Shown one piece after another: positions 1 to 64,000 of a stretch of DNA of 64,000 bases. The stretch comes from Mobula hypostoma (taxonomy: Eukaryota). The notes beneath the pieces were generated by a model. That model saw nothing but the letters and a program-made list of their open reading frames with translations, was not told the origin of the DNA and searched no databases. Each line of letters begins with the position of its first letter. Position 1 is the first letter of the stretch. Both the position numbers and the translations under genes were made by a program. The stretch covers positions 93,808,001 to 93,872,000 of the forward strand of contig NC_086097.1 in NCBI RefSeq assembly GCF_963921235.1. Reading direction: 5' to 3'.

Positions 1-2600
1 AATGTCCCTGTGTTTATTTGATGATTGAGCACATCCCTGTGTTCATTTAATGATGGAGTATGTCCCTGAGTGTATTCGATGATGGAGCACCTCGGTGTGT
101 TTATTTTATGATGGATTACGTCCCTGTGCTTATCTGTTGATGGAGTCACTCCTGTCTTTATTTGATGGAGTACACCCTGTGTTTATTTGATGATGGTGTA
201 CATCCCTGTGTATATTTGATGTACCTTCTTGTGTTTATTTGATGATGGAGTAGATACTTGTGTATATTTGATGGATGGAGTACCTCCCTGTGTTTATTTG
301 ATGATGGAGTACATTCCTGTGTGCATTTGATGATGGAATACTTTGGTATGTTTATTTTATGATGGATTACATCCCTGTGTTTATTTGTTAATGGAGTCAC
401 TCCTGTGTTTAATTGATGATGTAGTACACTCCTGTCTTTATTTGATGATGGTGTACATCACTGTGTTTATTTCATGATGGTGTACGTCCCTGTGTCTATT
501 TGATTGGGGAGTACCTCCATGTTTTTATCTGATGATGGAGTACACCCCTATATTTATTTGATGGTGGAGTACATCCCTGTGTTTATATGGTGATGGAGTA
601 CATCCGTGTGTTTATTTGATAATGGAGTATGTCCCTGTGTTTATCCGATGATTGTGTATATTCCAGTGTTTATATGACGAGGCGAACACCCCTGTGTATA
701 TTTGATGAGGGAGTAGATTTCTGTGGTTATTTGATGATGAAGTACACCCCTGTTTTTTTTTGATGATGTTGATCCCTATGTATATTTGATGTTGGAGTAC
801 GTCCCTGTGTAATTTGATGATGAAGTATCTTCCTGTGTTTATTTGTTGATGGAGTACATTCCTGTGTTTATTTGATGATGGAGTACATTGCTGTGTTTAT
901 TTCATGATGGAGTTCATCCCAGTGTTTATCTGGTGATGGAGCATGTCCCTGTGTTTATTTCATGATGGAGTACATCCATGTGTTTATTTTATGATGCAGT
1001 ATACCCGTGTATTTATTTGATGATGGAGTATGTACACGTGTTTAATTCATGATCAAATACGTCCCTGTGTTTATTTGATGATAGAGTACACCGCTGTGTT
1101 TATTTGATGATGGAGTATGTCCCTGAATTTATTTTATGATGGACTACACCCCTGAGTTTATTTGATGATGGAGTACCTCCCCTTGTAAAATTGATGATGG
1201 AGTACGTGCTTCTGTTTATTTGATGATGGAGTAGGCTCCTGTGTTTATTTGATGATTGAGTACATCCCTCTGTTTATCTTGTGATGGAGTACGTCCCTGT
1301 GTTTATTTGTTGATAGGGTCACCTCTGTGCTTATTTGATGATGGAGTATGTCCCTGTGATTATTTGATGACATCCATGTGTTTATTTGATGATGCAGTAC
1401 ATCACTGTGTTTATATGTTGATGGAGTACATCCCTTTGATTTTTTTCATGATGGTTTATGTTCTTGTGTACATTTGATTGTGGAGTACCTTCTTGTGTTT
1501 ATTTGATGATGGAATATATCCCTGTATTTATTTGATAATGCAGTATGCTCCAGTATTTATTTGATGATGGAGTATATCCCTGTGTTTATTTCACGATGGA
1601 GTTCATCCCTGTGTTTATCTGATGATGGAGTTCATCCCTGTGTTTGTCAGATGATGCAGTACATCCCTGTGTTTATTTGATGATGCAGTACCCCACTGTG
1701 TTTACTTGATGGTTGAGTATGTCCCTGTGTTTATTTGATGAGAGAGTACGTCGCTTTTTTATTTGATGATGGAGTACGTCCCTGAATTAATTTAATGATG
1801 GGAACACCCCTATGTTTATTTAAGATGGATTATGCCCCTCCATTTGTTTGATGATGGGTACACCCCTGTGTTTATTTGATGGTGGAGCACACGCCTATGT
1901 ACATCTGATGATGCAGTACACCTGTGTTTATTTGATGATGGAGTACACCCCTCTCTTTATTTCACGATGGAGTACATCACTGTGTTTATTTGTTGATGGA
2001 GTACATCCCTGTATTTATTTGATGATGGGCTACGCCCCTGTGTTTTTTTTATGTTGGAGTATGTCCCTTTGTTTATTTAATGATGGAGTACAATGCTATG
2101 TTTCTTTCATGATGCAGTACACCCCTGTGTTTGATTCATGATCGAGTATATCCTTGTATTTATTTGATGATGGAGTACATCCCTTTGTTTTTTTCATGAT
2201 GGTTTATGTTCTTGTGTATATTTGATTGTGGAGTACCTCCTTGTGTTTATTTGATGATGGAGTACTACCCTGTGTTTAGTTGATGATGGAGTACCTCCCT
2301 TTGTGTATTTGATGATGGAGTATGCCCCTGTGTTTATCTGACGATTGGTTCATCCCTCTGTTTATTTCATGATGGAAATTCGTTGCTGTGTTTATTTGTT
2401 GAGGGAGTTGTGTCTGTGTTTATTTGATTTTGGAGTGTGTCTTTGTGTTTATTTGATGATGCACTCCACCCCTGAGTACGCCCTTCATTTATTTGATGAA
2501 AGTGTACACCCCTATGTTTATTTAATGATAGAGTACTCCCCTGTGTTTATTTGATGATGGAGTACACCCGTGTTTATATGATACTGATGTACACCTGTAT
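1..2600. repeat. Degenerate 29-bp tandem satellite, consensus GTGTTTATTTGATGATGGAGTACATCCCT, roughly 90 units, truncated by the window start
   Basis: Direct periodic repetition; the ORFs in this region are repeat artefacts. Confidence 0.95.
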
Positions 2601-2882
2601 TTGGGAGGTAACGTGTCAGGGGATATATTGTGACCAAGCAACACTGATATCATTCCTTGTTGAACTGCCGTCCAGTGTGGTGGAATGGCTGCCTGCTTTG
2701 CCACCCATAAAGCTTTGATCCAAAACTAAACTCTTTTTTTCTTGACCTGTTCCCAAGTGGACAGCCCTGCCCCTGATACTCAACGCTGTCCATTACTGCG
2801 TTGCATCTAATGTTTGCAGCTCATTTGCATTTTTAAATAAATCAAATCAAAGTACATTCATTATCAAAGAATGTATAAATTA

Positions 2883-3977
2883 CCAGACAACGAGGTGACC
2901 CGTTGGGGCACCCTTTGAGAGAAGGGTAGTACAGTCTGATGTGACCAGAATGTACATTAAATTTTCCTGAATGCTATTGGTATTGCTCTGCTTTGGAAAC
3001 TAAAGTAGAAAACCTCAGTTTATTAAAGAAGAACGACGCATAGCAAAGCAAATATAGCTCCTCCTCTTTTAACGAAGGACACTTTGATGGCATCATTTCT
3101 TGTTTATCTGCTGCCCTTGTGTCTCTCGATGTCATTCTGGAGACGTGCAGTCCTTTCATCCCCTGTCTCTTCATCTCTTCTGCTGTTTGTTGTTTGTCTC
3201 TGATCCTGGAGCTGTGCATGCCTCTCCTCCTCTGTCTCTTCTTCTCTCATCTTTTTCTGTCCTGACTCTTTCATCCTGGAGTCGTGCGTCCCTGGCCTCA
3301 TCCGATTCTTGTTCTCTCCCTCCCCTTGCCACTTCCTGACGACGTTTGGCATCATTCTTGACCATAATGTCCCCCTTCCCTTTCCACACGGCATAATTAG
3401 GCTGACCATTTTTTTTTACCCTAATGCTGAATAGAAGATACGAAGCACTAACACCAAAGGATGCTGATTATTCTTGATGATGTGGTTGGTGCTCTCCTCA
3501 ATGGACGTGATATAGTCACCGCTGTCCTTTGACTGCAGCAAAGGGTTTTATGGGTGTCTCGAAGTACGTCATTACAATAAGATTTAATTATCTCTTATTG
3601 ATGGGTGGCAGTTAGATATGTCCCAATCCTGCACATGCTGATGGTGATTAGCAGAATGTGACCCCTCGAAATAGAGAGCTGCTTGGCCCTTTTGCTCCAC
3701 TAGGTTTCACTGCTGAGGCTGGCCGTGCGCATACGTCAGGCTGTCGCGTCCCAATTTCCATGATGGCCGATCGGGTCGCGGGTGAAAACCAACCTGTTGA
3801 TTTTTGGCGGATGAGCAATTTTATACGAATATATAACCTGGAACTTTGACTGCATTCTGTAAGTTAGCGCATTTTAATTCGATTTAGCCAAAAAAAGTGC
3901 CGCTGTAATGCTCTGTTTGTGCTAATTGGAGGTCACAAACAGACAGACAGAGCATGAGAGTTTTAGTAGTATAGAGA
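2883..3977 (-). mobile_element. Non-autonomous (internally deleted) Helitron, about 1.1 kb
   Basis: On the minus strand it starts 5'-TCTCTATACTACTAAAA and ends CTGG (CTRR). A GC hairpin (GGTGACCC-GTT-GGGGCACC on +, about 2894-2912) lies about 10 nt from the end. It sits between A and T with no TSD. Decayed E/R-rich coding remnant (ESDEARDARLQD, EETGDERTARLQND) resembles RepHel N-termini. Confidence 0.8.
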
Positions 3978-4904
3978 TACAACTTTGAAATTTGTCTGTT
4001 TACAGGCAGTTGCAAAGTCAGAAACCCCAAAGAACCTAATTAAAATAAAAGTAAAGGCCAACTCCCAAAGCGCACAGCCTAAGAGAATAAAACACAAATC
4101 ATGCAAACAACAGAAGCGAGCAACAACAGCAGCATTCCGAACCAAATTGAGATCCAAATCCCCGGAACAGCCCAGAGTAGGCCCAAAGCCTCGGTCTCAG
4201 TTCACCGTATTCGTGGGGCAAATCGTCACAAAGTCCGCAGACATTCTTTTGGTCCTTGTCTTCAAGATCATATTCATTCCCTGCTGCATAGCACGAGTGA
4301 GCTACATCTCCTGCCTTCTTCTCTCCTTGTATGTTAATGCTTTCTTCATTTGTTTAGGCTGTGATTTGAGCTTCTGTCTGGATAGCACCATTAAATTTTG
4401 TAGTGTCTTACACAGTTTAAATTCTCCTTTTGCTAATGAATACATCCAATATTCTCTGTGCACACAGAGTATTGCTTTGCCTAGATTTTCAGTGGGAACT
4501 GGAAGACAGCTGCACAAAGATATGTGGCATGCAGGAGCCAATGACATGTATTTTGAACCCCTGAGTTTGCTCTGTTTTATCAGGCTCTAGGAATCACTGG
4601 CCTCACTTCCTTCTGGATTATCAATGGTGGTTAATCAGCCTGAGTCAGCCACACCACCCAGTGAAGCTACATCCACCTACTCCGTCTCTTGGTGAATAGT
4701 CTCCCCACTCATGCTCAGGTTAAAATGACCGAGTAGAACCCAAACCTCAAGGCTCATATTCAGCATGTGTCCCAGTATTTACCACAAATGTAAACAATGC
4801 TTCTCACAATTCCCCATAGATTATAGCAAATAGAAATATACTCAGAACAACCTTAATTTATGCTAAACACGAGTAAGTCTGCAGATGCTGGAAATACAAA
4901 GCCG

Positions 4905-6455
4905 AGGTTAGCTCACTGCCTTTTGTGTTTTGAAAGGCAGAATAAAACCACCAGGGTAAATCCTGCAGCATCTAGTGACCCTGTGATCTCTGGCTTGGAG
5001 GCCAATGTTAGAACATCTTTCAAGAGGGTGAACCCTTGCAAGGCATCATGCCCTGATGGTGTACCTGGTAGGGCACTGAAAACCTGTGCCAACCAGCTGG
5101 CAGGCATGTCCAGGGACAATTTCACCCTCTCACTGTTGCAGTCGGAGCTTCCCACCTGCTTCAGAAGGGTGGCAATCATACCGGTGCCCAAGAAGAGCAG
5201 GGTGAGCAGCCTCAATGACTGTCACCCAGTTGCACTCACATCGACTGTGATGTAGTGCTTTGAGAGGTTGTTCATGGCCAGAATCAACTCCTGCCTAAGC
5301 AGAGACCTGGACCCACTGTTATTTCCCTATCGCCACAACAGTTCTACAGCAGACGCAATCTCACTGGCTCTCCACTCAGCCTTGGATCATCCGGAGAACA
5401 GTAATACCTTCATCAGGATGCTGTTTACTGATTACAGCTCAGGGATCAACTCCACCATACCCTCTGTACAAATCCACAAGCCTCCAAACCTGGGCCTCTG
5501 TTTCTCCCCCTGCAACTGGATCCTTGACTTCCTCACCAGGAGACCACAGTCAATGCGAATCAGAAATAACATCTCCTCCTCGCTCGCAATCAACGCTGTC
5601 ACGCTTACCCACTGCTTTACTCTCTCTACATCCCTGAGTGTGTGGCTAACCACAGCTCTAACACCAGCTATAAAATAGTTGATGAAACAACTATTGTTAA
5701 CAGAATTTCATATGGTGACAAGGAGGTGTACAGGACTGAGATAGAGGAGCTGATTGAGTGGTGTCACAACAACAACCTTGCATTCAATGTCAGACCAAGG
5801 AATTGGTTGTGGACTTCAGGAAGGGAAAGTTGAGGGAACACAGACCAGTCCTCTTCAAGGGATCAGTAGTGGAAATGGAGAGCAGTATTAAGTTCCTGGG
5901 TGTCAAAATCCCTGAGGGTCCATCCTGGGTCCAACATATTGATGCAGTTACAAAGAAGGCACGACAGTGGCTATATTTCATTAGGGGTTTGAGGAGAATT
6001 GGTATGTCACAAAAGACACTCATAAATCTCTACAGATGTTCTGTGCAAAGGTTCAGAAAAAGCTGCAGAAAGTTGCAGACCCAGCCAGCTCCATCATGGG
6101 CACTAGCCTCCCGTACATCCAGGATACCTTCAAAAGGTGATGCCTCAGAAAGGTGGTACCCATCATTAAGGACCCCCTTCACCCAGGACATGCCCTCTTC
6201 TCATTGCTACCATTAAGAAGGAACTCACAGAAGCCTGAGGACACACACTCAATGTTTCAGGAACAGCTTCTTCCCCTCCGCCATCAGATTTCTGAATGGA
6301 CATTGAACCCATGAACACTACCTCACTATTATCTATAGTTTCCCTCTCTTTTGTACTACTTATTTATTTTTATATGTACTTCTTATTGAAATTTATAGTT
6401 TATATTATTATATATTATATTGTACTGCTGCCACATACAACAAATTTGACGATAT
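4905..6455 (+). mobile_element. Degraded 5'-truncated Rex1/Babar-like LINE (RT remnant)
   Basis: Frameshifted peptides KASCPDGVPGRALKTCANQLA, IIPVPKKSRVSSLNDCHPVALTS, STADAISLALHSALDH, KTKELVVDFRK-like, KFLGV. Confidence 0.85.
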
Positions 6456-6699
6456 TGAATTGAATTGACTTTATTTCTTACATCCTTCAAATACATGAGG
6501 AGTAAAAGTATTTATGTTAGGTCTCCGTTCAAATGTGCAATGTTCCATCATAGTAATTTATAGTAAATATTATATGCTGGTGATGTTAAGTCTGATTCTG
6601 ATTGTGAAGAGTTCTCTCGGACTGATATTGTACTCTGTAGATGTTGCCTTGTAGGTGCCCTGTAGGCTGGAGATAACTGATTGTTTTCATTCCTAACAG

Positions 6700-6821
6700 T
6701 CTAGTGAAGGCATTCAGTTTACCCGAACTCATCACGTAGTTCGAAAGACAACATTGTATGACATGGATGTGGATTCCACGCGGAAGTACGCTGCTGTTGG
6801 GTGCCAGGACAGGAGCATTCG
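6700..6821 (+). CDS. MAPKBP1: MAPKBP1 coding exon (first in window; WD40 region) [41 protein letters not shown]
   Basis: cctaacag|TCT ... CG|gtgagt; phase 0 to 2; peptide matches recalled MAPKBP1 [29 protein letters not shown]. Confidence 0.95.
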
Positions 6822-7240
6822 GTGAGTTGGATCCAGCTGTTATGATCAGCTTCAGGTTCATGCAAGAAAACCTCATACAGCTCCTGCAGTAGGGGCCATT
6901 ACACAGAGCTACTCCTTGTCCCCTCTACCTCGAGGTGAAGAATTACTTTTTTAATTGGTTTAGTGAGCTCCAAGGACATTGATGAAGCCCAGGTGGGGCA
7001 GGAGATACTAGCTCAGTGAGTGGGTAGCTGGTACTCTCCTTCCACCACTTCAGCAGGGCTTCTGTGTGCTCCCAGTGCACAGGCTCGAGACTCTTAGTGC
7101 TAGTGCCAGTCTGAATGATTCCTTCCACTTTGGACCACCATAGCCAAAGTGGTATTTCCTTGACACTGTTCCTTTGCTATCCTGGTCTTCTATTCTCATG
7201 ATGGAGATACAGTAATTGTTTCAGAATCTGGTCTTGGGAA

Positions 7241-7880
7241 TTTCAAAGTTCAAAGTAAATTTATTATCAAAATATATCCATGTCACCATATGCAACCCTG
7301 AGATTCCTCTTCTTGCGGGCAATCACAGTAGATACAAGAAAAGCAATAGAGTCTGTGAGAGACCACATCCAGCAGGGTGGACAACAGTCAACGTGCAAAA
7401 AAAAAACAATTGTGCAAATACACAAAGAAAGAGAAAAAAATTATAATCGTAATAATAAATAAATGAGCAATAAATACCAAGAACGTGAGATGAAAAGTTG
7501 TGGAAAGTGGGTTCATCAGTTGTGGGAATGATTCAGTGATGGGGCAAGTGAAGTTGAGTGAAGTTATCCCCTCTGGTTCAAGAGCCTGATGGTTGAGGGG
7601 TAATGACTGTTCCTGAACCTGGTGGTGTGAGTCCTGAGGCTCCTGTACCTCCTTCCTGGTGGCAGCAGTGAGAAGAGAGCATGTCCTGGGTGGTAGGGAA
7701 GGCTTTACCCATCATGCACTGGGCCATATTCACTACTTTTTGTGTTTTTTTCTGTCCAAGGGTATTGGTATTCCATAACAGGCTGTAATGCAACCAGTCC
7801 ATATACTCCCCACCACACACCTGTAGAAGTTTGTCAAAGTTTCAGATAACATGCTGAATCTTTGCAAACCTCTAAGAAAG
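7241..7880 (-). mobile_element. Rex1/L2-type LINE 3' fragment
   Basis: Minus-strand remnant FLRGLQRFSMLSETLTNFYRC and a (TTTGAA)n-type tail. Confidence 0.7.
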
Positions 7881-7909
7881 CAGAGTTCCCCCCCCCCCCG
7901 CCCCACCGA

Positions 7910-8152
7910 ATTAGGGTCACGTGAAGCCATGGGGGCAGGTGGTGGATGGTTGTGTGAGCAGACGGTGCAAGCCACGAGTCCTGGTGATGTGATCACTGGC
8001 GACAGGCAGACAACCTCTGCAGAGTTTTGATAATGGCTGGGGTTACCCATCTTGTAAAGACGCTGCCCAGAAGAAATCAAAAGCAAAAAACAGTCATGAT
8101 CGTAAAGACCGTAATCAGCCACATCGTATGACAGGGCTCATAATGATGATGA
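7910..8152 (+). mobile_element. Partial copy of RTE-tailed SINE-like family
   Basis: Aligns by eye with 17150-17531 (gggtcacgtgaagccatggg..ggtggtggatggt, cttgtaaagacgctgcccagaagaa). Confidence 0.7.
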
Positions 8153-8161
8153 ATATAGTCC

Positions 8162-8518
8162 TCGGTGTGGGGACGGGTATACCCCACAGTGTGGGGACAG
8201 GTATACCCCTCAGTGTGGGGACAGGTATTCCCCCTCAATGTGGGGACGGGTATCCCCTCTGTGTGGGGATGGGTATTCCCCTCAGTATGGGGACCGGTAT
8301 ACCCCTCAGTGTGGGGACTGGTATACCCCACAGTATGGGGATGGGTATACCCCTCAGTGTGGGGATAGGTATACCCCCTCGGTATGGGGATGGGTATGAC
8401 CCCCTCAGTGTGGGGACGGGTATGACCCTCTCGGTGTGGGGACGGGTATACCCCTCGGTGTGGGGACGGGTACACCCCTTTCAGTGTGGGGACGGGTATA
8501 CCCCTCAGTGTGGGGACA
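8162..8518. repeat. 24-bp minisatellite CAGTGTGGGGACGGGTATACCCCT, about 15 copies
   Basis: Direct tandem repetition. Confidence 0.95.
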
Positions 8519-8898
8519 GCACTGACAACCTAATCAGTACCGTCTACCTTTTTACAGTATCGTTTACCAATATATTTCTGATTGTGTTGTGTTTCTGTGT
8601 GCTCCATTACCTCTCTGGCATCCCCCAAACATCTGAAAATGAAACTGGCATTTCCCATGTGGTTGTGTAAGGCACTGAGATGCCGTACACCTTCCAGCTT
8701 AGCTTTGCATGATACCTCGCTACAGCCCCGAATGAATAAACTGAATACACACACTGAGCAATGGGCTGTTATGGAAGCACAGTTTCTACTGGCCTTACCT
8801 TGATTTCCCCGCAGGTTTATTGGTGGAATGGCTTTACATGTCTGTGTACGGTACATTTCTAGATTGCTCTCTCACTGTCGGCACTGTCTTCCCTGCAG

Positions 8899-8974
8899 AA
8901 TATTTAACATTAGCAATGGGAAACAGAAGAAGCTGTACAAGGGATCTCAGGGAGAAGATGGAACGCTGATCAAG
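8899..8974 (+). CDS. MAPKBP1: MAPKBP1 coding exon [25 protein letters not shown]
   Basis: ccctgcag|A ... AAG|gtgagt; phase 2 to 0; near-identical to recalled MAPKBP1 [25 protein letters not shown]. Confidence 0.96.
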
Positions 8975-9639
8975 GTGAGTGTTCCTGGATCAGTGCAACG
9001 TGCCACTTCTCAAGGGCGAGCAACGGGACAAATCGACCAGCAAGGAACATTTTGCACCCTTGATTCCTTTTGGATCACCTCTGTGCCCCTTAAGTCAAAA
9101 GTTCTGTTCCATTTGTTACCTTGGAAACTAGCGAGGCCGCTGCAGAAAGATGGTAAATGAACATCAAAGGAATACCGAGGCTGGAAATCGGAAATGAAAA
9201 CCAGAAAATGCCATAAACACAAAGCAGGTCAGGTAGCATCTGTGGGAATGGAAGCAAAGTTAACATTTCAGGTCGTAGGTCCTTTGTCGGAGCCGAAATG
9301 TGTCTTTCTCCACAAGTGCTGCCTAACTGGATGAGTGTTTGTGGTATATCCTGCTATTATTAAGAGCAGTGTAAGATCGCAGCTCTCCAGCCTGGGGTAT
9401 TTCCCATCTGGTCCAATGGATTTGTTGGTTACCAGTCCTACTAATCTCACCAGTACTTCTTGTAACTGGCATCTCTGTTATTTATTTCTACCTCATTATA
9501 ACTTCACATTGAACTGAGATCAATGATATGCCGAGCTAATTAAATTAGGGAATCAAATTTCCAGCTAAACAAATCCCCACAGCCTACACTGAATCCATAT
9601 CCTTCCGTTTCCTGCACTATGGAACAACATTAGCAACTT

Positions 9640-11170
9640 GTCATTTCTCTGGGACTGCAGAAGACATGAAGATACTGCTTAATCTCACCTCTTGCCTTTC
9701 TCAATAGCCCAGGGTATATCCCGTCGGCCCTGGGGACTTATCTGCCTTAATGTTAAGAGACGCAACATTACTCCTTCTTTATCTCTGAATGTCGTAGCAT
9801 TGTAGCATGCTCCACACAACTCCCTCTCCTCTACATCCTTGGGAAAAACTAAATCAAAGTACTCATTTAGGACCTCACCCCTGTCCTCTGTCTCCAAGCA
9901 CGTTACCTCTTTCATTTTTGAGTCCTACCTGCTTCCTAGTTATCCACTTGCTCTTGATGTATGTACAGAATTCCTTAGGATTCTCTTTAACTCTACTGCC
10001 AACGACTTTTCTTGGCCCCTCCTAGCTCTTCTAATTCCTTCTTGAGCTCTTTGCTGGCTTCTTTATAGTCCCCAAGAGTTCTGTTTGATTTTAGCTTCCT
10101 AAACCTCACATAAATTTCCTTTCTGTTCTTGACTAATTTCACCACCTCTCTCAACATCCAAAGTTCGTTTACCTTGCTATCTTATCCTTCCTTCTGACTG
10201 GAGCATACCTGTCCTGTACACTGTGCAGTTGGACTTTAGATACCTTCCACACGTCAGACGTGGACTTGCCCAAAAACAGCTGTTCCCAATGAACTCGCCC
10301 TGTTTCTGCCTAATTCTCCCATAACTTGTCCTGTTCCAATTTAGTACTCTCTCCCAAGGTCCATACTTATCCAAATCTATAGCTATCTTAAAACTTAAAA
10401 GTTATGATCACTGCTCTCTAATTGTTCTCTCATTGAGAGGTCAGTCAGCTGGCGAAGCCCATTACCCAACACCAGGTCCCGTTTGGCCCTTCCTTTTGTT
10501 GGACCTAACAAAATCTGCCCTGTCTAAACTGCTTGCAGTAAGGAGGTCGCAGTCTCTATTGGGGAAGTTGAAGTCACCCACTGCAACAACCCTGTTTTTT
10601 TATAGCTTTCACTAATCTGCTGGCATATCTGTTCCTCAATGTCCTAGTGGATACAGGGATACAGGGGGTGGTACCTGTAGTATAATCCCATCAGAGTGAT
10701 ACCTGTTCCTGAATATCCCAGTGGATACAGGGGGTGGAATCTGTACTATAATCCCATCAGAGTGGGATTATTATTTTTATTGTTTTTTGAGTTCTAACCC
10801 ACACAGACACAATAGGTGAGACCTGTTTTGTGCCCCTCTGAGTGCAACTGTGATATTGGCCCTGATTAGTAGTGCAACTCCTGCCCATCCCACCTTTAGC
10901 TCCTGCTTTCTCTTTTCTGGAACATTAAGCATCCATTCCTGTCCCTCTCTCAACCAAGGTTCTGTTATGGCCACTGCATCATAGTTCAGTGTACTGATCC
11001 AGGCTCTAAATTCATCAGCCTCATGCTTAATACACCTAGCATTAAAATATATACACTTCAACCAGCCCATCGCATTGTGTCTATTGTCTTGTTCCTACTG
11101 GTCATGACTTTCCTCTCAATCCCTCCACTTTCTGATTTGGTTCCCTTCATCCTGCCTAAGTAATTTAATT
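9640..11170 (-). mobile_element. Old degraded CR1 LINE fragment (endonuclease to early RT)
   Basis: Minus-strand remnants LKCIYFNARCIKHEADEFRAWIST, GEVLNEYFDLVF, homologous to the young CR1 at 48915-52809. Confidence 0.85.
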
Positions 11171-11211
11171 CTCCCAAGCTGCTTCTGTTAAGATGCCCAT
11201 GCTTGCTTGTA

Positions 11212-12096
11212 CAAATTGTGTACCCCTTATCCAAAACTCAAAAATCTGGAAACCTCCGAAATCCAAATATTTTTTGAGCGTAGACCTGACTTCACAAATG
11301 GAAATTCCACAAGGTGCTGGGAAGATTCCCAGGCGATGAGTGGGTCTCCTCTCACCACAGACAGTTCTGAGATGTGACCTCACATAGGTAATGAACGGAA
11401 GTTAATAAAAAAATAGAAAAACACTGCATAAAGCGAAATGAAGATCTCGATCGTGTATTGAAATAGCAACGTCAGTATGTCATGTCGCTTAATGATATGC
11501 TGATTGTGAAATAAGCAAAGATCTATCACGACGAGCTGAAAGTTGAAGATAATTGTTAATATACAGCAGGCAGCTTGAAGAAATTTAAGAAAAGGCACAG
11601 CATCAAATTTCTGAAGTATCTGCTGATCACCAAGCAGCCGAGTAATTCATTGAGTTTGCTGAGATCATCACTGATGAAAACCAGAACAAGTCTACAGTCT
11701 GATTGTTTTTATACCTTACATAAAACATTTAATAAGTAAAATACCAATACAGTGTACTGTAACCTGTTAATCAAAACACAGCATTGTAGGCAGAGATTGA
11801 AAGCCTGCTATTGTTTGTTGTTCAACAGCTGATTCAGGTATTCTCTCCCGATGCTGCTCTGCTGGTTTTGTTACCCTGCACACAGTATAGTTTCATTGTA
11901 TTAATGGTATGGAATAATTTTTACTGTTAAGTACCTGTGTGATGAAGTACAAGACAAAGACTGGTTACTGGTAGCACGTAAATTCGGGATTGGAAATGAT
12001 GGTCACCCCAAGTCATCCCAAGCTCTCTTAACAAAACCCCAAAAAGTACAGAATCTGAAGCCCTTCTGGCCACAAACATTTTGGATACTCAACCTG
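11212..12096 (+). mobile_element. Internally deleted Tigger4/Zombi-like pogo DNA transposon
   Basis: TA at 11210-11211 and 12097-12098; decayed TIRs CAAATTGTGTACCCCTTATCC and GGATACTCAACCTG; CENP-B-type HTH remnant (EDLDRVLK, AKIYHDELKVE, LKKFKKRHSIKFLK). Confidence 0.8.
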
Positions 12097-12522
12097 TATT
12101 ATTCTTTTCCAGTCTGTAATCTGGTAAAAGCTTTTCTTGGCAGTTTTAATATTTCTTGCTGACTTACTGCGATGTTTCCCCCATCAGTATTTTCTTCATT
12201 CTCCGTTGCTTCCTGAAGCTTTCCCAAGATTCAGCTCAATAACAAAATGAAAAATTCTTCTTTTCTATTGATCAATCACCTTGTGCACGACAGATGCATC
12301 ATTTTTTCCACAGTCTTACTTCTCAGTGGAATGTATACTGGTGAGGATGAAGATGGAGTCCTTCAAGAGATTTGCTATTACCTATTGATTAGCACAGCTT
12401 TAAGATAGGTTTTTAATTTTCCTTACCGTTTATCTGCAAAATGGGCTGTAATTTAATGAACCCTGAAACCATCACTCTGTGTTGTCCCAACACAATTTTC
12501 TGATTCTCATTTCCATTCTTTG

Positions 12523-12568
<46 letters not shown>

Positions 12569-12615
12569 TCTCCCCCCCCACCCCCCCTCCCTCTCTCCCC
12601 CTCCCTCTCTCCCCT
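12523..12615. repeat. (CT)n / C-rich microsatellite
   Basis: Direct. Confidence 0.9.
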
Positions 12616-12701
12616 GTCCATCTATCTCTGCACTGACCAACCTGTTTGATCGGAAGCTCCTGAGTTAATGTAACTAATATGGCGCGTCTGATTTTATCCA
12701 G

Positions 12702-12813
12702 GTTCAGATTGATCCATCTGGGCTATACATCGCGACCAGCTGCTCTGATAAGAATCTTTCCATTTTTGACTTTTACTCCGGCGAGTGTGTTGCCACCATG
12801 TTTGGACACTCAG
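12702..12813 (+). CDS. MAPKBP1: MAPKBP1 coding exon [37 protein letters not shown]
   Basis: ttatccag|GTT ... G|gtgagt; phase 0 to 1; WD40 repeat matching MAPKBP1. Confidence 0.96.
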
Positions 12814-13307
12814 GTGAGTTGTGCCTCTGAGAGGCCACCTTTTTACTGCACCTGCGTCGACTGCCCGAACTTCCAAGTTTGCGGCATGCCCTTGCGCTCA
12901 GAGAGAGCTGTGTTTTCTTGCTGACGCTCAGGGTTGTGTGCGGATCAGCTGTTGCTCTGCATTGTGCCTTCATTAAAGCATCAGGGAGCAGCGGAAGCTG
13001 GGGACTGGAGCACCAGCATTGCTGCCCTGACTTGCGTGGTGTAGTGGTGTGAAAATCTGTCCTTTGTTCGACTTTGTTTAAGCGTTCTCTGGACTGACAT
13101 GAGTGCAGTGGGAGAACAGACCTGCAGTGGGAGAACAGACCAGGAACTCAGCACAGGGGAGAGAATTGTTGACTGTCGTAGTGGATTCTCACAGGGTCGC
13201 TGCTGTCCAGAAATGGAGGTGGGGGAGGAGGTAGCTTTATCTCTGTCGTGGTGTGTCTTGTTAATGACTCGGTGCAGAGGAATGGCTGACTCCCATGTAC
13301 AGACGGA

Positions 13308-13750
13308 AAGCCATGCTGATTATCCCTAATCAGATTATGTCTCCCCACATGTTCATAAATCCTGCCTCTCAGGATCTTCTCCAAAACTTGCCCACTACTG
13401 AAGTAAGACTCATTGGTCTATAACTTCCTAGCTCTATTCCCTTTCGTGAACAAGGGAACAACATTTGCAAACTTCCAATCCTCTGGTACTTCTCCTGTCC
13501 CTATTGATGATGCAAAGATCATCGCCAGAGGCTCAGCAATCTCCTCCCTCGCTTCCCGCAGTAGCCTGGGGTATTCCTCATCCCGTCCGGGTGACTTATC
13601 TAACTTAATACCTTTCAAAAGCTCCAGCACATCCTCTTTCTTAATGTCTATATATTCAAGCATTTCAGTCCATTGTAAGCCATCCCCACAATTCCTGAGG
13701 TCCTTTTCACTGGTGAATACTGAAGCTAAGCATTCATTAAGTACCTCTGC
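13308..13750 (-). mobile_element. CR1 LINE ORF2 fragment
   Basis: DKSPGRDEEYPRLLREAREEIAEPL..GEVPEDWKFANVVPLF. Confidence 0.9.
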
Positions 13751-14049
13751 TCCCCACTCCAGCTCCGTGCGTACGTTTACTTGAACAGGTGACAGAAGAG
13801 CGCGCATCTTAGAAGGAATGGGCAAGATGAGGTGCTAGTAGGAAGACAGAGCATAGAGGAACAGGGAGAGAGTCCAGGGAAACAGGAGGCTTGAGATGGT
13901 GTCAAGACTTAAGTGACTGGACTCTGCAAAGTCAGTGCAATATGTATTCCACATTGCCTTCATTTCCTCAGATTCAGCCCATCAAGTGTGTCCTGACCCT
14001 CCTGATTCCATTACCCCTCCCCTTATTTCCCAGTAATCTACTTTTACAG

Positions 14050-14370
14050 ACCCATAGAGAAACAGCAAGGAAACAGGCCCTTCAGCCCACTGGGTCCATA
14101 CTATCAACCACCCAGTTACACTAATCCTACAGCCATCCTTTTTATAATTCTCCCCACATTCTCAACCATCCCCCCACCCCACAGATTCTACCATCCACCT
14201 ACACGTTACAGCAGCCAGCTAACTTAACAATCTGCCCATCTTTGTGAACTAGTGGAAAGCTGGTGAGACCCACACAGTTACAGTCAGACACGTGGAAACA
14301 CCGTGTAGACAGCATCCAAGGTCAGGGTTGAACCCGAGCCTCTCAAGCTGTGAAACAGCAACACCGTTTT
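14050..14370 (-). mobile_element. Degraded tRNA-derived V-SINE/HE1-like SINE
   Basis: Minus-strand B-box-like GGGTTCAACCCTGACC followed by V-domain-like sequence and a CR1-type tail. Confidence 0.55.
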
Positions 14371-15239
14371 GTGGGAATTTTGAAAGAAGATATGGAGGGA
14401 ACAACAATGCCTGATCTACTGTCAAGGTCAACAGGGTCCATATTGGGAGGGTGAGTGGGATGGGAATGGGATGTATTTGCGAAACTAACGGACTAGCAAC
14501 CAATTCCATACCGTTCGTCCAGAAATGAATCCACCTTGAATCTAGGTTCAAATCAATAAATATTTAATAAATAAATGTGGAATTATAGTAACAGGCACCT
14601 GCTGGACTTCTGAAGAGGTCAATTTGTTTCACTTCGGTTATTGCCATTGCCAAGCGACTCCAGGCCCATGAACGTGGTAGACCTTAATTGGCTTCTTGGG
14701 CTCAAGGGCAATGAGGGATGGACCACAAAAGCTGCTTTTGTTAGTGAGTGAATAAGTAAAAAGAAAGGAGGTGGACTGACCATCACCCTCTGGGGGCATT
14801 GTCAACAGCTGCAGTGGCAAGCACATGGATGGGCTTGTTGGGAGCAAGGAGCACAGCTGGAAAGAACCTTTGGATTGGATCTCACATGGAGTGCAGTGGA
14901 AGAGGTGGGAGGTCAGGGACAGTAGGTTTGGTAGTGATCTGAGAAGATGTGGTATCTAAGGAGGGTGGAATGAGACTTGAAAATGCATTGGATGTTAGGA
15001 ACTTGGGACAGGGAAGAAGGAAATGAAGGTGATGAGCAAGGCTTGGGGTGATGGCCAGAACAGAATAACTTCTGGTTTCATTGTCCCACTTCTATATTTA
15101 GTGTAGGTCAGACATGTACAGGTATGAATATGGGGAATGGAGAGGTGAAGGTAGGAAATTGTCCAGAGTTAAGCTGGAGATCCCAGGGTAGGTTGGGTTC
15201 ATCTTTGAGAACCCAGGCTTGGAGAGGTGGGAAATCAGA

Positions 15240-15600
15240 AACAAGAGAAAGTCTGCAGATGCTGGAAATCCAAAGCAACACACACAAAATGCTGGAGGAA
15301 CTTGGCAGATCGGGCAGCATCCATGGAAATAAATACAGTCGACATTTCGGGCTCCCTCAGGGATGGAAAGGAAGGGGGAAGACGCCAGAATAAAAAAGTG
15401 GGGGGAGGAGAGGGAGGATAGCTAGGAGGTGAAAAGTGATGGGTAAGAAAGGAAGGAATCCAGTAGGAGAGGAGAGTGTCTTCCCTCTTCCTTTCCAGTC
15501 CTGAGGAGTGGTCTTGGCCAGAAACATTGACTGTTTATTCATATTTTATAGATGCTGCCTGATCTGCTGAGTTCCTCCAGCATTTTGTGTGTGTTGCTTT
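15240..15600. mobile_element. Penelope-derived fold-back element (inverted terminal arms)
   Basis: AAAGCAACACACACAAAATGCTGGAGGAACT at about 15272 and its reverse complement ending about 15600. Confidence 0.7.
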
Positions 15601-17149
15601 GGAGAAGTGGGGATGGGCAAAAATCTCCAGGAATGAGTGGGGGGGGGGGGTGGAATCATTGATGGCATTCCATGAGAAGGAAGAACCTGGCAGTGTACAG
15701 AATCACTGAGAGGGCAGGAAAACCATGGTGAGGTCGGAGGTCACCTGAATCCCCAGAGCAACAGAGGAAAGACACCAGTGATCCAGAGGGCCCTACAGTA
15801 AATCTGAAACAGTGATCAGACAGGGCTGTCTCACTGGGTAAAAACATCTGTGGTGGCCAGATGTGGGTGGTGATACTCGATAAAGTGATCTTAAAATACC
15901 AACATGAACGTATGGAGAAGTCACCTTAGAGCACAGGTCCAGTGCTGAGGAAAACTGAGAACACGTGGAGTGTGGGTTAGGCCTGGTTTCAACAAGGATT
16001 TGGGACTATTGTCGTTTACACCAGGGTAGAACGAATGGGGGAGAGAGGAGAGAGGCCAAGTGAACAGCAAGGCATTCCCAGAAACATTTCAAAGAAACCA
16101 CAGCTCACAGGGTAACCAGTGCTTTCTTTCCTCAAAATTAAATATTGCCAGGAAATTTCCTGGGAAGGGATTGGGAGCAAAATGTCTGCCAGGCTTCCAA
16201 GTGCCAGTGAAGCAATGTACAACATACTGCAGGAACATCTGTGGCGGAAAATCAACCACCTATGTCTTGAGTTGGGATGAAAGACCTCGACTGATAACAA
16301 TGACTGTCCATTTCCCTCCATAGTTGCTCCCTAACCCAGTAAGTTCCTTCAGCACCTTGTGTGCGCTCCAGATCCCTGCATCCACAGCCTTTCTGTCTCT
16401 AAGATTGGCTCGTAGACAAGTTGGTCAGACGGCAACGCATTGTGTGGTTTAACGTGCCTACTGAAGGCATCCGCGGCAGGTTACAGACGAAGGTTATCTG
16501 CCAGGTAGGAACAGCTTCGTAGAGGGAGGAGAAATTTAAAATGTCAGCTTAAACTGCAGAAGAAGTAACCAATCTGAGTGGCAGTCAACCAGTGAGATTA
16601 GGCTGAAAGTCAAAGCAAGCGGGACCGCAAAGGAAATTATGTGTTTTTATTGGGTTCATAAATTAGCCTTGCTGTCCAGTAAAAACACAAGAGGAGACAC
16701 GGGGGAATAAGCTGAATCAATAAAGTGGCCTGCTATGCTTTCCTGTTTAATTGCTCGGGGGTGGGTCACATGTGTTACACCTGCAGCGGTCACATGATAT
16801 CTTACAGTATGACGACTTGCTACAGACTTGTGATATCCTCTTCAATGCCGCCTGCCGGGTGTTGCTTTGTTGCCATCTGCAGGCAAGAGCTAGCAACTGT
16901 CCCCACCCGCCACATCATTTGTTTGTTCTCAGTTTAGCTCCACTCTGGAATGGACGGCATTCCTCTGCTGTGAGAACGCGGCCTTCTTCCGTCACCCCAT
17001 TCGAAATTGCGGCCGCAGCATTACTCTGCTGAGAGAACATGAGCTTTATCAGTCTCTCCATTCGAAATTGTGCCCGGTGTTGCAACGTTGATATTGTGGC
17101 CCAAGAAGGCTGCTTTCCTCCTCGAAAACCTACATACTGCCTTACACAG

Positions 17150-17531
17150 TAGGGTGGCGGGGTGGAGGTAACATCCCTACCAAAGGAGGTGTAAGGCACT
17201 CCTTCCCTCCACTAGCCTGCAGGTCACCCTTGGGCAAGGTGTAGCACCTGCTTAGCCCCCCGATCAGGGTCATGCGAAGCCAAGGGAGCAGGTGGTGGAT
17301 GGTCGTACCAGCAGCCGGTGCAGATCACAAGTCCTGGTTACATGACCACTGACACCAGACAGAGAATCTCTGAAGAGTATTGGTAATGTCTGGGGTCACC
17401 CGTCTTGTAATGACACTGCCCAGAAGAAGGCAATGGCAAAACCACTTCTGTAGAAAAATTGGCCAAGAACAATCGTGGTGATGGAAGTACCACAATCACC
17501 CACGTCATACGACGCAGCACAGAATGAATGA
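17150..17531 (+). mobile_element. Apparently full-length RTE-tailed SINE-like element (about 380 bp)
   Basis: 3' motif GAAGAAGGCAATGGCAAAACCACTTCTG typical of RTE/BovB-related ends, (GAAT)n tail; four more copies in the window. Confidence 0.7.
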
Positions 17532-19138
17532 ACTGCCTTACATCCAGTTGGAATCAAGTTAATGTAAGACTTGGAGCTGGTGTCTGTAGTGGGTGGAGAT
17601 GAATTTGGAAAGATTACTTGAAGGACAGGGAGCTTGATACATACAGTGAAGCTCCAGTAATTGGCGATCCGAATATTCGGAAATGTCACTGGTCAGGCAT
17701 CTGGCGCACTAGGGAGGTTTGTCACCTCCCCCCTCGCACTTACTCATGTCCCGGCTTCCAGGCTCCCAGTAAAGTTACCTGGATCAGAGGAAAATGTATT
17801 ACTGAGGGAAAGGGCGATTCGTCAGTTATACAGAACAGGAACAGGGCCATGTGACCCACTGAACCCTGTACAGGCCATTAATGCTACAAAAGTCCTGTTT
17901 TACTGTCCCCACAACCCCATCAACTCTCTCAGATTTTAACACTCACCTACACACTGGGGCAACTTTCAGCAGCCACTCCACGCAGATAGTACCCGAAGTC
18001 AGGATTGAACCTGGCTTCTGGGATTGTGAGGTGACAGCTCCACCAGCTATGACTGGACTTGTGCTTGCTGCCATTGTGCCTTCCTGGGTTGCTCTGGGCA
18101 TCTCTGAGAGCCGTTATCTGAACAGATTTGAATACATTGTGAAAGGTTTGACAGGGGTCAGTTGAAGAAGACAATAGGAGTTGTCAGAAAGAAAGGGAGT
18201 AAGGCCCTGGAACAGGCCTGAATTCGAGAAATGAGGACGTGTGATCATTCGCAGAGGCTGATAACAAAGAGGCTATGATCATGTCTGCTGGTGCACTGTC
18301 CTGAGGATTTGAGAAGCAAAATAGATACAGATCTCATGAGGAAAGAGACTGAAGTCATGATCTGTTATGAAGAGATTTGGCAATTTCAACAATGCATTTG
18401 TAAAGGAAACAACTTACACTTAGGGTGAAGATAGAGGGTGGACGGGGGAATGAGCAGGGTGTAGAGGTTATTGGGAGAGGTCTTATGAATGGTTCCTGTG
18501 AGGTATATATGATTCAGCTATGAACTACCAAGTAAGAATATTTAGTTATGTGTTATTTTAACAGTAATTTTGCAAGCAGAGAATATTTATGGTGTTGCTC
18601 TAAATGAGACTTCCAATCTCAGGGACCTGTCTGATTGGTTCATCCCCTATGCTCTTTCTTTGGTTGTTCTTTATATTTTGATTTATAGCTTTTAGAATCT
18701 CTCATGGGAAGCTTTCTGCCTGCATTAGCTCATGTGCCTTGATCTGGCTGTGGTTCTAATTTATACCGCTGTGTGAACATCCAGTTTTGCATATGAAGAA
18801 GATTGTGAATCATCTACATATTAAAATATCTAATAAATTGATCTCATCAACAGAGGTACTTGGCGAACTGCACTAACCTCCCCCCACCCCCACCCCCGAC
18901 CTGTTGTGGTCAGTAAGATGCTTCCTAACTTGCGGCAATTAACTGGTCAGAGTATTTCCCAATAATCTCCATTAGTTGGAGTAGTGCTTGTGATCCACTA
19001 TCAGTCAAGATGGACCTTGTCAATCAGCATCAGTCGCAGAGGTGATCAGTAAATAACACCCATCAGTCGTCCTCACAAGCTCATATCACTCACACTGGCA
19101 GTCAATAACTTGGTTTCTATAACATTTTTTTATTCCAG

Positions 19139-19202
19139 AGGTTGTTACAGGAATGAAGTTCACCAATGACTGTAAACATTTGATCTCCGTGTCGGGAGAC
19201 AG
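19139..19202 (+). CDS. MAPKBP1: MAPKBP1 coding exon [22 protein letters not shown]
   Basis: ttattccag|AG ... AG|gtacgt; phase 1 to 2; matches MAPKBP1 [22 protein letters not shown]. Confidence 0.96.
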
Positions 19203-19661
19203 GTACGTGCAGCACTTTCCACGCAAAACCCTTCCAAGTAGATTGCAGGCCCTCCCTCCACTCCCTCTCTCCATTTCGTTTATCTGACACTGTAGACACA
19301 GCAGATACTAAAAATCTATAGCAAGGCACAGAAAATGCTGCAAACACTGACCTGGTCAGGTGACACGTGGATTACTAATCACCCTCACCCGCACCTTCAC
19401 TATCTCTCTCTCTCTCACGCTCTCCTTCTCCTCTTCTTTGTCTGCTTCCTTCCACCATTCCCTCTTCATTTCTCTCCTCCTTTCCTCCTTTTCCTTCCCT
19501 TCTTTTTTCCCTCCATTTCTGTCGCTGTCCTCTTCACACTCTCTCCCACCCCCTTCTTTTCCTCTTACAGAGAGAGAGAGAGAGAGGGAGATATAGATAT
19601 GGGGCTGGTGTTATCTGAAGATGTGCCCAGGACCTGACAGGTGTATCATTGCTTCCCGCAG

Positions 19662-19787
19662 CTGTATCTTCATCTGGCGGCTAAGCTCCGAGCTGACCAT
19701 CAACATGAGGCAGAGACTGGCCGAGAGCAAGCAGAGGGAGAGAAAGCAAACCAAGAGCCCTCCACGAAAACATTCCACCCCAAGCAG
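19662..19787 (+). CDS. MAPKBP1: MAPKBP1 coding exon [41 protein letters not shown]
   Basis: ttcccgcag|C ... AG|gtaggt; phase 2 to 2; matches [21 protein letters not shown]. Confidence 0.95.
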
Positions 19788-21647
19788 GTAGGTTCCAGGG
19801 CAAGGGATGAAAAGGGGGACTGAATGAAAGATGTTAGAGATGTTTCAGCTACATTTTAACCCCGATAGTTTTCAACAACATAATATGGACCTGATCCAGA
19901 ATTTGGCCGTTTAGCAGCTTCCCTGAGTGCGATTCATTCAGCCTGCGCCTGTTTGATAGTAATTTATCCCTGTTTTATGAGCATCCATTTTTTTCACCGG
20001 CAAGGACAGGAAGGAAGAGGAGATGGACTAGGCATGGGCTAGGGAGTGACAGCAGGCCTTTGTGTGGGTCGATGGGCAGTGCTGTGGTCACCCCGCTGCT
20101 TCACGCCTCCAGCAACCTGAGCTCAGCTCTTACCTGTGAGGAGTTTGTATGTTTTCCCTGGAAACACGGGCTTTCCACAGGTGCTTCCATCTCCTGTCTC
20201 ACCTCAGAAATGTGCCAGAGGCACAGGAGACGGCAGATGCTGGAAACCAGAGCAATAAACACTTCCTGCGTGTTCGTGTGCCTCCTGATCACCTCGTTCA
20301 TACTTGTCTTCACCACCAGCCCAGGCACTACAATCCAGACCCTCTCCATCCTCTGTGTAAAAGAAACCTAGCCCATCTCCCTCCTTTGAACTTATCCCCA
20401 CTCACCTTAAATGCACACCCTCTAGTTTTAGACATTGCAACTCTGGGAAAAAGATACCAGTTGTCTATGCTTCTCATAATCTTATCAACTTCTCACATCT
20501 CCCCTCAAGTTCTACTGCTCCAAAGAAAGCAACCCAATTTTTCCAATGTCTCCTTCTAGGACATACCCTCCAATCCAGGAAACCTCTGATGCGCAGTCTC
20601 CACATTCTTCCCATAATGGGGAGACCAGCATTGAATGCAGTACTCCAGCTGCAGCCTCGCTAGAGTTTTATAAAGTTGCAACATAACTTCCCGGCTCTTG
20701 AACTCAGTGCTTAACTCTTAACTCACACTGCAAGCTGCCATATGCCAGTGAGGTAGTGTTCATGGGTTTAATGTCCATTTAGGAATTAGATAGCAGAGGG
20801 GAAGAAGCTATTCCTGAATCACTGAGTGTGTGCCTTCAGGCTTCTGTATCTCCTACCTGATGGTAACAATGTGAAGAGGGCAAAGAGCTATGGACTGGGA
20901 CCCCAAGGTCCCTCTGCACATCAGCACTGTTAAGAGTCTTGCCATTAACTGTGTACTGACCTTTTATATTTTGCTGAGTTCCTCCAGCAGGTTGTTTGTT
21001 GCTGCGAAGATGTGCTGTCTCCTCATCCTTCCCACAAAGGGGCGACCAGCATTGAATGTAATACCCCCAGATACGGCCTAATTGAGTTTTATAAAGGTGT
21101 AGCATAACTTCCCGACTCTCGGGCATTAACCAATGTAGATGCATAGTATTTGTTAATAACAGGAGCAGTAGAACCAGTTGTTTTTGCCTCTCGAAAGTTC
21201 TGGGCCTGTAAAGCCAACTAAGACAAGAGAGCTTCTGCACAGGTGACTCCTACCAGGGGTGGTGTCTCTGGATAACAACAATCAGCAGCAGTACAGCCGG
21301 CACACGTTTAATATCCAATGCATTTTTAAGCCTTTGTCTACAAAGACTGGGGTATATATATTGTGTGTCACACGAGGAGCTGATATTGTATTGAATTTTG
21401 AAGAATAATAATCATTTATCTTTTTTCTGTCACTGTCCTTGATTGGTATTATCTTCTCCTCTTAACTTTCTCTTATCTCCCTTTATCATTCTTTCACCTC
21501 TTCTCTCCCCCTCTCCCCTCTCTGTGCAAACCCCTATTCCCACTTTACATCTACCTTTCCAATCTATCTTTTACACCCCTTCTCTCCATCTCTGTCCCTG
21601 CTTGTGGCAGTAACCCTATTCCCCGCCTTTTTTTTGTTCCCCTTCAG

Positions 21648-21793
21648 AGAAACGTTTGATGTGGCTGCTCAGACGGCCATGTCCTCTGATAGTGAGAAGG
21701 AGGCTGAAGAGGACGTAAACGAGGATGAAGAAGGCCAGTGTGAGGGTTCAAGGCCCATTACACCAAAACGGGGCTGCTCAGAGGGACGGAACG
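21648..21793 (+). CDS. MAPKBP1: MAPKBP1 coding exon ETFDVAAQTAMSSDSEKEAEEDVNEDEEGQCEGSRPITPKRGCSEGRN
   Basis: Strong pyrimidine tract ccttcag|A ... G|gtacgt; phase 2 to 1; SSDSEKE plus acidic run as in MAPKBP1 SSDSDKEGEDE. Confidence 0.9.
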
Positions 21794-21894
21794 GTACGTC
21801 CATGCAGATCAGAAAGAAAACACAACCCGTGCACTTCGGCCTGTCCGCCAGCTCTCTGTTTTTGTTGTTAACCATGCCTCGTACATCAAGCTGT

Positions 21895-22172
21895 ATGTAG
21901 CATAGCACAATGCTTTACCATACAGGCGACCCCGGTTCAATTCCCACCACTGCCTGTTAGGAGTTTGCACGTTCTTCCTGTGAGTGCGTGGGTTTCCTCT
22001 GGGTGCTCCGGTTTCCTCCCACAGTCCAAAGACGTTCAAGTTGGTGGGTTAATTGGCCAGTGTAAACTGCCCCGTGATTAGGCTGTGGTTAAATGGGGGG
22101 TTGTCAGGGGCATGGCTCGAAGGGTCAGAAGGGCCTACTCTGTATTGTATCTCGATAGATAGATAAATAAAT
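21895..22172 (+). mobile_element. tRNA-derived V-SINE/HE1-like SINE
   Basis: B-box GGTTCAATTCCC; V-domain-like GGAGTTTGCACGTTCTTCC..GCGTGGGTTTCCTCTGGGTGCTCCGGTTTC..CCCACAGTCCAAAGAC; tail. Confidence 0.85.
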
Positions 22173-23750
22173 AGTGAAGAGTTGTTAATGGGATCTGTCT
22201 TTCTGCAAATCCCTTGGTTACTTGTGAAGTATCAGATTAGATTAGACTATAAGGACCCTCAGTCCTCGTTTATTGTCATTTAGAAATGCATGCATTAAAA
22301 AATGATACAACGTTCCTCCAGAATGATATCACAAGAAAACACAGGACAAACCAAGACTAAAATTCCCAAAACCACATCATTATAACATATAGTCACAACA
22401 GTGCAAAGCAATACCATAATTTGATAAAGAGCAGACCATGGGCACGGTAAAAAAAATATATGCAGAAGTTCAAAATTCAAAGTAGATTTTATTATCAAAA
22501 AGCCTAAATGTCACCATATACAACCCTGAGATTCATTTTCTTGCGGGCATACTCAATAAACCTATAGAATAATAACCATAACAGAATCAATGAAAGACTG
22601 CCCAACTAGGAGGTTCAACCGGAGTGTAGAAGACAGCAAACTGTGCAAATACAAAAATCAGAAATAATTATAGTTAATAAATAAGCAATAAATATTGAGA
22701 ACATAAGATGAAGAGTCCTTGAAAGTGAGTCCAATCATCAGGGGATTAGAACGAGAATCGGGTTTAATATCGTCTGGCATATGTCGTGAAATTTGTTGTT
22801 TTGCGGCAGAAGTACAATGCAATTATGGTAATATTTGATGATTCCCACTGGAGCTGCAAGCAAACAGTCACCCCTTAACGGTGCCCTCTTAACAAGAATC
22901 ACCATACCATCTCGCACCTCACCCAGGAATTGAGGTAGCAATCTAGACCGCCGTTGTATCGCAGTGCAACAATAACATATTGATACACCTCATCATTAAG
23001 GCAACGGGAACTGATAGTACTGTGACAAGTAATTGTGGTCAAATAGTCATCGGGCTTAGTGTTGCAAGAGCAGGGACCAACATCATGGATGAGGTGTTTA
23101 GTGTCCTGGTGTTACAAATTTGAAACAAAGTGTGTGGTGTGGTTGTTCCTCATGTCCAACATGGCAGCATTAACCATGGCACAGTGTTGGTATGCTGATT
23201 GCGTCAAATCAGTAATACTCGGGCACTAAATACCTTCCTGGTGGTGCTATAAGATGGGTGTCCAACGATGTACCAGTTGTCTACTGTTCAATGGATGCAA
23301 CATTGCCCCTTTTGTGGAGCTTGTACCAAGGGTATCCAACACTGTGTCATAGGTAGTGCCCGACAGCTTGTGTTAACACTGTGCCTTTGGTGCTGCTGTA
23401 CAATCAAGGTCCACATTGCACCATACATGTAGTGTGCAATGGCGTCCAAGACTGCTCTAATGAAATCAGAGACAATGGGAGTCAGCATTTTATTATTGGT
23501 GGGACACATCAGTTGGAATGCCAATCCACTAAAGTGACCAGGCAGTGTAAGTACACCACCAGCCAGTGAAACTACAATCTCAGTGGGGGTCTTCCACTGA
23601 AGTTGTGAACTTCAATATAGTTTTAAATTAATACAGACTGATTGCATGGTAATAATTACCACTTCTGGAAGGTCTAATGTTACCCCTTCACATGCAGCCT
23701 CTCAGAATATGCTTGTGGTCAATGTCTGATGCCAGTCTGTTCAATTCCAG

Positions 23751-23815
23751 ATATCTCTACAGGCAGACATTACACTGGGAGTATGAAGAGTCTGAACCTC
23801 TGGGACAATGGGGAG
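23751..23815 (+). CDS. MAPKBP1: MAPKBP1 short coding exon DISTGRHYTGSMKSLNLWDNGE
   Basis: aattccag|AT ... GAG|gtaaga; supplies the phase 1 to 0 link needed between flanking exons; KSLNLWD resembles MAPKBP1 RSLSHWE. Confidence 0.75.
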
Positions 23816-24354
23816 GTAAGATTAGATCTGGACGTAAAACACAGCCACGGATTCAAAATTAAAGGAACTGTTAGATTCATTGTTTGCACTTTATTCAAAT
23901 AGTTCTGAAACTGAATTGGCACTTCCTTCGCATCCAGTGAGCAGATATATTTGTTGTGTGTTTCTCTGGGAATGATTTACATACAGTATGTCACCAGGAG
24001 GGATGTTAGCATGTTGAGTAGAACTTTTATGTTTCATACATACAGTGTATGTTGAGCAGAGAAAGAGTGCCAGGTGTGGGGGATGCGGGCACCCAGCCCC
24101 AAGACACCAGACAAGGTCATTTGATTCCAAACTATTGGTTTATTGATCATCACAGAATGTCTCTCTGGTGCTTCCCACTCCCTCCCCTCTCCCTTCCCCT
24201 TTTCCCAACCATGACTCCTCTCCCCCTGCCCCCGTCCCACTCTCAGTCCACAACAGAGACCCAAATCATGATCAGGTTTATCATCACTCACGTATGTCAT
24301 GAAATTAGTTTTTTGTTTTATGGCAGCAGTACAGTGGAATGCATAAAATTACTA

Positions 24355-24421
24355 CAGTACTGTGCAGAAGTCCTGGGCACCCTAACTATATAGATGTGCC
24401 TAAGACTTTTGCACAGTACTG
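24355..24421. mobile_element. 67-bp Tc1-like MITE
   Basis: TIRs CAGTACTGTGCAGAAGTC / GACTTTTGCACAGTACTG flanked by TA at 24353-24354 and 24422-24423. Confidence 0.85.
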
Positions 24422-25726
24422 TAGGTGCAGCTGGCAGAGATGCTGCCTGCTAGGTTTAATTCTGTCATCAGATGCTGGTCTAAGTTTGCATATTCTCCCT
24501 GTTTCCTTTGAGTGCTCTGGCTTGCAAGCCAAAGAAATGCAGGTCGGTGGGTTAATTAGACACTTAAATTGCCCCTAGTGTGCAGATGAGTGATAGAATC
24601 TGGGTGGATGGGAATGTGGGGAGAATAAATTGTGATTAGTGTAAGTGCGTTTGTAATGGCCGACTGAGCAAAAGTATCTCTTTTCCTGTTGTTTGACTTT
24701 CTGACTCCAAGGCCCCCTAAAACTCTCACAACCTCCTGCCCAAACTTCTTACCCAAGGATTTGCTGTGATATTTATGAAAGGAGGAGAATGTGGAAAGTG
24801 AAAGGCAAGCTTGGCTTAACTGAACGTTGGAAGTGTATGTTTGTGTCGCAGTGCAAGGAAACTTTCAGCTCATTAATGTGGACGAGAGTGCCCAGGGAGA
24901 GTAAACCAGTGGTGTCACTCACTCACGGTTCCTCTGTTGGGTTGTGTCAGTCGTAGGCAATGGGACTACTTGCTACCAAAACTGCAATAAGCGATTTAGA
25001 GCTTTATGGCCCAGTTTATAATTATGTAAGTCATGCATATGGCAAGGGTCTGCAATTATGAACTCAAGTTAAGTTCAAGTTTAATTGTCATTCAACTGTA
25101 TATGAATACAGCCAAAGGAAATAGTGTTACTTCAGGGCCAAGGTGCAAAACACAGTACCAACAGTCACACACAGCACACACACATATAACACATATAAAA
25201 CATCAGTTTAAAAAAAGTCACACAAAAAATATATAGTTTAAGACCCTGAGTGCATAAATGTTGCAGCAGTCTGCAGTGGAACTCAGTACAGCTTGTCTTC
25301 TGCCAAGTGAACACTGGGGGGCAGCACTGACTCCAGCTTGGACACTGCTCCACACCACCCCCAGCGCTTTGGCTGAGCCTAGCAACTCCAGTGCTTCTCT
25401 CCTGGGTGGCTGTAAACAGGCAACGGGGCCACGCAGCTCCCCTGTAATCCACCAATAAATCAGTGAATTGGATCTGCAGCATTCCACATTAACGATGTCC
25501 AACAGGGTCTTGCGATCACAAGAAAAGCGACTAAGGCAATCACTTGTTGTTAAACTGCATACCGCCTTCACGCACCGACCCCTCCAACACCTTTCTGACA
25601 CAATCAGCAACACAATCCACACCAAGTCCTTCCGTTTCAAGAGCTAAGGTATTCAAAAGAATATTTTGGCCCTTGGTTCAGGGGCAATGATTGTTGTTGT
25701 TGTTCATTTTTGTACATGGGGTAGCA

Positions 25727-26390
25727 TTTCAGTTCAGTTCAGTTTTCGTTTATTGTCATTTAGAAATGCATGCATTAAAAAGTGATACAACGTTCCTCCA
25801 GAATGATATCACAAGAAAACACAGGACAAACCAAGACTAAAACTGACAAAACCACATCATTATAACATATAGTTACAACAGTGCAAAGCAATACCATAAC
25901 TTGATAAAGAGCAGACTAAGGGCATGGTGAAAAAAAGTCTCAAAGTCCCGATAGCCTCATCATCTCACGCAGACGGTAGAAGGGAGAAACTCTCCCTGCC
26001 ATGAACTTCCAAGCGCCACAAACTTGCCGATGCAGCACCATTGGAAGCACCTGACCGCAGCGGACTCTGAGTCCGTCCGAAAACTTCGAGCCTCCGACCA
26101 GCCCCTCCGACACAGCCTCTCCGAGCACCATCTCTGCCGAGCGCTTCGACCCCGCCCCGGCCGCCGAGCAACAGGCAAAGCCGAGGACTCGGGACCTTCC
26201 CCTCCGGAGATTCTGGACCACACAGTAGCAGCAGCAGCGAAGCAGGCATTTCAGAAGTTTCACCAGATGTTCCTCTGTGCTCTCAGGTCTGTCTCCATCA
26301 AATCAGGATTGTGCACGGAACCCTACTTGACAAATAACAGACATCACCACTGGAGTGGCCACTGCGAGCTGTGTCACGCTGCCATCTTCC
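25727..26390 (-). mobile_element. Young non-autonomous LINE-derived element; a truncated near-identical 3' copy lies at about 22265-22450
   Basis: Minus strand starts GGAAGATGGC, GC/CpG-rich body, AATAAA then (CTGAA)n tail; about 185 bp shared with 22265-22450. Confidence 0.7.
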
Positions 26391-27059
26391 GCCATCCATT
26401 TTTGCCATATCCATAGCTTTTGACTGTTTTTTTTCCCCGAGGCTGAGTTGCTAGCACGACACCCAACCCAGCACAGATGGAAAGCCTGCAAGGGGCTGGC
26501 CGGATTCAAACTCGGTACCATTTGCCTCAAAGTCCAGTGCTGATGCCACTACACCACTGGCCAGCTAATTGGCAGTGATTGGTAGTAGCTTTCTCCACAG
26601 TGCCCACTCTGAAGCTTTCCACCATGGACAGAACTGAGGGCAGGGGAGAGCCACGCAGCCAGACAAGTAGGGGGGAAGCGGCTGCTTCCATCATACCCAG
26701 CAGGAGGTGATGAGTGAGAGCACAGGATCTGGGCCACCCGGATCCGATAGTCTCACTCGTCACTCCTTGCTATTCGACCGACAGTAGCTGGAACAGACGC
26801 TGCCAGTCCCTAGCTGTGGCCACAATCAGAGCTCAGCCCCGAGTCCCATTCGCAGTGCTTTGCGGCTGCCTCACCCACGCAAGACCCCTAAACTCTGCCC
26901 CCTGACGGGCAGTCCCTCCTCACCGAGCCATGGGAGGTTCACTGTGGGGCAGAACCAGCAGAAGGCAGTTTCCTTGCACAACCCGTCAGTAAAATATATA
27001 CAAAAGACCCTTTCAGTGCTGATGACATGAGCGCTCTTGTCCCTGAGGATGAATCGGGA

Positions 27060-27310
27060 GCAACACACACAAAATGCTGGAGGAACTCTGCAGCTCAGGC
27101 AGCATCTATGGAGGGGAATAAATGGCCGACGCTTCTAGCTGAGCCCCTTCATCAGGACCAGAATAAGAAGGTGGGGAGGGGAAGGAGTACAAGCAGGCAG
27201 GTAATAGGTGAGGGGGAAGGTGGAAGCGGATAGGTGAAAGAGATGAAAAGCTGAAGAAGAAGGAATCTATTAGGAGAGGACAGTGGACCACAGGAGAAAG
27301 GGAAGGAATC
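27060..27310 (-). mobile_element. Penelope-derived terminal fragment
   Basis: CAACACACACAAAATGCTGGAGGAACT arm; minus-strand CTGATGAAGGGGCTCAGCTAGAAG hammerhead-like remnant. Confidence 0.65.
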
Positions 27311-27420
27311 CTGAGAGCTCTGCAGAGCATCAATGTAATTATTGTGATGGGGGACAGTACCGAGAGTTTTGGTCTCCATTGGTAATGTTAACCTTTGACC
27401 CTCTCTCCCCGCCAATACAG

Positions 27421-27681
27421 ACAGCGGACCTGCCAAAGAGACTGGATTCGGACAACAGTCGTGCCCCTCGGCCTCGGGGCCGCTGGTCCCATCATGTCAA
27501 TAACCTGGACCTGAGTGTGAAGTCAATGCTGGACCTGCGACACTTGCACTCCTTCTCCTACTCACCCCTGATGGACCCCGTCTCCCAGGCGGAAGCCTCG
27601 CCTCTCAGGAGCAGCGTGTGCGGCCTCCCCACTGAGCATGAACGCAGGCTGCGGGTCAGCGTAGAAACGCTGCTGAGTGAC
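27421..27681 (+). CDS. MAPKBP1: MAPKBP1 coding exon TADLPKRLDSDNSRAPRPRGRWSHHVNNLDLSVKSMLDLRHL...VETLLSD
   Basis: ccaatacag|ACA ... GAC|gtgagt; phase 0 to 0; matches MAPKBP1 PRRRGRW..ELSVRSMLDLRQL. Confidence 0.9.
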
Positions 27682-29537
27682 GTGAGTGTTTATCACCTTG
27701 GAAGAGTTTCCCACCTGGATGGTTCCTTCACCCTTTCAGGCATGCTTTCCAGGCAGTAACTTCTCCCTGCCTTCTTCCATACAAACTCCTTATTAACTTC
27801 AGCTCTTATTAATTTTCCAGCACTAATTGATGCAGTTCTGGATTATATGCACAAAAAACATCATGATTTTGGTCACTGTTTTTCAATCTCCTTTTGATCT
27901 TCTCTGCACTTAAATGGATCAATTCTAGTCCAATAACTGAAGTCTCCCTGTAGTTGATCTTTTCTGCAGAATTTCCAAAGACTAGAAAAGTTCCTAAAGC
28001 TTAGATGCAGAGTATGTTAGCTGGACCTAATTAATGATTTACTAAGACTCAGCCCAATTTTCTAGTTAACGCTACTGGTTACAAAGTCAAGGATCCTAAA
28101 TTGCCAGTGGGGTACAGCATGTAGCCCACAAGCCAGATGTCTGTGTCCACCTGCCAACACTTGCTGCTCCCCTACGCAGCCTTGCCCTGAACAGTTTCTC
28201 AACACTGCCTCCTGAGCAGTGTGGAAAGCTTTCCTGCTGTGAATGACGGGTCCTGCTGACAGACATTCTGGCAACTTCTAGACAACGCACACAGCTTACA
28301 ACCCAGTGGTAAGAGCACTGAATTTTCCAATTTCAGATAACTCATACTTCCAGTGCTCTCCCCCCACAGCTAGTAACCTGTCCATGTAGTTTCCTCTTCC
28401 CTTTGTTCATCCTCGCCATCCCCTCCTGCACCTGATTCCATCACTCACCAACGCCTTCCTATCTAGATCCACTTATCTTTGGGGCTACCTCCCTTCATAT
28501 CTGCAATCTCTCCTGCTCTCCCTCTGTGCTGTTGCAGGATCACGACCAGGAACTTTGACATACACCTTTTGCTTCCGTAGATATTTCAAAACCCAAGGAG
28601 ATATTCCAGTTTTCCCAGGTAACAGAGCACAAAGTCGAGCAGTTAGTCAAAACATGATGATAATGAATCATTATTTTAACAGGTTAAAAATTATCAGCTT
28701 TTCCCAAAATTATAATATTAACATACTTAAAGATGCTAGAAAACACTTAAGAGCATTTAACTTTATTTAATTTATTTGTTTAAAAATTGAAGAGGTTCAG
28801 AAAAATTAATTCAAAGAAAAGGTAAACCATCTGATACTTCTTTTCCCCACACTGCCGCTCGCCATTGAAGTCAGAGGTTGCAGGAACTTAGTGCTCCTTC
28901 CAGTGGGTTTCACACTGTCAGCATCCGATAGAACGATAGCAGCCAGGACACTCGGGAGGTTTAGGACCTCCCTGTTTCGGAGCTTGACCTTGAGCAGTGG
29001 CTTGAGTTTGGAGCTCCTGGCAGAATGCTGTTTATAACTGTCTTCTCTATCTTATCTGTACCTTCATAGATCTTCAAGCTTACAGTCCCAAGTGCTTTTG
29101 TTGTAGAAATAGTGAGTTATTCTCCACACTAGTTCATATTGCTCATTCTGTTTTCCTATGAAAACATGAGGAAGAAGGTAAAGACTCATACCACCTGGTT
29201 CAGGAATAGTTATTACCCCTCGACCGTCAGGCTGTAAAACCAGAGGGGGTAACTTCACTCTCCCTACCCTGTGGCCTCACTTTCAAGGACTCTTCACCTC
29301 ATGATCTCGATATCTATTGCTTACTTATTTTTGTATTTGCACAGTTCGTTGTCGTTTGCACACTGGTTGTTTGTCTGCCCTGATGGGGGCGGTCTTTCAT
29401 TGATGCTATTATGCTTCTTGCACTTGCTGTGAATGCCCGCAAGAAGTTGAATCTCAGGGTTGTACAGTATATGGTGACGTAGATGTACTTTGAACATTGA
29501 ATTTTTGAACTTTGAAAATCTACTCTTCCATACCTGT

Positions 29538-31150
29538 CTGCAGCTAGTGCTGCTGCCTCACTGCACTAGGATCCCAAGTCCGATCCTGACCTCGGGTGCT
29601 GCCAGGGCAGGGCAGACATTTACACGTTCTCCCTGTTGGTTCACAGGGCAGAGACATTTACACGTTCTCCCTGTTGGTTCACAGGGCAGAGACATTTACA
29701 CGTTCTCCCTGTTGGTTCACAGGGCAGAGACATTTACACGTTCTCCCTGTTGGTTCACAGGGCAGAGACATTTACACATTCTCCCTGTTGGTTCACAGGG
29801 CAGACATTTACACGTTCTCCCTGTTGGTTCACAGGGCAGAGACATTTACACATTCTCCCTGTTGGTTCACAGGGCAGACATTTACACGTTCTCCCTGTTG
29901 GTTCACAGGGCAGAGACATTTACACATTCTCCCTGTTGGTTCACAGGGCAGAGACATTTACACATTCTCCCTGTTGGTTCACAGGGCAGACATTTACACG
30001 TTCTCCCTGTTGGTTTTCTCCAGGGCAGAGACATTTACACATTCTCCCTGTTGGTTCACAGGGCAGACATTTACACGTTCTCCCTGTTGGTTCACAGGGC
30101 AGAGACATTTACACATTCTCCCTGTTGGTTCACAGGGCAGAGACATTTACACGTTCTCCCTGTTGGTTCACAGGGCAGAGACATTTACACGTTCTCCCTG
30201 TTGGTTCACAGGGCAGAGACATTTACACATTCTCCCTGTTGGTTCACAGGGCAGAGACATTTACACATTCTCCCTGTTGGTTTTCTCCAGGGCAGAGACA
30301 TTTACACGTTCTCCCTGTTGGTTTTCTCCAGGGCAGAGACATTTACACATTCTCCCTGTTGGTTCACAGGGCAGACATTTACACGTTCTCCCTGTTGGTT
30401 CACAGGGCAGAGACATTTACACATTCTCCCTGTTGGTTCACAGGGCAGAGACATTTACACGTTCTCCCTGTTGGTTCACAGGGCAGAGACATTTACACGT
30501 TCTCCCTGTTGGTTCACAGGGCAGAGACATTTACACATTCTCCCTGTTGGTTCACAGGGCAGAGACATTTACACATTCTCCCTGTTGGTTTTCTCCAGGG
30601 CAGAGACATTTACACGTTCTCCCTGTTGGTTTTCTCCAGGGCAGAGACATTTATACGTTCTCCCTGTTGGTTTTCTCCAGGGCAGAGACATTTACACATT
30701 CTCCCTGTTGGTTCACAGGGCAGAGACATTTACACATTCTCCCTGTTGGTTCACAGGGCAGAGACATTTACACATTCTCCCTGTTGGTTCACAGGGCAGA
30801 CATTTACACGTTCTCCCTGTTGGTTTTCTCCAGGGCAGAGACATTTACACGTTCTCCCTGTTGGTTCACAGGGCAGACATTTACATGTTCTCCCTGTTAC
30901 TAAGACTTTGTAGGTTTACTTCAAATGTTCTGGTTTCCTCCCACATTCCAAAGGTGTGATGGTAGGTTAATTGGTTCCTTTAAATTTTTCCTAACTGTAG
31001 AAAGACTGGGTTTTGATGGGACCGATTGAGAGGGAATAAGTTGCAAGGATAATGGAAAACAAGGAGAGTGGGAATTGGACTGGCTGGATTGTTCTGTTGG
31101 GAGTTACAATGGATTTGAGCTGAATGCGCTCCTTCCGTGGCATGGTAATG
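29538..31150 (+). mobile_element. V-SINE-like element interrupted by an internal minisatellite expansion
   Basis: 5' part GCTGCTGCCTCAC..GATCCTGACCTCGGGTGCTG; after the array the SINE resumes (TTCTGGTTTCCTCCCACATTCCAAAGG..GGTAGGTTAATTGG). Confidence 0.7.
29608..30897. repeat. 38-bp minisatellite CAGGGCAGAGACATTTACACGTTCTCCCTGTTGGTTCA with 36- and 41-bp variants, about 34 copies
   Basis: Direct tandem repetition; all three + frames are stop-free, which explains the three long ORFs. Confidence 0.97.
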
Positions 31151-31865
31151 TCTTTATTCTGCCTGTTCTACTGGCTGGTGATATCTGTACTTTAACCATA
31201 TCTCTGATTTTTGTATTAACTGTGAAATTATCGATGTAAGTTTGTAGATTGTTACTGAAGGCTAACTTTTCTGCTCCTCCCATGCCCAAATCGCAGACCA
31301 AATCTGTTAGCAGGCGTTACCATTCATCCACCAGGACCACGTTTGTTTCAGGCAAGGATTGGGAGGTGGGGGGCGGGGTAGCACAATGTGGGGCCCTTAC
31401 AGCCACTCTCAACAGCGCCGGTGCCCCCGATGCCTCTCGACTCCCTCTGCTGGCAGGTTTGCCTTCCGTCCGGGCCCCTCATACCAGCATTCTCCACAGA
31501 CATCGATACGCTTCTTAACTCCAAACAAGCAACCACCCCCCTCTCCAACATCGTCATTCGTTGGGTCATCACTGATCTTGCCCTTGAACCCACTTCTGTG
31601 AAGTGCCTGCAATTGTGCTCCTTGCGCAGAGGAGCAGCGTGTTTTCCAGCCTTCAGTATCCTTTGGAAAGAACGCACATCCATCGCAAGTTCGTGTTCCT
31701 GACCAGGAGTCAAACAGCATGTCTTCCGTCTTCTTTTTTTTATAGTAAGAGGTTTCAGTTAAAGAGAACATGTTTTTATTTGTGCTTCCTGGAATGTAGT
31801 CTTTAATCCCTGAGGGATCATTGGGAGCATGGAGCCCTAGCCTGTTGCGTTTATCTCTCTGACAG

Positions 31866-32035
31866 ATAGAGGAGCAGGAGTCGACGCATGCACAGAGCTC
31901 TTCCTCGGTCAGGCCCAGCAGCATCGCACTGCCGTTGGGTGAGGTTGGCGATTTCGGCCAGGATCTGGAGACTCCAGAGGTTGAAGAGTGCGTCATATAC
32001 CCTGTACACACAGAGAGTGTTGCTGAGACTGAGAG
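31866..32035 (+). CDS. MAPKBP1: MAPKBP1 coding exon IEEQESTHAQSSSSVRPSSIALPLGEVGDFGQDLETPEVEECVIYPVHTESVAETE
   Basis: ctctctgacag|ATA ... AG|gtgagc; phase 0 to 2; GDFGQDLE..ECVIYP matches MAPKBP1 GVFAQDLE..DGIVYP. Confidence 0.88.
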
Positions 32036-33963
32036 GTGAGCGCCCCATCAGTGTCCGTGCGCAGACCAGGGGTGTAGAAGGTGAGCGCCCCATCAGTGTC
32101 CGTGCGCAGACCAGGGGTGTAGAAGGTGAGCGCCCCATCAGTGTCCGTGCGCAGCCAGGGGTGTAGAAGGTGAGCGCCCCATCAGTGTCCGTGCGCAGAC
32201 CAGGGGCGTAGAAGGTGAGCGCCCCATCGGTGTCCGTGCGCAGCCAGGGGTGTAGAAGGTGAGCGCCCCATCAGTGTCCGTGCGCAGACCAGGGGTGTAG
32301 AAGGTGAGCGCCCCATCGGTGTCCGTGCGCAGCCAGGGGTGTAGAAGGTGAGCGCCCCATCAGTGTCCGTGCGCATACCAGGGGTGTAGAAGGTGAGCGC
32401 CCCATCGGTGTCCGTGCGCAGCCAGGGGTGTAGAAGGTGAGCGCCCCATCAGTGTCCGTGCACAGCCAGGGTTGTAGAAGGTGAGCGCCCCATCAGTGTC
32501 CGTGCGCAGACCAGGGGCGTAGAAGGTGAGCGCCCCATCAGTGTCCGTGCGCAGCCAGGGGTGTAGAAGGTGAGCGCCCCATCAGTGTCCGTGGGCAGAC
32601 CAGGGGTGTAGAAGGTGAGCGCCCCATCAGTGTCCGTGGGCAGACCAGGGGTGTAGAAGGTGAGCGCCCCATCAGTGTCCGTGGGCAGACCAGGGGTGTA
32701 GAAGGTGAGCGCCCCATCAGTGTCCGTGGGCAGACCAGGGGTGTAGAAGGTGAGCGCCCCATCAGTGTCCGTGGGCAGACCAGGGGTGTAGAAGGTGAGC
32801 GCCCCATCAGTGTCCGTGGGCAGACCAGGGGTGTAGAAGGTGAGCGCCCCATCAGTGTCCGTGGGCAGACCAGGGGTGTAGAAGGTGAGCGCCCCATCAG
32901 TGTCCGTGGGCAGACCAGGGGTGTAGAAGGTGAGCGCCCCATCAGTGTCCGTGCGCAGACCAGGGGTGTAGAAGGTGAGCGCCCCATCAGTGTCCGTGGG
33001 CAGACCAGGGGTGTAGAAGGTGAGCGCCCCATCAGTGTCCGTGCGCAGACCAGGGGCGTAGAAGGTGAGCGCCCCATCAGTGTCCGTGCGCAGACCAGGG
33101 GCGTAGAAGGTGAGCGCCCCATCAGTGTCCGTGCGCAGACCAGGGGCGTAGAAGGTGAGCGCCCCATCAGTGTCCGTGCGCAGACCAGGGGCGTAGAAGG
33201 TGAGCGCCACATCAGTGTCCGTGGGCAGACCAGGGGCGTAGAAGGTGAGCGCCCCATCAGTGTCCGTGCGCAGACCAGGGGCGTAGAAGGTGAGCGCCCC
33301 ATCAGTGTCCGTGCGCAGACCAGGGGCGTAGAAGGTGAGCGCCCCATCAGTGTCCGTGCGCAGACCAGGGGCGTAGAAGGTGAGCGCCCCATCAGTGTCC
33401 GTGGGCAGACCAGGGGCGTAGAAGGTGAGCGCCCCATCAGTGTCCGTGCGCAGACCAGGGGCGTAGAAGGTGAGCGCCCCATCAGTGTCCGTGCGCAGAC
33501 CAGGGGCGTAGAAGGTGAGCGCCCCATCAGTGTCCGTGGGCAGACCAGGGGCGTAGAAGGTGAGCGCCCCATCAGTGTCCGTGGGCAGACCAGGGGCGTA
33601 GAAGGTGAGCGCCCCATCAGTGTCCGTGGGCAGACCAGGGGCGTAGAAGGTGAGCGCCCCATCAGTGTCCGTGCGCAGACCAGGGGCGTAGAAGGTGAGC
33701 GCCCCATCAGTGTCCGTGCGCAGACCAGGGGCGTAGAAGGTGAGCGCCCCATCAGTGTCCGTGCGCAGACCAGGGGCGTAGAAGGTGAGCGCCCCATCAG
33801 TGTCCGTGCGCAGACCAGGGGCGTAGAAGGTGAGCGCCCCATCAGTGTCCGTGGGCAGACCAGGGGCGTAGAAGGTGAGCGCCCCATCAGTGTCCGTGGG
33901 CAGACCAGGGGTGTAGAAGGTGAGCGCCCCATCAGTGTCCGTGCGCAGCCAGGGGTGTAGAAG
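32034..33963. repeat. 45-bp minisatellite AGGTGAGCGCCCCATCAGTGTCCGTGCGCAGACCAGGGGTGTAGA with 43-bp variants, about 43 copies, starting at the exon donor
   Basis: Direct tandem repetition; the first unit overlaps the exon/intron junction. Confidence 0.97.
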
Positions 33964-34189
33964 CTGGGTGAACCCAGAGCATATTAGGGCATCTTCATTT
34001 GGAGATAAAAGACTGTTTGTGATGCCTTTGCGTCAGGTTGGTCAGTGCTCCAAAGCTAATGTTGGAATTAGACCTCACTTGTAAAGTCAGCGGGCAGTCC
34101 TACAGCACATAAACGGGTCCTTCAACTGACTGAATCCAGACCTGCCTTCGGCCATCTATCTATGTTAATTCTATGCTAATCCCATCTTA

Positions 34190-34640
34190 TTCTATGAACA
34201 ATCACCTCAACTACACCGCTTCCTATCTTGTCACTTGCAAGGATGCCATTCTCTTCTGCTCCTCTACCCTTGCACACCTGTTCTCATGAAGAGGCTTGCT
34301 AATCCAAGACATCTGAATTGTCATCATTTTTCTAAAAGCAAGGTGTCCCTACCACCGCCCTGCAATCAATGCAGCCCTCAACCACATCTTTCCTACTTTC
34401 TGCACACCGGCCCTCAGCCCTTTCCCTCTCCCCCTCCCCCTCCACAGATAGGGTTCCCCTTGTCCTCACCTAGCACCCCATCAGTTTTCTCACACAAATT
34501 ATCATTCTCTGAAACTTCCACCTTTTCCAGTGGGATCCCACCACCAGACATATCTTCCCTTACCCTTCCCTTCCCTCTCCTTTTTCCCAGAGGTCACTCT
34601 CTCCCTAACCCCCTGATCCCACTGACCCAACCCCAGGGTC
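34190..34640 (+). mobile_element. Degraded Penelope-like element fragment
   Basis: Resembles the Penelope post-RT linker (CAAGGATGCCATTC, GGGTTCCCCTTGTCCTCACCT..CACCCC). Confidence 0.55.
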
Positions 34641-34679
34641 CCTGAACATCCTCATGCTCTCTAAACATGGGGCCCTAAA

Positions 34680-34905
34680 CTCTTGGGAGATTGCCTGCCT
34701 GGTGTCAGTGGTCGCATAACCAGGACTTCTGATATGAACCAGCTGCTCATACGACCATCCACCACCTAGACCCCGTGGCTTCATGTGACCCTGATCGGGG
34801 GGCTAAGCAGGTGCTACACCTTGCCCAAGGGTGACCTGCAGGCTATCGGAGGGAAGGAGGGCCTCACACCTCCTTTGGTGGAAACGCTTGTCCACCCTGT
34901 CACCC
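34680..34905 (-). mobile_element. Partial copy of RTE-tailed SINE-like family
   Basis: Reverse complement of about 17150-17370. Confidence 0.75.
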
Positions 34906-35286
34906 AGGTAGGGGTCCATGGTATAAAAAGGATTAGGGACCCATTCATTTGAGCATTCCTAAAATCAATTTGAGGATGGATTATTGGAAGACTATGAGTA
35001 GTAGACTCTAGGGACATCAGTGTAAAGAGTGTCTTCACTGCATAGACCATGGTGGTTGAAGACAATGCCTCACTCCCATCTCTTAGGGATGGGTAATAAA
35101 TAAAGGTCTTACCAGTGATATCCTCGTGCTGTAGGTCACTTCCAAACAGTTCCTTTCCACTGGGGATGTATTACACTGCTAACTTGCAATATATACATTA
35201 ATTCTTTGTATCCTTGCCTTCTTGACGTGTGTTTAATTTGAGCCGGGTCTGGCAATATTAATGCTTGCCATTTCTCTCTCTGCCAG

Positions 35287-35432
35287 TGAGTACCAGGTGA
35301 AGGAGCTGCAGAAGGGGATGCAGGAGAAGGATTACTGCAGCCACGGCCTGGTGGAGAAACACAGTCCGGACAGTGCCTGTTCCGTGGATTATTCCAGCGG
35401 CCACTTCTCCAGCCCGGAACATCCACATGAAG
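35287..35432 (+). CDS. MAPKBP1: MAPKBP1 coding exon EYQVKELQKGMQEKDYCSHGLVEKHSPDSACSVDYSSGHFSSPEHPHE
   Basis: ctctgccag|T ... G|gtgaga; phase 2 to 1; EKHSPDSACSVDYSS..SSPEHP matches MAPKBP1. Confidence 0.96.
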
Positions 35433-36669
35433 GTGAGAGCCCAGCAGGCACTTTCAATCTGTGCTCATTACTACCACTGAGAGAGTGGATGTTTTGCTTT
35501 TCCCCTGTAAATCTCTGGTTAGATTTGAACATTATCAAGCGTAAGAGTCTGTCCATGGCTTTCCTGTCCTCATGACCTTCCCATCCTCATAAACCTCCAT
35601 CTTTCATCTTATGACCTTCCAATCCTCATAAACCTTCATCTTTCATCCTTATGTCATACATTCATAGAATATAGATCACAGAACAGGCTCATAGCCCCAG
35701 CCCATCCAAGCCATACAGGGGGCCCATCTAAGCTAGTCCCATTGCCCAAATCCCTCTAAAACTTTTCCTATCCATGTATTTTTTCTGATTTGCTTTAAAA
35801 TGTCATTATAATACCTGCCTCAAATATCTTCTCTGGCAGCTCGTTCCATGTATGCACCACGCTCTGTGTGAAGTTGCCCTGTAAATCTTCCCCCTCTGTC
35901 ATAACCCATGTTTTTGGTTCCCTTTCTCTGGGAAAGAGTCTGCATGCATATACCCTGTCTATAACCTTCATTGTACAGCTCTAGAAGATCAACAGTTCCA
36001 TTTAATATCAGAGAATGTGTACAATATACAACCTGAAATTCTTGCTCTCTGCAGACACCTTTGAAACAGAAGAAAAATAAACCCCCAAGAATGAATGACA
36101 GAACAAAGATGTAAAAACCCCAAACCCCCTTGCCCCCTCCCACGCCCAAGCGATAGCAGCAAGCAGCATCAACTCCCCGCACTTGCTCTAGCGTGAAGCA
36201 TCAGTGTTGCTATCACCCACCATGGCAGCAACAGCAAAGCCCCCAGAAAGAGGCCATGGTCTACAGTCCGTCAAAAAACTAACTGTTCACTCCAACAATG
36301 TTGACATCCACCAGCACATTCTCTCTCTCACTCTCTCTCTCTCTCTCTCTCTCACTATCAAGGGAGAGACAGATACTGCTCTACACAGTGACGGGGAGAT
36401 AACAGTCGCTATTTCAATTAGTCAGTCTGAAGCGTTGCTTTTTATTTCAAGGTCCCCGACTTGACAATCAGCAAACTGAGTACAGAGCCCTCCGACAGCC
36501 ACTCTCGCTGTCTTCAATATTCCGGCTCCTGCTACACCTCAGTACACAACACCAGTGAAAATTCATGTCCGCAGGGCTGCGCAGGCCCCACAGGCAGCCT
36601 CTGTGCCAAGGAATAAAGGGTTGATGGCAGGGTTAAGGGTGTAGAGGAACAAAGGTCCTGTATATTCTG

Positions 36670-38166
36670 TAAAACTCGTTAGATTCTGGACTAGTTCCTG
36701 AGGATTGGAGGGTGGCTAATGTAACCCCACTTTTTAAAAAAGGAGGGAGAGAGAAACCGGGGAATTATAGACCGGTTAGCCTAACGTCGGTGGTGGGGAA
36801 ACTGCTGGAGTCAGTTATCAAAGATGTGATAACAGCACATTTGGAAAGCGGTGAAATGATCGGACAAAGTCAGCATGGATTTGTGAAAGGAAAATCATGT
36901 CTGACGAATCTCATAGAACTTTTTGAGGATGTAACTAGTAGAGTGGATAGGGGAGAACCAGTGGATGTGGTATATTTGGATTTTCAAAAGGCTTTTGACA
37001 AGGTCCCACACAGGAGATTAGTGTGCAAACTTAAAGCACACAGTATTGGGGGTAAGGTATTGGTGTGGGTGGAGAATTGGTTAGCAGACAGGAAGCAAAG
37101 AGTGGGAATAAACGGGACCTTTTCAGAATGGCAGGCGGTGACTAGTGGGGTACCGCAAGGCTCAGTGCTGGGACCCCAGTTGTTTACAATATATATTAAT
37201 GACTTGGATGAGGGAATTAAATGCAGCATCTCCAAGTTTGCGGATGACACGAAGCTGGGTGGCAGTGTTAGCAGTGAGGAGGATGCTAAGAGGATGCAGG
37301 GTGACTTGGATAGGTTGGGTGAGTGGGCAAACTCATGGCAGATGCAATTTAATGTGGATAAATGTGAAGTTATCCACTTTGGTGGCAAAAATAGGAAAAC
37401 AGATTATTATCTGAATGGTGGCCGATTAGGAAAAGCGGAGGTGCAACGAGACCTGGGTGTCATTATACACCAGTCATTGAAAGTGGGCATGCAGGTACAG
37501 CAGGCGGTGAAAAAGGCGAATGGTATGCTGGCATTTATAGCAAGAGGATTCGAGTACAGGAGCAGGGAGGTACTACTGCAGTTGTACAAGGCCTTGGTGA
37601 GACCACACCTGGAGTATTGTGTGCAGTTTTGGTCCCCTAATCTGAGGAAAGACATCTTTGCCATAGAGAGAGTACAAAGAAGGTTCACCAGATTGATTCC
37701 TGGGATGGCAGGACTTTCATATGAAGAAAGACTGGATGAACTGGGCTTGTACTCGTTGGAATTTAGAACATTGAGGGGGGATCTGATTGAAACGTATAAG
37801 ATCCTAAAGGGATTGGACAGGCTAGATGCAGGAAGATTGTTCCCGATGTTGGGGAAGTCCAGAACGAGGGGTCACAGTTTGAGGATAGAGGGGAAGCCTT
37901 TTAGGACCGAGATGAGGAAAAACTTCTTCACACAGAGAGTGGTGAATCTGTGGAATTCTCTGCCACAGGAAACTGTTGAGGCCAGTTCATTGGCTATGTT
38001 TAAGAGGGAGTTAGATATGGCCCTTGTGGCTACAGGGGTCAGGGGGTATGGAGGGAAGGCTGGGGCGGGGTTCTGAGTTGGATGATCAGCCATGATCATA
38101 ATAAATGGCGGTGCAGGCTCGAAGGGCCGAATGGCCTACTCCTGCACCTATTTTCTATGTTTCTAT
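36670..38166 (+). mobile_element. Young 5'-truncated CR1/HER1-type LINE with an intact RT and C-terminal ORF (36712-38076)
   Basis: NYRPVSLTS, YLDFQKAFDKVPH, GVPQGSVLGP, FADD, RPHLEYCVQFWSP; 3' hairpin and (TTCTAT) tail. Confidence 0.95.
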
Positions 38167-38244
38167 ATCGAGGCTCACGTCCATGCATTCCTCAAAGGTG
38201 CAGTGCACGTTGATAGGGTGTTTAGGAAGGTGCATGTCGTGTTG

Positions 38245-38900
38245 CAACCGGTTTGTGCTCCCGGTGTGGCCTCCTGCATATCGATGACACCCGATGTAGA
38301 CTGGGAGACGGCTTCACCGAGCACCTTTGTTCCAACCGCCAGAGAAAGCAGGATCACCCAGTGGCCACCCATTTCAGTTCCACTTCCCATTCCCATTCCA
38401 ACAGGTCAGTCCATGGCCTCTACTGCCATAATGAAGCCACACTCAGGCAGAGGAGCCACACCTTATATTCCATCTGGGTAGCCTCCAACCTGATGGCATG
38501 AACATCGATTTCTCTAACTTTCGATAATGTCCCCCCACCCCTTCACCATTCCCCATTCCCATTTCCCTCTCTCACTTAATCTCCTTACCTGCCCATCACC
38601 TCCCTCTAGTGCTCCTCCCCTTCCCTTTCTTTCCTCTCCTATCGGATTCCACCTTCTCCAACCCTTTATCTCTTCACCAATCAACTTCCAAGCTCTTCAC
38701 TTCACCCCCTCCCCCTCCCCCTCCCAGTTTCACCTGTCACCTTGAACTTCTTCCTCCCCTCCATCCACCTCCTTATTCTGACTTCTTCCCTTCCTTTCTA
38801 GTCCTGATGAAGGGTCTGGGCCAGAAATGTTGACTGTGTACTCTTTTCCATTGATGCTGCCTGGCCTGCTGAGTTCCTCCAGCATTCTGTGTGTGTTGCG
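38245..38900 (+). mobile_element. Penelope-like element 3' fragment (GIY-YIG remnant plus terminal repeat with hammerhead-like core)
   Basis: CSRCGLLHIDDTRCRLGDGFTEHL..PVATHF is a decayed C..C..YIGET.R.L..RF.EH motif; CTGATGA..GAAA at 38804-38827. Confidence 0.8.
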
Positions 38901-39224
38901 TTGGCCTTCATTAGTAGGGGGATTAAGTTAATGTAGCAACCCTACAGCATTAAAACTCTGGTTGGACTATATTTGGGGTATCGTTCATTTCTGGTCACCT
39001 CATTATAGGAAGGATGTAGAAACTTTACAGAGGGTGCAGAGGAGATTTACCAGGATGCTGCCTTGTCTTATGAAGATAGGGCGAGCGAGCTAGGACTTTT
39101 CCCTTTGAATAGAAGGGAGGTGAGAGGTGACTTACTAGATGTGTACAAAATGGCAAGGGGCATGGACAGAGTGGAGAGCCGGAGACTTTTCCCAAGGCAG
39201 AGTCAGCTGATACAAGAAGGCGTC

Positions 39225-39665
39225 CTTGGACTCACTTTACACCGCACGCTGTTGGAGCAGTGCTGCCAGGATAATCAAGGACACAACCCACCCAGCCAAC
39301 ACACTTTTCGTCCCTCTTCCCTCCGGGAGAAGGCTCAGGAGCTTGAAGACTCGTACAGCCAGATTTGGGAACAGCTTCTTTCCAACTATGATAAGACTAC
39401 TGAATGGATCCTGACCCGGATCTGGGCCGTACCCTCCAAATATCCGGACCTGCATCTCGGTTTTTTTTTTGCACTACCTTACTTTCCATTTTTCTATTTT
39501 CTATTTATGATTTATAATTTAAATTTTCAATATTTACTAATTTTAATATTTTAAATATTTAATATTTGTAATCAAGGGAGTGGGAAGCGCAGAATCAAAT
39601 ATCGCTGTGATGATTGTACGTTCTAGTACCAATTGTTTGGTGACAATAAAGTATGAAGTATAACT
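39225..39665 (+). mobile_element. Rex1/L2-type LINE 3' fragment nested in an older CR1 fragment
   Basis: AARIIKDTTHPANTLFVPLPSGRRLRSLKTRTARFGNSFFP; AATAAA tail. Confidence 0.8.
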
Positions 39666-40304
39666 TTGAGGTGATTGGAGGATTGAGTAGGGGGAGGGAT
39701 GCCAGAGGTAGGTTTTATACAGAGTGGCGGATGCATGAAACACATTGGTGGGAGAGGCAGATACATTCGGGACATTTAAGAGACTCCTGGACGAATGAGA
39801 AATGGTAGGTTATGTGAAGGGAAGAGCTGGATCGATTTTGGGGTAGGTTAAAAGTTCGCTACGGCATTGTGAGCTGGAGGACCTCGACTGTGCTGTACTG
39901 TTCTATGTTCTGAAGTTCTAGCCAGCCCAGTCTCTCCCTGTAACTCAGGCCTTTGGGTTCTGGCAGTGTTCTCATAAATCGGCTTTCTACCCTTTCGAGT
40001 TTAGTGCCATCATTCCTTCAGCAAGGTGACCAAAAGTGTACACAGTAGTCCAAGTGTAGCCTCAGCAACATGTTGTCCCACTCCAGCACTGTTCTTTAAC
40101 TTCTTAACAGTGCTCCCTGATAACATACCAATATTCCTCGTGTGTTAGTGCAGTGGCTGGTTCAGAGCCTCCCCCAGTAACGCCGACTGAATATCTGCAC
40201 TTCACGCTAGTAGAATGCCATGCGTGTCAAAACTCCTGACACAAGGCGGAAGAGTGCCAGTGACGAGGTCTGGGTAAAAGTGCTCCTTTGTGTTAATGCG
40301 ATAG

Positions 40305-40475
40305 ATTCCGAATGTACAGAGCCTCTGAGCGTGGATGGGATCTCCTCCGACATGGAAGAGGAAGAGGATGAGCTCAGCAGGAGCTTCCCACGGGAGACAG
40401 TTGTGCCGAGAACCCCGGATCAGGAAAAGTTCCTGAAACAGCATTTTGGGACCTTGGCGGATGAGGGTGTTGGAG
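40305..40475 (+). CDS. MAPKBP1: MAPKBP1 coding exon DSECTEPLSVDGISSDMEEEEDELSRSFPRETVVPRTPDQEKFLKQHFGTLADEGVG
   Basis: gcgatag|AT ... G|gtaaga; phase 1 to 1; matches MAPKBP1 DSESTEPLSVDGISSDLEE and TPDQEQFLKQHFETLA. Confidence 0.96.
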
Positions 40476-40842
40476 GTAAGAATGTCTCTGCTTTGAGGAG
40501 GGAGGGAATGCATTTATGACAGATCTTCATTGCACTTTGTAATTTTTCAGGACTTTATCTCCTTCAGCAATGCATTGAGAGTGTCAGCCTAGATCTTGTG
40601 CTCAAATCTGTGGAGGGACAAACCCACATCCTTCTAACTGAGAGTCCAGAGCTCTTTATCACTGAGGCACAGCTAGTTCTACTGCCCTGACTGACTACAG
40701 GCTTGTAGCCAGTCTGCACGCTGTGCAGACCAGCCGAGTGTCTTTATCTGCTGGACGGGTGCTCTCAACACTTTGACCCACTTCTCCTTCCAGTGCTGTC
40801 CAGGGCTGCAGACTTAGCCCTTGACCACTAAGTAGGAGTGGC

Positions 40843-43459
40843 TTAGAGGGCTCATCTACTGAGTCCTTATGGGTGGAGCTGAGAAACAGGAAAGGTATGG
40901 CCACATTAGTGGGATTGTATTACAGACCACCTAATAGTCAACGAGACTTGGAAGAGCAAATCTGCAGAGAGATAGCAGGCAACTGCAGGAAACATAAAGT
41001 TGTGGTGGTAGGGGATTTTAATTTTCCATACATTGATTGGGACTCCCATACTGTTAGGGGTCTAGATGGTTTAGAGTTTGTAAAATGTGTTCAGGAAAGT
41101 TTTCTAAATCAGTATATAGAGGGACCAACTAGAGGGGATGCAATATTGGATCTCCTGTTAGGAAACGAATTAGGGCAAGTGACAGAAGTCTGTGTAGGGG
41201 AGCACTTTGGTTCCAGTGATCATAACACCATTAGTTTCAATTTGATCATGGACAAGGATAGATCTGGTCCTAGGGTTGAGGTTCTGAACTGGAAGAAGGC
41301 CAAATTTGAAGAAATGAGAAAGGATCTAAAAAGCGTGGATTGGGACAGGTTGTTCTCTGGCAAGGATGTGATCGGTAGGTGGGAAGCCTTCAAAGGAGAA
41401 ATTTTGAGAGTGCAGAATTTGTATGTTCCTGTCAGGATTAAAGGCAAAGTGAATAGGAATAAGGAACCTTGGTTCTCAAGGGATATTGCAACTCTGATAA
41501 AGAAGAAGAGGGAGTTGTATGAAATGTATAGGAAACAGGGGGTAAATCAGGTGCTTGAGGAGTATAAGAAGTGCAAGAAAATACTTAAGAAAGAAATCAG
41601 GAGAGCAAAAAGAAGACATGAGGTTGCCTTGGCAGTCAAAGTGAAGGATAATCCAAAGAGCTTTTACAGGTATATTAAGAGCAAAAGGATTGTAAGGGAT
41701 AAAATTGGTCCTCTTGAAGATCAGAGTGGTCGGCTTTGTGCAGAACCAAAGGAAATGGGGGAGGTCTTAAATAGGTTTTTTGTGTCTGTATTTACTAAGG
41801 AAGCTGGCATGAAATCTATGGAATTGAGGGAATCAAGTAGTGAGACCATGGAAACTGTACAGATTGAAAAGGAGGAGGTACTTGCTGTCTTGAGGAAAAT
41901 TAAAGTGGATAAATCCCCGGGACCTGACAGGGTGTTCCCTCGGACCTTGAAGGAGACTAGTGTTGAAATTGCAGGGGCCCTGGCAGAAATATTTAAAATG
42001 TCGCTGTCTACGGGTGAAGTGCCGGAGGATTGGAGAGTGGCTCATGTTGTTCCGTTGTTTAAAAAAGGATCGAAAAGTAATCCGGGAAATTATAGGTCGG
42101 TGAGTTTAACGTCAGTAGTAGGTAAGTTATTGGAGGGAGTACTAAGAGACAGAATCTACAAGCATTTGGATAGACAGGGGCTTATTAGGGAGAGTCAACA
42201 TGGCTTTGTGCGTGGTAGGTCATGTTTGACCAATCTGTTGGAGTTTTTCGAGGAGGTTACCAGGAAAGTGGATGAAGGGAAGGCAGTGGATATTGTCTAT
42301 ATGGACTTCAGTAAGGCCTTTGACAAGGTCCCGCATGGGAGGTTAGTTAGAAAAATTCAGTCGCTAGGTATACATGGAGAGGTGGTAAATTGGTTTAGAC
42401 ATTGGCTCGATGGAAGAAGCCAGAGAGTGGTGGTAGAGAATTGCTTCTCTGAGTGGAGGCCTGTGACTACTGGTGTGCCACAGGGATCAGAGCTGGGTCC
42501 ATTGTTATTTGTCATCTATATCAATGATCTGGATGATAATGTGGTAAATTGGATCAGCAAGTTTGCTGATGATACAAAGATTGGAGGTTTTCAGAGCCTG
42601 CAGAGGGACTTGGACCAGCTGGAAAAATGGGCTGAAAAATGGCAGATGGAGTTTAATACTGACAAGTGTGAGGTATTGCACATTGGAAGGACAAACCAAG
42701 GTAGAACATACAGGGTTAATGGTAAGGCACTGAGGAGTGCAGTGGAACAGAGGGATCTGGGAATACAGATACAAAATTCTCTAAAAGTGTCATCACAGGT
42801 AGATAGGGTCGTAAAGAGAGCTTTTGGTACATTGGTCTTTATTAATCGAAGTATTGAGTATAAGAGCTGGAATGTTATGATGAGGTTGTATAAGGCATTG
42901 GTGAGGCCGAATCTGGAGTATTGTGTTCAGTTTTGGTCACCAAATTACAGGAAGGATATAAATAAGGTTGAAAGAGTGCAGAGAAGGTTTACAAGGATGT
43001 TGCCGGGACTTGAGAAACTCAGTTACAGAGAAAGGTTGAATAGGTTAGGACTTTATTCCCTGGAGCGTAGAAGAATGAGGGGAGATTTGATAGAGATATA
43101 TAAAATTATGATGGGTATAGATAGAATGAATGCAAGCAGGCTTTTTCCACTGAGGCAAGGGGAGAAAAAAACCAGAGGACATGGGTTAAGGGTGAAGGGG
43201 GAAAAGTTTAAAGGGAACATTCGGGGGGGCTTCTTCACACAGAGAGTGGTGGGAGTATGGAATGAGCTGCCAGACGAGGTGGTAAGTGCGGGTTCTTTTT
43301 TAACATTCAAGAATAAATTGGACAGATACATGGATGTGAGGTGTATGGAGGGATGTGGTCCGTGTGCAGGTCAGTGGGACGAGGCAGAAAATGGTTCAGC
43401 ACAGCCAAGAAGGGCCAAAGGGCCTGTTTCTGTGCTGTAGTTTCTATGGTTTCTATGGT
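40843..43459 (+). mobile_element. Young 5'-truncated CR1 LINE; ORF2 open over 855 codons (partial APE plus RT)
   Basis: YYRPPNS, VGDFNFP, GSSDHN, DFSKAFDKVPH, GVPQGS, FADD; (TTCTATGGT)2 tail; near-identical to 50166-52809. Confidence 0.97.
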
Positions 43460-43669
43460 ACACTGATTGGCTTTGACTGTGGCTGAGGACAATGGGGAAA
43501 TAAGCTGCCTACCTTCCTACATCACTGGCCGCTGGCAGTGTGCTTAATGATTGCCTGAAAGGTCTCAGTCCAACCCTTCACAGTCAGACGGCCCCCAGGT
43601 TGCCCTACCGGAGCCCACTGGACAACAATGTTTTTCAAAGGCTTTGCTTCCTCAGAAATTTTTTTGTTT

Positions 43670-44452
43670 ATCAGAATCCTTTATTATCGCCAAGTATGTG
43701 GACACATACAGGGAATTTGATGCCGGTTTCCCTGAGCTCTCGCTGTACAGAATCAAAAAGCAAACAAAACAATAGTGCAAATAATCGTTAACTATATACA
43801 ATGAGGTATACTTGTGTATGGACAGGTGGACTTGGTTTATAATAGACTAAAATTCAAGTGTTCATAAGACTGATGGCATACGGAAAGAAACTGTTCTTGT
43901 ACCTATTTGTCCTGGCATACAGTGATCTGAAGCGCCTACCAGAAGGAAGGAGTTGGAACAGGTGATGTCCAGGGTGTGATGGGTCTACAATGATGCTACT
44001 TGCTCACTTCCTGACTCTAGATGCATATAAGTCCTGGATCGAGGGCAGCTTCACATCAATAATCCTTTCTGCAGCCCTGACGGTTCTTTGGAGTCTATTC
44101 TTGTCTTGTTTGGTAACTGATCCAAACTAGACAGTGATGGACGAACAGAGAACAGACTGGATCATTCCTGAATAGAATTGAATCAGCAGCTCCTGAGGCA
44201 GGTTGTACCTCCTGAGTTGGCATAGGAAATACAATCTCTGCTGAGCCTTTTTGATCAGAGTGTCCACGTTGGGTGTCCACTTCAGGTCCTGGGAGATTGT
44301 GACACCCAGAAACCTGAAGGTCTCCACAGCAGACACAATACTGTTGAGTATAGTGAGTGGGGGGAGTATTGGGGGGCTCCTCCTGAAGTCCACTGTCATC
44401 TCCACAGTCTTGAGCGTATTTAGCTCCAGATTGTTCTGACCACACCAGAGGG
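43670..44452 (-). mobile_element. Rex1-like LINE 3' fragment
   Basis: EMTVDFRRSPP..FRFLGVTISQDLKW..KKAQQRLYFL. Confidence 0.85.
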
Positions 44453-44639
44453 CCTCTTGAAGATAGACTCTTTATGATAGACCTCTTGAAGCTGAACACA
44501 GATATAATTTCAGACCTCTTGTATCACATAGGAATTTGGAGAAATGAGAAATTAACTTTTATTAAATATAATGCATTTAATTGTATAACAGTGCTGACAC
44601 CTTGCAATAGTTCAACTAAGCTAAAAATGTTTTGTTGAT

Positions 44640-45004
44640 GATTTTCATTTGTACTCGGTGTCACTTCAGTCTCCAACAATAATCAGCCAGCATTGATGGA
44701 TTCCAGTTGCCCTGATACCGTTTCTCCATGACCACAATGTCCCGGTGAAACCTTCCACCATGCTCGTCACTGACAGCGCCAAGAGTTGCAGGGAGGAAGT
44801 CTAAATGGGAATGCAGAAAATAAATCCTTAGTGACATGCTGCACTTCATGGTTTCAGCTTACAGTGGACTTGAATTATGAATTGAAATAACAAATATAGG
44901 GATTTTTTTTTGTGGTGTTTGATAGGGAAATTGCACGGTGGTTTTTGTGACCAGCAGCCAAACATCCAAAAGTATTCAGGAAGCAAGATCTTTATTGTCC
45001 AGTG
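44640..45004 (-). mobile_element. Chapaev3-like (CMC) DNA transposon deletion derivative
   Basis: Minus-strand terminus CACTGGACAATAAA at 45004; transposase C-terminal remnant MSLRIYFLHSHLDFLPATLGAVSDEHGGRFHRDIVVMEKRYQGNWNPSMLADYCW. Confidence 0.7.
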
Positions 45005-45261
45005 TAATGACACCTGTGCAAAGAGCGCAAAAGGCACAGGACTGAGCGTAGCTTTTGGGAGAGGAGGGTAGGTGACTACTGAACTCTGCCGTTGGTTAGC
45101 ATTGTCCACTTCAGCAGAGAGCTTCAAGGACGACGGACCTGGAGTCTCCACGTCATGTGGTGTATCAGGCCCCGTGGGTTATGACTCTGTCCCTGACTCG
45201 GAAGCTGCAGACACAGGAGCACAGTAATCTAGTTGATCCTTTAGTCCGGCCATAGGGTTCA

Positions 45262-45632
45262 TACGTTCGTTATGTGCTGTGCTGAATGACGTGGGCGATG
45301 GTGATCTTTCTATGACTATGATTGTTCTTGGCAAATTTTTCTTTAGAAGTGGTTAGCCATTGCCTTCATCTGGGCAGTGTCTTTACAAGATGGGTGACCT
45401 CATCCCATTATCAACACTCCTCAGGGATTGTCTGCCTGGAGTCAGTGGTCACATAACCAGGACTTGTGATCTGCACCAGCTGCTCATACGACCATCTCAT
45501 GGCTTCATGTGATCCTGATCGGGGGGCTAAGCAGGTGCCATGCCTTGCCCAAGGGTGGCCTGCAGACTAGCAGAGGGAAGGAGAGCCCTACACCTCCTTT
45601 GGTGGAAGTGTATCTGTACCCTGGCACCCCAC
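45262..45632 (-). mobile_element. RTE-tailed SINE-like element
   Basis: Reverse complement of 17150-17531. Confidence 0.75.
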
Positions 45633-46077
45633 CGGTCACAGAGGGGTGCTGCAGATCTCTCCGTTGGTTGGAATGTTTAAGCAGAGACTTTGCTGCCATC
45701 ACAAGTGGATGTACAAGATCCCAGGACACTGTCCTGAAGAAGCACAGGGTGATCTCTATCGTAGTCTGGCCAACATTCATCCCCCAATGAATATCACTAA
45801 GAACGGATTGTCTCATCATTTTGATGCAGCTGTCTGCAGGAGCCATGTGTGGAATTGGACCCTGTATTTCCTACACTAATGTCTATACTTTGGACATTAT
45901 TTTTTGTACATAAAATACTTTGTAAGTTATAGAAGGGATATGTTAGATGTTATTGTATTTGCATGCAAGAGTTTCTGTTTGTCTGTCCTGTGCCATCTGA
46001 GATTGGTACATGAACCTACTCCATGTTTCCCTCAACACTGGTCACCCTTTCTTTTAAAAACGTCTGTTGTGTCACAG

Positions 46078-46201
46078 TGAAAGCTGACCACTGGCTGGAA
46101 AAGCCAAAGTCACTGTCGGTGGGAGACACTGAGGAACTGCTAAACCCTCGACTGAGCATTTCTGCGAGATTCCTCTCTCGATCGTTAACTTCAAGTTTCA
46201 G
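46078..46201 (+). CDS. MAPKBP1: MAPKBP1 coding exon VKADHWLEKPKSLSVGDTEELLNPRLSISARFLSRSLTSSFR
   Basis: gtgtcacag|TG ... AG|gtcagt; phase 1 to 2; SISARFL matches the family motif SIS(S/T)(R/Q)FL. Confidence 0.88.
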
Positions 46202-47072
46202 GTCAGTGGGGGAAAATTGTCATGTAGGATGTGTAATTAATTCAGGAGTTGAATCATCTTGGGAGTGTGTGCTGCTACAAAAGGGTGCCCGACACATTAT
46301 GGTCGGGATTCAGAAGGCTACAACCAGCAGACCAATATACTGTATGTGATGTAGGATTTCACTCTCCATAACCAGGTGTCCCACACTGTGGCTCCCTCTA
46401 AACGAGCTTCCACTACAGTGCCCCGTAACTGAAGGTCCAGCACTCCAGTGTGCCAGACTCACATCTCCAACGCTGTACTGCAGGGCTACCCTGCCACATA
46501 GACAAAGTCCAAAATGCAGTAACTGAGTTTCTGGGACGTTACTGTGGAGCCCCAGAGCCCGTTATGACAGGCCAGCACCAATAAAGGCTCCAGCCCACCC
46601 TCAGCGCCAGTTCAACATTGAATACTTGGGCTACAGTCTCTGAATGTGTGGCTGTGTGACTGCTGGTTGCTTTTCAGTACTCAACACGCGTGTGTAACTC
46701 AGCTCCTATTAAAAGAAGCCAAATGCTTTCCTCTTAAATTAGTAAAACCTCAGAACTGAACTTCCAGGCCCTCTGACTGGCAGTCCATTGACTGACAAGG
46801 TGCTTTCCATAACTGAGTGAGACTGTATCACTCTCACCTGTAAACCATGACGTGGTCCACTTAAAAATCCAACCCTGCATGTGGAGTTTGGAAAACAGTC
46901 CAACTAAGGCTTTATGTCGTTTGCCTTGGAGATAATTACCAGAAGCTGGGAAACAGATCAATGAATTTGCCAAAGATGATCAGTAAGGGTCTCTTTTCCT
47001 GTTTTAATTGTGAGATTCCCCAAATGCTATTTCACTACATAGTTACACTGTTGACATTTTTTGTGTTATTAG

Positions 47073-47250
47073 GAACTCGCCAACTCATACCTCCAAGCTC
47101 TTGCAGAATGGAGAGGTCGGACCCATTCAGTTGACAGTTCCTACCTCAGAGCCGGAAGGGAAGGAGGTCTTCACGGTGAAGAGAGAGAGCAGCAGGCATG
47201 AGCTTCAGAGGCCAGAGGAAGCAGTAAAATACCAGAAACACCCTGATGAA
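47073..47250 (+). CDS. MAPKBP1: MAPKBP1 coding exon NSPTHTSKLLQNGEVGPIQLTVPTSEPEGKEVFTVKRESSRHELQRPEEAVKYQKHPDE
   Basis: ttttgtgttattag|G ... GAA|gtaagt; supplies the required phase 2 to 0 link; open frame but poorly conserved. Confidence 0.75.
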
Positions 47251-47623
47251 GTAAGTACTGAATTACAGTGACCTCTTCTTAACCGCTGGCTTTACTTGTA
47301 TTTAAATCACCACTTCTGATTCTGCTGTGGTCAAGGCTCTGGAGAACACATAGAGGAGCTTCAACTGAATAGTCAGGGATAAAGGATTTCATTGACATAA
47401 AGATGTCCAGGAGATAGGGGCTGCTTGGGAATGATCCATTACCAGTGCTGAAACTAATGCTGGGTTTCAGGTTGAGTAAATAAGGAGAAACCTATCAATG
47501 GCAGGGAGCATGGTAACGGGAATATTTAAGGTAAGTACCAAAGCAACCAGGGGGTAGATGAGAAAGTAATTGTTCAACTTGGTGAGTAGTTGTGGTCTTC
47601 CATTCACCACCTGAAAGATTTAG

Positions 47624-48011
47624 TCATCATCATCATCATCATCATGTGACATGGTGAATGACGTAGATGACCGTGGTGACCACGATTGTTTTTGGCAAAT
47701 TTCTCTACAGAAGTGGTTTGCCATTGCTGCCTTCTGGGCAGTGCCTTTACAAGACAGGTGACCCCCGCCGTTATCAAGACTCTTCAGAGATTGTCTGCCT
47801 GCCGTTAATGGCTGCATAACCGGGACTTGTGATATGCACCAGCTGCTCATACGACCATCCGCCACCTGCTCTCGCGGCTTCACGTGACCCTGATCTGGGG
47901 TAGGGGTCTAAGCAGGTGCTACACCTTGCCCAAGGGTGATCTGCAGGCTGGCAGGGGGAAGGAGCACCTTACACCTCCTTTGGTAGAGACAGATCTCCAC
48001 CCTGCCACCCA
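47624..48011 (-). mobile_element. RTE-tailed SINE-like element with (ATG)n tail
   Basis: Reverse complement of 17150-17531; (CAT)n on + at 47624-47645. Confidence 0.78.
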
Positions 48012-48438
48012 GAAATATTTAGTAGAGACTTTTAAAGGCTAATTGGATGAATATTTAAAAGTTGTAGAAAGATTACAGTTCAATGGGGAAAGAGCAGGAT
48101 CAAATGAACAGCTATTCAAAAGAACCAGCATGGGCATGAGAGACCAAATAACCTTGAATATATTGTTTTCTTTAAGTGAAATTCGTCGTGTTTAATTGAC
48201 CTGATAAACTACTAATGTGGGAGGTTGTTTATAGAAGACAACAGAAGCAATGTGCTTATAGACAAATGATTGCAGGCAAAATGAAAACTTTCACATTCAT
48301 GACCCTTGGAGCACTGATATCACACAGCTTGGGAGGGATTGGCCAGTCAGTCCGTCAGAGACTTCATGGAAACATGTTTGTGTTTATCTTTGAGCACCTC
48401 TGCTAAGATATTACCTTGTCTTCTGTCTTTTCCTGCAG

Positions 48439-48688
48439 CTTACGGCAAACCTGAATTCAACCCCATGTAAAATCTCAGTGAAAACCTCACCCCGAACGGA
48501 ATCCAGTCTTGTTCCAACATCTGTCAGAGCAATACACACCCAGAGAAAACGAAGCCTGGCTCTGGAGACACGGAAAGTATCTGTGGTGTCAGTAAAAGGA
48601 CAGTCTTCCTCAGCACTTCCCAGTCCAGCTGCATCGCCCAGTCCATCCATCAGAAAGTCCCAATCAGTCCATGACTTGATTCATGAAG
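48439..48688 (+). CDS. MAPKBP1: MAPKBP1 coding exon LTANLNSTPCKISVKTSPRTESS...SPSIRKSQSVHDLIHE
   Basis: ttttcctgcag|CTT ... G|gtaagg; phase 0 to 1; RKSQSVHDL matches MAPKBP1 QKAQSVHSL. Confidence 0.88.
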
Positions 48689-48914
48689 GTAAGGAAAAAG
48701 ATGATGCACCAAAACGACGAAAAACTTTCACTTGTTCCTGTCTACTGGGCTGTGCAAACGCCAGAAGTTTCGAATTGGACTCTTTCCAAACAAAGAATTA
48801 GTAAGAGAAAGATCTCCTATTCAAATGTGTCTCAGATTGTAGCCATCCTGACAACAGTGTGGGAATAATCAGTCAAATGGATGAAAGATGTGTTCTGTGC
48901 AATAAACTGAGCCC

Positions 48915-51900
48915 TTCTGAGCCCTCTGGTGTCCCTGACAACGACACCTGCAAAAAGTGCATCCAGCTGCAGCTCCTAACAAACGGCGTTAGGGAACTGG
49001 AGCAGGAGCTGGATGACCTGCAGATCATTCGGGAGAATGAGGAGATTATAGATAGTAGCTACAGGGAGGTAGTTACTCCAAAGGAGCAGAGGACAGGAAA
49101 TTGGGTCACTGTCAGGCGAGGGAAGGGGAAAGGGCAGGCAGAGCAGGGTTCCCCTGTGGCCATTCCCCTCAACAACAAGTATACCGCATTGGATACTGTT
49201 GGGGGGGATGACTTACCTGGGACAAGCTGCAGTAGCCGGATCTCTGGCACTGGGTCTGGCTCTGCAGTGCAGAAGGGAGGGTGGAAAAAGAGGAGAGCGG
49301 TAGTGATAGGGGACTCGATAGTTAGAGGTGCAGATAGGAGGTTCTGTGGTCGTGACAGAGAATTCAGGATTGTTTGTTGCCTCCCAGGTGCCAGGGTCAA
49401 GGATGTCTCTGATCGATTGCATGATATTCTGAAGTGGGAGGGTGACCAGCCAGATGTCGTGGTGCACATCGGTACCAATGACATAGCAAGGAAGAGTGAG
49501 GAGGTCCTGGAGAGTGAGTATAGAGAGCTTGGTAGGAAGTTGAAAAGCAGGACCTCAAGGGTGGTAATCTCAGGATTGCTACCTGTGCTACGTGCCAGTG
49601 AGGGTAGGAATAGGATGCTCTGGAGGATGAACAAGTGGCTGAGGAACTGGTGTAGGGGGCAGGGTTTCAGATTTCAGGATAATTGGGACCTCTTCTGGGG
49701 CAGGTGGGACCTGTACAAGAGAGACGGGTTACACTTGAACTACAGGGGGACCAATATCCTTTCAGGGAGGTTTGTTAGTGCTATTGGGGATGCTTTAAAC
49801 TAGATTTGCAGGGGGATGGGAACCAGAGTGCTAGAGCTGACAGTGTGGGTGGGGTGAAAATAAATGATGCTAAAAGTTCAAGCAAATCCGCTGATAGAAA
49901 GGTTGTGAGTGGTGGTAAAAATCTTCTGAGGTGTATATATTTCAATGCTAGGAGTATTGCGGGGAAGGCAGATGAGTTGAGGGCGTGGATTGACACGTGG
50001 AATTATGACGTTATAGCAATTAGTGAAACTTGGCTACAGGAAGGGCAGGACTGGCAGCTTAATATTCCAGGGTTCCGATGTTTCAGATGTGATCGAGGTA
50101 GAGGAATGAAAGGTGGGGGAGTAGCATTGCTTGTTAGGGAAAATATTACAGCAGTGCTCAGGCAGGACAGATTAGAGGGCTTGTCTACTGAGTCCTTATG
50201 GGTGGAGCTGACAAACAGGAAAGGTATGGCCACATTAGTGGGATTGTATTACAGACCACCCAATAGTCAACGAGACTTGGAAGAGCAAATCTGCAGAGAG
50301 ATAGCAGGCAACTGCAGGAAACATAAAGTTGTGGTGGTAGGGGATTTTAATTTTCCATATATTGATTGGGACTCCCATACTGTTAGGAGTCTAGATGGTT
50401 TAGAGTTTGTAAAATGTGTTCAGGAAAGTTTTCTAAATCAATATATAGAGGGACCAACTAGAGGGGATGCAATATTGGATCTCCTGTTAGGAAACGAGTT
50501 AGGACAAGTGACAGAAGTCTGTGTAAGGGAGCACTTTGGTTCCAGTGATCATAACACCATTAGTTTCAACTTGATCATGGACAAGGATAGATCTGGTCCT
50601 GGGGTTGAGGTTCTTAACTGGAAGAAGGCCAAATTTGAAGAAATGAGAAAGGATCTAAAAAGCGTGGATTGGGACAAGTTGTTCTCTGGCAAGGATGTGA
50701 TCGGTAGGTGGGAAGCCTTCAAAGGAGAAATTTTGAGAGTACAGAATTTGTATGTTCCTGTCAGGATTAAAGGCAAAGTGAATAGGAATAAGGAAACTTG
50801 GTTCTCAAGGGATATTGCAACTCTGATAAAGAAGAAGAGGGAGTTGTATGACATGTATAGGAAGCAGGGAGTAAATAAGGTGCTTGAGGAGTATAAGAAG
50901 TGCAAGAAAATACTTAAGAAAGAAATCAGGAGGGCTAAAAGAAGACATGAGGTTGCCTTGGCAGTCAAAGTGAAGGATAATCCAAAGAGCTTTTACAGGT
51001 ATATTAAGAGCAAAAGGATTGTAAGGGATAAAATTGGTCCTCTTGAAGATCAGAGTGGTCGGCTTTGTGCGGAACCAAAGGAAGTGGGGGAGATCTTAAA
51101 TAGGTTTTTTGCGTCTGTATTTACTAAGGAAACTGGCATGAAGTCTATGGAATTAAGGGAAACAAGTAGTGAGATCATGGAAACTGTACAGATCGAAAAG
51201 GAGGAGGTCCTTGCTGTCTTGAGGAAAATTAAAGTGGATAAATCCCCGGGACCTGACAGAGTGTTCCCTCGGACCTTGAAGGAGACTAGTGTTGAAATTG
51301 CGGGGGCCCTGACAGAAATATTTAAAATGTCGCTGTCTACAGGTGAGGTGTCGGAGGATTGGAGAGTGGCTCATGTTGTTCCGTTGTTTAAAAAAGGATC
51401 GAAAAGTAATCCGGGAAATTATAGGCCAGTAAGTTTAACGTCGGTAGTAGGTAAGTTATTGGAGGGAGTACTATGAGACAGAATCTACAAGCATTTGGAT
51501 AGACAGGGACTTATTAGGGAGAGTCAACATGGCTTTGTGCGTGGTAGGTCACGTTTGACCAATCTGTTGGAGTTTTTCGAGGAGGTTACCGGGAAAGTAG
51601 ATAAAAGGAAGGCAGTGGATATTGTCTACATGGACTTCAGTAAGGCCTTTGACAAGGTCCCGCATGGGAGGTTAGTTAGGAAAATTCAGTCGCTAGGTAT
51701 ATATGGAGAGGTGGTAAATTGGATTAGACATTGGCTCAATGGAAGAAGCCAAAGAGTGGTAGTAAAGAATTGCTTCTCCGAGTGGAGGCCTGTGACTAGT
51801 GGTGTGCCACAGGGATCAGTGCTGGGTCCATTGTTATTTGTCATCTATATCAATGATCTGGATGATAATGTGGTTAATTGGATCAGCAAATTTGCTGATG

Positions 51901-52809
51901 ATACAAAGATTAGAGGTGTAGTAGGCAGTGAGGAAGGTTTTCAGAGCCTGCAGAGGGACTTGGACCAGCTAGAAAAATGGGCTGAAAAATGGCAGATGGA
52001 GTTTAATATAGACAAGTGTGAGGTATTGCACGTTGGAAGGACAAACCAAGGTAGAACATACAGGGTTAATGGTAAGGCACTGAGGAGTACAGTGGAACAG
52101 AGGGATCTGGGAATACAGATACAAAATTTCCTAAAAGTGGTGTCACAGGTAGATAGGGTCGTAAAGAGAGCTTTTGGTACATTGGCCTTTATTAATCAAA
52201 GTATTGAGTATAAGAGCTGGAATGTTATGATGAGGTTGTATAAGGCATTGGTGAGGCCGAATTTGGAGTATTGTGTTCAGTTTTGGTCACCAAATTACAG
52301 GAAGGATATTAATAAAGTTGAAAGAGTGCAGAGAAGGTTTACAAGGATGTTGCCGGGACTTGAGAAACTCAGTTACAAAGAAAGATTGAATAGGTTAGGA
52401 CTTTATTCCCTGGAGCGTAGAAGAATGAGGGGAGATTTGATAGGGGTATATAAAATTATGATGGGTATAGATAGAGTGAATGCAAGCAGGCTTTTTCCAC
52501 TGAGGCAAGGGGAGAAAAAAACCAGAGGACATGGGTTAAGGGTGAGGGGGGAAAAGTTTAAAGGGAACATTAGTGGGGGCTTCTTCACACAGAGAGTGGT
52601 GGGAGTATGGAATGAGCTGCCAGACGAGGTGGTAAGTGCGGGTTCTTTTTTAACATTTAAGAATAAATTGGACAGATACATGTATGGGAGGTGTATGGAG
52701 GGATATGGTCCGTGTGCAGGTCAGTGGGACTAAGCAGAAAATGGTTCGGCACAGCCAAGAAGGGCCAAAAGGCCTGTTTCTGTGCTGTAGTTTCTATGGT
52801 TTCTATGGT
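48915..52809 (+). mobile_element. Near full-length young CR1 LINE: ORF1 (coiled coil plus SGNH/GDSL esterase, stop 49801-49803) and ORF2 (APE plus RT) with a single internal TGA at 51474
   Basis: ORF1 motifs VIGDSIVR, PGARV, HIGTND, DGLHLN; ORF2 motifs CIYFNARSI, ISETWL, GDFN, SDH, FADD; (TTCTATGGT)2 tail. Confidence 0.96.
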
Positions 52810-52849
52810 AAGTAGTGTCATGGGAGTCTTGGCAATGGTTAGTTCTCAA

Positions 52850-53060
52850 GCCACACACACAAAATGCTGGAGGAACTCAGCAGGCCAGGCAGCATCTATG
52901 GAGAAAAGTACAGTCGATGTTTCGGGCCGAGACCCCGATGAGGGGTCTCAGCCCAAAATGTCGACAGTTCACTCTTTTCCACAGATGCTACCTAGCCCGC
53001 TGAGTTCCTCCAGCATTTTGTGTGTGTGGCATTTGATTTCCAGCATCTGCGGATTTTCTC
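52850..53060. mobile_element. Penelope-derived fold-back element forming a hairpin of about 180 bp
   Basis: GCCACACACACAAAATGCTGGAGGAACTCAGC (52850-52881) is the exact reverse complement of 52999-53030. Confidence 0.8.
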
Positions 53061-53620
53061 GGGTTAGTTCTGAAGCCTAATTGATGCTAAAGTTCAGTCA
53101 CCTCTGCATTTCAGCTTTAAACACAGGTTTAAGGCATTGGGGGAAGAGTCATCTCAACAACAGAAGTGTGGTGGAATGGACCCTAATGTCCCAAAGACTG
53201 CTGATAGAGCAAATGACAGACAGTAGGTTTAAATACAAAGAGGAAGTGCCAGCAGGTGAGCTCCTCAACAAATGAAGCGAATCACACTGATGCAGACCTG
53301 TCTCTACAGGAAGTGTTGTGTCTCTCTGTGTCCTAGGTCCTGCAGCGATGACCTCTCCCTGTAGAGATCCCAGTCCTCACAGGGAAATTGTGTGTGATGA
53401 CTATTTTGTGCTGATAAGAATCTAATGGTATTGAGGCCCCACTGTTCCCAGGCTGAGCACAATCTCTGTCGTGGGGGAGAGCCTGGCTAATACTACAGCA
53501 TCACGATGATGAGGCCTCTGCACAGCTCAAGAGAGCAGCAGTGATGAGATTGATTGAGTGACCCAGCCCTCGTGAACCTGCTTTTTGATTAGCTCTTACT
53601 TTTGTCTTTGTCCTGTTTAG

Positions 53621-54583
53621 TTTGCATAACCAATACAACGCCTGCTGCGGTCACAACTGCAAAGCTGTGCCCCCACTCAGTGGCCGCCCCTGAGAAGGAC
53701 GCCAGAACGAGCCAGCGAAGGACCACACCCCCTGGGTCCAGCAAAGTGGACGTCCCGTCATTACCACTGGCAAAGGAAAGCGCTCAGGGAAAGACCATGA
53801 AACAGAAATCCTACATGAACCCCACCACCAGCTCCATAGCCAAAATGTCCCGCAGCGTTTCAGTGGGAGACAGCCTGAACCTCACTGGGAATGGCGAGGA
53901 TCCATCGATTGTGGAAAGCAGTGCCAACGGTCAACCTCTGGAATTGTCGCCCAAGTCTTCGCCTTTAATTAACACGGACATAGTGACTGAAATCTCCCAC
54001 AAACAGGAAATGACAAAACAGAACTGGAGAGAGACTGCAAGCTCCAAGCCTTTGTTGCAGCAGTCTGCAAGTTCAGCAGTGTCCCCTACTAATAACTCTC
54101 AGCCTAAGCTAAACCTTGGCACAAGGGCCAACTTGTTCCTCGATCTGCCCAAGCCGCTGCCTGACAAACCTTCCTTGGCTTCTTTCTCACCACCCATCAA
54201 GTTGAAGGCTTCATGTCTATCAGAGTGCATCCGACTGCCAGATTTACCGGGAGGAACAAAATGGAGCTCTTTGGCAGGCAATGTGCCCGACACACACAGG
54301 GAAATCCAGGAGAAGAAGGGCGACACTGCTCCCACACCTGGACAGGAGGTGGCTACTCCCTCAACTCCATGGGCCTTAGCCCAAAGTCCCCAGGAGACAC
54401 AGGGAGTTAAATCTCGTCAGCCAGCAGCTTCCCATTGTCCACCTGCATCCAGGTTTGGCAGACTGCAGAAAGAACCCTCGGACTCTTCACCCAGATTTCC
54501 AGCCGCAAGTGGCCAGGCTGTAGGTATAGCCACAGCAGTAACCCACCCTTCGTTATCTGAAAAATCCATTCCAAAGGATGCAG
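53621..54583 (+). CDS. MAPKBP1: MAPKBP1 large coding exon (963 nt) including KSYMNPTTSSIAKMSRSVSVGDSL and RANLFLDLPKPLPDKPSLASFSP
   Basis: tcctgtttag|TT ... G|gtatga; phase 1 to 1; motifs match MAPKBP1 SYQNPTTSSMAKISRSISVGENL and RAHLVLDIPKPLPDRPTLAAFSP. Confidence 0.94.
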
Positions 54584-55464
54584 GTATGAATGGAGTCCCA
54601 GCTTCTCCCTCCTCCACTCCAGTCTTGTTCTGTTTCCTTTGCTTTTATTTCCGTGATGTACTAGATTGTGGCGTGTGTCCACTGCTGAACACGCTGCTCT
54701 AGAACCCTTCTCACTCCAGTTTCCTCTCACTCCCCAACGATTGTGGGTTAATTGGCTCCATGGTGTGGGTGAGCAATGGAATCCAGATGCTGTTGATGGG
54801 AATGTGTAAAGTGGTAAGAGTGAATAGAGTCTTGATGGTTAGCATGGACTTGATGGGCTGAAGGGCCTGTTCCTATGATATTCACTGATGCTTCCGCCTG
54901 CCTCATTCCTCGTTTGCTTTATCCTAGTTATCTTGCAAATGACGTTTCCAAGTGAAAGCACCGATTATTTTCTCCCCTGCTCCTTTGTTCGTTCTCCTTC
55001 TTCTGCCTCGCACCGTTGGGCTACTGTAGTCAGCTAGGTGCTCCAGGGCATCCCCTCCTCTGGCACTCCCTCCGATCCCGTGCCTCGTGCAGGGAGCACT
55101 GGTCGGATGGAGCTCAGTGACTCGCTGTGAGGGTCAATCCCATCCTGAGGCATGGTGCTGCAGCCCTGCTAACTCTTAACAGCGCGGGACCTGCACCACA
55201 CCTTAGCTTTCTTACTGTCAGCAAACTAAGTGTTTTACATGCCTGTCACCACACGGATTAGTGGCAATAAGCCACTCGGCCCCAGCTGCCTGCTCTGCCA
55301 GTTAATGGGATTGTGGCCGTTCTGGTTGTAGGCTCTGTTCCTTCAAACCTCGGTACCCTTTCCTCCCCTTGCCTTCAAGAATCTACCTTAAAAATAGACA
55401 GACATTCACTTCACCACTGCCCAGAGGGAGACTCAAAAGTTTAAGACTCAGGAAATAGACTCAA

Positions 55465-56027
55465 AGTCTATTTCCTGAGGAGACTGAGGTCCTTTAACAT
55501 CTGCCGGACGATGCTGAGGATGTTCTACAAGTCTGTGGTGGCCAGTGCTATCATGTTTGCTGTTGTGTGCTGGGGCAGCAGGCTGAGGGTAGCAGACACC
55601 AACAGAATCAGCAAACTCATCCGTAAGGCCAGTGATGTTGTGGGGATGGGACTGGACTCTCTGGCGGTGGTGTCTGAAAAGAGGATGCTGTCTAAGTTGC
55701 ATGCCATCTTGGACAATGTCTCCCATCCATTACATAATGTGCTGGTTGGGCACAGGAGTACATTCAGCCAGAGACTCATTCCACCGAGATGCAGCACAGA
55801 GCGTCATAGGAAGTCATTCCTGCCTGTGGCCATCAAACTTTACAACTCCTCCCTTGGAGGGTCAGACACCCTGAGCCAATAGGCTGGTCCTGGACTTATT
55901 TCCTGGCATAATTTACATATTCCTATTTAATTATTTATGGTTTTATTACCATTTAATTATTTGTGGTGCAACTGTAACAAAAACCAATTTCCCCCGGGAT
56001 CAATAAAGTATGACTATGACTATGACT
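55465..56027 (+). mobile_element. Young Rex1-like LINE 3' fragment with (TATGAC)3 tail
   Basis: YFLRRLRSFNICRTMLRMFYKSVVASAIMFAVVCWG..HPLH..RKSFLPVAIKLYN; AATAAA plus repeat tail. Confidence 0.88.
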
Positions 56028-56608
56028 AAAAGACCTCTGAACCATCTTCGAGAGAAAAAAGTCCACCTTTTTTCTGCCTTGAATGGACGCCTCCTTATCT
56101 TCAAACAGCAACTCCTAGTTTTCGATTCTCTCCATAGCCACCTTTTCTAAACGAAGGGCCCGCACTGTGGACGCTGATCCTGTTACTGTGATGCACCTGG
56201 CTCTCGTGAGCCCCATGCAAGGTATTCGCAAAGACTGATCCGTCGCAGCCCCTACTTCCACCACAACCCGGGAAATACTTGTCTGCCTTTGGAAAGGATG
56301 CAGAATCAGTCTACCAGGGCTTGAAGTTGTTCAGATTTGAGGATAGGTCGCATAAATGTGGTCTCTTTCCCATGTGATGCACAATATTAAAGCAATGAGT
56401 GACATTGGTTAAACACAGATTTGGTAACTAATGTGCAGAACACTTCCATTCACTCTGCGAGGGCAACTCTGAGCTTCCAGCTGCCTGTCACTCTTACCCC
56501 CATCCCACCCACCACTGCGATACCCTCCCACTGAGCGCAGCGTATTCAGCCCAGAAGGCTAAGCCGGCTAGAAGACTGGGAATATTCAAAGAAAGAAGAT
56601 GCATGATA

Positions 56609-57085
56609 CACGGGGTGATTGATAAGTCTGTGGCCTAAGGTAGAAGGAGTCAATTTTAGAAAATCTAGCACATTTATTTTTCAACATAGTCGCCTCCTAC
56701 ATTTACACACTTAGTCCAGCGGTCACGGATCCCTGCTTTGTAGAAGTCGGCGTCTACAGCAGGGCTGCTTGATAAGTTCGTGGCCTGGGGTAGAAGGAGA
56801 TGAGTTATACAGCTGTCATTACATACATGTGCAGCTCAATGCTTTGAATGAAAAAGCAGAAAGTTTGAAGTTAATAACTCATCTCCTCCTTAGGCCACGA
56901 ACTTATCAATCACCCCTGATGTGAACCACTTTCTGGAGGTCCAAGACGCCGACTTCTACAAAGAAGGGATCTGTATGCTCCAGGACCGCTGGACTAAGTG
57001 TGTAAATATAGGAAAAATAAATGTGCTAGGTTTTCTAAAATTGACTCCTTCTACTGCAGGCCACGAACTTATCAATCACCCCTGG
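56609..57085. mobile_element. Palindromic mariner-derived MITE with nested TIR copies
   Basis: TA-flanked TIRs (GGGGTGATTGATAAG.. / ..CTTATCAATCACCCC); long inverted arms carrying a transposase C-terminus (DFYKEGICMLQDRWTKCVN; GGDYVEK-stop on the opposite arm). Confidence 0.8.
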
Positions 57086-58029
57086 TAGACATGGTCTGCA
57101 AACCAAAGAACAGGTGGAACGGGTACAGACGGGGAGAAAAGAGCTGGAGGAGATCAGCCACGGTGATGATGAATGGCGGTGGGGGAGGGAGTAGTCAGGA
57201 GGGACCAAGTGGCTGTCTCCTGCTCCTATACTCATGTGTTTGTATGTTCTTGCCCTGTCCAAACGGAGCCCAGTCCTGACACATGGTCATCCACTTCTTA
57301 CAGTACATTAACTCAGGTTAGCTCTCTCCACAGGTGCTCCCTCATCTTCTGGCTATTTCCAGGTCTCCCCACTATTTCTGATTTCTGTTCTGCCCCTCAC
57401 CTCTCAGTGGCCTCCCTCTACCAAACTGATCAGCTGTTATTAGTGATCGTTCACCATCCTCTCCCAGATGGCATCTGCACTTCCTGTGTTCACTGGACAG
57501 CCTCGTTCTCCACCCTACCACAGACACTTCCTTTGTTCTCCCCGGCACCCCTCTCAACGTAAAAGCTGCCTGTTTCCCTCACCCTTCCGGTTCTGTTGTG
57601 AAGGGTTTTCGAGCTGAATCATTAAACCTGTTTCTGCCCTCAGTGATGCTGGCTGGTCTGTTGATTAATGACGTTCTGTTACCAATCTCAGACCCCTGGC
57701 ATCTGTAGGTTGTTGCTGCAGAGGGGATGTGGATTTCTGTTCATTGCTGGAAGTAGTAGAGGGGACCTTGGGAGAGATGGTTTCACTCAGCAAATACTGG
57801 AACTTTCTGCTAGAAAGGGGAGTCGAGGTGGACTATCTCACCGCAAAGGAGAAAAAAACCTGGTGAAGACTGAAGAGATAACACCCGTGAGGCCACAGGC
57901 TAACAAAATCTGTTTTTATCTGGCATGGTCCCCATGGGCTGAACGGCTTTGCTTCTGTGCTATTAATGTCTAGTTCATCCAGTGTAAAGGTATTGTGGGT
58001 ACCAAATAGGAATTTTATTTTCTTGGCAG

Positions 58030-58115
58030 GTCCAACAGTCAGCGTTCAGAGCTGCAAACTCCTGGTGAGTGAGCTACACAGCTGCCTACAGAGGGCCCTG
58101 AACCTGTACCGGACG
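58030..58115 (+). CDS. MAPKBP1: MAPKBP1 penultimate coding exon GPTVSVQSCKLLVSELHSCLQRALNLYRT
   Basis: ttcttggcag|GT ... ACG|gtgagt; phase 1 to 0; matches MAPKBP1 PAVSLEQCEQLVAELRGSVRQAVRLYHS. Confidence 0.92.
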
Positions 58116-59599
58116 GTGAGTGGTAGCTGCTGGTTTATTATTGCCACTTACAGGGAAAAGCTTTCGTTTACACGCCAACTAAACAGACCATTCTGACCTT
58201 CGGCCCATCAGGGTGCTACAGAAGGAGAGCAGCAACGGCATGCAAAATAAAGTGTTACAGTCACGGCCTCAGAATAGAGGGACGTCCATTTAGAGCGGAG
58301 ATGGGGAGGAATTTCTTTAGCCGGGGGTGGTGGGGGTGGAGAATCTGTGGAATTCATTGCCACAGGAGGCTGTAGAGGCCAGGTCGTTGGATGTAGTTGA
58401 GGCGAAGGTTGGTAAGTTCTTGATTAGTCGGGGCATGAAAGGTTACAGGGAGAAGGCAGGAGAATGGGGTTGAGAGGGAAATCGATCAGCCATGATGAAA
58501 ACTCAATGGGCCGCATTGCCCAATTCTTTTCCAATGCCTTATGGTATTATAGTTACAGAGAAGGTGGCAGCTGATAGTAAGCTGCAGACGCCACGGCGTG
58601 TTGATTGGGAAACCAGCAGTTCATACCAGATGTTCATTCAAGAGTCTGACAGCAGTGGTATAGAAACTGTTCCTTGAGCCTGGTGGTACAGCCTTTCAAG
58701 CTTTTGTATCTTCTGCCCAAGGGGGAGGGGTCTTTGTTCACATTGGCTACTTTCCCAGGGCAGCCAAGATACATCCAGATAAGATGCTTTCTATGGCGTA
58801 TCTATAAAAATTAATCAGCTGGGACATTTTCTCAGCTTCTGAGGAAGTAAAGAGGTTGGTGAGCTTTCTTGGCCGTGGCACCAAACAGGTGGGACCAGGA
58901 CAGGGCAATGTTGATGTTTATACCGAGAACTTCAAGCTCTTAACTATCTCCACTGCGTTCGGAGCAGGTGCATGGCTTAGAGCGGTGTTAATTCCATGGG
59001 GTGTGGGTGTTGGCAGAGCCTCCTCAGAGAATGAGAAACCATTGCAGGTGCTCCCTTGTGTTTAAGCCTTGTTTCAATAATACTGGGTCTTAGTCCGATC
59101 ACACCTGTGGCACTAAGCACAGGTTCAGTTAAAAGGGCTACACTTGCAGTTCACTGAGCTGATTCATAAGATGAAGGGGTTATCTTAAACGGAAAAGATG
59201 AATGAATTAGATCTGTACATCACCATCTATAGTCACCTGGGTATTTATACTCCTTGGATTTATTGGAAAGAAGTGACTTTATTGATGTAAGGTTCTGAGG
59301 GGTCTCGACAGGGTGGGTGTCGAGAGGGTGTTGTTCCCTCTCCAGGGAGAATGGAGAATCAGGAAGCAAAATTTCAGAATAAGGATCGCTCTCTGAAGAG
59401 GGACAAGAGGAGAAATTTCCTCTGTCTAAGAGCCTTGACTGATGGAATCCTCCAGTGCTTTTGAGAAATATGAGAGTCAAGGTTTTCGGGAAACAAGCAG
59501 GAAAGTGGGGCGAAGATCAGATCAGCACAGATTTTAGAGACAGTTGCACTTAGGAAGGGATGATGGCTTGCTCCTTATCTTCTTTCTCATTCTTTGCAG

Positions 59600-59902
59600 G
59601 TAACCAGTGATAAAGACCCCTCCGCTGAGAGCTGTCAGGTCAATGCCGTTCTCTCCGAAACATTTTCCTCTGTGAGGAAGGAATTGGACTGTCTTCTGTG
59701 GCCAGGCACAGGCCCCGAGCTACCTTCCCAAGGGCCAGGCCACATATCTAACCAGGCCAGTAATCCCCCAGTGAGGGGGCAGGGCTTTGAAGACAAGAAG
59801 ATGCTGGCTCTGCTGGAACAGTACTCTGAACTCTTACTGCAGGCTGTGGAACGAAGGTTAGACCAGAAACTAGCAGCAGGGAGGCAAGATGCAGAGCTGT
59901 GA
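59600..59902 (+). CDS. MAPKBP1: MAPKBP1 terminal coding exon VTSDKDPSAE..ETFSSVRKELD..LALLEQYSELLLQAVERRLDQKLAAGRQDAEL-stop
   Basis: tctttgcag|GTA; C-terminal helical dimerisation region (DTFSSVRQEL, ALLEQYSELLLRAVERRMERKL in MAPKBP1); TGA at 59900-59902. Confidence 0.96.
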   Translation, partial: VTSDKDPSAESCQVNAVLSETFSSVRKELDCLLWPGTGPELPSQGPGHISNQASNPPVRGQGFEDKKMLALLEQYSELLLQAVERRLDQKLAAGRQDAEL

Positions 59903-61016
59903 AGCCTACAGTACACAGTGCAATCATTGGCTTGCTCCTAACCCCTCCACAACCATATCAACAAACACAGTCTTTCTACTGGATCACCCTCCCAGCTTCC
60001 TGATCCCAAGGAACATGGGTCTGGTGTCTCAGTACGGCCATTCTTCCTACATTGATTTGCCAATTAGTCTCCTGCGCGTCTGACCCTGTAAGGCAGAGTT
60101 AATGGCTCCTCAGCAGTGCCCCTTACCACACTCTCCCCATTTGGACCCCCACCCTCCAGTAGAGCCTGGAGAGAGATGCAAAGAGCTCCTGCCTTGGCCT
60201 ACTGGCAAGTCTGGGAGTCTGGTGATCCTTGGGCATGAGGGAGACCTGTTTTACTTTGTCACCCAGAGAATGAACTGTAATGACACACGTCACAGATGTG
60301 GGAAAGCTGAGGCGGAATGATGCAAGTGATACGTTGTCTCCTTCAGTCTTGAGATGAGGGTTAGGTACCTCTCTTTTTCCATTTCCCATCTGCTCTGCAC
60401 TTCCCTTTCAACCCCTCTTGCATTCCCGGTATTCCCCCCCCCCCCCCCACCTGAGCATCACTCTGGAACAGTGATTACTGTTGTGTGAACCCGGATATGA
60501 ACGGGAAGACTGTAACAGTCAGACTGGCTGCGGCCACCAAAACTTTGCTGACGTTCCCCTTGAGGAGAGAGAAAGCTGATGACGCAGTATGTGTTGGACA
60601 AATTCCTTACCACCCATGACATTAATTCACATTCCTGTAGGACAGACCATCGACTCTTACCTACTCCTTCCCTCTTCCCCTGCTGCAACAATAATGTCTT
60701 ATTTACCAAAACACCAATGTCTGCTTATATCTTGCTGAAATCAGAATCAAACTGCTGAAGGGTTTCTTCACCATGAGCATGATGTGCTAGCACGATCTCC
60801 ATCTACACTTTGCTCTGTGAGAAATGCTCTCTGTCAGTCACTAAGCCGTGAAATTCAGGCCCCTCGGGCAGACTCGTCCTGAGCTGTGCTCCCTTTGAGA
60901 TCCCAGCCCTCTAATGTTTTCCAGAAGTTATTGCCCCATCACATTCCCCAAGAATCATATTCCTTTAAGTTTATTGGTCCAAAACACTGCTCCTGAATTG
61001 ACTGCTGAATCATTAC

Positions 61017-61125
61017 CCAAAATTCGCCCTCCTCCACATTGCCCCCAAATTCACCCTCCTCCACATTCCCCCGAATTCACCCACTTCTACATTCCCCCTG
61101 AATTCACACTCCTCCCCTTTCCCCA
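61017..61125. repeat. Short tandem repeat of about 26 bp (CCCCAAATTCACCCTCCTCCACATT-like), about 4 copies
   Basis: Direct. Confidence 0.75.
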
Positions 61126-62412
61126 ATGGATATCAGGCTGTGTTCAGATTCAAGGGGGAGCTGAGTGGTGTGGCTTCAGTACCAGTTGAAGAATAGAGAT
61201 GCCATTTGTGATATCCTGTAGCAGAACGGGGAACTGCAGTGGTGTGACCTGTGTTTGATCAGTGGAGCAAAATGACACAGCTAACTAATGCCTTTGAATT
61301 GACCTCTGTGGTCCTTTTGGGATGGATTTGCTTGGAGTGTAGACCAAGAGTGAGCAGGCGTGTGAGAAGTGGAGGAAAGCTCTTCAGCCTTGGATTATGG
61401 ACGAGAACTCTCAAACCCCGGACAGGAACATTATGCGCGTAGAGAAAGTTACCAGAACTTTAGATCGTTGACAGTAATCTCCTAAAGTCTGGACAGGAAC
61501 CACAAGAATGGATAGCTGGAAACATTCAAACTCCAGAGAGGAGTCTGAGAATGTGACAAGAATCTTCTTACCCAAACCTTGGCAAAAAGGAAATGTTATC
61601 TAAGGACAAAGTCTTTCATAGTGTTCTGTACATTCCTGATGGGCAGGAGCCTTATTTCTTTGCTATTCCTGACCTTTTAGTATCTCCTTGCACTCTATGC
61701 TCCCTCAGGAAGATGATAATGCAAAACTTTACTACATCAATTAAGAGAGAGCTTCGTTTTTTTTCTACAAGAAACGAATCTCCAGTACTTTGCTGTGTGT
61801 GATCTAAACTGTGAGGTCTCTGCACATCATTGAAAGAACTTGCACCTGGTTGTCGGAATCCCTCAGCAGAGGTCACTGGCTTTTTTCCTTCCGTACAAGA
61901 AATGTCAATTAAAAAGACCAGAATTGAGAATAGACAAACTTTGTTTTTCTTTTTGTAAAGACTTTTTAAAAAAATTAACTTTAAAAAAAAAACTGCACAT
62001 TACGCAGAGACTTCGTACAAATGTTCAAAGAAGCTGCATGCTTTTGGAGAAGTGTTTCAAGTATTAAAAACTGCCTTACCTGTGTGTGTAAAGAAATCGC
62101 GTGGTGTGATATGGAGCCGTGGATATCTGGAAGGATCCGTGTGACCCAGATTCCAGCCAGGCAGTGGTGGAAGAGGCAAAAAATGCCATTTCCCTCTGTT
62201 TTGCCAGGCTGGGGAAGATACAGGTCAATGCTTGCTGGAGATTGGTGCATGTTAATGCAAGGGCTGTGACCCTCGGTCACAGGGGAATTGGACCAACCGG
62301 TGTCAGGGTGTACGTGTGAAGAATGGCCACAAGGAAGTTAGCAGCTTGGGACCAGCAACCATTTTTTATCTGTTTTGTGAAATTCAATGTGAGCATGGTG
62401 GCATCCACCCTT

Positions 62413-63185
62413 TGGTACCAGCAGAGTCAGTACCTTCTCTCACAATTACCAGCAGAGTTGGTACTTTCTCTCTCAGGTACCAGTAGAGTTGGTACTTTCT
62501 TCCTCAGGTACCAGTAGAGTTGGTACCTTCTCCCTCAGGTACCAGTAGAGTTGGTACCTTCTCCCTCAGGTACCAGCAGAGTTGGTACTTTCTCTCAGAT
62601 ACCAGCAGAGTTGGTACCTTCTCTCACAATTACCAGCAGAGTTGGTACTTTCTCCCTCAGGTACCAGTAGAGTTGGTATTTTCTCCCTCAGGTACCAGTA
62701 GAGTTGGTACCTTCTCCCTCAGGTACCAGTAGAGTTGGTACTTTCTCTCACAACTAGCAGCAGAGTTGGTACTTTCTCCCTCAGGTACCAGTTGAGTTGG
62801 TACTTTCTCCCTCAGGTACCAGTAGAATTGGTACTTTCTCTCAGATACCAGCAGAGTTGGTACCTTCTCTCACAATTACCAGCAGAGTTGGTACCTTCTC
62901 CCTCAGATACCAGTAGAGTTGGTACTTTCTCTCAGATACCAGTAGAATTGGAACTTTCTCTCAGATACCAGCAGAGTTGGTACCTTCTCTCACAATCACC
63001 AGCAGAGTTGGTACCTTCTCCCTCAGATACCAGTAGAGTTGGTACTTTCTCTCAGATACCAGTAGAATTGGAACTTTCTCTCAGATACCAGTAGAGTTGG
63101 GACCTTCTCTCTTAATTACCAGTAAAATCGGTGCCTTCTCCCTCAGAAACCAGTAGAGTTGGCACCCTCTCTCTTGCTTACCAGT
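62413..63185. repeat. 29-31-bp minisatellite GGTACCAGTAGAGTTGGTACTTTCTCCCTCA, about 25 copies, in the putative 3' UTR
   Basis: Direct tandem repetition; each unit has an internal inverted repeat GTACCA-N7-TGGTAC. Confidence 0.95.
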
Positions 63186-63822
63186 CGGGCTTTGTATTCT
63201 CCTTTCCATGGTGACGGCTGACTTTTCCTGAATGTGCCAATGATTGGGGTGCCTTCTCCCAGCGGTATCTGCTGCCTGGGATTTGCTCCTGATAAATCTG
63301 TAACAGGTCTGCTACATGGGGTCTTATTTATAATTTTTTAATTGTTGTAGTCACTCAATCAGAGAAGCTCCGGGCTTACAATGTAACAATGGAGTAGTGT
63401 GGGTACTGTAATCCCAAATTTTTTTTCCGTGGTTGAAATGTGAAGAACTAAAGAGACCTCCGAAGAGACTGAATATCTCTTATATCTGCAAGGTGAAGGA
63501 CCAGGGAACAACTTTTGTGTGCATGAAGAGTTTTTGCATGGTGCATTTGATATACACATGTTGAGAGTACAGATGGTGCATGCTGAGAGTCTTTTTCAAC
63601 TCTAATATCTTTGAATCATTGTTCTTTAAGATTAATTTGTACCAATGTATTTTATAATGAAAGCAATGTTTCATTTCTACAGTGGGTTACCAAACTAATT
63701 TTTAAGCTGGTTGTTGTGAATGTGTTTTATCTCTGTGTTCCTTGCACTGTAAGTGAGTGTTTTTTTAATCTGGTTTTTGTTTCCAACTTGTACAGCTTGT
63801 TGTTCATGAATTAAATATTTGC

Positions 63823-63828
63823 AATAAA
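63823..63828 (+). promoter_or_regulatory. Candidate polyadenylation signal of MAPKBP1
   Basis: AATAAA after a U-rich, TGTA-containing stretch typical of distal 3' UTRs; no transcript data. Confidence 0.5.
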
Positions 63829-64000
63829 ATCCCAAAATTTGGGAGAAAAGATTTGGAAGAATTCTTGTTGAAGTGAACACAGCAATTCATGAACTAGTGA
63901 AATTTCTATTTGATTATTAAATCAACGTTAATTCCTCAGCTGAAACGGTCTCTCCCTTATCGTCTGAGTCTGTGTACTGTTGGCCCCACTACCACAGTGA

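Follow-up and report, generated by a model that had tools for sequence, protein, structure and literature searches.

A conserved slippery heptamer suggests that esterase-ORF1 CR1 retrotransposons express ORF2 by programmed -1 ribosomal frameshifting

CR1 elements are described as the dominant retrotransposon group in most vertebrates (PMC13343379). Translation of the LINE ORF2 is treated by reviews, in their accessible parts, as reinitiation, which is documented for SART1 (UAAUG) and proposed for mammalian L1 (PMC5972666, PMC5009743). The accessible parts of the CR1 literature searched hold nothing on how ORF2 is translated, and in this literature, which excluded older CR1 papers, no prior report of -1 frameshifting in CR1 was found. 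For the Dictyostelium elements TRE5-A and TRE3-A, which are APE-type non-LTR retrotransposons, a -1 frameshift is stated as required for ORF2 (PMC5911963), and in Penelope-like elements ORF1 is described as sometimes set apart by a pseudoknot-bearing frameshift (PMC8557442). The tandem slippage mechanism of -1 frameshifting has been described; canonical signals need a stimulatory structure 5-9 nt downstream, and GUU is tolerated as first triplet of the slip site (PMC3542737).

The window, i.e., the whole 64 kb stretch of DNA that was analysed, carries a CR1 copy on the forward strand and remnants of an old copy on the reverse strand, with the following features:

48877..49803, forward strand: ORF1, 308 aa counted from the first ATG, with the C-terminus ...ALN
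49794..49800, forward strand: slippery heptamer T TTA AAC, lying in the ORF1 register (GCT TTA AAC) in the form X XXY YYZ
49801..49803, forward strand: ORF1 stop TAG, directly adjoining the heptamer
49800..49931, forward strand: variable linker with an open -1 frame; no ATG in the window copy
49806..49808, forward strand: TTG in the ORF2 frame, 2 nt past the stop; ATG in four bird-like loci
49811..49820, forward strand: conserved G5 run, 10 nt past the heptamer, and a second short G run; candidate stimulator
49932..50552, forward strand: APE-type endonuclease (PF03372, E 6e-18), containing the first in-frame ATG at 50106
51474..51476, forward strand: premature stop in ORF2; a sense codon in the sister copy at 40843-43460
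51483..52055, forward strand: reverse transcriptase domain (PF00078, E 3.6e-27); ORF2 ends at 52733
52790..52809, forward strand: 3' tail of two 9-nt repeats, common to both young copies (window copy and sister copy)
11160..11169, reverse strand: decayed homologue of heptamer and stop in the old CR1 copy, found by local alignment to 49760-49960

The ORF1 product combines CxxC...CxxC, a coiled-coil-like segment and an SGNH esterase (Pfam PF13472, E 1.6e-13, at 49303-49749), and it matches PDB 4c1b with E 8e-30. ORF2 carries an APE endonuclease and a reverse transcriptase (RT) according to Pfam, despite the premature stop at 51474, which makes the window copy a dead one. The 3' end consists of short tandem repeats and has no poly(A), in agreement with membership in CR1. 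A target-site duplication was sought around the window copy and not found, and the database look-up of an ORF neighbouring the element gave no usable match.

On re-reading the sequence, the positions given in the preliminary description for the heptamer, the ORF1 stop, the upstream TAG at 49776-49778, ATG 50106 and the endonuclease motifs were all correct. The ORF2 frame (-1) is bounded by this upstream TAG and opens at 49779, and across the junction it reads TTT AAA CTA GAT TTG CAG. Its first ATG at 50106 is codon 110 from 49779 and lies 3' of the endonuclease (EN) motifs CIYFNARS (49932) and ISETWL (50019). In the 64 kb window, scanned on both strands, TTTAAAC followed by TAG or TAA occurs once, and ORF1 holds just one other in-register X XXY YYZ, G GGT TTC at 49662. 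U UUA AAC is the slippery site of coronaviruses. The variant listed at 49803 in reads and contigs of relatives still gives a stop codon. As to the caveat raised earlier about the old copy, namely an ATG ahead of the endonuclease motif, this ATG (11070-11068, reverse strand) is real, but the copy is heavily decayed and its junction at 11169-11160 is a decayed version of the same motif.

To retrieve DNA of relatives, patterns from the middle of the esterase were used instead of the junction sequence, and the alignment scan of metagenome contigs yielded 40 loci. Outside the junction count are 26 of these: 22 stop short of the junction, L004 breaks off after the first two heptamer bases (compatible, left uncounted), the match of L038 does not extend to the C-terminus, L035 is bacterial-like and L034, a decayed L2-like element, lacks the motif. 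The heptamer is present at each of the 14 loci that have a homologous junction, as TTTAAAC in 13 and as GTTAAAC in 1. Their ORF1s share 22-79% mutual identity; many are related bird-like copies, so that the 14 loci correspond to about five independent lineages. A stop directly follows the heptamer in 12 of the 14 (10 TAG, 1 TGA, 1 TAA) and is absent in the other two.

The codon control, comprising the window element and 10 loci, showed that 17 of 20 conserved amino-acid columns vary in codon. Codon-invariant are only the terminal Leu (TTA, 11/11), the terminal Asn (AAC, 11/11) and one Cys (TGC, 9/9), and TTA makes up 9.6% of the Leu codons elsewhere in the ORF1s compared. The codon preceding TTA AAC ends in T in 14 of 15 cases, though the residue differs (A, H, C, S). 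Given terminal Leu and Asn and the elements' own codon usage, T TTA AAC would arise by chance with a probability of about 0.01 per lineage; the motif is kept in about five lineages with less than 45% ORF1 identity, one of them with G for the first T. Nucleotides are thus conserved beyond the needs of the protein, as expected for a -1 signal. In reads and contigs of relatives, no variant falls into the heptamer among the 40 of 83 variants listed, which cover those of at least about 14% of depth. The alignments of 353 and 300 divergent contigs start exactly at 49794, many end at 49830-49835, and depth is maximal at 49802-49819, so the junction forms a conserved island. Two raw-read runs, X21 and X22, contributed 2 and 0 reads. 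Judged from these comparisons, the junction site is under nucleotide-level constraint. The downstream ORF is also placed as such a signal requires, since in the window copy and in 7 loci with intact linkers the -1 frame is open from the heptamer to the EN motif, 31-86 codons away. The single-protein scan of metagenome contigs confirmed 0 of 373 candidate stretches. A genome contig scan returned 21 weak bacterial SGNH matches (E 2e-9 or weaker), which were left unused.

The same ending was seen at the protein level. LN is the terminus in 95 of 180 proteins reaching the C-terminus, a count biased upward because LN-ending proteins served to make the search profile (the GN and KN counts given below are unaffected). 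Amino acids that have no codon ending in U (E, K, Q, M, W) precede LN in 1 of 95 cases, a single protein ending in ELN, versus 153 of 855 at positions -4 to -12 (Fisher p 6e-7, with the sequences treated as independent of kinship). Named LN carriers include rays, sharks, coelacanth, sturgeon, frogs, turtles, a snake, a monitor lizard and a turaco. When 114 of 150 representatives (50% identity) were compared, 60 terminal tripeptides fit X XXA AAC (49 LN, 9 GN, 2 KN) where about 1 is expected, and 54 do not fit. Terminal GN is preceded by Q in 9/9, and Q never stands before LN. The more distant esterase ORF1s with QGN or KN ends would fit G GGA AAC and A AAA AAC, respectively; for these groups the evidence is protein only, so that codons, frame and element type are putative. 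Viral-contig scans and plasmid and phage searches gave no match and therefore no DNA for them. In a quick esterase tree without bootstrap, a single 23-row clade with 96% support brings together QGN, SKN, LN and FF/FL ends, the latter being compatible in form with U UUU UUN. The close homologues of the window ORF1 group with ORF1s of birds and reptiles and stand separate from the ZfL2-1-like clade.

Four matches came from a search for longer fused proteins. One of them, P0100, and P0028 from the set of close homologues are single gene models of rays in which ORF1 continues into the -1 frame (...GFKL...). They confirm the register in other families but may be decayed copies, and so they were left out as functional fusions. 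P0102 and P0103 were rejected, as they look chimeric or internally deleted.

Regarding the stimulator, all 12 loci whose sequence reaches far enough have the G5 run, with a spacer of 10 nt in 10 of them, 9 nt in one and 7 nt in one, while within the window element G5 starts at 12 of 3921 positions. Of the G-runs pointed out in the preliminary description, G5 is thus kept in relatives, whereas the third run, GGG at 49847-49849, is private to the window copy, with C at 49849 in about 100% of depth in two runs of relatives. The G-quadruplex or stem that had been proposed there found no support: a quadruplex is predicted in 2 of 13 junctions and not in the window copy, and 5-9 nt downstream the 13 junctions show no stable or shared local fold (z -1.6 to +1.4). 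When a pseudoknot was probed via pairing of the G run with up to 400 nt downstream, 0 of 12 junctions beat 95% of base-shuffled controls; for upstream pairing 2 of 12 did (energies only). Rfam gave no match to the junction up to E 1. We speculate that the stimulator is not a local stem but most likely the G run itself, acting through a bound protein or through a pause aided by the adjacent stop.

Because the distant relatives examined have retained the heptamer to the letter, the CR1 copying enzyme most likely arises via a one-base slip. We estimate a probability of about 0.78 that esterase-ORF1 CR1 LINEs express ORF2 mainly via programmed -1 ribosomal frameshifting as an ORF1-EN-RT fusion. 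Most ribosomes would terminate at the ORF1 stop and release ORF1p (...LN). In a minority, tRNA-Leu and tRNA-Asn on UUA AAC would slip back by one base and resume at CUA, giving an ORF1p-linker-EN-RT fusion (...ALN/LDLQGDG...) of about 1285 aa if the copy were unbroken. The fusion would be made at a low fixed ratio and could tether the enzyme to ORF1p particles, comparable to Gag-Pol. The core of the preliminary description, a programmed -1 frameshift yielding an esterase-EN-RT fusion, thus gains strong support from the comparison of relatives, while its stimulator and its junction peptide ...L/F-K-L-D-L-Q are not supported; tandem slippage would give ...D-A-L-N/L-D-L-Q-G-D-G. Its term "AUG-less ORF2" applies to the majority form of the window family and to L001, both without in-frame ATG ahead of the first EN motif, but not to CR1s generally, as some subfamilies have an ATG.

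These subfamilies, with an in-frame ATG beside the stop, are the reason why termination-reinitiation remains a rival, albeit an improbable one. Ribosomes would then stop at TAG and restart nearby in the -1 frame at ATG, or else, in the AUG-independent manner proposed for mammalian L1, at TTG/GTG or any codon, with heptamer and G run as a restart signal that merely looks like a slip site. An in-frame ATG precedes the EN motif in 6 of 8 intact-linker sequences (4 at 2 nt past the stop, 2 farther down). Four bird-like loci (L003, L007, L008, L012) have it 2 nt past the stop and L029 has TAATG, so that an ATG lies beside the stop in 5 of 14 loci, although it is absent in the window copy and L001. 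Close relatives probably have TAATG as well, at 13-17% of depth in two runs, if four variants co-occur. TTG or GTG stands at the restart codon in the window copy, L005 and L006, and the TTG at 49806-49808 is a candidate restart site since the same codon is ATG in the four bird-like loci; the open linker is equally compatible with reinitiation. However, the codon at the restart position varies between ATG, GTG, TTG, TCG, TGG, AGG and GCG, and reinitiation predicts neither the exact in-register X XXY YYZ nor swaps to other canonical heptamer-compatible ends. The TURBS motif 1, UGGGA, lies upstream of 8 of 15 junctions at distances that vary widely, and in 7 there is none within 110 nt. Subfamilies with an ATG beside the stop may additionally yield free ORF2p by reinitiation.

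It is far less likely that the conserved island is a non-decoding signal, such as a 3' splice acceptor, a site for packaging or for RT binding, or a subgenomic promoter, with ORF2 made from another transcript. The window copy has an acceptor-like TTTGCAG/G at 49805-49811, and conservation runs past the heptamer to about 49830 with no fold accounting for it. Nevertheless, a pyrimidine tract is absent upstream and the acceptor context is lost in relatives, and the motif is tied to the ORF1 codon register and stop even where the length of the preceding tail differs. Least probable of all is that the ORF1 protein requires a C-terminal Leu-Asn and that the nucleotides were inherited by chance. Such a need would fit the terminal Asn, invariant across 44 aligned ORF1s, but it cannot account for the invariant TTA and AAC, the preceding wobble T or the G5 spacing, and by the codon control it appears largely refuted. 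In addition, none of 11 proteins of the L2-type esterase clade ends in LN, GN or KN, the solved L2-type esterase ends without LN, so that the fold is independent of it, and in 8 proteins of one group KN is internal, ahead of a short tail.

If the frameshift reading is true, CR1 would produce its enzyme fused to ORF1p in a set ratio, and the annotation of intact CR1s and of ORF2 proteins would change, since ATG-based calling can lose the first endonuclease motifs. With a structure-free, G-run-dependent -1 signal, animal cells would also gain a stimulator of a new kind. A wider version is possible but rather doubtful in our view: an ancient Gag-Pol-like -1 frameshift in jawed-vertebrate esterase CR1s, with a non-structural stimulator in which the G run at 10 nt, as a G-rich counterpart of the PRRSV signal, is read by a protein, either a G-run binder of the host or ORF1p in feedback, and with a cassette that swaps U UUA AAC, G GGA AAC and A AAA AAC and moves between retroelement lineages.

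The PRRSV signal is the -2/-1 frameshift in nsp2, which depends on a C-rich motif bound by PCBP/nsp1beta at a 10-nt spacer (range 9-11 nt) without RNA structure (PMC4937337). It resembles CR1 in its short single-base-rich motif at the same spacer without RNA structure, which is an analogy only, as it is C-rich and needs a viral protein whereas the CR1 motif is G-rich with a putative binder. Like CR1, retroviral gag-pol and nidovirus ORF1a/1b have an in-register X XXY YYZ at the end of the structural ORF and the polymerase ORF in the -1 frame (PMC3542737). In contrast, CR1 is a non-LTR retrotransposon with G5 at 10 nt, and no stem-loop or pseudoknot was found 5-9 nt downstream. TRE5-A and TRE3-A belong to another LINE group in another host and have a different ORF1. 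Penelope-like elements have a GIY-YIG endonuclease instead of the APE of CR1; some carry the same esterase family (PMC3905857), and some of the GN- and KN-ending esterases counted here may belong to them and not to CR1. SART1 and mammalian L1 share with CR1 the bicistronic LINE RNA and, with some CR1 subfamilies, the TAATG or an ATG 2 nt past the stop; in the accessible parts of the sources no slippery heptamer is described for them, whereas in CR1 the heptamer is conserved and the start codon is not. The canonical vertebrate CR1s with type IV (esterase) ORF1 have the same esterase/APE/RT layout and a short-repeat 3' tail (PMC4120745, PMC13343379), with ZfL2-1 as the L2 counterpart of the esterase-ORF1 CR1.

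The window holds one near-full-length LINE of the CR1 type, accompanied by a second young copy and by older remains:

48877-52809, + strand: near-full-length CR1-type LINE; ORF1 encodes an SGNH esterase, ORF2 an APE endonuclease (EN) together with a reverse transcriptase (RT)
40843-43460, + strand: sister CR1 copy at 95.6% identity, cut short at its 5' end within the endonuclease, sharing the 3' tail and without the ORF1/ORF2 junction
36676-38064, + strand: older CR1-like ORF2 fragment
13307-13750 and 9832-11061, - strand: older CR1-like ORF2 fragments

The older fragments, which include further smaller pieces, share 28-69% amino-acid identity with the ORF2 of the near-full-length copy, which ends 3' in a tail of two 9-nt units and whose ORF1 has its nearest named relatives in rays (Hemitrygon, Mobula, Hypanus), making a ray the probable host. 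Its ORF2 is interrupted at 51474 by a premature stop, a position with a sense codon in the sister copy; the near-full-length copy is thus dead and the question of frameshifting concerns its family. At the N-terminus of ORF1 (48877-48940) the CxxC-x16-CxxC spacing is kept and the MWE motif of the homologues is absent, and this part may be a variant 5' end or partly flanking DNA. Exon-like Ser/Pro-rich coding stretches lie on either side of the element (48441-48688 and 53593-54702, + strand), with splice-like signals at about 48440 (ag) and 48689 (gtaagg). Their motifs are suggestive of the C-terminal part of MAPKBP1/WDR62-type proteins; an Atlas look-up for the flanking coding stretch gave no match. 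If these are such exons, the CR1 would be intronic in sense orientation. A short repeat-like element at 52851-53050, 3' of the LINE tail, may be akin to a SINE of cartilaginous fishes.

On re-reading of the sequence, all junction coordinates of the preliminary description proved right. ORF1 ends in GCT TTA AAC TAG, which contains the heptamer T TTA AAC (49794-49800), and ORF2 lies in the -1 frame, open from 49779. The first ATG of ORF2 is codon 110 (50106), downstream of both endonuclease motifs CIYFNARS and ISETWL, and the sole near-cognate codon adjoining the ORF1 stop is TTG at 49806. The heptamer satisfies the eukaryotic slip consensus X_XXY_YYZ, for which GUU is also accepted as first triplet (PMC3542737, in the sections consulted). 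Tandem slippage would give ...D-A-L-N followed by L-D-L-Q-G-D-G across the junction, and the product would be an ORF1p-linker-EN-RT fusion, made alongside a larger share of free ORF1p.

The conservation of the heptamer was followed in related loci from metagenome contigs. A scan with mid-esterase patterns yielded 40 loci, of which the 14 with a homologous junction were counted and the other 26 left out. The heptamer reads TTTAAAC in 13 and GTTAAAC in one, in the ORF1 register in all; a stop follows directly 3' in 12/14. The ORF1s of this set share 22-79% mutual identity and form about five lineages under 45% (the window copy, L001, L002 and two bird-like groups). The C-terminus of L001 matches a protein cluster with sturgeon members, that of one bird-like group a turaco protein. 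The key test of nucleotide-level conservation is the codon control on the window copy and 10 loci: of the 20 columns with a conserved amino acid, 17 vary in the codon used. All 11 sequences have TTA for the terminal Leu, a codon that makes up 9.6% of their Leu codons elsewhere, and AAC for the terminal Asn (41% elsewhere); the third codon-invariant column is a Cys. T is the last base of the codon before TTA AAC in 14 of the 15 junctions, though the encoded residue varies. A G5 run follows the heptamer in all 12 loci with enough sequence, after a 10-nt spacer in 10 of them, compared with a background of 12 G5 starts at 3921 positions of the window element. From the heptamer onward, no stop interrupts the -1 frame before the first endonuclease motif in the window copy and 7 loci. 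In the bird-like ORF1s (L005-L012, L017, L031 and the protein P0231) the catalytic D-x-x-H is often degenerate (DGVQL, DGCSL, GTRL), while the LN at the C-terminus is preserved together with its codons.

Among 242 esterase proteins, 180 extend to the C-terminus and 95 of these end in LN* at the expected place, the search profile having been built from LN-enders; named examples come from rays, sharks, coelacanth, sturgeon, frogs, turtles, squamates and a bird. In 1/95 cases LN is preceded by a residue that has no U-ending codon, versus 153/855 at positions -4 to -12 (uncorrected for kinship). Of 150 representatives at 50% identity, 114 were scored for their terminal tripeptide: 60 fit X XXA AAC (LN 49, GN 9, KN 2), against about one expected, again with the profile made from LN-enders, and 54 do not fit. 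Q precedes every terminal GN, the residue pattern required by G GGA AAC, and is never seen before LN. In a quick tree of 116 rows, LN ends occur in 36/43 members of the vertebrate clade and 0/11 of the clade resembling ZfL2-1, an L2-type element with esterase ORF1; one clade with 96% support mixes QGN*, SKN*, LN* and FF/FL ends, and in another group KN is internal, followed by a short tail. The GN/KN proteins, known from protein alone, could belong among the Penelope- or RTEX-type esterases (PMC3905857, as far as consulted). Two proteins, P0102 and P0103, represent an esterase group ending in ...RYLN*, with an SH3-like segment apparent by eye N-terminal of the esterase. Two vertebrate-like CR1 proteins on 3-4 kb contigs, P0010 and P0248, are filed under Pseudomonas aeruginosa and Carnobacterium maltaromaticum and are probably contamination.

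The close family was followed in contigs from two public runs, aligned to 49640-50160 at 80% likeness (13,452 and 9,430 records); two raw-read runs gave 2 and 0 reads. No variant fell within 49794-49802 among the best 40 of 83 variant rows, in which 49788, 49791, 49793 and 49803-49807 vary; the variant at 49803 leaves the ORF1 stop intact. Variants beyond these 40 are probably rarer than about 14%, the share of the weakest listed. Alignments start exactly at 49794 in 353 and 300 contigs of the two runs, many end at 49830-49835, and depth is maximal at 49802-49819, which marks the junction as a conserved island amid divergent flanks. The third G run is private to the window copy, as about 100% of the contig depth reads C at 49849. 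The variants at 49803, 49804, 49805 and 49807 have similar depth (13-17%). If they co-occur, a minority subfamily would carry a TAATG stop-start with the heptamer retained, and the claim of an AUG-less ORF2, correct for the window copy, would not extend to it.

Such a start codon bears on the alternative that reinitiation after the ORF1 stop alone yields ORF2. SART1 is a documented case of termination-reinitiation and L1 a proposed one (consulted parts of PMC5972666 and PMC5009743). Four loci (L003, L007, L008, L012) have an ATG in the ORF2 frame 2 nt past the stop; in L029 the ATG and the stop overlap, and in L002 and L011 it occurs further along the linker. However, the window copy and L001 have no in-frame ATG ahead of the endonuclease motif, the codon at the restart place is highly variable whereas the heptamer is invariant, and heptamer-type replacements are not predicted by reinitiation. 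We regard reinitiation alone as unlikely; in ATG-bearing subfamilies both processes may operate. The L2-like L034 (735-745) lacks the heptamer and has an ATG two bases before the ORF1-end TGA, a reinitiation-type AUG-nn-UGA layout; L2-type and CR1-type esterase elements may use different ORF2 routes, as suggested by this one decayed example. The junction feature itself is real and conserved, and we put the probability that programmed -1 frameshifting is the main ORF2 route in esterase-type CR1 LINEs at roughly 78%, a reading easy to test at the bench.

Precedent for frameshifting exists in other non-LTR elements. In the parts consulted, Dictyostelium TRE5-A/TRE3-A are stated to use a -1 frameshift (PMC5911963), Paramecium LINEs are suggested to rely on a +1 shift or on reinitiation (PMC5405496), and some Penelope-like elements are drawn with frameshift and pseudoknot (PMC8557442). 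For CR1, the consulted parts of PMC11835228 and PMC4120745 describe two ORFs without a translation mechanism. The word 'frameshift' is absent from the portions searched of PMC8665684, of PMC2734521 (which uses 'frame-shift' for mutation) and of the 2026 CR1-group survey PMC13343379, whose supplements may bear on ORF2 start annotation; the frameshifting review PMC5009743 has no 'CR1' in its first 300,000 characters (of 449,034). No CR1 slip site was described in the open literature searched; older papers and Repbase comments lie outside it, and a prior mention is quite possible.

As a rule, -1 signals have a second element 5-9 nt downstream, either a stem-loop or a pseudoknot (PMC3542737, same sections). 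Folding of the junctions revealed none at this distance: local folds of 13 junctions gave z from -1.6 to +1.4, the window copy folds no better than shuffles, and a quadruplex is predicted in 2/13. The G run had no downstream pairing partner beating shuffles in the 12 junctions tested, and Rfam gave no match to the junction. Because of these results we class the junction as one that would work like a -1 frameshift signal outside the canonical structure-stimulated class. Of the preliminary proposal, the frameshift is favoured by sequence evidence, through the conserved in-register heptamer and the open -1 frame, and the G-quadruplex or stem stimulator is not supported. The G-run element beside the heptamer is a candidate stimulator. 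The protein-activated PRRSV signal (PMC4937337, in the part consulted) offers a likeness, as the CR1 junction similarly keeps a run of one base at a set distance of 10 nt; by this analogy one may speculate that a protein is bound to the CR1 G run.
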